Origin: Propionibacteriaceae bacterium
GTDB lineage: Bacteria > Actinomycetota > Actinomycetes > Propionibacteriales > Propionibacteriaceae
DNA: 32,000 nucleotides
NCBI GenBank assembly: GCA_031256725.1
Contig: JAIRQE010000010.1
Span: 17,194-49,193, forward strand
Direction of reading: 5' to 3'
In this document: positions 1-32,000 of the stretch, piece after piece
How positions within the stretch are numbered: position 1 is the stretch's first letter
Layout of the letters: each line of letters starts with the position of its first letter
Made by a program: the position numbers and the translations under genes
Notes under the pieces: generated by a model
Database searches by the model: none
What the model was told of the DNA's origin: nothing
Seen by the model: the letters and a program-made list of their open reading frames with translations, nothing else

Positions 1-405
1 ACCAAGCCAGCCATCCTTCCGCGCGACGCTATTGCATCCGCTGGTCGTACCCTGGTGGAGCTCTTCTCTCTGGCACGCGAACTCAACACTGAAGCTGAAG
101 GCATTGAGTTGGGTTCCGGCCCTGTCGATGACCAGTTGGTCGCCGACCTTGCCTTGCCGATCGAAGACCTTTCTTTGACAGTACGGTCGTACAACTGCTT
201 GAAGCGTGAAGGAATCCATACTGTTTCGGAACTGGTTTCTCGCTCCGAGCAGGATCTGATGGATATTCGCAACTTCGGTCAGAAGTCCATCGACGAGGTC
301 AAGCTTAAGCTTGCTGAACTGGGCCTCACCCTCAAGGACTCCATCCTCGGGATGGACTCCTATTCACTTAACCGTTATGACACCGACGACGATTTCGCCG
401 CCTGA
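1..405 (+). CDS. rpoA: DNA-directed RNA polymerase alpha subunit, C-terminal part (5' end lies outside the window)
   Basis: Frame 1 is open from base 1. The translated tail [58 protein letters not shown] is the alpha-CTD helix-hairpin-helix signature. rplQ follows, as in the conserved cluster. The GTG at 55 in the ORF track is internal. Confidence 0.95.
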
Positions 406-432
406 AGCTCGACAGAATTTGGAGATTGACAA

Positions 433-966
433 ATGCCAAAGCCAACAAAGGGCCCTCGCCTGGGAGGTTCACCCGCCCACGAGAGGATCATCCTTGCAAA
501 CCTTGCTACCCAATTGTTCGAGCATGGTCGCATCACAACCACGGAGACCCGTGCCAAGAGGGTACAACCCCTTGCTGAGAAGTTGATCACCAAGGCCAAG
601 AAGGGTGACCTTCACAACCGTCGCATCGTGATGAAGACCATCAAGGATCCGACAGTCGTCCACGTACTGTTCACCGAGATCGCCCCAGCTGTCGCTGAGC
701 GTGATGGTGGATGTACCCGTATCACCAAGGTCGGCCCCCGCAAGGGTGACAACGCTCCGATGGCGATCATCGAGATCGTGACCGAGGAGGTTGTTAAGAA
801 GCAGCGCGCCAAGAAGGCTGAGTCTGTGAAGGAAGCCGACACTGCTGAGGTTGTCGACGAGGTCGAAGAAGTAACCGAGGAAGCCGTCGAGGACACAACC
901 GACGCTGTTGAAGATGCAGTTGAGGACGTTGCCGAGGCTGCTGAGGAAGCCACCGAAGAGAATTAA
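433..966 (+). CDS. rplQ: 50S ribosomal protein L17 (bL17) with an acidic E/D/A/V-rich C-terminal tail
   Basis: The N-terminus [56 protein letters not shown] is typical of L17. A ggag lies shortly upstream of the ATG. The last ~50 aa are low-complexity and acidic. Confidence 0.95.
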
Positions 967-985
967 TTCTCATGAACTCCTGTGA

Positions 986-1022
986 GCGCCAATCCACTTT
1001 ATGTGGGTTGGCGTTTACTTTT
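986..1022 (+). terminator. Rho-independent terminator of rpoA-rplQ
   Basis: The stem pairs gcgccaatccac (986-997) with gtgggttggcg (1003-1013). It is 11 bp including one G:U, with loop tttat, followed by tttactttt. Confidence 0.75.
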
Positions 1023-1196
1023 ATGGTGCATGATCACTTAACTTCGACAAAATCGCTGTGCGATTTGGTCTCGTGTCCCTCGCGAAAGAGTTTTACCTTC
1101 GCCTTCCCTGATAACCAGTAGTCACTTATGATAACATTATGACGCGATTTCTTTGGTTGATGGAAGGTCCAAAATCGTAGATAGGGGTACTCAACT

Positions 1197-1685
1197 GTGG
1201 GCGTTTTTGAGATCTTTCAACTGTGTATTCCAGTTGTGACATTTGCTATGGGGTACTTCTTTACGAATATCGGGTACAAGCGGGAGAGAAAGCTGAGCAT
1301 CATTCGGGAGAAGTTCGAGAAGCTTTATCATCCGTTTTATATGTTGATTCAGGAACTTGGTACAGAGAGGGAGGACGGGTTCGCCCTCGATAGTGATAAT
1401 CTTGATACCTTGAAACCCTTCTTTGACCACCTGATTAGCAATGTGTATCTCGCATCATCTGAGGGACAGAGGATCTTCTGGGAAACACGACAGTGGTACA
1501 TCCTGTGTCACAAGAGCGAGGCAACACCCGAGTGGGAGGAGGCCCTAGGCAAGGGGATTGGAGACCTCTTTAGCCACCTCTTTGAAGAGTACCTCGCCTG
1601 CGCTCGAACTTTGGGGTACGACCTCGCCTTTGGGTGGTACGGCGCCCGTACCGAAGAAGACTCTGATGCCCAAGAGCAGAGTTAG
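1197..1685 (+). CDS. hypothetical protein with one N-terminal hydrophobic helix (orphan ORF in an AT-richer patch)
   Basis: This is the only long ORF in the stretch and starts with GTG. The N-terminal segment FEIFQLCIPVVTFAMGYFF is hydrophobic. I recognise no family motif. The start is uncertain; an alternative ATG lies at 1248. Confidence 0.45.
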   Translation: MGVFEIFQLCIPVVTFAMGYFFTNIGYKRERKLSIIREKFEKLYHPFYMLIQELGTEREDGFALDSDNLDTLKPFFDHLISNVYLASSEGQRIFWETRQWYILCHKSEATPEWEEALGKGIGDLFSHLFEEYLACARTLGYDLAFGWYGARTEEDSDAQEQS

Positions 1686-1696
1686 CGCCGGTTTTG

Positions 1697-1729
1697 TTTT
1701 GGTGTGTTTTCGTGTCAAGAGGCCACAGG
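1697..1729. repeat. direct repeat copy 1 (TTTTGG...TGTCAAGAGG..ACAGG)
   Basis: ttttggtgtgttttcgtgtcaagaggccacagg resembles 1887-1917, ttttggcgcttttccatgtcaagaggacagg. TTTTGG and TGTCAAGAGG are shared exactly. Confidence 0.6.
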
Positions 1730-1782
1730 TCGGGTCCTTTAAGAATCAACGGCTTGAACACCATCAATTCTTTAGGGACACG

Positions 1783-1840
1783 ACCCCCCCCCACACACAC
1801 AACCAACCTCACACCCACGTACACCCTTCCCCCCCACCGC
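1783..1840 (+). repeat. strand-asymmetric C/A-rich low-complexity tract with C9 and C7 homopolymers
   Basis: acccccccccacacacacaaccaacctcacacccacgtacacccttcccccccaccgc. The C9 run is at 1784-1792 and the C7 run at 1829-1835. The + strand has almost no G, so the complement is G-rich. Confidence 0.9.
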
Positions 1841-1886
1841 AGATGAGACGAGCCGCTTATACCTAAGCAGAATCAGGGCCGTTCGG

Positions 1887-1917
1887 TTTTGGCGCTTTTC
1901 CATGTCAAGAGGACAGG
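1887..1917. repeat. direct repeat copy 2 (TTTTGG...TGTCAAGAGG..ACAGG)
   Basis: See 1697-1729. The two copies bracket the C/A-rich tract. Confidence 0.6.
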
Positions 1918-1944
1918 CCCAAGGATTGGATCATGAATGATCAC

Positions 1945-2352
1945 TCAATAGGTTAGTCTTCCAACAGGGTCCTCGGTCGTGAGTACCTCCCAGCCGAGCG
2001 AGGTTGCGGTCTTAATGAGTCCCTGATCAAAGGTCGCCAAGGTCGCACCGTGATAAGCGACCGTATCTAGAACGCAACAATGAGGCAAACGCAAGCGAGT
2101 GGAAATGCGAAGATGAGCAATCCTGGAAGGATGGGCGTCATCAGGAGACCATATTTCAATTCCGAGATTATGGATGGCTTGCGTGACGAGTGTCTCGCTG
2201 TTAACTCGCACAGCTCCTACAAGGATCTCTGAATAAGTGAGAGGATGAAGGAGTAGCTCTTCCTCGTGATCCATGATGGTTGCAGCAGGCTGAGAATGGA
2301 TGTGACCTTTTTCCAAGAGTGCAATGACCACGCAGGCATCGAGAACGATCAT
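1945..2352 (-). CDS. vapC: PIN-domain ribonuclease toxin VapC
   Basis: The N-terminus MIVLDACVVIAL carries the conserved Asp. Acidic residues in YSEIL, CVLDT and TFD are spaced as in PIN domains. The gene lies 11 nt downstream of a small antitoxin-like ORF on the same strand. Confidence 0.8.
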   Translation of the reverse strand: MIVLDACVVIALLEKGHIHSQPAATIMDHEEELLLHPLTYSEILVGAVRVNSETLVTQAIHNLGIEIWSPDDAHPSRIAHLRISTRLRLPHCCVLDTVAYHGATLATFDQGLIKTATSLGWEVLTTEDPVGRLTY

Positions 2353-2363
2353 TCACCCCAGCC

Positions 2364-2621
2364 TTACCAGTCTTTGCGTAATTCTTCAAGAAAGTTGTCA
2401 GGGAACGCCCCGGATAGAATCCCTTGTGATTCAGCTATTGCTTTCCTTCGAACAGCTCTCTTCGCCTCTCGCTCATCGGCCAAAGCCTGAGAACCGAGCA
2501 CTATCAATTGAGTTGCGATCTTGCTTTTGGGGGCATCCGGCCACCGGGAAGCAGCAGCCTCAAGAGCATCTTGAACCTGGTCCGTGAGTGTGATCTGAAT
2601 ACGCGGCAGAGTGGTAGCCAT
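2364..2621 (-). CDS. vapB: VapB-type antitoxin (ribbon-helix-helix-like N-terminus)
   Basis: This 85-aa ORF lies directly upstream of vapC. The N-terminal MATTLPRIQITLTDQVQDALEAAA looks like an RHH strand-helix. A TACACT box and an inverted repeat lie at its start. Confidence 0.7.
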   Translation of the reverse strand: MATTLPRIQITLTDQVQDALEAAASRWPDAPKSKIATQLIVLGSQALADEREAKRAVRRKAIAESQGILSGAFPDNFLEELRKDW

Positions 2622-2627
2622 AAGGAT

Positions 2628-2656
2628 AGTGTACCACTGAACATCTTTAGTGGTAC
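2628..2656 (-). promoter_or_regulatory. putative vapBC promoter/operator: -10 TACACT overlapped by a perfect 8-bp inverted repeat
   Basis: On the - strand TACACT (2633..2628) lies 6 nt before the vapB ATG (2621), implying a leaderless transcript. On the + strand gtaccact (2631-2638) and agtggtac (2649-2656) form a perfect inverted repeat with a 10-nt spacer. Confidence 0.5.
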
Positions 2657-2687
2657 AGATGCTGGATGGCGAAGACAGTCATGGCAC

Positions 2688-2975
2688 GACACGGTGGTGA
2701 ACGTCGCGAAATTAACATTTGTCGTTACTCCAGTGGAGCGATTGGTTTCCGCATACCTTGACCTAGCCGAGTCAATGGCTATGAAGCGAATTCCCATGAC
2801 GATGGAAGACTGGGAGGAACGGCTCAATGGATTTCCGGCCATAGCCGATCGTGAGATTCTCCAAGATGCTGGAAGAGTGAGCGCAGAGATCGCGAAAGCT
2901 CATGTAGAAACAGAGTTTGAGGAATATCGCATCGCCCAGGATGCGCTCTTTCGTTCGGACTTCGACAGATTCTAG
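2688..2975 (+). pseudogene. C-terminal remnant of a RhuM-family (virulence protein RhuM-like) gene
   Basis: The translation ...VERLVSAYLDLAESMAMKRIPMTMEDWEERLNGFPAIADREILQDAGRVSAEIAKAHVETEFEEYRIAQDALFRSDFD matches the conserved RhuM C-terminus (..MYLDxAE....PMxMxDW..KLDxFL....REIL..AGK.S...A...A..EYEK.R). The upstream part of the family is absent, and that space is occupied by vapB on the other strand. Confidence 0.55.
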
Positions 2976-3028
2976 GAGTTGTAGAATCAGGCCTCCATGA
3001 AAACCAGAAGTGATCTGTATGCTCACGG

Positions 3029-3072
3029 TTATTCTGAATCAGGGGTAGTTTTATTCTGAATCAGGGGTAGTT
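3029..3072 (+). repeat. perfect 22-bp tandem duplication (ttattctgaatcaggggtagtt x2) in the serS promoter region
   Basis: Period-22 identity holds exactly from 3029 to 3072 and breaks at both flanks. A degenerate third gaatcagg lies at 2984-2991. Confidence 0.95.
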
Positions 3073-3084
3073 GTGGTGAGGCAC

Positions 3085-3090
3085 TAGACT
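3085..3090 (+). promoter_or_regulatory. -10 box TAGACT of a leaderless serS transcript
   Basis: TAGACT fits the actinobacterial TANNNT consensus. It is followed by 7 nt (tgtaccc) and then the serS ATG at 3098. There is no Shine-Dalgarno sequence. Confidence 0.55.
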
Positions 3091-3097
3091 TGTACCC

Positions 3098-4372
3098 ATG
3101 ATTGATCCGAAACTGATTCGTACTAACCCTGACTACCTGAAGCGTGCCCAAGTAGCGCGCGGGGAGTCTGAAGAGTTGATCGACCAATTGATCTCGGCAG
3201 ATGAGGATCGTCGTACGGCTATCGCAAGCTTTGAGGCACTCAGGGCCCAGCAGAAGGAACTGGGGCGTTCGGTCGCCAAAGCCACATCCGAGACTCGTCC
3301 TGCACTCCTGGCTGAGGCATCAGCATTGGCTGAGAAGGTTAAAGAAGCCGAGGCAGCCTCCAGCGAAGTGGAAGCCACCTTTAATGAGTTGATGGCACTC
3401 GTACCCAACCCTGTTTTTGATGAGGTACCTCGCGGTGGGGAAGAGGACTTTGCCGTCCTCGAAACTGTCGGGACTCCGCGTGACTTTGAAGCGGAAGGTT
3501 TCACGCCGAAAGACCATCTGGAGCTTGGGGAGATCCTGGGAGCCATCGATATGGAACGAGGGGCCAAGGTTTCGGGATCGCGGTTCTATTTCTTGACGGG
3601 TGTGGGGGCCTTGCTGGAATTGGCGCTGACCCAGTACGCCGTCACGAAGGCGGTGGAATGGGGTTTCAACCCGATGATCGTACCCTCGCTTGTGAAGCCT
3701 TCGGCTATGGAGGGTACTGGCTTCCTTGGTCAGGCGGCCCAGGATGTCTACCATCTGCCAGCCGATGATCTCTACCTCGTGGGTACCTCTGAGGTTGCGC
3801 TGGCTGCGTACCATTCCGATGAGATCCTGGATGCGGGCACCCTTCCACGAAAATACATGGGGTACAGCCCCTGTTTCAGGCGCGAAGCCGGCTCCTATGG
3901 CAAGGACACTCGCGGTATCTTCCGCGTCCACTGGTTCGACAAGGTCGAGATGTTTGTGTACTGCCGTCCTGAGGATTCCGAAGCCGAACACCTCAACCTG
4001 CTGAACTTCGAGAAGGAGTTCATCACCTCGCTGGGGATCCCCTTCCAGGTTCTGGATGTTGCCTCGGGGGATTTAGGGCTGTCCGCAGCCCGCAAGTACG
4101 ACTGCTATGGGTGGGTACCAAGCCAGCAGAAGTACAGGGAAATCACCTCGACCTCGAACTGTACCCAGTTCCAGGCCCGTCGTCTCAATATCAGAGCCCG
4201 TTATGAGGATGGGATCGGCCCAGTCGCAACCCTCAACGGTACCCTGTGCGCCATGCCAAGGATGATCATCATGATCCTGGAGAATAATCAGCAAGAAGAC
4301 GGCTCAGTGGTCGTACCTGAGGTGCTTAGACCCTATCTTGGGGGACGTGAGGTACTGTCTCCTCTTTCATAG
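3098..4372 (+). CDS. serS: seryl-tRNA synthetase
   Basis: The N-terminus [23 protein letters not shown] is followed by a coiled-coil arm. Class II motifs are present ([49 protein letters not shown]). Confidence 0.97.
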
Positions 4373-4412
4373 CTGTAGTCTTCCTAGGGATAATTCCTAG
4401 AAAGGGACAACT

Positions 4413-4634
4413 ATGGCATATACGGTGGTACGGGTCCGTCTTCAAGGATGGACAGACAAGTTCCAGGATTTCGAGTCCGATACTGATTTTGGCGCGCAGG
4501 CCTATCCGGGCCTGGATAATTATCTATCAACGATGGAAATCAGGGGTTGGACAGTTGTTAATACCGCTGTCGCTTCCACAGGTGCTGGTATTCCAGCCCA
4601 CCTCATGATCACCCTTCACCGACCTGATGCTTAG
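4413..4634 (+). CDS. small DUF4177-like protein, paralogue 1 (subtype A, 73 aa)
   Basis: MAYTVVRV...LDNYLSTMEIRGWTVVNTAV...ITLHRPDA. By my hand alignment 38 of 73 positions are identical to paralogue 3. The RBS aaaggga lies 5 nt before the ATG. The pattern (beta-strand YxVV, ..L..ME.RGW.VV.., ..HRP) resembles DUF4177; this is inference, not a search result. Confidence 0.7.
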   Translation: MAYTVVRVRLQGWTDKFQDFESDTDFGAQAYPGLDNYLSTMEIRGWTVVNTAVASTGAGIPAHLMITLHRPDA

Positions 4635-4769
4635 TGTCCACCAACAAGGTATCCTCATGAATAACCTCATGAATCCTGGATGTGTTGATGAAGACTGGCT
4701 GACTATTTGAGCGGAGTCATTCTGTGGAAGAACTTTGTACGCAAGGATAGATATTTTACGGGTACCCAT

Positions 4770-4804
4770 CTAGAGTTATATCACATCGATATGAAAGGAA
4801 TGTC
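4770..4804 (+). promoter_or_regulatory. conserved promoter/leader cassette of subtype-B paralogues (copy 1)
   Basis: cTAGAGTtatatcacatcgatatgaaaggaatgtc. The -10 TAGAGT lies at 4771-4776 and the SD is aaagga. The cassette is nearly identical to 5471-5506 and 5732-5768. Confidence 0.55.
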
Positions 4805-5011
4805 ATGGCGTACACGATGGCGTGAGTCCCTCTGATGAGTACATGGAAGGACCCCTGTGAAGAAGTTCAGGATGATCACGATTTTAAAGTGAGGAACAAT
4901 AGTGCATTGGATGAGTATTTGACTACCATGGAGTCACGAGGCTGGTCGATTGTCAATGTCATCAATTCTGATTCCGTAACCTTCCTGATTACTTTTCACA
5001 GATCGGAGTAA
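4805..5011 (+). pseudogene. small DUF4177-like paralogue 2 (subtype B) interrupted by an in-frame TGA at codon 7
   Basis: The in-frame reading is MAYTMA*VPLMSTWKDPCEEVQDDHDFKVRNNSALDEYLTTMESRGWSIVNVINSDSVTFLITFHRSE*. The TGA (4823-4825) sits where all four other copies have Arg. The rest of the frame is intact. It is absent from the ORF track because the largest Met-initiated piece (4835-5011) is only 58 aa. Confidence 0.7.
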
Positions 5012-5082
5012 CCACGAATCCAGGATTGCGAAGATTGGCCGATAACGAGCCTCATGATTAGCCGAATGATTGTGAGGAAACC

Positions 5083-5304
5083 ATGGCTTATACAGTCGTA
5101 CGAATCAAGCTTGGGATTTGGAAAGAAAGATTCAAGGAAACACCCACCGACTCTGATTTCGATGTGGATACCTATCCAGAGATGGATGAGTACCTCTCAA
5201 CGATGGAGGAACGTGGCTGGTCCATAGTGAACACTGCCGTCAGTTCTGGTAGTAATGGAGTGGCCTACTATCTGCTGGTGACCCTCCATCGCCCCGAGGT
5301 ATGA
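5083..5304 (+). CDS. small DUF4177-like protein, paralogue 3 (subtype A, 73 aa)
   Basis: MAYTVVRIKLGIWKERF...MDEYLSTMEERGWSIVNTAV...VTLHRPEV. The RBS gaggaa precedes the ATG. Confidence 0.7.
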   Translation: MAYTVVRIKLGIWKERFKETPTDSDFDVDTYPEMDEYLSTMEERGWSIVNTAVSSGSNGVAYYLLVTLHRPEV

Positions 5305-5310
5305 CCCGTT

Positions 5311-5379
5311 ATACTGCGCGCAAGTCGCAGCATCCAGACCCCAGGATTCCTGGATTCTGCGACTAAAGCGCAGAATGAC
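5311..5379 (+). repeat. ~69-bp intergenic repeat with internal hairpin, copy 1
   Basis: atactgcgcgcaaGTCGCAGCATCCAGaccccaggattcCTGGATTCTGCGACtaaagcgcagaatgac. The stem pairs 5324-5337 with 5350-5363 (13 of 14 pairs). A second copy lies at 5983-6050. Confidence 0.85.
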
Positions 5380-5470
5380 GATGTGTGGTTATTCCCCTCA
5401 GCCAGAGGAAGCTTCTTGATCTGCCCCCCGCAGAAGGAACGGAGTCATTCTGTGGGGACTGTCGATGTGA

Positions 5471-5506
5471 CTAGACTCGTATCACATCGATATGAAAGGA
5501 AATGTC
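5471..5506 (+). promoter_or_regulatory. conserved promoter/leader cassette of subtype-B paralogues (copy 2)
   Basis: cTAGACTcgtatcacatcgatatgaaaggaaatgtc. The -10 TAGACT lies at 5472-5477 and the SD is aaagga. Confidence 0.55.
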
Positions 5507-5713
5507 ATGGCGTACACGATGGTGAGGGTTGGACTGTGGGGATTTCGTGATCCCTTCAAGGAAGTCGAGGATGATCATAGTTTTAAGACGCGAGCCTATC
5601 CCGACCTAGACGACTACCTCACGTCTATGGAGTCTCGTGGCTGGAGGATCGTCACAGTGAACCCTTTGCCTGATGGATTAAATATGCTCATTACATTCCA
5701 TAGACCTGAGTGA
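5507..5713 (+). CDS. small DUF4177-like protein, paralogue 4 (subtype B, 68 aa)
   Basis: MAYTMVRVGLWGFRDPFKEVEDDHSFKTRAYPDLDDYLTSMESRGWRIVTV...ITFHRPE. I place the start at 5507 rather than the ORF-track 5492. All paralogues begin MAYT, and the upstream ATG lies inside the conserved SD cassette (atgaaagga). Confidence 0.7.
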   Translation: MAYTMVRVGLWGFRDPFKEVEDDHSFKTRAYPDLDDYLTSMESRGWRIVTVNPLPDGLNMLITFHRPE

Positions 5714-5731
5714 CCGTGTACCTGGCCACGG

Positions 5732-5768
5732 CTAGACTTTAGTATCACGTCGATATGAAAGGAACGCC
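5732..5768 (+). promoter_or_regulatory. conserved promoter/leader cassette of subtype-B paralogues (copy 3)
   Basis: cTAGACTttagtatcacgtcgatatgaaaggaacgcc. The -10 TAGACT lies at 5733-5738 and the SD is aaagga. Confidence 0.55.
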
Positions 5769-5972
5769 ATGGCTTACACAATGGTACGAATCCCTATGGT
5801 AGGTGTCTTCTCAAGCCCCTTCAAAGTAGTTGAGGATGACCATGACTTTAAAGTGAAAAACCATCCCGAGTTGGATGATTATCTGACGACCATGGAGTCG
5901 CGAGGATGGGCAATCATATCCGTTGAGTCCTTCGGTGAAGGAATCCTCGTGACCTTTCACAGACCTGAGTAG
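5769..5972 (+). CDS. small DUF4177-like protein, paralogue 5 (subtype B, 67 aa)
   Basis: MAYTMVRIPMVGVFSSPFKVVEDDHDFKVKNHPELDDYLTTMESRGWAIISV...VTFHRPE. Confidence 0.7.
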   Translation: MAYTMVRIPMVGVFSSPFKVVEDDHDFKVKNHPELDDYLTTMESRGWAIISVESFGEGILVTFHRPE

Positions 5973-5982
5973 TCACCACGTC

Positions 5983-6050
5983 ATACCGCGCGCAAGTCGC
6001 AGCATCTAGGCATAGAATTCTGGATTCTGCGACTGAGTGCGCAGAATGAC
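5983..6050 (+). repeat. ~68-bp intergenic repeat with internal hairpin, copy 2
   Basis: ataccgcgcgcaaGTCGCAGCATCTAGGcatagaattCTGGATTCTGCGACtgagtgcgcagaatgac. The stem is preserved, and a C-to-T change becomes a U:G pair on the + strand. Confidence 0.85.
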
Positions 6051-6062
6051 TGTACAAACAGC

Positions 6063-6068
6063 TAGACT
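6063..6068 (+). promoter_or_regulatory. -10 box TAGACT of a leaderless HAD-hydrolase transcript
   Basis: gcTAGACTcgtaaacATG has a 7-nt spacer to the ATG at 6076. The block ctagactcgta is identical to the one upstream of paralogue 4 (5471-5481). Confidence 0.5.
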
Positions 6069-6075
6069 CGTAAAC

Positions 6076-6885
6076 ATGGCGATACGAAGGGTCCCTCAAC
6101 AATGGAAGCCCCAGCTTGTCGCCGTTGATATAGATGGCACAATCGTTGGTCGTGATGGAATCGTACCCCCCGAGATTGCGGAGAAGCTTTGCCAGATCCG
6201 CACCCAAGGGGTGCCGGTCGTGATCGTCACGGGGCGTTCGTGGCTGTCCTCCCAGATCATCCTTGACCAACTCCAGATTCCGGGAATCTACTGTGTTTGC
6301 AATAATGGCGCCACTGTGGTCACCTATCCACCCCTTGCCCTGCATCGGGCGGAAACCTTCGATCCAACCCCGATCCTTGAAGTGGTACGACACCACCCAA
6401 CCGCCATCGTGGCTATCGAGGATTTTGGGAGGGGGTACAAGGTATCCAAACCCTTCCCACCAGGGATATATAGTCTCCATGGAGAAACGACTCTCGTGAC
6501 CCTTGATGAGATGGCCCAAGAACCCCAGTCGAGAGTGATCTTGCGTGATCCCGAGTCAAGCGCAGAAGAATTCGATGTACTGCTTGCTCAGATTGATTTG
6601 GGGGATCTCTATTCCGCAAGGGTTGCTCCCACATGGTTGGATCTGGGCGCTAGTACAGCTGGAAAAGACAAAGGGTTAGCTTTCGTGGCAGCCCAACTGG
6701 GAATCGAACAGGCAGATGTACTAGGTATCGGTGATGGGTACAACGATATTGACTTGCTGAGTTGGGTTGGTAGGGGAGTGGCTCTTGGTGATTCCCCGCC
6801 CGAATTGGTGGCTGTCGCAGACCATGTGACTGCGAGTTTCGCCGAGGGGGGAACCCTGTCCGAGCTGCGGCGATGGTTTGAGTAA
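6076..6885 (+). CDS. Cof-type HAD-IIB family hydrolase/phosphatase
   Basis: Motif I is LVAVDIDGTIV and motif II is VVIVTGRS. The C-terminal GIGDGYNDIDLL matches the Cof-like GDxxND motif. I moved the start from the ORF-track 6037 to 6076 because the leaderless promoter fits there and the hairpin repeat overlaps 6037-6050. Confidence 0.85.
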   Translation: MAIRRVPQQWKPQLVAVDIDGTIVGRDGIVPPEIAEKLCQIRTQGVPVVIVTGRSWLSSQIILDQLQIPGIYCVCNNGATVVTYPPLALHRAETFDPTPILEVVRHHPTAIVAIEDFGRGYKVSKPFPPGIYSLHGETTLVTLDEMAQEPQSRVILRDPESSAEEFDVLLAQIDLGDLYSARVAPTWLDLGASTAGKDKGLAFVAAQLGIEQADVLGIGDGYNDIDLLSWVGRGVALGDSPPELVAVADHVTASFAEGGTLSELRRWFE

Positions 6886-6990
6886 ATCCTACTAGTTGAG
6901 ACAAACACCGCTGGGAGGGGTTAGCTTCTCTGAAGTCTGTTGGAGTGTACGCTATGATGATAACTAATCTGTGTGTACAGGTGGTGAGCG

Positions 6991-8364
6991 ATGATTGATG
7001 TGACGGACCTGACTAAGAGGTTCGGTAGGAAGACTGCTGTCGACGATTTAAGCTTCTCCGTGCGCGCAGGTATGGTTACCGGATTCTTGGGACCCAATGG
7101 GGCAGGTAAGTCCACAACAATGAGGCTCATTCTTGGCCTTGATCGACCCAACAACGGTCGTGCTCGCGTTAATGGTCGTACCTACAAATCCACTAAGGCG
7201 CCTATGACAGAGGTTGGTGCCCTTCTTGACTCCAAATCTGTACACCCTGGACGTACTGCTCGCAATCATCTTCGTGCGCTGGCGGCCACCCATGGAATCT
7301 CACGGAAACGAGTCGATGAAGTCATCGAGATGGTTGGCCTTGAGTCTGTTGCCAGAAAGCGGGCTGGTACCTTCTCCCCAGGGATGAGCCAACGCCTAGG
7401 GTTAGCGATCGCATTATTGGGAGATCCGCAGACTCTCATCCTTGATGAGCCTATGAACGGGCTTGATCCTCAGGGGGTTGCATGGCTCCGAAACCTCTTG
7501 GAGCATCTGTCATCTGAGGGGAGGACAGTCTTCGTTTCAAGCCATCTCATCTCAGAAATGGCTCAGCTTGCCAGTCATCTCATTATCATCGGTAGGGGAC
7601 AACTCATCGCGGATTCACCCACGGCTGAGCTTGCCGAGAAAGGGTCAGGCGTTGTCACGCGTGTGAGATCCCCTGAATTGGGAGAACTTGCGGAAGCGGT
7701 CAAGGAAGCCGGTCATACTTATACCGATCCGGGGGATGGATCACTGTTGATCTCAGGATTGACCCCGGACGCCATTGGTGATGAGGCGGCTTACAGGGGC
7801 TGGGCAATCTATGAGATGGCTCCAGTACACCGCACCCTGGAGGAAATCTACATGGAGTTGACCCACTCCGTGCAGGAGTTCCAGGCAGAAAACAGCATCT
7901 TCGGGTCTCCAATGAGGAGTCCTTCAAAGCCACCCGTCATACTAAAACCACCCGTGTCCATGCATACGATTCCCCACGAAGCGCCTGTCCAACATCACCG
8001 TCGCGATGTGGAGCCCCAAAGTCTCACAACCACGGGAAGCCATCGAGTGACCGATATTTTCCGTGACGACGATACCCCACCACCTGATCCTGTACACATA
8101 TCAACTCCCCATTTGCAGTTGGGGCCGGTACGATCTCCCCAAACACGTCCGGGACGAGCACCCACAGATTCGATCGTGCCAAGCGACCTGGGGCCACATG
8201 TGCGGCCAAGGCCTATGGGAGTCCATCCCAGTGCAGATTCATGGGATGACTCCTATGATGATACCCGCATACCTGAGTCTTATGACTACGACTCCTATGA
8301 CTCTGATTATGATGACGATGATGATTACGCCCATCCCCCCAGATCCCGGGCATGGGAGGTCTGA
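6991..8364 (+). CDS. ABC transporter ATP-binding protein (ABC-2 subfamily partner) with a ~150-aa P-rich, D/Y-rich C-terminal extension
   Basis: The motifs are canonical: Walker A GPNGAGKST, signature FSPGMSQRL, Walker B LILDEP and H-loop SSHL. The usual C-terminus (TLEEIYMELT) is followed by a low-complexity tail ending DSWDDSYDDTRIPESYDYDSYDSDYDDDDDYAHPP. Confidence 0.9.
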   Translation: MIDVTDLTKRFGRKTAVDDLSFSVRAGMVTGFLGPNGAGKSTTMRLILGLDRPNNGRARVNGRTYKSTKAPMTEVGALLDSKSVHPGRTARNHLRALAATHGISRKRVDEVIEMVGLESVARKRAGTFSPGMSQRLGLAIALLGDPQTLILDEPMNGLDPQGVAWLRNLLEHLSSEGRTVFVSSHLISEMAQLASHLIIIGRGQLIADSPTAELAEKGSGVVTRVRSPELGELAEAVKEAGHTYTDPGDGSLLISGLTPDAIGDEAAYRGWAIYEMAPVHRTLEEIYMELTHSVQEFQAENSIFGSPMRSPSKPPVILKPPVSMHTIPHEAPVQHHRRDVEPQSLTTTGSHRVTDIFRDDDTPPPDPVHISTPHLQLGPVRSPQTRPGRAPTDSIVPSDLGPHVRPRPMGVHPSADSWDDSYDDTRIPESYDYDSYDSDYDDDDDYAHPPRSRAWEV

Positions 8365-9218
8365 TGGCGAGAGTAAAACTGTCCTTCTTTAGGATGATCA
8401 GAGCCGAATGGATCAAGATCTTTACAGTACGTTCAACCGGCTGGATCCTGCTCCTGTGTATTCTGATCAGCATAGGACTCTCTGCCGCTTTTGCTGCCTC
8501 TCTCCAGTACTCGGAGGTCATGCTCAGACGTAGCTCGGAATCCTCAGACCTCGACCCTGGGGCCTTTGGGCCCCTCGTGGTCCATGTGGTGATGGCCTGT
8601 GGACTTTTTGGGCAATTGTTTTTCATGATCCTGTCTATCCTCATGATCACCAACGAATACTCAACGGGTACGGTTCGCTCGACCTTCACAGTCGCCCCCC
8701 GACGGATTCGTGTACTCATCTCAAAGATGCTTGTTCTTGTGGTGATCTGTGTTGTCACTTTCGCTATTTCTGTGGTGGCATCCTGGGCGGTGGGGTACCT
8801 CATCTTGCAGAATTGTGTACTCACGGACCTGACACTCATCTCGTATACGAATCTGAGGATAGCGGGGGGATTCCTGGCGAAGATGGTACTCGTGTCTCTC
8901 TTCTGTTTTGGCCTTGGCGCCATGATCCGTTCCACTGCCGGAAGCATTGGTACCTCTGTGGCTATTCTGTGGGTGCTACCTATCATCGCTGCGACTGTTG
9001 CTTCAATGATCTCTGGTGCGGGTGAGCCCGTTGGTTGGCGCGAGTGGATCGTCAAAATAGGGGAGTTCCTTCCCACGAATGCTGGTGATCTGATCATCCA
9101 AGAGAACCCATCATCACGGGTATTCCTCCCGTGGGGAGGAACCGCAGCACTTGGAGGATGGGCCTTCGGGTCGATCATCCTTGCCTTCATAGCAACTGCC
9201 AGGCGCAGGATTCAATGA
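8364..9218 (+). CDS. ABC-2 type transporter permease
   Basis: It is a multi-helix hydrophobic protein. The likely start is MARVKLSFF at 8364. That ATG overlaps the ATPase stop (TGATG, 8362-8366) and gggagg lies at 8354-8359. The ORF-track start at 8352 is less likely. Confidence 0.8.
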   Translation: MARVKLSFFRMIRAEWIKIFTVRSTGWILLLCILISIGLSAAFAASLQYSEVMLRRSSESSDLDPGAFGPLVVHVVMACGLFGQLFFMILSILMITNEYSTGTVRSTFTVAPRRIRVLISKMLVLVVICVVTFAISVVASWAVGYLILQNCVLTDLTLISYTNLRIAGGFLAKMVLVSLFCFGLGAMIRSTAGSIGTSVAILWVLPIIAATVASMISGAGEPVGWREWIVKIGEFLPTNAGDLIIQENPSSRVFLPWGGTAALGGWAFGSIILAFIATARRRIQ

Positions 9219-9310
9219 CCTTCTAGAGGGCGTAGCACCTGGTGATGACCTTAGCAACCAAGTCCGTACTCATCCCCCCCAGAAATCCACAATAGAGGAT
9301 AATTGACGTC

Positions 9311-10234
9311 GTGAACGAGACAAAAACCAACCTTACGAAGTATGCGTGGCTGTCCCTCGCTGCTGCCCTCGTGACTATCTCCCTCAAAACAATTGCGTGG
9401 CGAATCACTGGATCTGTGGGTCTACTCTCGGATGCCGCTGAATCCCTTGTGAACCTGGCTGCGGCCATCCTGGCACTCATCATGCTTTCCATTGCTGCCA
9501 GGCCACCAGATAGTGACCATCACTTTGGGCATGATAAGGCCGAGTACTTTTCTGCTGCTGTTGAAGGGGTACTCATTTTTGTGGCTGCAACCGTGATCAT
9601 CGTCACTGCTATCGCCAGGATCATGAACCCCCAGCCCCTCGAATCACTGTCGATTGGTATCGTCATCTCGTCTATTGCTGCCGCTATTAACGGTGTTGTG
9701 GGTATCGTACTTATTCGTGTCGGTAAGAAACATCGTTCACCTACTCTTGTCGCCGATGGGCGCCACTTGTGGACTGATGTCATCACAACTGTCGGGGTCA
9801 TTGTTGGGGTTGCACTTGTGTGGATCACCAAATGGGAGATCCTTGACCCTATCGTGGCCCTCATCGTTGGGATCAACATCATCATCACCGGTTTTCGCCT
9901 GGTACGAGAGTCGACCCGTGGGCTCATGGACATCACCCTCCCTGATGATGAAAATGCCGCTATTGCTCAGATCCTCGCTGACCATTCCAATGAGGATGTG
10001 AGCTTCCATGGTCTGCGTACCCGGCTCTCAGGACGTCAAAGATTCGCCATCGTTGACATCCTCGTACCTGGTGAGTGGACAGTCAGACACAGTCACGATC
10101 TCATCGAAGAAATCGAAGAGGCCATCAAGGCCCTCTATCCTGAGATATTGATCCAGATCCATTTGGAACCCAAGGAAGATCCCAGAGCCTATGGCGACTT
10201 TCATGTCGAGGTACCCATTCCAACTGATCCCTAG
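9311..10234 (+). CDS. cation diffusion facilitator (CDF) family metal efflux transporter
   Basis: The N-terminal TM region carries SDAAESLVNL and HFGHDKAEYF. The C-terminal cytoplasmic domain carries VSFHGLRTRLSGRQRFAIVDILVP. The start is GTG, with GATAAT at 9298-9303 lying 7 nt upstream, so the transcript may be leaderless. Confidence 0.88.
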   Translation: MNETKTNLTKYAWLSLAAALVTISLKTIAWRITGSVGLLSDAAESLVNLAAAILALIMLSIAARPPDSDHHFGHDKAEYFSAAVEGVLIFVAATVIIVTAIARIMNPQPLESLSIGIVISSIAAAINGVVGIVLIRVGKKHRSPTLVADGRHLWTDVITTVGVIVGVALVWITKWEILDPIVALIVGINIIITGFRLVRESTRGLMDITLPDDENAAIAQILADHSNEDVSFHGLRTRLSGRQRFAIVDILVPGEWTVRHSHDLIEEIEEAIKALYPEILIQIHLEPKEDPRAYGDFHVEVPIPTDP

Positions 10235-10325
10235 ATCGTCACTGCTCAGAAAACACTAAGATACGATCCTGTGAGATAGGGAGTTTCGTTTTTCGATAAC
10301 CATCAGGTCATGGGAGAATGGTTCC

Positions 10326-12068
10326 GTGAGCGATCAATCTCAACGTATTCCTTTCAGCTCGCGTGGTAGTTCAGCGCGCGCAGATGGGCGCTCGTCGAGG
10401 GTACGACCCTCATCTGGTTCGCCACGAAATGTCGAACCAGAGTTGACAGCCATGTTTGGCGAGGAGGAAGTCCTACGCCGCCCCCCAGATCCATTTGAGG
10501 AGAAGATCTTGACCGGACGAAACAGTTTCACCGATCTCAGAGACCACCTAGCCGAAGAAGACACTGACAGGCCACGTTCAGGATCATCTGGCAGTTCGCG
10601 TGTACCACGGACACCGGCAACCAGATCCCGGGTCGGTGCAGCAGGGGATTCCAAGGTTGCCGCATTGAGGCGAGACCTGGCTGGGGGTGGAGGAAGCTCT
10701 CGCTCTTCTGCTGCAGATTCCAGATCGCGTTTCTTGCAAGAGGACGATGTGGTCGAGACACGTCCCCGCAGTAGGGTTTCCTCAGATTCTGAAGAAAGAC
10801 TTGCCTCGCTCAGGCGTGAGTTGGCTGATCGCAGAGCAGCTACCGCTGATCCTGCTCCACGGGTACGCCCCTCAGCACCAAGTGCACGCAGGCCGCGAGT
10901 GAGTCGTGAAGAAGAGGTGGAGATCCGCGAACGCGCTACACAAGAACTACCACCTCGCTCTAGGCGCCCTGTCGTCGACGATCCGCCACCGCGCAGGGTC
11001 CCACGTACGCGACCCCCAGTTGAAGAGTACGACTATGAAGAGCCTTTCGAAAACTTCGAGCCAGAAGTAGAGACACCTCCACCACCACCGAGGCAGCGTC
11101 GTACAACCACACGTAAGCCAGTTGAAGTAGTCGAAGTGATCGAGGAGATCGAAGAGGAGGACCTGGGTCCATCCTTTGAGCCTCCCCAGGTGATAGAGGA
11201 AGAGCCTCCAGTTATTGCTATTCTTGAGGAAGCTCCAGTCGAGCCGCCAGTTGAAAAGAAGGAGACTCGTCGTCGAGCTAAGACACCCAAGGCTGAACCT
11301 GCTCCGGTTGTGACTCCCTCACGTGCGCCACGGGCCGCAACAGGGGAGATCGCAAAGATTTCTGGGCTAACTAAGATCATTGGGAGTTCGTCACAGAAGA
11401 CAGAGGTACTTCGCAGGGTTGATCTCGTACTCGGTCAAGGGCAGATGACAGCGATCATGGGTTCCCCCGGCGCTGGCGTGTCAACACTGATTCAATGCAT
11501 CGCTGGTATCGAATCCCCAACATCGGGATCAATCACGGTGGCTGGTCAGAACATCACAGGGTTCAAAGAAGGGCAACTGGCCAAGTTCCGACGCAGCAAT
11601 GTGAGCCACGTCTTCTCAGCCTTCAACCTGATCCCGACCCTAACAACGGCAGAGAATATTCGTCTGCCTATGATCCTTCAGAAGAAGTCTGTGGATTCGG
11701 CTTGGTACGACCAGGTTGTGACAACCCTGCACCTCACGGATGCGCTCACCCACAAGCCAAGCGCTTTGAGCCCGTCTCAGCGCCAGCGCGTTGCCTTTGC
11801 GCGGGCTCTGTTGGGTAAGCCTGCGATTATCGTTGCAGATGATCCGACTGCGGATCTCAACCAGGAGGCCAGTGTTGAACTCATTGGTTGGGTCAGGGAT
11901 TGTATGTCCATATCCGAGCAGTCCATTGTTGTGGGTACGCAGGACCCCATCCTTGCCGCCATGGCTGACCGTGTCTGCGTGATGAGAGATGGTGTCATTG
12001 TAACCGAGATCAGTTCGCCAAGTGTGAGCCGCGTCATGGACGCTCTTCGTACAGTGGCGGGTGGTTAA
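10326..12068 (+). CDS. MacB/LolD-type ABC nucleotide-binding-domain protein with degenerate catalytic motifs and a ~340-aa disordered N-terminal extension
   Basis: The C-terminal ~230 aa align without gaps to the FtsE/LolD/MacB NBD pattern. Walker A is GSPGAGVST (Lys to Val). The Q-loop is HVFSAFNL (Gln to Ser). The signature is LSPSQ. Walker B is IIVADDPT (Glu to Asp). The H-loop is GTQD (His to Gln). The N-terminal 340 aa are R/S/P/E-rich low complexity. Confidence 0.85.
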   Translation: MSDQSQRIPFSSRGSSARADGRSSRVRPSSGSPRNVEPELTAMFGEEEVLRRPPDPFEEKILTGRNSFTDLRDHLAEEDTDRPRSGSSGSSRVPRTPATRSRVGAAGDSKVAALRRDLAGGGGSSRSSAADSRSRFLQEDDVVETRPRSRVSSDSEERLASLRRELADRRAATADPAPRVRPSAPSARRPRVSREEEVEIRERATQELPPRSRRPVVDDPPPRRVPRTRPPVEEYDYEEPFENFEPEVETPPPPPRQRRTTTRKPVEVVEVIEEIEEEDLGPSFEPPQVIEEEPPVIAILEEAPVEPPVEKKETRRRAKTPKAEPAPVVTPSRAPRAATGEIAKISGLTKIIGSSSQKTEVLRRVDLVLGQGQMTAIMGSPGAGVSTLIQCIAGIESPTSGSITVAGQNITGFKEGQLAKFRRSNVSHVFSAFNLIPTLTTAENIRLPMILQKKSVDSAWYDQVVTTLHLTDALTHKPSALSPSQRQRVAFARALLGKPAIIVADDPTADLNQEASVELIGWVRDCMSISEQSIVVGTQDPILAAMADRVCVMRDGVIVTEISSPSVSRVMDALRTVAGG

Positions 12069-12073
12069 TCGGT

Positions 12074-14635
12074 ATGAAGGGTGTCAAAGTTGGTGTTCAG
12101 GGAAGCCCTGGACGCTTGGTACTCGCCGTCCTAGCTGTAGTGTTGGGAATGGCTGTTGCGTCGTTCGCTCTCTTCCTGCGTGGATCAGTGACAACAACAC
12201 TGTCCACAGTCGTGGACAAGGTGCTAAGCGCTGATGTGTATATTCTGCCGGCGGATTCCAGTCCTGCCGATATGATGACCCAGCCTAAGGTTTATCAGAA
12301 GTTCCTTGATTCGCGTGTGACTGCGCAGATTTCTGTGATACCTGAGGTGAGGGGAGTCTTCTCGGTTTATGTTGGTCAGGTTCAATTAACGAAGTCCGAT
12401 GGTACCGTAGTCTCATCTGGAGTAGCCCCATCGGTTGGCATCGGTGTTGATACTAATGAAGTTGAGTCATCGCGGCTGATAGATGGTGCCTTCCCGACCA
12501 GTCCCTCGGAAATCGCTGTGGAGCAGGCAACTGCCGAACGAGCTGGATTATCTGTTGGTGACAAAGCTCAATTAATAGCCAATGGCAATAGGTTCGACCC
12601 CGAAGTCACGATCTCAGGCATTGTCTCCTATGATTCTGATCTTGGTGGGGCTACCGTGGTCTTCCTCAACGGTATCGTTGCTCGCGCAGTATTCTCACCA
12701 TCGTCGATGGTACCTCTGATCGCTGTACGGGTACAGGATGATGCGAGTCCTGCCGATGGTCGCAATGCCATTGAGGCTGCTCTTGAGAGCGAAGTCGACG
12801 CGAAGATTGTGGTTGGTTCCGAGCTCCGTAAGCAGACGGTAAGCTCTGCAATGAACTCCTTGTCCACCCTTGGGATTGGTCTGCTTATTCTGGCTGGCTT
12901 GGGTGTCGCTATCGGTGGTCTCCTCGTTGGCGCAACCTTTGCAGGGGCTCAGCGGGAGAATATCTCTACGATTGCCACCTTGAAGGCATTCGGTGCAACG
13001 ACCAGCCAAGTACTCGGTAAGTCCATATCCCAGGCTGCCGCAGTTGGATTCATCGGATCCATCTTCGGGATCGCCATAGGATTCGTCGTGGCTGTCCTTG
13101 TGAGAGCGATCATGACGGCACAGGGTCTGGCTCTCAGTCTGGGTATTCCCGTGATCGAATTGGCGCTCTGCTTTGTCGCGATGATGATTGTCACCATTCT
13201 TGCGGCCTGGCTTGGGTCCCGCAGGGTGGCGAATGTTGCCCCCCGCGAGGCGATAAACGGTTTTGCTGCGGGTAGGTCTGGTCTAGGTCTGGTACGCGTC
13301 ATCATAGGTGTTGTCCTCATCCTCGCCGGAGTTGGTGCTGCCATGTGGGTCGTCTTCTCGTCCCAGTCTGCCCTGATTATCTATGCGGGTTTGGTAGCCA
13401 TCCTCATGGGGGTCTTGCTCGCTGCACCACTGTTACTTATAGCGTTCGCTCCCATTTTCGCGGCCCCGCTTAGACTCATCTCTTCAGTGTCTGGACGCTT
13501 GGCCAAACACAATCTCATCCGCAGTCCTCGTCCTGCCGCTAATGTTGCGGGCGTTATGATTCTTGGTTTCTCACTGGCAACAGCAGGATTGATTATCGCC
13601 TCCACTGCAGACGCAGCTATTGGTGATTCACTGCACAGGGATGTACCTGCTGACTATGTCATTCAGCCGGATAGCGGTAATAGTTTCATCCCTGATCAGG
13701 CTGTTGCTCAGGTACGTCAGATCCCTGGTCTCAGTGTTGTTGCCTACGGGCAAGCCCCAGTACGGGTACTCAACGATGAGGGCAAGGTTCTTGATGCCGA
13801 TGTGCTCTTTGGTCCACCGGATACCTTCTCTTCCAGTCTCAGTGAGGTTGCCATCGTTGATGGGGCTCCTGAGCAATTCCGTGATGGGTTGGCTCTCAAC
13901 AAGGCTTTTGCTGATGCTCAAGGAATACGTGTCGGTGATACACTCAAACTGCTCGTAGCACAGGACACCCCGCACGAAGACACCCTGTCCTTGTCGGTGG
14001 CGGTGATTGTGGATTCGCAGTTCTTCCGTGACGTGCTCATCCCGACAGGGCTTCTCATTGAGCCGATTCCTGGCCATGCACGTACACAGTTCATGCCGAT
14101 TACTACAGTGTTCATTACGGCAGCCAATGAGGGTACAGTTCAGGTTCTGCGTGACCAGATCCAAGAGGCACTATCTGGGTATGAAGGACTTAAACTCTCT
14201 TCTCGTGACGAGTTTATTTCCACTCCCTCACCAGTGGTAACACAGATTCGTACAGCGGCCTTGATCCTTATTGGTTTGGTTGCCCTCGTCGCCATTGTCG
14301 GGATATCCGTCATCCTAGGTCAGGCAGTTATCCAACGTGAGAAGAACATCGGTCTGATGAGGATTAGTGGGGCCTCCCGTGGACAGATGAGGCGGGCGGT
14401 CACATTCGAGTCGCTGCTGATCTGTGCAACGAGTGCCTTCGTGGGTATCCTCGGTGGTGTGGGTCTGGCATATCTTGGTTTGCGGATACTTCCAAGCCTT
14501 GGCATGACGACTCTGGTTTTCCCATGGCTGTGGATTGTCGGACTCTTTGTTGTGGCACTCCTAGTAGGATTTGTCGCTGGTATTGCCCCTGCGCGACGCG
14601 CGGGTTCAGTACCTCTACTGACAATGGCAGCCTAG
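12074..14635 (+). CDS. FtsX/MacB-type ABC transporter permease, duplicated (two FtsX domains, 853 aa)
   Basis: An N-terminal TM helix is followed by a large extracytoplasmic domain and a 3-TM bundle, and this arrangement occurs twice. This is typical of actinobacterial double-FtsX permeases. The gene starts 5 nt after the NBD gene. Confidence 0.85.
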   Translation: MKGVKVGVQGSPGRLVLAVLAVVLGMAVASFALFLRGSVTTTLSTVVDKVLSADVYILPADSSPADMMTQPKVYQKFLDSRVTAQISVIPEVRGVFSVYVGQVQLTKSDGTVVSSGVAPSVGIGVDTNEVESSRLIDGAFPTSPSEIAVEQATAERAGLSVGDKAQLIANGNRFDPEVTISGIVSYDSDLGGATVVFLNGIVARAVFSPSSMVPLIAVRVQDDASPADGRNAIEAALESEVDAKIVVGSELRKQTVSSAMNSLSTLGIGLLILAGLGVAIGGLLVGATFAGAQRENISTIATLKAFGATTSQVLGKSISQAAAVGFIGSIFGIAIGFVVAVLVRAIMTAQGLALSLGIPVIELALCFVAMMIVTILAAWLGSRRVANVAPREAINGFAAGRSGLGLVRVIIGVVLILAGVGAAMWVVFSSQSALIIYAGLVAILMGVLLAAPLLLIAFAPIFAAPLRLISSVSGRLAKHNLIRSPRPAANVAGVMILGFSLATAGLIIASTADAAIGDSLHRDVPADYVIQPDSGNSFIPDQAVAQVRQIPGLSVVAYGQAPVRVLNDEGKVLDADVLFGPPDTFSSSLSEVAIVDGAPEQFRDGLALNKAFADAQGIRVGDTLKLLVAQDTPHEDTLSLSVAVIVDSQFFRDVLIPTGLLIEPIPGHARTQFMPITTVFITAANEGTVQVLRDQIQEALSGYEGLKLSSRDEFISTPSPVVTQIRTAALILIGLVALVAIVGISVILGQAVIQREKNIGLMRISGASRGQMRRAVTFESLLICATSAFVGILGGVGLAYLGLRILPSLGMTTLVFPWLWIVGLFVVALLVGFVAGIAPARRAGSVPLLTMAA

Positions 14636-14650
14636 ATTCTTGACAAAACT

Positions 14651-14690
14651 AAAGGGCTGGTACCTTCTCGGTACCAGCCCTTTATGTTTG
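14651..14690. terminator. bidirectional Rho-independent terminator between the permease gene and groEL
   Basis: aaagggctggtacc ttctc ggtaccagcccttt forms a perfect stem pairing 14651-14664 with 14670-14683. It is flanked by A-rich sequence on the 5' side and T-rich sequence (tttatgttt) on the 3' side. Confidence 0.85.
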
Positions 14691-14697
14691 GACTTAG

Positions 14698-16320
<1,623 letters not shown>

Positions 16321-16327
16321 TCAATCC

Positions 16328-16624
16328 TTAACGTGTGACCTTGGCGAGGATATCGCGGGCATTGAGCAGGAGGTAGTCGTTACCGTCGTACTTCACTTCA
16401 GTACCGCCGTACTTGGAGAAGATAACAATGTCGCCTTCTGCAACATCCATAGGGATGCGCTTTCCGGAGTCGTCCGTACGGCCTGGGCCGGTTGCGACGA
16501 CCTTTCCTTCTTGCGGCTTCTCTTTAGCGGTGTCTGGAATAACCAGGCCAGAAGCAGTAGTCTGCTCGGCCTCCAATGGCAGAACGAGGACCCTGTCCTC
16601 GAGCGGCTTGATCGTGGCTGCCAC
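16328..16624 (-). CDS. groES: co-chaperonin GroES
   Basis: [49 protein letters not shown]... The start is the GTG at 16624, with gaaagggg upstream. The ORF-track N-terminal extension to 16714 runs into the 5' UTR and I reject it. Confidence 0.95.
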
Positions 16625-16727
16625 GTCAAGACCCCTTTCATGTCCGAGTGACTCGTGAGTCACATGTGGTTTCGTCTTTCTCCCGATGTCGTCGCGGGGC
16701 CACCGGGCTAGCACACCGATGTGTGCT

Positions 16728-16754
16728 TTAGCATTCTCACATTGAGAGTGCTAA
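16728..16754. promoter_or_regulatory. CIRCE operator (HrcA binding site) 1
   Basis: TTAGCATTC-tcacattga-GAGTGCTAA matches the consensus TTAGCACTC-N9-GAGTGCTAA. Confidence 0.9.
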
Positions 16755-16773
16755 GAGAAATCTACACCCTCAA

Positions 16774-16800
16774 TTAGCACTCCGACAAGTAGAGTGCTAG
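16774..16800. promoter_or_regulatory. CIRCE operator (HrcA binding site) 2
   Basis: TTAGCACTC-cgacaagta-GAGTGCTAG. Confidence 0.9.
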
Positions 16801-16866
16801 GTACGCGAGTCGCGAACTGTCCACGTTGAACATATCTAGGATCACCGGACTAGCAAAGGATCAAGG

Positions 16867-17058
16867 CTATTCGCTTTTCTTGGTTGTGATGATGGTTGGG
16901 ATGGTCATGGCAGAGACGGCCACAAGCATGATGAGTGGGAGCCTGATGTCGGACCAGAAATCGCCCATTTTGAGGAAGCATCGGGTGATAATGATGTAGA
17001 TCAGATGGATGATCGGGATGCACTCAGGGACAACAGTGAAAACTTTCACACGTATCAT
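16867..17058 (-). CDS. possible small hydrophobic (two-helix) membrane protein
   Basis: This 63-aa ORF in an AT-rich patch has two hydrophobic stretches (VFTVVPECIPIIHLIYIIIT and LPLIMLVAVSAMTIPTIITT). A - strand TATAGT (17072..17067) lies 8 nt before its ATG. I recognise no homology. Confidence 0.3.
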   Translation of the reverse strand: MIRVKVFTVVPECIPIIHLIYIIITRCFLKMGDFWSDIRLPLIMLVAVSAMTIPTIITTKKSE

Positions 17059-17237
17059 TTATAGATACTATAATGATAGTGTGAACATGGCGATTGTGTA
17101 CATGATTAACTAGGAAAAAGTGTATATACACTACATAATTAAGTGGCAAAAATGTATGTAAGGTACACAAAACCCCGGATAAAACTGTTGGTTCTTGGGA
17201 TGGTGGGAAAGTCGTACGCACGTACTATCCTTAAGAC

Positions 17238-17981
17238 ATGCTTATTGTGACCACACTTGAGATTCCGGGATACAAGATTGATGCTGTCCTTGGCGAGGTC
17301 ATGGGAATGACTGTCCGCAGCGCTACTAGTGGCGCGAACCTGGCTGGCGTTAACGGGAGGGGAGAGATCTCGGAGTACACAAACATGGTCTACGAATCCA
17401 GGAACCAGGTGATGCAAAGGATGTGGGATCAATGCGTCCAGCGGGGTGGTAATGCCATTGTAGGTATGAGGTTCGATACGGCCGATATCGCGGCTTCCTT
17501 TTCGGAGGTGTGCGCTTATGGTACGGCAGTGGTCATTCGCCCTATAGCTACTGAGGTGCAAGGGGGTACTCCCCAATCTATTGCTCATGCGGCGGGCCAG
17601 CCGAACCCGGGAATTCCTAGTCCTCAGCCACAGGGGTACGCTCCCCAACAACCTCAGGAATATGCCCCACAGCAGGTGCAGGACTATCCACAAGCCCAGG
17701 AATATCCGCGAGTTCAGGAGTATCCCCAGCAAGTACAGGGATACACTTTGCAGCCTGAGGAGTACCAGCAAGGCTATGCTCCACAACCTGCGGAGTACCA
17801 GCAAGGGTATGCTCCCCAGCAAGTACAGGAGTACCCACTTCAGGAGTTTGTCTCCCAGCCGGAATACCCACCCATTTCACAGGGATCCCCTCTGGGGCAG
17901 GGTGCCCCAGCTCCGGCGTCTCAGTTTGGTCAGCCTCAGCCGTACCCGCAGCAGTCTTTTGGGCAATCTGATTTTCACTGA
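17238..17981 (+). CDS. YbjQ/UPF0145 (DUF74) domain protein with a ~140-aa Q/P/Y-rich repeat tail
   Basis: The N-terminal ~105 aa, MLIVTTLEIPGYKIDAVLGEVMGMTVRS...GGNAIVGMRFDT...AYGTAVVI, match the YbjQ pattern. The C-terminal half consists of degenerate (E/G)Y(A)PQQ(V)Q repeats. Confidence 0.85.
   Translation: MLIVTTLEIPGYKIDAVLGEVMGMTVRSATSGANLAGVNGRGEISEYTNMVYESRNQVMQRMWDQCVQRGGNAIVGMRFDTADIAASFSEVCAYGTAVVIRPIATEVQGGTPQSIAHAAGQPNPGIPSPQPQGYAPQQPQEYAPQQVQDYPQAQEYPRVQEYPQQVQGYTLQPEEYQQGYAPQPAEYQQGYAPQQVQEYPLQEFVSQPEYPPISQGSPLGQGAPAPASQFGQPQPYPQQSFGQSDFH
17760..17825 (+). repeat. in-frame 33-bp tandem repeat (EYQQGYAPQxx x2) inside the YbjQ tail
   Basis: gagtaccagcaaggctatgctccacaacctgcg is followed by gagtaccagcaagggtatgctccccagcaagta. 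The surrounding ~280 bp is built from shorter degenerate versions. Confidence 0.85.
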
Positions 17982-18046
17982 ACCAAGAATTTTCGTGACA
18001 GAGGGACAGGTCGCGTCACATGGGGTTGAAGGTGTCAGGGGATGAG

Positions 18047-18144
18047 GTGACAGGGGAGGTATCTCTTGGCACAGCATCCCTAGTCACGCGAGAGATTCTA
18101 GTATTCAGATCTGAAGATGTGTCAAGAGATATCTCCCCTGACAC
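18047..18144 (+). other. long imperfect inverted repeat / putative structured RNA element between ybjQ-like gene and mshA
   Basis: caggggaggtatctcttggcac (18051-18072) pairs with gtgtcaagagatatctcccctg (18119-18140). All 22 positions pair, and two of the pairs are G:U only on the + strand. The loop contains the perfect palindrome ttcagatctgaa (18104-18115). Confidence 0.6.
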
Positions 18145-18172
18145 ACCGGCTCACCGTCTTGACGTACCTCAG

Positions 18173-18178
18173 TAGAAT
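18173..18178 (+). promoter_or_regulatory. -10 box TAGAAT of a leaderless mshA transcript
   Basis: TAGAAT is followed by 6 nt (ggaatc) and the ATG at 18185. There is no SD. Confidence 0.5.
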
Positions 18179-18184
18179 GGAATC

Positions 18185-19369
18185 ATGTCAGTCTCAACCT
18201 CTCATCGAATAGCCATGGTTTCCATGCATACTTCTCCGCTTGAAGCTCCAGGATCGGCAGATGCAGGAGGGATGAATATCGTCGAGTACCATGCTGCATT
18301 GGCTCTAGCCAAACTGGGTTACGAGGTGGATCTGCTCACACGACGTCATGATATGGCTCAGCCGGATACTGTCGAGGTTGCTCCCGGGGTGCGGGTTCTT
18401 CATCTGAGGGCTGGGCCGGCTCGTACCCTGCCAAAATCGGACATCGATCAATATATCCCCGAGTTCTCTGAGGCTCTGGAGCAGGTTCAAGGATATGATC
18501 TCTACCATTCTCATCACTGGATGAGTGGGGTGGCGGCCTTGGATCTGGCTAGGAATCGCGGGGTACCCCACGTGACGAGTTTCCACTCGTTGGCAGCCTA
18601 TCCCGGTGAGGGGCTCAGTGAGGGGGAGCAGGCTGAGACCCCGAATCGACTGTGGGGTGAGGCCCGGTTGGCTCAAGAATCTGATCAGGTGATTGCGATC
18701 TCGGCGGCGGAAACCAGAACGGTGATCGACCGCTGTGGTGCCAATCCCGACATTGTAACGATCATTGCGCCCGGGGTTGATCTGGACCTCTTCCGCCCCC
18801 AACCGAAACTAGATGAGCGCCCCTACCTCGCTTTTGCGGCCAGACTCCATCCGCTCAAGGGGGTCGACCTCGCCATCACATCCCTGGCGATGATTGCCCC
18901 TGAGATCAGGCCACGTTTAGTGATCAGCGGTGCCGACTCTATGGATGTGGCAGGTTATGCGGATCATCTCAAGGATTTGGTACGAACCCATGGCCTCAAT
19001 GAGGATGTGAGTTTCATTGGGCCACAGTCCCGCGCCCAGTTGGCCGAGTTGTTTTCACTGGCGGCGCTGGTACTCATACCCTCCTATTCGGAGACCTTCG
19101 GTCTTGTTGCGCTCGAAGCTGCAGCCTGTGGTACCCCTGTGGTTGCCTCAGCTACAGGTGGACTCATGGAGGCAGTGGTTCACGGTGAGACGGGGCAACT
19201 CATGGATTCGCGGGAATCCGAGTACTGGGCACGAGCCATCAGTCTGCTGTTGACGAACCCTGAGAAACTCACTCGTATGGGTACTGTCGCCAGGGTACAC
19301 GCGCGCCGATTCACGTGGGATCTCATGGCGCGACGGATCTCAGACGTCTACGAGAGCCTCATTCGATGA
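18185..19369 (+). CDS. mshA: D-inositol-3-phosphate glycosyltransferase (MshA-like GT4)
   Basis: IAMVSMHTSPLEAPGSADAGGMNIV matches the MshA N-terminal signature (V..S.HTSPL.QPG.GD.GGMNVY). The C-terminal GT4 motif is ETFGLVALEAAACGTPVVA..GGL. Confidence 0.78.
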   Translation: MSVSTSHRIAMVSMHTSPLEAPGSADAGGMNIVEYHAALALAKLGYEVDLLTRRHDMAQPDTVEVAPGVRVLHLRAGPARTLPKSDIDQYIPEFSEALEQVQGYDLYHSHHWMSGVAALDLARNRGVPHVTSFHSLAAYPGEGLSEGEQAETPNRLWGEARLAQESDQVIAISAAETRTVIDRCGANPDIVTIIAPGVDLDLFRPQPKLDERPYLAFAARLHPLKGVDLAITSLAMIAPEIRPRLVISGADSMDVAGYADHLKDLVRTHGLNEDVSFIGPQSRAQLAELFSLAALVLIPSYSETFGLVALEAAACGTPVVASATGGLMEAVVHGETGQLMDSRESEYWARAISLLLTNPEKLTRMGTVARVHARRFTWDLMARRISDVYESLIR

Positions 19370-20100
19370 GGTACCTCTTCATCCACGCCCATCCCGATGA
19401 TGAGACCCTTTCAACGGGTACGATCATTGCCTGCCTGGTTGCTGGGGGACATGAGGTACTCGTTCTGACGGCCACTCGTGGTGAGATGGGAATGGCCATC
19501 GAGGGGAGCCTGAATGAGGGGCAGGATCTCGCACAGGTACGAGAAACTGAGCGGATCCGAGCCCTTCACGCCTTGGGGGCTGTGGATGCTGGATGGCTGG
19601 GCGCGTACCCTAACCGGAATCCCAACCATCCTGAGCGACGATATCGCGATTCAGGGATGGAATGGGTCACGCCCACTATTGCTGGCCCGAGCCCAGATTC
19701 GACTCCAGACAGTTTCTGTCAGGCGAATACGGATGAGATTCTGGACGACCTTGAGGCGGCTATAGGGCATCATCTCCCTGATGTCCTCGTATCCTATGAC
19801 TCTACAGGCGGCTACGGGCATCCTGATCACGTACGCTGCCACGAGGTTGCCAAGCAGGTGGCCCGAACCTGTGGGATTCCTTGCGGGGAGATTCACACCA
19901 CATCAACACCAACAGGTACCCGAGGTTCATGGGAGGAATCCTTCGACGCGCACGAATGTGGGGGAGGGGTACTCGTGGGAAAAATCCTTGATGCCCACCG
20001 TTCATATCCAACACAATTCACGGTTGACAAGGGAAAAATCATTCACGTCGGAGGCCAGGAACAGGAAGTGATCCTTTCGGGAAGGCTTTCCTTCCCCTGA
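19366..20100 (+). CDS. mshB: LmbE/PIG-L family N-acetylglucosaminyl deacetylase (MshB/Mca-like)
   Basis: MRYLFIHAHPDDETLSTG, RYRDSGM and GGYGHPDHV are the MshB/LmbE zinc-site motifs. The start ATG at 19366 overlaps the mshA stop (ATGA). I reject the ORF-track start at 19315. Confidence 0.7.
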   Translation: MRYLFIHAHPDDETLSTGTIIACLVAGGHEVLVLTATRGEMGMAIEGSLNEGQDLAQVRETERIRALHALGAVDAGWLGAYPNRNPNHPERRYRDSGMEWVTPTIAGPSPDSTPDSFCQANTDEILDDLEAAIGHHLPDVLVSYDSTGGYGHPDHVRCHEVAKQVARTCGIPCGEIHTTSTPTGTRGSWEESFDAHECGGGVLVGKILDAHRSYPTQFTVDKGKIIHVGGQEQEVILSGRLSFP

Positions 20101-20162
20101 ATGAATAGGTGTCACAGGTTGGGAACCGCTACCATGGATGGACAACCCGCAACGGAGGTACC

Positions 20163-20876
20163 ATGTCAAACATCTACGACGAGAACTCGGATCAGACTAC
20201 GAACAGCCCACTGGAATCCCTAGACCTCGGTTCAAGCGGTTTTGAACCGACACCAGCCGCTCCGCAATTCGTTAACCCCTTCGCCACGGATACTGGGTAT
20301 ACTCCAGCTGCTCCGATCAGTGGTACAGATCCCTACGCTGCGCCGCCATCCTACGCTCAGCCAGCACCGGAATCCTATGACCAGGCCATTCCCTATGCTC
20401 AGCCGACGGATCCCTATAACCAGTCACAGGCCTACCAGGCCCAAACCTATCCGCCACAGCCACAGACCCACCCTGGTTACAGTGTCTATGATTCGCCACA
20501 GTACCCAGGCCAGCAGCAGTACCCTGTACCTCCACAGTTCCAGGGTCAGCAAGCATATGCGGTACAGCCCTATCAAGGTGGCCCGCAGATGGCGGGAGCA
20601 CTCATACCTGGGACATCAGTACAAACCCCCTATGGAACCTTTTTTGTTGGCCACAAATCCAAGCTTGCTGCTGGGTTGTTGGGACTCTTCCTAGGCTCCA
20701 TTGGTGTGGGGCGCTTCTATCGAGGTCATGTGGGTCTTGGTGTTGCCCAAATCGCTGTGACCATAGTTACTTGTGGGTTTGGGGCTCTCTGGGGATTCAT
20801 CGAAGGAATCCTTGTTCTCGTTGCCCAGCCAGGGTCTCCTTCATCCTTGGATTCTGGTAATAATATTATGATTTAG
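20163..20876 (+). CDS. TM2 domain membrane protein with P/Q/Y-rich N-terminal region
   Basis: The C-terminus KSKLAAGLLGLFLGSIGVGRFYRGHVGLGVAQIAVTIVTCGFGALWGFIEGILVLV is a TM2 domain. The start is placed at 20163 because ggagg lies 5 nt upstream. The ORF-track GTG at 20109 is less likely. Confidence 0.85.
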   Translation: MSNIYDENSDQTTNSPLESLDLGSSGFEPTPAAPQFVNPFATDTGYTPAAPISGTDPYAAPPSYAQPAPESYDQAIPYAQPTDPYNQSQAYQAQTYPPQPQTHPGYSVYDSPQYPGQQQYPVPPQFQGQQAYAVQPYQGGPQMAGALIPGTSVQTPYGTFFVGHKSKLAAGLLGLFLGSIGVGRFYRGHVGLGVAQIAVTIVTCGFGALWGFIEGILVLVAQPGSPSSLDSGNNIMI

Positions 20877-20894
20877 GTTTTGTGTCCAGCGAGG

Positions 20895-20992
20895 GTGGGT
20901 ACTTCTATTCTAGATACGCTCACGGAGTTGTTCCCTGGAAGGGAAACAACTCCTCCGCTCGGGAATACGGCCCAGAACAGAAGTACCCCCAC
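20895..20992 (+). repeat. structured intergenic repeat element, copy A (nested inverted repeats)
   Basis: The outer arms are gtgggtacttctattctag (20895-20913) and ccagaacagaagtacccccac (20972-20992). The inner hairpin ggagttgttccc-tggaa-gggaaacaactcc lies at 20924-20953. The core 20941-20970 is 29/30 identical to the reverse complement of 24888-24917. Confidence 0.85.
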
Positions 20993-21053
20993 TGTCACAT
21001 CGGCCTCCTGACAACACATCTACGTGTCGCATCTACGAACCGGCCCCGCTCAT

Positions 21054-22130
21054 CTATTGGGTTGAGTCTATGGTGGCGGAGCCTATTACTTGGGTACCTT
21101 TGTAGATTACGGCGGCTTGGCCGGGGGCTATTCCGTAGCTGGGGAATTCTAGGGTGATAGAGATTCCGTCGGATTGGATGGTGATGAGGGCTGGTACTTC
21201 TGTGGCGTGGGCTCGAAGTTGTACTGTTGCTTGAAAGGGATGATTTGGGGGATTGTCACACCATAGGGGGTTGATTCCGTGGAGGGAGTGGACCTGGAGG
21301 TGTTCACGGGGGCCTACGATGACGCGGTTTTCGACTGGGTCCAGGCGTAGAACATAGCGGGGGTTGCCATCAGCGGCTGGTACACCCAGTCCAAGACCCT
21401 TGCGTTGGCCGATGGTGTAGGTAAAGATGCCTTGGTGATGACCGAGGACTGTACCGTCTTCGTCTTGGATCTCTCCATGGGCGTACCCAAGTTTTTCGTG
21501 GAGGTACTCGGCTGTATCACCCTCAGGTATGAAACAGATGTCATATGAATCGGGTTTGTCGGCGACTCGGATTCCGCGCTCGTGGGCCTCCCGGCGTACC
21601 TCTTCTTTGAGGGAACCGCCTAGAGGGAAGAGGCAATGTTGAAGCTGGGTCTGAGTCAGGACGCCTAAAACATAGCTTTGGTCCTTGGCCTGATCAAGGC
21701 TGCGATGGAGCTCGACCACACCATCATCTCTCGTCTTAAGTTGGGCATAATGCCCTGTCACCACACCATCGAAGCCGAGGGCCAAGGCGCGGTCACACAC
21801 AGCAGCGAACTTGATCTTTTCGTTGCAGCGAAGACAGGGGTTGGGGGTACGACCGCAGGAGTACTCGGCAAGGAAATCCTGGAGCACCTCTTCCTCAAAC
21901 TCTTTGGACAGGTCCCAGATATAGAAGGGGATACCCAGGTGGGCAGCAACACGGCCAGCATCATTGGCATCCTCCAGGGAACAGCATCCCCGAGAACCCG
22001 TACGAAAGGTGGCAGGGTTGCGGGTCAAGGCGAGGTGGATTGCGGTGACCTCGTGGCCTGCGTCCACTGTGCGAGCTGCTGCCACAGCGGAGTCAACTCC
22101 ACCCGATAATGCAGCAATCAAGCGGGCCAT
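21054..22130 (-). CDS. mnmA: tRNA 2-thiouridine(34) synthase MnmA
   Basis: MARLIAALSGGVDSAVAAA contains the PP-loop SGGVDS. Also present are NPCLRCNEKIKF and QSYVL. The start overlaps the stop of the upstream cysteine desulfurase gene (TGATG). Confidence 0.95.
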   Translation of the reverse strand: MARLIAALSGGVDSAVAAARTVDAGHEVTAIHLALTRNPATFRTGSRGCCSLEDANDAGRVAAHLGIPFYIWDLSKEFEEEVLQDFLAEYSCGRTPNPCLRCNEKIKFAAVCDRALALGFDGVVTGHYAQLKTRDDGVVELHRSLDQAKDQSYVLGVLTQTQLQHCLFPLGGSLKEEVRREAHERGIRVADKPDSYDICFIPEGDTAEYLHEKLGYAHGEIQDEDGTVLGHHQGIFTYTIGQRKGLGLGVPAADGNPRYVLRLDPVENRVIVGPREHLQVHSLHGINPLWCDNPPNHPFQATVQLRAHATEVPALITIQSDGISITLEFPSYGIAPGQAAVIYKGTQVIGSATIDSTQ

Positions 22131-23422
22131 CAGAGTGTTCTCGCTTGCGTAAGGGCCTTCGGCAACCCATCGGCTAGGGCATCAAGATCTTCATCAGTGG
22201 TAGGCCATCCCAGGGAGAAGCGTAGGCCAGTGAGCGCCTGTACTTCGGTGTACCCCAAGGCGAGGAGAACATGAGAAGGCTGAGGGATTCCAGCAGTACA
22301 AGCCGCCCCAGTGGAAACAAAGATCCCCTGAGCATCAAGGAGTTGTACGAGATCCTGTCCCCGACACCCCTCAAAGAGTGCATAAGTAATGGAACTATGG
22401 TGACTCCCATGCTCTTTTTTTTCCCAAAAACTCCCTGATTCCTCGGTCACCTTTCCACAATTGTGAAGTTGTGTACCTCCAGTGGCCCCAAATCCCGACC
22501 GAAGTTCACAATCCTTCGCATCAACCCCCATAGCGAAGGGGATCTGTGGACCTGTGTCTCCATGATTGGGTACAACCTGAGCCCCCACATCCAACAGAAT
22601 CTGTCTCAATCGGGTGGCTAGATGTGTGATGCGGGAGTACTCCACCTCGGCTTGGGTGCGGGCCTCGACAAGGGCTTGGGCGAAGCCAGCGACCAAAGCA
22701 ACCGGAATCGTACCAGAGCGGAGTTTCTTCTCCTGTCCACCACCAAAAGAGATGGGAGTGAGCTTCGTACCTCTGGGAAGGATGAGTGCGCCAATCCCCA
22801 TGGGGCCGCCAACCTTGTGAGCCGAAATACTGAAAGAGCCCGGGCATCGACTCCCGTGAACAAGAAGGGAGCCGGCTTGGATGGCATCGCAGTGGAAGGG
22901 GATGGAGCGGGATCCAAACAGATCACCAATCGAAGGGATGTCGGTGATGGTGCCAATCTCGTTGTTAACCCACATGCATGACCCCAGTGCCAAGCTTGAA
23001 TGATGGCGATCCACCAGGTCAGTCGTACTGTCATAATCAACGGAACCGTCGCTTCGTACAACCAAATCAAGAACAGAAAAACCATCGTTGACAAGCCAGT
23101 ACGCAGCATCCAAGACGCTGTGATGCTCAACAGGGCTGACGAGAATCTGGTTACGGTTCGGATTATCCTCTCGCTGGGCACGGGCCATACCAAGGATGGC
23201 CATATTATTGGCCTCGGTACCCCCAGAGGTGAAAATCACGTCAGTTGGATGTACCCCGAGGATCTCTGCGATGGTTTCTCGGGAGTCTTCGACAATTCGG
23301 CGAGCCTCACGTCCTGCCCCATGGATGGAGGAAGGATTACCCACGATCTGGGAGTGGTTCGCCCAGGCGTCAGCAGCAGACTCCCGGATGGGGGTCGTGG
23401 CAGCATGGTCGAGATAGTTCAT
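22130..23422 (-). CDS. cysteine desulfurase (NifS/IscS family)
   Basis: MNYLDHAATTP is followed by the PLP-lysine motif SISAHKVGGP and the active-site loop STGAACTAG. The preferred start is at 23422 (MNYLDHAATT), and 23440 remains possible. An extra segment lies before the active-site region (see findings). Confidence 0.9.
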   Translation of the reverse strand: MNYLDHAATTPIRESAADAWANHSQIVGNPSSIHGAGREARRIVEDSRETIAEILGVHPTDVIFTSGGTEANNMAILGMARAQREDNPNRNQILVSPVEHHSVLDAAYWLVNDGFSVLDLVVRSDGSVDYDSTTDLVDRHHSSLALGSCMWVNNEIGTITDIPSIGDLFGSRSIPFHCDAIQAGSLLVHGSRCPGSFSISAHKVGGPMGIGALILPRGTKLTPISFGGGQEKKLRSGTIPVALVAGFAQALVEARTQAEVEYSRITHLATRLRQILLDVGAQVVPNHGDTGPQIPFAMGVDAKDCELRSGFGATGGTQLHNCGKVTEESGSFWEKKEHGSHHSSITYALFEGCRGQDLVQLLDAQGIFVSTGAACTAGIPQPSHVLLALGYTEVQALTGLRFSLGWPTTDEDLDALADGLPKALTQARTL

Positions 23423-23678
23423 CGACACCCATTCTCTCATTGTCAGTGAACCTCGTCACGTTCGCAGGCCTGGACTAGACGCCTGGGGATTCATGGGCTG
23501 GTCGAATGTAGGCGACCAACCCAAACGCGTAGACCAGGCGCGCTGGGGATTCAGTTTCAATTTCGGTACAGGGCAGGCAGCGCATTAAAAGAATGAAACC
23601 AAGAGTTAATCATGGGATCGAGTAAATTCATGGTAGGCCATAGTAGGGTAGATCAGAGCAGTTCATTGTGACACCGAC

Positions 23679-24800
23679 ATGAGGGAGAACCTAGTGGGAA
23701 AGCGGATACTTTTTCTGTTTTCGGATACAGGAGGGGGACATCGCGCGGCTACGAATGCCATTATTGAGGCTTTGGACTTGGAGTTTCCAGGAGAATTCAA
23801 GGCCGACAAAATCGACTTCCTGAGGTACTATTCCCCAACACCTCTGAGGTATTCCCCCGAACTTTATCCTCCCTTGTCGCGTATGAGAATGACATGGAAG
23901 GTCTCCTATGAGGCTGCCAATGGGCCCATGAGATCCCGGGCAGTGAACAAGCTCACTTATCCCTATCTCCGCCGCTCCGCCAAGCGTCTCCTTGAAGAGA
24001 ATCCAGCCGATCTGATTGTTTCGGTACACCCCCTCGCGAATGCTGTGATTCCTCGCGTCATGAGGCGCAACCCCATTCCCTTTGTCACCGTCGTCACGGA
24101 CATGGTCTCCACCCATGCCTTCTGGTATTCACCTGCTGCCGATATGATCCTGGTTCCGACCTATCAGGCCAAGAATCGTGGATTACGTTTAGGAATCCCC
24201 TCATCCAGGATCAAGGTCGTTGGTCAGCCAGTGTCGCCAATGTTTGGCGAGATTCCCGAGACTAAGGAGCAACTCAAAAAGGAACACGGCTGGGGGAAGC
24301 CAGTCGTACTCCTCGTAGGTGGTGGCGATGGAATGGGGCCAGTACGTCGCGTAGCACGCGCCATCAACGAATCCGAGCTACCTGTCACCCTGGCGGTTAT
24401 TTGCGGTCGCAACGAGGAGTTGTACGCTGACCTCACCAAGCTCAAATGGAAGATCCCGCACTTCCTTTACGGATTCACCTCCGAGATGCCCAGGTACATG
24501 AAAGCTGCCGATATCTTCGTTACCAAGGCTGGTCCGGGGTCAATCTCTGAGGCCTTCATCTGCGGACTGCCGATCGTGCTCTACTCCTATCTTCCTGGTC
24601 AAGAGATTGGCAATGTTGACTACGTATTAGACGGGCACGCAGGTACTTTTGCTCCCGATCCCACCTCAGTTGTTGAAGCCATCAGGCTACTAGTTGAAGA
24701 TGAGACCGCACGCGAAGAAATGTCGACCGCAAGTTTGAAACTCGCTCGCCCAGATGCGGCAAGAGAGATCGCCCGCCTCCTAGCCCAACAACTCGAGTGA
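23679..24800 (+). CDS. MGDG-synthase-like / GT28 family diacylglycerol glycosyltransferase
   Basis: KRILFLFSDTGGGHRAATNAIIEAL is the MGDG_synth N-terminal signature. The C-terminal half is GT28-like (VLLVGGGDGMG..., TKAGPGSISEA). Confidence 0.8.
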   Translation: MRENLVGKRILFLFSDTGGGHRAATNAIIEALDLEFPGEFKADKIDFLRYYSPTPLRYSPELYPPLSRMRMTWKVSYEAANGPMRSRAVNKLTYPYLRRSAKRLLEENPADLIVSVHPLANAVIPRVMRRNPIPFVTVVTDMVSTHAFWYSPAADMILVPTYQAKNRGLRLGIPSSRIKVVGQPVSPMFGEIPETKEQLKKEHGWGKPVVLLVGGGDGMGPVRRVARAINESELPVTLAVICGRNEELYADLTKLKWKIPHFLYGFTSEMPRYMKAADIFVTKAGPGSISEAFICGLPIVLYSYLPGQEIGNVDYVLDGHAGTFAPDPTSVVEAIRLLVEDETAREEMSTASLKLARPDAAREIARLLAQQLE

Positions 24801-24860
24801 GCCCAGGTTGTGGAGGCAGCCCACATTCCATTGCATGAAACATGAATCCATAGCTGTTCA

Positions 24861-25062
24861 GCGGGGATGAGGTACATCTGTTGCGAACCGTATTCCCGAG
24901 CGGAGCAGTTGTTTCCCCTCAGGGAAACACCTGCATGAGCGTGTTCGCAATAGATGTCCCTCATCCCGCGCACATCAGCAGTTAAGAATCCTGTTTCATC
25001 GGTGTAAGCGTATTGGAGACAGAAGTACCACCCCCGCACATCAGTAACGACGAAGAATCCTA
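24861..25062 (-). repeat. structured intergenic repeat element, copy B (inverted relative to copy A, with an extra partial unit)
   Basis: The arms are gcggggatgaggtacatctgttgcgaac (24861-24888) and gttcgcaatagatgtccctcatcccgc (24943-24969). The inner hairpin gtttccc-ctca-gggaaac lies at 24911-28. A third arm-like copy lies at ~25004-25037. The direct repeat CGCACATCAG..AAGAATCCT occurs at ~24969-24992 and ~25036-25062. Confidence 0.85.
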
Positions 25063-25172
25063 TTCCCAGCATCTATACAACTGCGTGAAACCTGGGATCA
25101 ACGCTAGGATGTCTTCGGACACTGCGGGGGTCGCTGGTGTCCACAGTCTACGATTGGTCCAAAGGAGTTTCT

Positions 25173-26375
25173 ATGTCCGTGTTTTCTACCCTCGAAATGG
25201 CGCCCAGAGATCCCATTTTGGGACTGACCGAGGCTTTTGTGGCAGATTCCTCACCTGACAAGGTGAATCTCGGTGTTGGCGTCTACCTTGATGAGAAGGG
25301 TGCAGTCCCCCTCATGGCATGCGTCAGGCAAGCCGAACAGGGGTTGGCTTCCCAGTCTCGCCCCCGAGGGTACCTCCCCATGACGGGGATGGCCCCCTAC
25401 AACACAGCAGTCCAAGAACTGGTTTTCGGTGAGAATAGTTCGGTTCTTGCGGACCAGCGTGTTGCGACCCTTCAATCTGTTGCTGGTACAGGGGCCCTGC
25501 GCGTGGGGGCTGGATTGCTGAAGCTCGCCTCACCGAATGCGAAGGTACTCCTATCCAACCCTTCATGGGAGAACCATGAGTTGATCTTCACTCGTGCTGG
25601 GTTTACCACTGGTGTCTATCGCTACTATGACTCCCAATCGGGTGGCGTTGATGTGGACGGGATGATCGCTGATCTTTCAGCGGCTGAAGCAGGTACGATT
25701 GTGCTCCTTCATGCCTCATGTCACAACCCGACCGGATGTGACCTCACCCAAGCCGACTGGGATCGTGTCGTTGAAGTCATCAAGCAGCGTCATCTCGTAC
25801 CCTTTGTTGACATGGCCTACCAGGGGTTCGCTCATGGTCTGGTTGAGGATTGCTATTCTGTGACCCTTTTCGCCGAGTCGGGGATCCCCTTCGTACTCGC
25901 GAATTCTTTCTCCAAGAACTTCGCCCTCTATGGCGAGCGCATCGGCGCAGTCCACTTCATTTGTGCAGATCAGGCTGAGGCTGATCGTACCCTCTCTCAA
26001 GCCAAGTTGGTTGTGCGTGCAATGTACTCGAACCCTCCAACCCAGGGTGCTGCCGTTGTAACAGCGATTCTGACGAACCCTGAACTCAGGGCATCCTGGG
26101 ATGCGGAATTGGCTGAGATGCGTGATCGTATCAAAAAGATGAGGGTCCAATTCCGTTCCGGGCTGGAAGCTGCGGGGGTTAATCATGACCTTAGCTACAT
26201 CACAACCCAGGAGGGATTGTTCTCCTACTCGGGTTTGTCAGTAGCCCAGATGGAGCGCTTGCGCAGTGAGTACCACATCTATGGTCTGGATTCCGGACGT
26301 CTGTGTATCGCTGGCTTGAACGAGCACAACATGGATCGTGTGGTGACCGCTGTTGCCGAGGTCATGGGTTCCTAA
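25173..26375 (+). CDS. aspC: aspartate/aromatic amino acid aminotransferase (class I, AspC/TyrB-like)
   Basis: MSVFSTLEMAPRDPILGLTEAF, NPSWENH, HNPTG and SFSKNFALYGERIGA (PLP lysine) parallel E. coli AspC. The start is at 25173, with aaaggag 5 nt upstream. I reject the ORF-track GTG start at 25137. Confidence 0.92.
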   Translation: MSVFSTLEMAPRDPILGLTEAFVADSSPDKVNLGVGVYLDEKGAVPLMACVRQAEQGLASQSRPRGYLPMTGMAPYNTAVQELVFGENSSVLADQRVATLQSVAGTGALRVGAGLLKLASPNAKVLLSNPSWENHELIFTRAGFTTGVYRYYDSQSGGVDVDGMIADLSAAEAGTIVLLHASCHNPTGCDLTQADWDRVVEVIKQRHLVPFVDMAYQGFAHGLVEDCYSVTLFAESGIPFVLANSFSKNFALYGERIGAVHFICADQAEADRTLSQAKLVVRAMYSNPPTQGAAVVTAILTNPELRASWDAELAEMRDRIKKMRVQFRSGLEAAGVNHDLSYITTQEGLFSYSGLSVAQMERLRSEYHIYGLDSGRLCIAGLNEHNMDRVVTAVAEVMGS

Positions 26376-26391
26376 GTTATTCCTTCGTCAT

Positions 26392-26428
26392 TCCCCTGAC
26401 ACCAGAATGTCCCCTGACACCAGAATCT
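26392..26428 (+). repeat. 18-bp tandem direct repeat (cccctgacaccagaatNt x2) in the patatin-gene promoter region
   Basis: Period-18 identity runs from 26392 to 26428 with one mismatch (26409 versus 26427). The repeat lies just after the aspC stop. Confidence 0.9.
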
Positions 26429-26440
26429 GCTAGAAGTCAC

Positions 26441-26446
26441 TACACT
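26441..26446 (+). promoter_or_regulatory. -10 box TACACT of a leaderless patatin-gene transcript
   Basis: TACACT is followed by 6 nt (gtgagt) and the ATG at 26453. Confidence 0.5.
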
Positions 26447-26452
26447 GTGAGT

Positions 26453-27811
26453 ATGCGTAAGCGAGTTTGGTTGGATCGCCTGTTGTCTTTGACCCATCTT
26501 GAGCAGACTAAGGCTCGAGGGGGCAATGATGGATTGGTCATTTCGGGTGGGGGCTCGCGTGCGAGTTTTCAGTTGGGGGCACTGAGGTACCTCTATGACA
26601 ACTGTGGAATTACGCCCACCAGGATCGTGGGTACTTCCGCTGGTTCCATCGTTGGTTCTATGCTTGCCCAGTCCATGGATCCCGCTGAGCAATCAGAGTA
26701 TCTGGGCAAACTTGAAGAGTGCTGGTTGGCGATGAGTGAACCTTCCGAGATGTTCACTGAACAGGCATGGTTCGCCAGGTTCAAGGATCAGTGGAGCGAG
26801 ATCGCGGATGTCATGCCCGAACAGGAGGAGCCTGAAGTCCTCTTCGTTGATGGTGAACAGTCAGATTCGGAGGCCCTCGTCAAAGAGGCTCTTGATTTTG
26901 ATCCCTCGGATAACAATGATTTCAACCTTTCTATGGCTTTCCATCTCTTGGGTTCCTTGGGTCGCATCGGCAAGGTCGGTGCTGGACTAGCCACATCCTG
27001 GCGTGGTGCAGAACGTGCAGCTTCCGCATATCGGCCGGGCCCGATCGTACATCGCCTTCTATTTGAAACAGGCTTTTCTCCAGAAGCGGTACGTACCTCC
27101 GGCGTGGAACTGCGTTTGGCCATGGTGGGTCTGAATTCTGGGGAGTTGCACTTCATGCGTCAAGACGGGATCCTCGTGGATACTGAAGATCAACCCATCA
27201 GAGATCAGACGAGTGAATTGACTCTCGGCATCTGGGCATCCTGTTCCATTCCTGGGGTTTTTCGTCCTATTCGGATTGGTGAAGAACTCTATGTTGACGG
27301 TGGGGTGAGGGAGAACGTACCCGTGGAGATGGCTGTCAGCAAACTGGGTGCGACCAAGCCCTATGTCATTGTGAGTTCTCCGCCCGGCGCAGCTATTCCG
27401 AGGTTGGAAGCCCGAGACATCGTTTCCATCATGCTTCGTAGTCTGACGATCCTCTTCGACGAAGCCATCCAGGATGAGGTTGCCTGGGCCCGTCACTCAG
27501 GTGCAGTCGTCATTGAACCCCTGATTTCAGTACATGGCCCCATGGACGTGGATAATGGCCTTCTCAGGATCAACCGTGACTACGGTTGGATGCGCGCTGC
27601 AGAGGTCATCACTGGCGCCGAACCGGGTACGACAGGCGCGATCGTTGAAGCTCGTATGGCGCTGTGGCGGGAGCTTAACGCCAATGTGGACGCCCGTACC
27701 ATCAAGAAAGCCCGCAAGGAGTTACGTGCTGCCATCAAGGGTGTCGACAGCCAACTCCTGCCCGAGGGACACCAGGATTGGCCCGAGGAAACCTGGCCTC
27801 GTACTTCCTAA
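26453..27811 (+). CDS. patatin-like phospholipase
   Basis: The oxyanion motif is ISGGGSRASFQLG, the nucleophile elbow is GTSAGS, and the catalytic Asp motif is YVDGGVRENVP. The start is at 26453. The ORF-track extension to 26303 overlaps the aspC 3' end and I reject it. Confidence 0.88.
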   Translation: MRKRVWLDRLLSLTHLEQTKARGGNDGLVISGGGSRASFQLGALRYLYDNCGITPTRIVGTSAGSIVGSMLAQSMDPAEQSEYLGKLEECWLAMSEPSEMFTEQAWFARFKDQWSEIADVMPEQEEPEVLFVDGEQSDSEALVKEALDFDPSDNNDFNLSMAFHLLGSLGRIGKVGAGLATSWRGAERAASAYRPGPIVHRLLFETGFSPEAVRTSGVELRLAMVGLNSGELHFMRQDGILVDTEDQPIRDQTSELTLGIWASCSIPGVFRPIRIGEELYVDGGVRENVPVEMAVSKLGATKPYVIVSSPPGAAIPRLEARDIVSIMLRSLTILFDEAIQDEVAWARHSGAVVIEPLISVHGPMDVDNGLLRINRDYGWMRAAEVITGAEPGTTGAIVEARMALWRELNANVDARTIKKARKELRAAIKGVDSQLLPEGHQDWPEETWPRTS

Positions 27812-27936
27812 TGGAGACCCCAGTTATGGGCATCACCAGCCCGCCTCATCACTCAAACAAAAATCTATTCTATAGCGCAGGATTGCTAGCGCAGAAGTCG
27901 TGAACCGAAACCCTCAACACCCATGCCTCAAAGCGG

Positions 27937-27942
27937 TAGAGT
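27937..27942 (+). promoter_or_regulatory. -10 box TAGAGT of a leaderless gpmA transcript
   Basis: TAGAGT is followed by 6 nt (agcccc) and the ATG at 27949. Confidence 0.5.
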
Positions 27943-27948
27943 AGCCCC

Positions 27949-28698
27949 ATGACGTACACATTGATTCTTCTCAGGCATGGCGAATCCGAATGGAACGCCC
28001 TCAATCTGTTCACTGGTTGGGTGGACGTGGATATCAACGCAAAGGGTGTGGGTGAAGCCAAGAGGGGGGCTGAGCTCTTGAAGGCCCAGAACCTTCTCCC
28101 CGATGTGGTGCACACTTCTGTACTTCGCAGGGCGATTCACACCGCGTACCTTGCTCTTGATGGATGTGATCGTCATTGGGTGCCGGTACGTCGCTCGTGG
28201 AGGTTGAATGAGCGCCACTACGGGGCACTCCAGGGCAAGGACAAGACCCAAATTCGTGACGAGTTTGGTGAGGAACAGTTCATGGAGTGGAGGCGTTCCT
28301 ATGACACACCGCCACCAGTGATCGAGGATTCGTCTGAGTTCTCGCAGTTCCATGATCCACGCTATGCCATGCTTCCGGTCGAGGCTCGCCCTCGTACAGA
28401 ATGCCTCAAGGATGTCCTTGTCAGAGCTCTCCCATATTGGTACGACTCAATCGTTCCTGATCTAATCGGTGGCAATAAGGTACTCGTGGCTGCCCACGGA
28501 AATAGCCTTAGAGCTATCGTGAAGCACCTCGACTCTATCTCTGACGCTGATATCGCGGGCCTGAATATTCCAACAGGAATCCCGCTGCTCTATGAGTTGG
28601 ATAACAATTTCAAGCCCATCGCTCCTGGTGGACGTTACCTTGATCCAGAAGCGGCTGCTGCATCCATTGAGGCAGTCAAGAATCAGGGCAAGAAGTAG
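27949..28698 (+). CDS. gpmA: 2,3-bisphosphoglycerate-dependent phosphoglycerate mutase
   Basis: [27 protein letters not shown] contains the RHGE catalytic motif. Also present are ERHYGALQG and AAHGNSLRA. Confidence 0.97.
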
Positions 28699-28815
28699 GA
28701 CAGTTTCCGCTTCAGTACACGGTTCCTGCGTAGATTACACTCCGTAATCTCGCAGTGGGTAGGGACAGTCCTCAATCGGGTGACCCCTCGGGTCAATCTA
28801 TTACTTTTCTCGTGA

Positions 28816-28821
28816 TAGAAT
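28816..28821 (+). promoter_or_regulatory. -10 box TAGAAT (extended TGaTAGAAT) upstream of carD
   Basis: cgTGaTAGAATag lies ~28 nt upstream of the carD ATG. The SD gaaaggg lies between them. Confidence 0.45.
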
Positions 28822-28849
28822 AGATGTCGGCAGAAAGGGTCCGAAGCTT

Positions 28850-29344
28850 ATGTCATTCACTATTGGTGAGACTGTTGTCTATCCCAATCATGGGGCTGCT
28901 GTTATCGAAGATATCGAAACCCGTACCATCAAAGGTGAGGACAAGCTCTATCTGGTTCTACGAATAGTGGGCCAATCGGATCTCGTTGTCAGAGTCCCCG
29001 CTTGTAATCTTGATCTCGTTGGCGTGCGCGATGTTGTGTGCGGCGAGGATCTTGAGCGGGTCTTTAACGTACTTAAAGCATCAGACGTCGAAGAGCCCAC
29101 GAACTGGTCGAGGCGGTTCAAAGCCAACCTTGAGAAGATCCACTCCGGGAATGTAGTGAAGGTCGCTGAGGTTGTACGTGATCTGTGGCGCCGTGAGCGC
29201 GATCGCGGATTGTCGGCAGGCGAGAAGAGGATGTTGGCGAAGGCCCGTCAGAATCTCGTGTCCGAACTTGCCTTAGCTGAGCGTGTTGATGAGGCACGGG
29301 CGGAGGAACTTCTCGACGAAGTCTTGGCCTCCGTCTCTGCGTGA
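28850..29344 (+). CDS. carD: CarD-family RNA polymerase-binding transcription regulator
   Basis: [38 protein letters not shown] is the CarD/TRCF-RID signature. The carD-ispD-ispF synteny is conserved in actinobacteria. Confidence 0.95.
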
Positions 29345-30024
29345 TCCCCGCCACGAGAGAAGAGGTCGCTGCCATTGTTGTAGCGGCCGGTTCGGGTGTG
29401 CGCCTAGGTCGTGAACTTCCCAAAGCGGCCATCGAAATCGCAGGCGTACCCATGGTCGCTCGCGCTGTTCAAGCCATGTTCGCTGGCGGTGCTGATCTCG
29501 TTGTTGTTGTTGCCCCCGAGGTGTGGGTGGAGAGGTTCGCCCAATTCTTCCCCACGTACGCGGACCGAGTGAAGGTGATTCCTGGTGGCCTCATGCGTCA
29601 GGATTCGGTACGTATAGGTCTAGCCCATATTGGCTCCGCCGAGATTGTCTTGGTTCACGACGCGGCCCGTCCGCTCGTACCTCCTTTCATCGTGGATCGT
29701 GTCATTGAAGCGGTACGAGATGGAGCCCCCGCAGTGATCCCTGTGGTACCCCAAGTCGACTCTCTTCGTAGGATCCGTCGCAACTGGACTGTCGCTGTGG
29801 ATCGCTCAACCTTCTTAAGGGTACAAACCCCTCAAGGTTTTGAGGCTGACGTTCTGCGTACAGCCCATGCAAACGTTGGGGACAAAGAGTTCACTGATGA
29901 TGCAACCATGTGCGAGGCCATTGACATTCCCGTTATGACTGTTCCCGGTGATGGACTGGCTTTCAAGATCACTGAGCCTATGGATCTGGTTCTGGCAGAG
30001 GTCATCGCCCGAGGTGAGTCATGA
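29341..30024 (+). CDS. ispD: 2-C-methyl-D-erythritol 4-phosphate cytidylyltransferase
   Basis: [24 protein letters not shown] and QTPQGF are present. The GTG start overlaps the carD stop (GTGA). Confidence 0.93.
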
Positions 30025-30512
30025 CCGAATCATTGGCGGGAATTCGTGCCGGTATCGGGGTTGATGCTCACCAACTCAGTGACGGTCGCCCCATGTACCT
30101 CGCGGGTCTGGTCTTCGAGGAGGAATCCCAAGGTCTTGAGGGTCATTCCGATGGGGATGTCGCCTGTCACGCAATCTGTGATGCACTGTTGTCGGCTTGT
30201 AGTTTGGGTGATCTTGGCGAGGTTTTTGGTACCTCCGACCCAAGGTGGGCAGGAGCCTCAGGAGCCACTCTCGTAGGTGAGGTTGTACGCTTAGTACATC
30301 AAGCAGGTTTCCAGGTCGGCAATGTGGCTGTCCAGATCATCGGAAATCACCCCAAGGTGTCCCCCCGACGTCGAGAAGCCGAAGAGGTTTTGACCGCGAT
30401 TGTGGGTGCCCCAGTGTCAGTATCAGCAACCTCCACCGATGGAATGGGTTTCACTGGCCGATCCGAAGGGGTGATGGCTATCGCCAGCGCTCTAGTGTTG
30501 AGGTTGACTTAG
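30021..30512 (+). CDS. ispF: 2-C-methyl-D-erythritol 2,4-cyclodiphosphate synthase
   Basis: [27 protein letters not shown] and the C-terminal FTGRSEGV are present. The ATG overlaps the ispD stop (ATGA). Confidence 0.95.
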
Positions 30513-30646
30513 GCAGCGGTCATTTTCCTGGATCGATGGGCATAACTCTCGCGTAGGAGAGCCAAAATTCTTGGGGGATCACGACCCGCGATGGGAGGTT
30601 TGCTTTTTTGTTCTTGCAGCCGCTGCCTTGACTGGGTTTGCGTCCA

Positions 30647-31798
30647 TTAACCAACCTGGTCTTCTTCGGCGGTGAAGGTATTGCACACGGAGGGGAGGGT
30701 GCTCGCTAATCCCTGATTGGTCCACCATGCTCTGTTGCTTCCCAAGCCGTGGTCATCGGCATAGGGGGTACTTCCACCAAGAGATGAGAAGATTGCCTCG
30801 ATATTGTGTCGATCAGACTGAGTCAAATCGGTGGATTCGGCAACAGAGTTCAAGAAGAGCCCAGTGAAACAGTCGGCCTGCATTTCCAGTCGACGTGAGG
30901 CACTCATCCTCGTGTCCTCATCCTCGGCTTCGTACTCCAAAACCATCTCTGAATAGAGGATCATGGTTCTGTACTGTACGGCGTGACCAAACTCGTGGGC
31001 GATGATCGATTCGGCCAGGAATCTCATGGGGCGAATGGCGGGTGGGAAGGCCTCGATGAGGTTCTTCGCGTAGTACACCTGCTGGTCGGCTGAACAGTAG
31101 ACAGCGTTGTACATGGGCAATTCCCCGCATCGTGTTGTAACCGCTGAGTTGTATACCGTGACTGAGGGGCGTGGTAGGAGGTACCCAGCATTCGTGACTG
31201 GCGGGTACCATGCCTTCATCAAACATCCCACGAAATCATTCATATGCTGCTCAATAGCTGCCTGAGCTCCGAACTCCAGATCCACATTGTCGATCTGACA
31301 ATCCGTGGGTGGCATGGCTTCCAAGAAGAGGGGATTGTTGAGTAGTGCAGCACGTACATCATCCCAGGTGTCAGGCATGGGTGCCTCGGGTGGGTTCAAA
31401 TCAGGCAGACCAGGTTGGTACTTGCCCGATTCACTACTGGGGTTGGGTGGGGTGTAGGTCGGTGGGGTATAGGTTGGTCGCTCCTGTACCTCGTTGAGGG
31501 AGGAGAAAAAGGAGCTCATCATAGGCAGGACAACAATAAGGACGAAAACGATCAGGATGATCGTTGGAAGCATAGACTTTTTCTGAGCGGGTCTCCCGCC
31601 CCAATGACTCGTTTGAGGTGGGTACCCCATCTGGACCTGAGGATAACCCTGGGTCTGGGGGTAACCAAATTGCGAGGTCTGTGAGCCTTGAACGGGCTGC
31701 CATCCTGGGCGAGCCTGTTGCCAGGAGGTACTGGGGTGTCCAGTGGGTCCTGGGTACTGAGGGCTCGTGGGAGGTCCCCATGGTCCTGTTTGGGTCAT
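30647..31798 (-). CDS. membrane-anchored neutral zinc metallopeptidase (YpfJ-like) with P/Q/G/Y-rich N-terminal region
   Basis: The protein has a HEFGH zinc motif (IAHEFGHAVQ), a single TM helix (LPTIILIVFVLIVVLPMM) and an N-terminal low-complexity region (PQYPGPTGHP...QGYPQVQMGYPPQ). Confidence 0.85.
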   Translation of the reverse strand: MTQTGPWGPPTSPQYPGPTGHPSTSWQQARPGWQPVQGSQTSQFGYPQTQGYPQVQMGYPPQTSHWGGRPAQKKSMLPTIILIVFVLIVVLPMMSSFFSSLNEVQERPTYTPPTYTPPNPSSESGKYQPGLPDLNPPEAPMPDTWDDVRAALLNNPLFLEAMPPTDCQIDNVDLEFGAQAAIEQHMNDFVGCLMKAWYPPVTNAGYLLPRPSVTVYNSAVTTRCGELPMYNAVYCSADQQVYYAKNLIEAFPPAIRPMRFLAESIIAHEFGHAVQYRTMILYSEMVLEYEAEDEDTRMSASRRLEMQADCFTGLFLNSVAESTDLTQSDRHNIEAIFSSLGGSTPYADDHGLGSNRAWWTNQGLASTLPSVCNTFTAEEDQVG

Positions 31799-32000
31799 GG
31801 GTCAAGGATACATCGTGAAAGCCTTAACTCATGATCGTGAAGCAGAAATTGAGCTATTTCTCTTGCTCTACATTGTTGACTACCGAAGTCGATCATGTCA
31901 AATTGCCCGCGAAACATGACCCGTGTATCACATGGTTTTTGCCCGCGAAATCAGGTGGTGAGTCTGATCCCGGATGGGTCAGGTAAGGGCCTGGTTTGAC

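Follow-up and report, generated by a model that had tools for sequence, protein, structure and literature searches.

A serS-linked family of small acidic proteins in uncultured Propionibacteriaceae, present as a five-gene array of two subtypes in a termite-gut genome

Introduction

How does a termite-gut Propionibacteriaceae genome come to carry five diverged copies of an acidic protein of about 70 residues between serS, the gene for seryl-tRNA synthetase (SerRS), and a HAD hydrolase gene, and what may these proteins do? The locus was analysed in a 32 kb stretch of DNA, referred to below as the window, together with its homologues in related genomes, and the claims of an earlier note on the same DNA are taken up where the results bear on them. 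The reading favored here, with a probability of roughly 60%, is that the array belongs to a lineage-restricted family of acidic cytoplasmic proteins that has its ancestral place directly after serS, was expanded to five members by hairpin-bounded cassettes, and provides isoforms of a small binding module.

Organization of the array and coding constraint

The five open reading frames lie on the same strand (plus, as do all the features described here), are mutually homologous and follow one another in the order A-B-A-B-B, the letters denoting two subtypes. An HMM built from homologues outside the window and run in six frames over the 32 kb matched exactly five places (E 5e-21 to 2e-34) and no sixth copy, the next best match being at E 2.1; the tandem array from serS to the HAD gene described in the earlier note is thus borne out independently. 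The upstream anchor, serS (3098..4372), is identified by the Pfam families Seryl_tRNA_N and tRNA-synt_2b, and copy 1 (subtype A, 73 aa, LBG99_03440; 4413..4634, E 2.4e-32 with the outside-homologue HMM), with the ribosome-binding site AAAGGGA, lies 40 nt past the serS stop codon. Copy 2 (subtype B; 4805..5011) is matched by the same HMM at E 5e-21 and over profile positions 11-70 only, and is followed by copy 3 (subtype A, 73 aa, LBG99_03445; 5083..5304, E 1.8e-34), copy 4 (subtype B, 68 aa, NCBI MDR0488450.1; 5507..5713, E 8.8e-31) and copy 5 (subtype B, 67 aa, LBG99_03455; 5769..5972, E 6.9e-27). The downstream anchor, as in A-type loci generally, is a Cof-type HAD-IIB hydrolase gene (6046..6885; Pfam Hydrolase_3, 4e-32), whose start codon is likely the ATG at 6046, since MTVQ... 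in the window matches MTPVQ... at the HAD start of a related locus (L001). The genes around the array are rplQ, serS, HAD, ABC, ABC-2 and CDF, and an insert of roughly 2.1 kb with a RhuM-family fragment is found just upstream of serS.

The common start MAYT(V/M)(V/A)R, which had been attributed to five intact copies, does not hold for copy 2, where codon 7 is TGA (4823-4825) and the product would read MAYTMA*. This in-frame stop suggests that copy 2 is probably a pseudogene; a cysteine also replaces phenylalanine at a nearly invariant position (F17C). Alternatively, a product of 58 aa that lacks strand 1 would be made from the longest open frame, which begins with the ATG at 4835; this 58-aa frame was called by JGI, and NCBI has no annotation for copy 2. 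The nonsense codon could also be a consensus error of the metagenome-assembled genome (MAG). Recoding of TGA as Sec or Trp was considered and rejected, since copy 5 has CGA at the corresponding codon, a single step away from TGA.

The paralogues share 55-65% of their nucleotides, and differ far more at synonymous than at non-synonymous sites (pS 0.68-0.89 versus pN 0.23-0.37; omega at most about 0.25 wherever dS could be estimated), which, together with the independent HMM matches, supports the claim that these are real, selected coding sequences and answers the dN/dS check proposed for them. The quoted motifs were found as D(N/E/D)YL(S/T)(S/T)ME.RGW and (L/F)HR(P/S)(D/E), with (E/Q)DDH.FK in the B copies, and seven residues (D23, L38, M41, E42, R44, W46 and T67) are invariant across 31 sequences of the family. 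A Shine-Dalgarno sequence precedes the ATG of each homologue by 6-10 nt; the proteins are 67-86 aa long, and in all 14 members computed D+E exceeds K+R, with pI values of 4.4-5.5.

Distribution, serS linkage and the two subtypes

The family is very rare. Searches gave 10 matches, nine of them genuine, in 1.84e9 representatives, and 28 family proteins in 5.8e9 clusters, all the named ones being from MAGs of uncultured Propionibacteriaceae; among 185,579 species genomes the family was found at one locus. A single-sequence word-index search returned the query itself only and missed even the paralogues of the window, and is not exhaustive for such short proteins. At least one of the related MAGs, Lab288, is of termite-gut origin, its host being Labiotermes labralis (PMC7024585).

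About twelve distinct loci have a small gene directly after serS, and in the window and in L001, L002, L004, L007, L015, L016, L018, L019, L022 and L023 it lies 2-330 nt past serS. The serS that precedes it in L001, L002, L004, L007, L015, L018, L019 and L023 is 80-85% identical to that of the window. HAD homologues are located 3' of the small gene in L001, L002, L015, L016, L019, L020 and L022, with a start overlap of 4 nt between the two genes in L001 and L002, and L020 shows the order x-HAD-ABC, x being the small gene. In all sufficiently long serS-linked loci an ABC ATPase and an ABC-2 permease come after the small gene or the HAD gene. The serS linkage is not obligatory, since three members (L009, L011 and L012) are located away from serS. 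The survey of copy number in the serS-HAD interval of relatives that the earlier note had called for returned a single copy everywhere, apart from L007 with two copies of subtype A and the window with its five.

The division into two subtypes stands, as A and B separate into clades that reach other genomes (bootstrap of 59-75% for the B clade). The two A copies of the window are identical at 38 of 73 positions (52%), as had been reported, and the subtypes differ at the diagnostic positions V5M, V48I, T51V and L67F, with a TLHR end and a longer loop between strands 2 and 3 in A, and a TFHR end, a shorter loop and DDH.FK in B. Copies 1 and 3 (W1 and W3) are never sisters, which indicates that the duplications are old.

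The alternation in the window had been taken to suggest A/B hetero-oligomers, that is, an obligate two-component system in which A-B-A-B-B would provide stoichiometric co-expression. The coexistence and alternation of two well-separated subtypes in the window, and the purifying selection acting on both, are in agreement with such a model; however, the other serS-linked loci examined, about twelve, are all A-only or B-only, never with both and usually with a single gene (among the related loci as a whole, B stands alone in L004, L014 and L023), and a stop codon interrupts one of the three B copies here. This distribution argues against obligate hetero-oligomers, a model that is now unlikely, and for interchangeable isoforms, although the relatives are incomplete MAGs or contigs, so that genomes with one subtype after serS could carry the other elsewhere.

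B cassettes, hairpin repeats and the origin of the array

A block of 22-31 nt, TATCACRTCGATATGAAAGGAA, is conserved upstream of each B copy (three matches versus a chance expectation of 0.01) and holds the ribosome-binding site and a near-palindrome. In copy 2 it forms part of an upstream region (4709..4804, with the B cassette CTAGAGTTATATCACATCGATATGAAAGGAA at 4770-4800) that is homologous to the upstream region of copy 4, the two aligning at 95% over 4709-4727 and 5437-5455, and at 92% over 4770-4820 and 5471-5522. The cassette of copy 4 (5471..5501) consists of TAGACT, the near-palindrome TCACATCGATATGA and the ribosome-binding site AAAGGAA, and that of copy 5 (5734..5764) was identified as a match to the conserved block. 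The description of this element as a promoter cassette proper to each B copy, with independent regulation, found no support: a consensus scan for sigma-70 promoters and terminators gave counts at or below shuffle expectation and nothing at the B cassettes. The sequence TAGAST just upstream of the block fits the actinobacterial TANNNT -10 pattern and is a candidate element.

Two copies of a hairpin repeat, TTCTGGATTCTGCGACT...GCRCAGAAKGAC, flank the block of copies 4 and 5. The first (5307..5380) has a stem of about 28 bp (dG -41.3 kcal/mol, z -7.9), and next to it, on the 3' side, lies a remnant of the 5' end of the HAD gene (GCGCAGAATGAC...); the second (5979..6050; dG -39.1 kcal/mol, z -6.2) contains the likely HAD start, ATG 6046, in its 3' arm. 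The segment after copy 3 is a repeat of the one that follows copy 5 and takes in the first bases of the HAD gene, with a 78% match between 5275-5379 and 5946-6050. The same element flanks the lone B gene in L014 and L023, and its presence around copies 4 and 5 and around these single B genes suggests that the array arose by local cassette duplication and differential loss. The pattern of B cassettes may reflect either differential loss or lateral acquisition, which are indistinguishable. RNA folding of the spacers 4635-4770, 5012-5082 and 5714-5768 gave no structure signal (z +0.3 to -1.1), and neither the hairpins nor the B cassettes were matched in Rfam (E<=1, positions 2000-8000), where a Na+ riboswitch match on the minus strand inside the HAD gene was rejected as chance-level.

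Predicted fold and relation to DUF4177

The fold pattern proposed in the earlier note is reproduced by AF2 monomers of moderate confidence, in which a strand, an acidic loop, a helix ending in RGW and two strands follow one another: in copy 3 (pLDDT 64) strand 2-9, loop 13-29, helix 32-43 and strands 47-55 and 62-70, and in copy 4 (pLDDT 72.7), with the same topology, strand 2-9, helix 32-43 and strands 47-53 and 59-66. The models have the one helix, the three strands, in the order strand, loop, helix, strand, strand, and the length of about 65 residues that are characteristic of DUF4177, the topology of its members being taken from PMC11322243. In both families the helix ends in G-W-x-(L/V/I)-V, which leads into strand 2, and a basic residue plus P closes the C-terminal strand (KRP in DUF4177, HRP in the window family).

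These two features, the first as G-W-x-(V/I)-V, are the only signature residues of DUF4177 that are retained. The N-terminal W-E-Y of DUF4177 is absent, with A-Y-T/K in its place, and the glycine-rich loop G(F)xxGGKxD is replaced by an acidic loop of 12-17 residues, W(R/K)D.F..EDD.DF..YP. The best score of any window copy with the Pfam DUF4177 HMM (PF13783) is that of copy 3 (15.1 bits, E 0.027, against a gathering threshold of 25), the other four having no match, and only two of 14 family members fall below E 1 (best 0.0046). The comparison by hhalign of the family (31 sequences) with an alignment of 36 proteins, all pre-annotated as PF13783, gave a probability of 55.9% and E 1.1e-4 over 59 columns that include all secondary-structure elements. 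As regards the description of the proteins as DUF4177-like, the topology is therefore in agreement, the Pfam score is not, and the hhalign result leaves the relationship weakly supported, the family being read here as a remote and highly diverged branch of the DUF4177 superfamily. The genomic setting differs as well, since the five canonical DUF4177 genes examined are singletons, whereas the window family is anchored to serS and amplified here; a general linkage of DUF4177 to aminoacyl-tRNA synthetase genes was considered, but the only case among these five, a gene in front of aspS (L025), is taken as coincidence, the contexts of the remaining four being unrelated.

Other relationships are fainter. 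Weak matches to DUF2812 (PF11193) were obtained for the N-terminal region of five of 14 members (E 0.0014-0.03), but the best score, 15 bits, is below the gathering score of 27.8, and the window proteins have about 70 aa. One helix on a small antiparallel sheet is shared with ACT-like and other small strand-helix-strand-strand ligand-binding domains, but the model lacks the second helix and the fourth strand of ACT domains. In Foldseek, no match at E<=0.001 was found for both AF2 models against the PDB or for model A against BFVD; the top neighbours (ACT-like, Alba, MinE, KCTD and phage ORFs; E 0.06-0.5, TM 0.4-0.55), obtained with a query model of moderate confidence, are not interpretable and are not evidence of relationship. 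When the PDB sequences were searched with the family profile, no match fell below E 0.1, and the top one, SEM1/DSS1, was discarded as low-complexity acidic sequence. No match was found for the five peptides in NCBIfam, and PHROGs gave nothing significant. An established function was not found in the literature on DUF4177, PF13783 and YjzH, and nothing was found that matches such arrays, in agreement with the earlier view that no system of this kind has been described.

Possible origin and role of the family

In the favored reading, the family would have its ancestral home in the rplQ-serS-x-(HAD)-ABC operon region of uncultured Propionibacteriaceae, immediately 3' of serS, the small gene being most likely co-transcribed with its neighbours and, in some genomes, translationally coupled. 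Two old paralogous subtypes would have existed, from which a single gene of one or the other was retained in most lineages, while in the genome of the window both may have persisted and, through local duplication or recombination of hairpin-repeat-bounded cassettes, multiplied to five copies, copy 2 being later struck by a nonsense mutation. Each protein, predicted to fold as a strand, a disordered acidic loop, a helix and two strands, would be a small binding or oligomerising module, with A and B as interchangeable isoforms and not obligate partners, and with E42, R44, W46, T67, H69 and the D23/F26 acidic loop as its putative conserved surface. This mechanism is proposed from size, charge and conservation, and, as judged by genomic linkage, the foremost candidate partners would be SerRS or the HAD phosphatase.

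A more specific proposal, that the family is a dedicated accessory factor of SerRS, or of serine/phosphoserine handling by the adjacent HAD, and stays in the serS operon since it binds SerRS or modulates it, is speculative and improbable as it stands; the conserved acidic loop might then act on SerRS as a tRNA-like or substrate-mimicking element, and the five-gene A/B array might be an isoform set tuning SerRS/HAD regulation in one termite-gut lineage. Were it true, it would give a first functional handle on the DUF4177 superfamily. The favored reading, if it holds, defines a well-delimited and hitherto unnamed family of small proteins, with about 30 sequences in two subtypes, an unusually tight tie to the essential serS in an uncultured insect-gut lineage, and a link to the uncharacterised DUF4177 superfamily, and the locus would then show plainly, on a small scale, how a lone passenger gene of an operon can grow into an array of five via hairpin-repeat-bounded cassettes.

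A different origin is suggested by the small size, acidity (pI 4.4-5.5) and strong divergence of the tandem copies, the differences in copy number between strains, and the insert with a RhuM-family fragment just upstream of serS, which would fit an orphan immunity island, in which diversified antitoxin-like paralogues, each directed against a basic toxin variant, expand under conflict. Such an origin is nevertheless doubtful, as there is no toxin gene in or adjoining the array, PADLOC gave no match at E<0.05 and Pfam no immunity-family match at any level, a single, syntenic and apparently vertical copy follows serS in about ten lineages, which is not the pattern of variable immunity islands, and the most conserved residues include surface motifs and not the core alone.

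Antibacterial activity has been reported, for the recombinant protein only, for PEG 446 of Clostridium tyrobutyricum, a bacteriocin-like DUF4177 protein of 66 aa that is likewise a small single domain with one helix and three strands (PMC11322243), and the window proteins might by analogy be variant bacteriocin-like precursors, with the downstream ABC ATPase and ABC-2 permease, found in all sufficiently long serS-linked loci, serving export or immunity. This is very improbable: PEG 446 is a bona fide PF13783 protein from a Firmicute, whereas the window proteins are sequence-remote, their relation to DUF4177 being itself marginal, and show no export signal. Of the attributes of class II bacteriocins (a cationic mature peptide, a leader or double-glycine site and a dedicated exporter), none was found, as the family proteins are acidic, no leader, double-glycine motif or cysteine pairs were seen by eye in the alignment, the HAD gene stands between in most loci, and no transporter of this kind adjoins the stand-alone genes of L009 and L011. 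Finally, the nonsense codon in copy 2 and the origin of the genome from a metagenome bin could point to decaying duplicates or an assembly artefact, a possibility effectively refuted by pN values much below pS, by homologues with identical invariant residues in independent assemblies from several samples, and by the DNA identity of only 55-65%, which is not that of assembly duplicates.

The present value of these data lies in a lead and in a correction of annotation, and they open no long-standing question; at NCBI, copy 4 (MDR0488450.1) is misnamed 'strawberry notch family protein'.

The small-gene array and its locus

Five small ORFs on the same strand, proposed in the earlier note to lie between serS (3098-4372) and a gene for a Cof-type HAD hydrolase (Pfam Hydrolase_3, 4e-32; likely start ATG 6046), were confirmed by ORF listing and direct reading: copy 1 (4413-4634; subtype A, 73 aa, NCBI LBG99_03440), copy 2 (4805-5011; subtype B, interrupted and without NCBI annotation), copy 3 (5083-5304; subtype A, 73 aa, LBG99_03445), copy 4 (5507-5713; subtype B, 68 aa, MDR0488450.1) and copy 5 (5769-5972; subtype B, 67 aa, LBG99_03455). 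Every motif quoted for the five copies was found in the sequence, and the identity of 38/73 between the two A copies was reproduced. A search of all six reading frames of the 32 kb with an HMM trained solely on homologues from outside the window picked out these five segments alone (E 5e-21 to 2e-34), the next match being at E 2.1, so that the repetition is far beyond chance. The NCBI name of copy 4 ('strawberry notch family protein'), corresponding to a 10.7-bit AAA_34 match, is spurious, as is the JGI label of its 73-aa form (start 5492), 'phosphoglycolate phosphatase-like HAD superfamily hydrolase'.

The statement that all five ORFs begin MAYT(V/M)(V/A)R fails for copy 2, which starts ATG GCG TAC ACG ATG GCG TGA, with the in-frame stop at codon 7 (4823-4825); since copy 5 has CGA at the matching codon, a single step suffices for this nonsense change. 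In copy 2, the longest open frame (58 aa from ATG 4835) is without the first strand, and a Cys occupies the nearly invariant F17. In the public annotations, copy 2 is skipped by NCBI, where the other four are annotated, and appears in JGI as the 58-aa ORF only.

The small gene is linked to serS. Mapping of the window L17, SerRS, HAD, ABC, ABC-2 and CDF proteins onto all the loci fetched from other genomes, together with a family HMM scan of these loci, revealed the backbone rplQ-serS-x-(HAD)-ABC-ABC2-CDF, where x is the small gene. It lies directly 3' of serS in L001/L017, L002/L003, L004/5/6/24, L007, L015, L016, L018, L019, L022 and L023, at a distance from 2 nt (L004) up to ~330 nt (L023); L020 shows the order x-HAD-ABC, and L014 is a near-duplicate of L023. 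The stop codon of the small gene overlaps the HAD start (ATGA) in L001 and L002. One copy per locus is the rule, except for L007 (two, both A) and the window (five), and three members stand alone, away from serS (L009, L011, L012). Two further features of the locus vary: a ~2.1 kb insert (967-3097) separates rplQ (433-966) from serS in the window, versus 30-130 nt in L004, L007 and L023, and contains a 162-aa ORF of no assigned identity (1197-1685) and the C-terminal part of a RhuM-family gene (2508-2975), overlapped by an 85-aa ORF on the minus strand (2364-2621), being probably what is left of a mobile or defence element; and the ABC ATPase 3' of HAD ends in a long low-complexity tail, rich in Pro, Asp and Tyr, whose length differs greatly between loci, the whole protein having 457 aa in the window (6991-8364), 555 aa in L014 (941-2608) and 1091 aa in L001 (3381-6656).

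The family is unnamed and its distribution very narrow. A search by HMMER, exhaustive over 1.84 billion cluster representatives, gave 10 matches, 9 of them genuine (the tenth, a repetitive 529-aa protein, was rejected), and a profile search of a 5.8-billion-cluster database gave 28 proteins, whose named members are all 'MAG: Propionibacteriaceae bacterium'. One locus, in the MAG Lab288P4bin17 (Lab288 being the soil-feeding termite Labiotermes labralis; PMC7024585), came from a pattern scan covering 185,579 species genomes, and a JGI metagenome scan added ten contigs. The contig of the window, which carries the LBG99_ tags, likewise belongs to a MAG (NCBI/JGI). Of the ~15 loci seen, the window alone has a five-gene array with two subtypes; that an orphan small gene expands within one lineage is, in itself, common.

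Relationship to DUF4177

The proposed resemblance to DUF4177 holds for the order of structural elements, the helix-GW-strand core and the C-terminal strand, and stops short of Pfam membership: copy 3 reaches 15.1 bits where the gathering score is 25, and 2/14 members match DUF4177 at E<1. Sub-threshold Pfam matches to DUF2812 occur in 5/14 members (best E 0.0014), and NCBIfam, PHROGs, PADLOC and PDB sequence searches returned no match for the family. When the family alignment was compared by hhalign with a PF13783 alignment (36 proteins aligned from a set of 196 pre-annotated PF13783), a probability of 55.9% and E 1.1e-4 were obtained over 59 columns, from the first strand through the C-terminal basic-residue-plus-P motif. 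One A copy and one B copy were modelled with AlphaFold2 (pLDDT 64 and 72.7, respectively), and both models display a strand at 2-9, a low-confidence acidic loop at ~13-29, a helix at 32-43 and then two strands; this is the order reported for DUF4177 proteins (PMC11322243). Foldseek found no significant match in PDB or BFVD. The small proteins keep this core and C-terminal strand and have lost both the W-E-Y start and, to the acidic W(R/K)D.F..EDD.DF..YP loop that replaces it, the glycine loop. Taken together, the sub-threshold Pfam scores, the hhalign comparison, the matching order of elements and the Foldseek result make a remote, divergent DUF4177 relative the best description, and by Pfam's criteria the family should not be assigned to DUF4177. 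A canonical DUF4177 gene (L025, 4001-4198; GCA_038207335.1) lies directly upstream of aspS, which encodes a class II aminoacyl-tRNA synthetase; the neighbours of four other canonical DUF4177 genes are unrelated, and the proximity to aspS is probably a coincidence.

Function and the two subtypes

The reading adopted here is that the small proteins would be a cytoplasmic binding or oligomerising module produced from the serS operon, with which they are presumably co-transcribed. They are acidic (pI 4.4-5.5). Of their polar residues, D23, E42, R44 and T67 are invariant and H69 nearly so; of the aromatic ones, W46 is invariant, with F17 and F26 almost so. A weak match of the acidic Trp/Phe loop (profile residues ~9-37, E 0.11) to the SEM1/DSS1 acidic binding motif (WEENWDDVEVDDDF) is likely compositional, and is at most a hint that this loop could bind protein. 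The literature holds no established function for DUF4177; synteny with crp/whiB in Streptomyces has been described for it (PMC13118837), and YjzH of B. subtilis was captured in an RNA interactome (bioRxiv 10.1101/2025.03.21.644579). Among the rival explanations, all held to be improbable, the genes could form an immunity array or encode bacteriocin-like peptides; a bacteriocin-like activity has been claimed for the DUF4177 protein PEG 446 (PMC11322243), and inspection of the family alignment by eye revealed neither a leader nor a transmembrane segment, nor any pattern of cysteines. A role as SerRS or serine-metabolism accessory factor is considered improbable.

The division into two subtypes is borne out by a neighbour-joining tree, in which a B clade (W2, W4 and W5, that is, copies 2, 4 and 5, with the outside homologues P0023, P0004 and P0028, and P0008 and P0009 as outliers) splits from all others, with a bootstrap of 59% for the core and 75% including the outliers; by the diagnostic positions V5M, V48I, T51V and L67F; and by the loop between strands 2 and 3, which is 4-6 residues shorter in B. 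Copies 1 and 3 were sisters in 0/200 bootstrap replicates. Related serS-linked loci, in sources that are incomplete bins or contigs, contain A alone or B alone, never both, and the B-type loci (L004, L014, L023) are all without HAD at this position. This is most simply read as an A/B duplication older than these lineages, most of which kept one subtype. The suggested A/B hetero-oligomers, and in particular an obligate heteromer, are disfavoured by this either-or occurrence, within the limits of such incomplete bins and contigs; the same pattern favours redundancy, with A and B presumably able to stand in for each other as isoforms of the proposed module.

Independent regulation of the B copies, as the earlier note suggested from their upstream cassettes, is possible. 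All three share TATCACRTCGATATGAAAGGAA, which includes the ribosome-binding site AAAGGAA and the near-palindrome TCACATCGATATGA, with TAGAGT or TAGACT just 5' of the conserved block. Both hexamers fit the actinobacterial -10 pattern TANNNT; TAGACT also precedes an internal HAD ATG (6064-6069), and a sigma-70 consensus scan detected no promoter at the B cassettes, the counts being below shuffle expectation.

Age, constraint and assembly of the array

The small genes are real and under constraint. Pairwise Nei-Gojobori counts gave pS of 0.68-0.89 (saturated) versus pN of 0.23-0.37 among copies, with omega of ~0.01-0.26, that is, not ~1, for the pairs with estimable dS, and a Shine-Dalgarno lies 6-10 nt 5' of the ATG in each copy and each homologue examined. 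An artefactual array, the weakest of the alternatives, is contradicted by a copy-to-copy DNA identity of 55-65%, which indicates old duplicates; together with the low pN, this upholds the claim of selected coding sequences rather than a recent duplication artefact.

Copies 4 and 5 are bracketed by two strong hairpins, at 5307-5380 (dG -41.3 kcal/mol, z -7.9) and 5979-6050 (dG -39.1 kcal/mol, z -6.2). A 107-nt segment spanning the end of copy 3 and the first hairpin matches, at 78%, the one that spans the end of copy 5 and the second, and since this match includes GCGCAGAATGAC, with the HAD start codon within, the duplication copied the first HAD bases; a relic of the HAD 5' end (GCGCAGAATGACGATG...) follows the first hairpin, downstream of copy 3 (5368-5412). 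The ~100 nt upstream of copies 2 and 4 are also homologous (4709-4820 and 5437-5522). These repeated hairpins, copied HAD bases and homologous upstream regions are best explained if [hairpin-B] and [A] cassettes were duplicated or recombined locally to build the array. The right arm of the hairpin is invariant (TTCTGGATTCTGCGACT..GCRCAGAAKGAC), and the register in which the left arm pairs is shifted from lineage to lineage. The element flanks the single B gene of L023 on both sides (3845-3930, 4258-4345), the upstream hairpin reaching -52 kcal/mol (z -7.8) and the downstream one being weaker, and occurs three times in L014 (85-170, 329-414, 738-825). No Rfam match was found for the repeat; candidate identities are a regulatory hairpin, a terminator without a U-tract and an element of the REP/MITE type, and the hairpins could act as such terminators or as insulators. 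The likely HAD start (ATG 6046, MTVQ..., the counterpart of MTPVQ... in L001) falls within the second hairpin's 3' arm (6037-6050), which could therefore sequester the start codon in the mRNA.

Repeats apparently tend to be active at this intergenic position. A different repeat in L001, direct and 160 nt long (1859-2019, 3133-3294; 88-96% identical), flanks the A-HAD pair and replaces the 5' end of the small gene, which reads MHPGNTVVRV (GTG start) versus MAYTVVRV and may be 5'-truncated or re-started. In L023, tandem repeats lie outside the B-gene hairpins at 3764-3835 and 4333-4453 (24 nt x3; 20-22 nt x5), and HAD is absent, leaving a CAGAATGAC relic.

Follow-up and report, generated by a model that had tools for sequence, protein, structure and literature searches.

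A type VII ABC nucleotide-binding domain with all ATP-site motifs substituted and a family-specific N-terminal extension in Propionibacteriaceae

ABC transporters are defined by the ATP-driven dimerisation of their nucleotide-binding domains (NBDs), and to our knowledge degenerate ABC sites occur only alongside a second, intact site. A locus within a stretch of 32,000 nucleotides from a Propionibacteriaceae bacterium (the whole stretch is called the window) raises the question of what an NBD may do when all of its ATP-site motifs are substituted in an intact gene lying next to an intact permease gene. The main features of the locus are the following:

10326..12068, + strand: whole gene (ORF call), encoding a 580-aa protein composed of a disordered N-terminal extension and a degenerate ABC NBD
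11346..12065, + strand: ABC nucleotide-binding domain, aa 341-580, fold predicted intact, all ATP-site motifs substituted
12074..14635, + strand: intact YbbP-like permease of 853 aa (PF02687, hydropathy, AF2)

The gene starts with a GTG codon, with GGGAGA located 8 nt upstream, and its length of 580 aa is also that called by NCBI for the identical protein P0242. The stop codon TAA occupies positions 12066-12068 and is followed, after 5 nt, by the permease ATG at 12074; the intact gene, the 5-nt gap and the intact 853-aa double-FtsX permease described in an earlier note on this DNA are confirmed by the ORF calls and by PF02687. The ATP-site elements of the NBD were located by translation and, from Walker A onwards, by phmmer alignment:

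11358..11384, + strand: A-loop region ISGLTKIIG, aromatic residue replaced by Ile352 (Y352I)
11460..11486, + strand: Walker A, GSPGAGVST versus GPSGSGKST, K385V and Ser381 to Pro
11607..11630, + strand: Q-loop, HVFSAFNL versus FVFQQF, Q431S
11766..11780, + strand: signature (C-loop), LSPSQ versus LSGGQ
11826..11849, + strand: Walker B, IIVADDPT versus IILADEPT, catalytic E506D
11850..11861, + strand: D-loop ADLN, directly after Walker B
11928..11945, + strand: H-loop (switch), VVGTQD versus VTHE/THD, H539Q

Substitutions affect all seven ATP-site elements, and the register is unambiguous with respect to BceA, LolD and MacB; it was set by phmmer to solved structures (5xu1 and BceA 7tcg/8s5g, E 1e-36 to 6e-38). 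The substitutions of Walker A, Walker B, the signature and the Q-, D- and H-loops reported in the earlier note are right in this register and by translation, and checking against PF00005 gave no alternative register with intact K, Q, E and H. The claim that the domain aligns without gaps is borne out by PF00005 and phmmer as far as the register is concerned, whereas short indels, all located between the motifs, separate the window NBD from the solved structures. The A-loop, at which the relatives carry Tyr or Phe and the window protein Ile352, had been overlooked. That the substitutions reflect an alignment in the wrong register, an error of sequencing or assembly, or chimerism of the MAG contig is of negligible probability, as Pfam, NCBIfam, phmmer against the PDB and MAFFT all give the same register, synteny across the gene is continuous with at least 12 related loci, and the independent Logan assembly SRR14710887 is 100% identical across 9652 nt, so that the locus is not an assembly artefact.

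Among the features of a competent ATPase, the window NBD lacks the Walker A Lys, Walker B Glu, H-loop His, Q-loop Gln, the LSGGQ signature and the A-loop aromatic residue, and it retains the P-loop glycine scaffold GxxGxG, Ser386/Thr387 and the Walker B Asp505. Because the Walker A Lys, Walker B Glu, H-loop His and A-loop aromatic residue have established roles in ATP binding and hydrolysis by ABC proteins, the window NBD would, judging from its sequence, not be expected to bind ATP. The retained scaffold, Ser386/Thr387 and Asp505 would also suit a domain that binds nucleotide without hydrolysis and serves as a slow ATP/ADP-sensing switch, and the family intermediates in which Lys, Glu and His are present and Gln and the signature are lost could well work in this manner. 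For the window protein the chance of such a switch is slim, since the Walker A Lys, the A-loop aromatic residue and both signature glycines are gone, and in established ABC biochemistry the loss of Lys, the aromatic residue and the signature Gly removes most phosphate and adenine contacts.

The rest of the domain is well preserved. PF00005 matches aa 362-509 over profile positions 1-137 of 137 with 98.6 bits (E 5.8e-28, cut-off 25), a score no lower than the 95.9 bits of the neighbouring ATPase, and by this score and by its fold the NBD is a member of the ABC superfamily. The AF2 model reaches pLDDT 92-98 across aa 341-580, with Foldseek target-normalised TM-scores of 0.87-0.92 to BceA, MacB, YbbA, LolD and FtsE; the best matches of the NBD are LolD, DevA, YbbA, MacB and FtsE. 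When positions conserved in at least 85% of 23 relatives were considered, 49 of 57 were found to be retained in the window NBD, and half of the eight deviations (4/8) concern ATP-site residues; outside the catalytic residues, 49 of 53 conserved positions are kept.

In the permease, 10 TM helices are accompanied by a pair of MacB/LolC-like extracytoplasmic domains at about aa 36-262 and 511-725, and two FtsX stretches are recognised by PF02687 (89.1 bits). Its AF2 model (mean pLDDT 82, pTM 0.78) has E. coli YbbP (9ge6_A) as the top Foldseek match (E 7e-24, TM 0.62/0.65), followed by LolE, BceB and MacB. The architecture of a type VII ABC system is present: an FtsX-type 4-TM unit, an extracytoplasmic domain between TM1 and TM2, and an adjacent MacB/LolD-type NBD. 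The permease gene is convergent with groEL, and the following element, probably a bidirectional terminator closing the cassette, lies between the two:

14650..14684, no strand: hairpin with a 15-bp stem

Upstream, the neighbouring ABC ATPase (6991) belongs to an ABC-2 system having its own permease. It was called fully canonical in the earlier note, which is accurate for Walker A, Walker B and the H-loop but not for the Q-loop position (Asp) or the signature (FSPGM in the best phmmer alignment). When the whole window was scanned with Rfam, no RNA family reached its gathering threshold, and no TesA-like partner gene is located nearby.

The closest structural model for the cassette is E. coli YbbAP, a type VII ABC system of composition YbbA2:YbbP1 (PDB 9ge6/9ge7; PMC12646458). 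In both permeases 10 TM helices are present with large extracytoplasmic domains between TM1-2 and TM7-8, both are pseudo-dimers of two FtsX halves joined by TM5-6, the window NBD has a target-normalised TM-score of 0.88-0.92 to YbbA, and its gene is located immediately 5' of the permease gene. The differences relate to sequence, catalysis and domain construction: the window permease is only 17% identical to YbbP, the scores of the YbbAP equivalogs (NF007879, NF041854) fall short of the cut-offs (136.3 versus 336 for YbbA, 27.5 versus 999 for YbbP), and YbbA is a canonical ATPase that drives mechanotransmission and has no N-terminal extension, in contrast to the window NBD with every ATP-site motif substituted.

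The FtsEX-like module proposed in the earlier note needs correction, as the permease is a YbbP-like 10-TM pseudo-dimer and the system is no FtsEX orthologue. The resemblance to FtsEX consists of the NBD fold, the FtsX transmembrane domain and the type VII mode of transmitting a signal instead of a substrate. However, FtsX, a dimerising protein, spans the membrane with 4 TM helices and carries a single extracytoplasmic domain, and the scores for TIGR02673 (125.3 versus 264.85), NF038346 (16.9 versus 250) and NF038347 (18 versus 225) exclude orthology. FtsE ATPase activity is reported to be required for FtsEX function (PMC3735124, PMC11627006). The equivalogs of LolD (152 versus 307.75), MacB (133 versus 966) and DevA (138 versus 295.8) are likewise excluded, so that NCBIfam cut-offs together with topology rule out the identities FtsEX, LolCDE, MacB and DevCA.

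Outside the family described below, the closest relatives by sequence are a widespread actinobacterial pair of uncharacterised function, formed by an ABC ATP-binding protein of about 250 aa and a duplicated FtsX/MacB_PCD permease of about 840-860 aa (for example P0004 with its neighbour, an 858-aa permease, and the Streptomyces permeases P0250-P0265). Identity amounts to 42-47% for the NBD and 25-29% for the permease, and gene order and permease length are as in the window cassette. In contrast to the window protein, the members of this pair possess canonical Walker A, Q-loop, LSGGQ, Walker B and H-loop motifs and no N-terminal extension. Even between orders, these relatives share 60-63% identity with one another; within the family the figure is only 39-58%, and this inside one group of genomes with a GroEL more than 90% identical to that of the window.

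Some heterodimeric ABC exporters contain asymmetric NBD pairs in which one site is degenerate. By analogy, it is conceivable that the dead NBD is paired with, or replaced by, a competent NBD encoded elsewhere, and that the permease is ATP-driven through one consensus site. Across the family the signature is degenerate while Walker A, Walker B and the H-loop are mostly intact, a pattern that does resemble half of an asymmetric pair, and the visible sequence covers 32 kb, a part of the genome. Against this, no further type VII NBD is encoded in the 32-kb window or beside the cassette in syntenic loci, the adjacent ATPase serves its own ABC-2 permease, and Walker A, Walker B, the H-loop and the signature are all degenerate in the window protein; since both halves of the site are affected, even the best site of a heterodimer would be without a proper signature. 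Such a partner is accordingly quite improbable. Transporters with one degenerate nucleotide-binding site, such as TM287/288, TmrAB, CFTR and Pdr5 (review PMC7756269), share with the window protein substitutions of the Walker B Glu, H-loop His, Q-loop Gln and signature Gly. In those transporters, however, two different NBDs pair and one consensus site drives the cycle, and in the window protein the Walker A Lys and the A-loop aromatic residue are gone too. Given a single NBD gene for a single-polypeptide permease, both sites would be identical and dead, and a homodimer is predicted to be incapable of an ATP cycle. No description of a fully degenerate homodimeric or type VII NBD was found in the open-access literature.

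Positional orthologues of the gene were found in Propionibacteriaceae MAGs only, the traceable ones originating from termite guts; all members are from uncultured bacteria known solely through MAGs and metagenomes. The 21 distinct members share one fixed synteny, SerRS-HAD-ABC/ABC2-CDF-X-permease-GroEL/ES, and wherever the contig allows an intact permease gene is located downstream of the NBD gene. The family was newly defined by (i) N-terminal motif 1 (…AELAAIFGEDELLRHPPDPFEEKILTGRNSFTDLRDQL…); (ii) two RIAxLRRDLA helices; (iii) a disordered linker; (iv) a C-terminal type VII NBD with a non-canonical signature; (v) a permease of about 850 aa downstream; (vi) the synteny CDF-X-permease-groEL. 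The window protein possesses every one of these features.

The loss of ATP-site residues is graded within the family. A canonical signature is present in none of the 21 members, the Q-loop Gln is lost in 16 and kept in five, the H-loop His is lost in four, the Walker A Lys in two, and the Walker B Glu in the window protein only (1/21). Lys, Gln, Glu and His are all retained by L002/L013, L009/L012 and L019, and the sister protein L001 retains Lys, Glu and His, which makes the complete loss specific to the window lineage. L011 lacks Lys, Gln and His. The Gln-keeping lineages are scattered on the housekeeping-gene tree and on the cassette tree alike, which points to several independent losses of Gln. 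Catalytic residues in orthologues, which the earlier note had weighed against its own proposal, are thus present in several members; erosion nevertheless recurs family-wide, and the window NBD is the extreme end of this graded, recurrent process and not an isolated accident. As several orthologues resemble competent ATPases, the ancestral function probably needed ATP.

The rate of evolution bears on whether the protein has any function left. For the same genome pairs, identity is 41-55% for the NBD, 74-78% for the other ABC NBD and 91-95% for GroEL; the NBD and the permease are the fastest-evolving genes of the neighbourhood. The nearest relative of the window protein, L001, is 54% identical: the 90% cluster contains identical sequences only, and no closer relative, above 54%, was found by metagenome and genome scans. 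Across the family NBD dN/dS is 0.036-0.30, and for the window and L001 dN is 0.37 and dS about 2.2, a ratio that is the mean of both branches with saturated dS and is not specific to the window lineage after the loss.

One alternative is a dispensable transporter under relaxed selection, in which the motif changes are the first damage to a functionless protein and the cassette is heading for loss. In its favour are the restriction of complete loss to the window lineage, with Lys, Glu and His kept in L001, the fast evolution of NBD and permease, an NBD dN/dS that exceeds the value for the neighbouring ABC NBD 2- to 3.4-fold when the same pairs are compared, and coupling helices that are unusually variable within the family. 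This outcome is nevertheless unlikely, because both ORFs (580 and 853 codons, 1433 in all) remain intact even though over 45% of amino acids differ from the nearest relative, dN is much lower than dS, and Tajima tests give no acceleration of the window NBD over L001, L002 or L013. The 49 of 53 non-catalytic conserved positions kept and the 75% identity of motif 1 to the remaining family also argue against it, as does the intactness of all 21 members and of every permease readable to its end. The cassette is fast-evolving, yet under purifying selection.

The N-terminal 340 aa, predicted disordered, precede the NBD and had been passed over in the earlier note, although they carry the most conserved element of the cassette. 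The following parts were distinguished:

10431..10559, + strand: N-terminal motif 1, aa 36-78, VEPELTAMFGEEEVLRRPPDPFEEKILTGRNSFTDLRDHLAEE, predicted as three short helices
10650..10688, + strand: N-terminal motif 2, aa 109-121, SKVAALRRDLAGG, first RIAxLRRDLA helix copy
10788..10838, + strand: N-terminal motif 4, aa 155-171, SEERLASLRRELADRRA, second RIAxLRRDLA helix copy
10839..11345, + strand: Pro/Glu/Arg-rich disordered linker, aa 172-340 (composition, pLDDT)

Motif 1, with AF2 helices at 37-51, 56-62 and 69-77, has a mean pairwise identity of 82% among the 21 members versus 51% for the NBD. Motifs 2 and 4 each have a mean identity of 69%, with AF2 helices at 110-119 and 154-172 (the latter with pLDDT 70-87); confidence in the N-terminal motifs is moderate throughout (pLDDT 62-87). 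The linker (P 21%, E 18%, R 14%; pLDDT mostly below 60) is of variable length among orthologues and has a mean identity of 35%. A search of the N-terminal 175 aa against 1.84 billion representative proteins returned nine matches, every one a family member, and within this search space motif 1 is unique to the family. Pfam at E up to 10 gave nothing meaningful for the N-terminal region of three members, the ATG16 match at E 0.065 being due to chance. The presence of a conserved, family-unique motif in this region changes the functional picture.

An untranslated extension or a mis-called start was considered and rejected, because the frame is open in 21/21 members, motif 1 is conserved at 82% at the protein level, dN/dS is 0.08-0.15 over the first 130 codons, and the orthologues share the start context (M/V)S(D/E)QSQ. 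The automatic gene calls of P0001, P0002 and P0121 (241, 413 and 538 aa) are truncations. Minus-strand ORFs over the extension (e.g. window 11033-11380) were treated as shadow ORFs in a GC- and Pro/Arg-rich region, as was the minus-strand ORF called as a gene at 9165-9899 of L002.

Taken together, the protein would be classed as a type VII (MacB/LolD/YbbA-like) NBD fused to a lineage-specific N-terminal extension with conserved helical motifs. The pseudo-ATPase core of the earlier proposal holds up, as far as sequence evidence reaches, on the motif calls, the preserved fold and the purifying selection. The favoured reading, given a probability of roughly 0.55, is a pseudo-ATPase that keeps the fold, neither binds nor hydrolyses ATP, and acts with the permease as an adaptor or structural subunit, at the end-point of the family trend. 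The window NBD may still dock on the permease, and the two most likely form an NBD2:permease1 membrane complex that, in the window lineage, would operate independently of an ATP cycle. In this arrangement the dead NBD would be a structural cap or adaptor tethering the N-terminal motifs, which we infer to bind a cytoplasmic partner, to the cytoplasmic face of the permease, and a signal or recruitment would pass via binding and not hydrolysis. Acquisition of the N-terminal extension may have caused selection on the ATP site to relax, followed by repeated independent erosion in related genomes.

More tentatively, with the odds somewhat against it, one lineage of type VII ABC systems may have turned into an ATP-independent transmembrane scaffold or signalling module, in which case it would be the first example of a homodimeric ABC pseudo-ATPase that selection has maintained. 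Here hydrolysis would have become dispensable once the NBD had gained a disordered N-terminal arm with a highly conserved putative binding motif, and many independent erosions would have followed, leaving forms that grade naturally from apparently active (L009, L019) to completely dead (window).

Motif 1, unannotated and the most constrained part of the cassette, offers a tangible way to identify the partner and, through it, the function. The 21 variants of the same locus, from near-canonical to dead, represent a natural mutagenesis panel of which motifs go first and what replaces them. If the pseudo-ATPase reading is true, it would show that the scaffold of a type VII ABC system can serve a function independent of any nucleotide cycle.

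The best-supported reading of the window nucleotide-binding domain (NBD), with a probability of about 0.55, is that it is a pseudo-ATPase which has been kept as cytoplasmic subunit to a YbbP-like permease. The two genes form a cassette:

10326-12068, + strand: NBD gene, 580 aa
12074-14635, + strand: permease gene, 853 aa, following after a 5-nt gap

In the 580-aa protein, Pfam analysis assigned ABC_tran to aa 362-509 (98.6 bits, E 5.8e-28); the 853-aa downstream protein matches FtsX in two stretches. Phmmer alignment of aa 339-580 with solved structures, including S. pneumoniae 5xu1 and BceA 7tcg/8s5g (E 6e-38 to 1e-36), revealed a single unambiguous register with short indels between the motifs. 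In this register, with coordinates verified by translation, all motif substitutions called in the earlier note stand. The A-loop aromatic residue of ABC NBDs stacks on adenine; the window carries Ile352 at this position, and most relatives Tyr or Phe.

ATP-site motifs of the window NBD and their state in the family of 21 positional orthologues (window included; L-numbers denote loci)
Walker A: GSPGAGVST, K385V; Lys lost in 2/21 (window V, L011 L)
Q-loop: HVFSAFNL, Q431S; Gln kept in 5/21, elsewhere G, A, P, S, E or R
Signature: LSPSQ; canonical LSGGQ in 0/21, variants including LSSGQ, LTAGQ, LSAAQ, LTPAQ and LSASE
Walker B: IIVADDPT, E506D; Glu lost in 1/21 (window only)
D-loop: ADLN
H-loop: VVGTQD, H539Q; His lost in 4/21 (window Q, L006 A, L011 T, L021 S)
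A-loop: Ile352; aromatic residue lost in 4/21

The losses are real, because the register is single, an independent Logan assembly of the public run SRR14710887 is identical to the window (100% over 9652 nt), and the NCBI gene call gives the same 580 aa; an artefact is hardly credible. The site so described is quite unlikely to be a switch that binds nucleotide only. Searches of open-access literature turned up degenerate sites in asymmetric NBD pairs alone; no type VII or homodimeric example was found.

The NBD fold is predicted to be kept, and the losses appear selective. The AlphaFold2 model of aa 341-580 (40-sequence alignment) reaches a pLDDT of 92-98, and in Foldseek comparisons its target-normalised TM-scores are 0.87-0.92 against BceA, MacB, MJ0796, YbbA, LolD and FtsE. 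In a leave-one-out test against 20 family members and three canonical relatives, 57 columns are conserved at 85% or more in the other sequences, and the window NBD retains 49 of them; half of its eight deviations (G364R, S381P, K385V, L389I, G427S, E506D, L530S and H539Q) fall in the ATP site.

By hydropathy, the permease has 10 TM helices; TM1-2 and TM7-8 are each separated by a large extracytoplasmic domain. The top structural match of its AlphaFold2 model (mean pLDDT 82, pTM 0.78) is E. coli YbbP 9ge6_A (E 7e-24, TM 0.62/0.65; Foldseek), followed by LolE, BceB and MacB. YbbP shares this topology and binds two YbbA subunits (PMC12646458). Sequence relatives are widespread actinobacterial FtsX + MacB_PCD permeases of ~840-860 aa, at 25-29% identity. 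The cassette is type VII ABC-derived, of the YbbAP architectural class, and a member of no named equivalog: the NCBIfam cut-offs for LolD, DevA, YbbA/YbbP, MacB and FtsE/FtsX are missed by wide margins. The main idea of the earlier note, a probable pseudo-ATPase tied to a double-FtsX permease, holds, the motifs being confirmed, the predicted fold kept and the permease intact. Rescue by an NBD encoded elsewhere is unlikely; in the rest of the 32-kb window, whose remaining genes are ordinary chromosomal housekeeping ones, there is neither a second type VII NBD nor an obvious gene for an extracytoplasmic partner.

The two coupling helices (permease aa 289-319 and 749-781; nt about 12938-13030 and 14318-14416) vary much more among family members than among canonical homologues, and the window follows the family pattern. 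In canonical homologues their motifs are nearly invariant, AQRTRELALLRA.GASRRQV and ERTRE.GLLRAVG; across the family they have strongly diverged, and in L007 the second helix is almost unrecognisable. This divergence suggests that NBD-TMD coupling is relaxed too.

The nearest database proteins to the window protein are only 54% identical. Their contigs share its surroundings: SerRS, an ABC/ABC-2 pair, the NBD gene, an 850-870-aa FtsX permease and convergent groEL/groES. Once the start is placed correctly, the orthologues have ORFs of 585-589 aa, with the long N-terminal extension in common. Scans of GTDB (one genome per species) and JGI metagenomes with N-terminal peptide patterns found family matches only in “Propionibacteriaceae bacterium” MAGs and unlabelled metagenome contigs, several of the latter being source contigs of those same MAGs. 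MAG names such as Nt197, Emb289 and Lab288, the only ones whose origin was traced, fit a higher-termite gut data set (PMC7024585). The scans and further database proteins yielded the 21 distinct full-length members. The order SerRS-HAD-ABC/ABC2-CDF-NBD gene-permease-GroEL/ES is found in all family loci, apart from occasional absent neighbours, and the permease is intact wherever the contig lets it be read. Most loci, the window included, have a CDF (cation efflux) gene upstream of the cassette. In L002/L003 it is missing between the ABC-2 permease and NBD genes, but it is present in the closely related L013, which indicates a small lineage-specific deletion.

Several other features of the window are worth recording. 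The neighbouring ABC-2-type ATPase (6991-8364, + strand) is canonical at Walker A, at Walker B and at the H-loop, with Asp at the Q-loop position (VGALLD) and the signature FSPGM in the best phmmer alignment. Its C-terminal tail of ~200 aa is low-complexity and Pro/Asp/Tyr-rich and shows little conservation among orthologues (identity 57-71% for the whole protein, versus 74-78% for the NBD). A YbjQ_1 (putative heavy-metal-binding) domain protein (17238-17981, + strand) ends in a ~140-aa tail of Gln/Pro/Tyr-rich repeats (…QEYPQQVQGY…); the long ORF on the opposite strand (17139-17822) is probably a shadow ORF. Long disordered tails seem to be a frequent feature of this genome. Within 14698-16714 (- strand), GroEL has a terminal GHGHGH tail, and the mechanical groES ORF (128 aa) exceeds the region aligned in most orthologues by ~25-30 aa, so the true start is probably internal. 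Between rplQ (433-966) and serS (3098-4372), whose counterparts adjoin in L002, lies ~2.1 kb (967-3097) that may be a mobile-element remnant, with an ORF lacking a Pfam match (1197-1685) and a 155-aa ORF (2508-2975) matching the RhuM virulence-protein family over that family's C-terminal part only.

Loss of the ATP site is complete in the window, as the earlier note had it, but in this lineage only, since the sister L001 retains Lys, Glu and His; it caps a recurrent erosion seen across the 21 members. In two sets of neighbour-joining trees, one of the housekeeping neighbours and one of the cassette, (window, L001) adjoins the Gln-keeping pair L002/L013, and the remaining Gln-keepers (L009/L012, L019) adjoin Gln-less lineages; this scatter indicates multiple independent losses. 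The second most degenerate member, L011 (1575-3473 of JAIRVA010000166.1), has Walker A GLPHAGLTD (Lys to Leu), Pro in the Q-loop, Thr in the H-loop and a deleted A-loop, with Walker B Glu retained, and would represent an independent route to a dead site.

Identity between the window and related genomes is 91-95% for GroEL, 80-84% for SerRS, 74-78% for the NBD of ATPase 6991, 69-79% for CDF, 41-55% for the degenerate NBD and 35-48% for the cassette permease (29% to L007), whereas canonical relatives from different actinobacterial orders are 60-63% identical to one another; the cassette is therefore fast-evolving. Purifying selection nevertheless still acts on it. Pairwise Nei-Gojobori dN/dS of the NBD is 0.036 for L009/L012, 0.086 for L002/L013 and ~0.30 each for L022/L028 and L005/L009, which is 2 to 3.4 times the figure that the same pairs give for the neighbouring ABC NBD; for window/L001, dS is saturated (~2.2) and dN is 0.37. 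In Tajima relative-rate tests the window NBD is no faster than L001, L002 or L013; it outpaces the most canonical members alone, namely L009 and, with less consistency, L019. Decay of a dispensable system is accordingly rather unlikely, although the selection signal cannot be pinned to the time after the final losses, as the databases, GTDB and JGI metagenomes hold no relative closer to the window than 54% identity.

To the reading as a retained pseudo-ATPase, the N-terminal extension has to be added. Arg, Pro, Glu and Ser are abundant over its 340 aa, most of which are predicted to be disordered, with helices predicted by AlphaFold2 at 37-51, 56-62, 69-77, 110-119 and 154-172, and with the following conserved islands:

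aa 36-78: motif 1, VEPELTAMFGEEEVLRRPPDPFEEKILTGRNSFTDLRDHLAEE
aa 109-121 and 155-171: two copies of a RIAxLRRDLA helix
between these copies: a short SRFF element

Public automatic gene calls shorten orthologues to 241 or 413 aa (L001 1362-2603, L002 10001-10726), and in L002 a spurious 244-aa gene is called across the Pro/Arg-rich extension (9165-9899, - strand); the N-terminal module is thereby hidden by database annotation. Mean pairwise identity across the family reaches 82% in motif 1, compared with 51% in the NBD and 35% in the linker; the first 130 codons have a dN/dS of 0.08-0.15. When aa 1-175 were searched exhaustively with phmmer against 1.84 billion representative proteins, all nine matches were family members; the extension has no Pfam match, and canonical relatives lack it. 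The part of the cassette under the strongest constraint is therefore a new, lineage-specific cytoplasmic motif rather than the ATPase. The N-terminal motifs would form the functional cytoplasmic interface of the pseudo-ATPase complex, and the extension is probably the key to its function.
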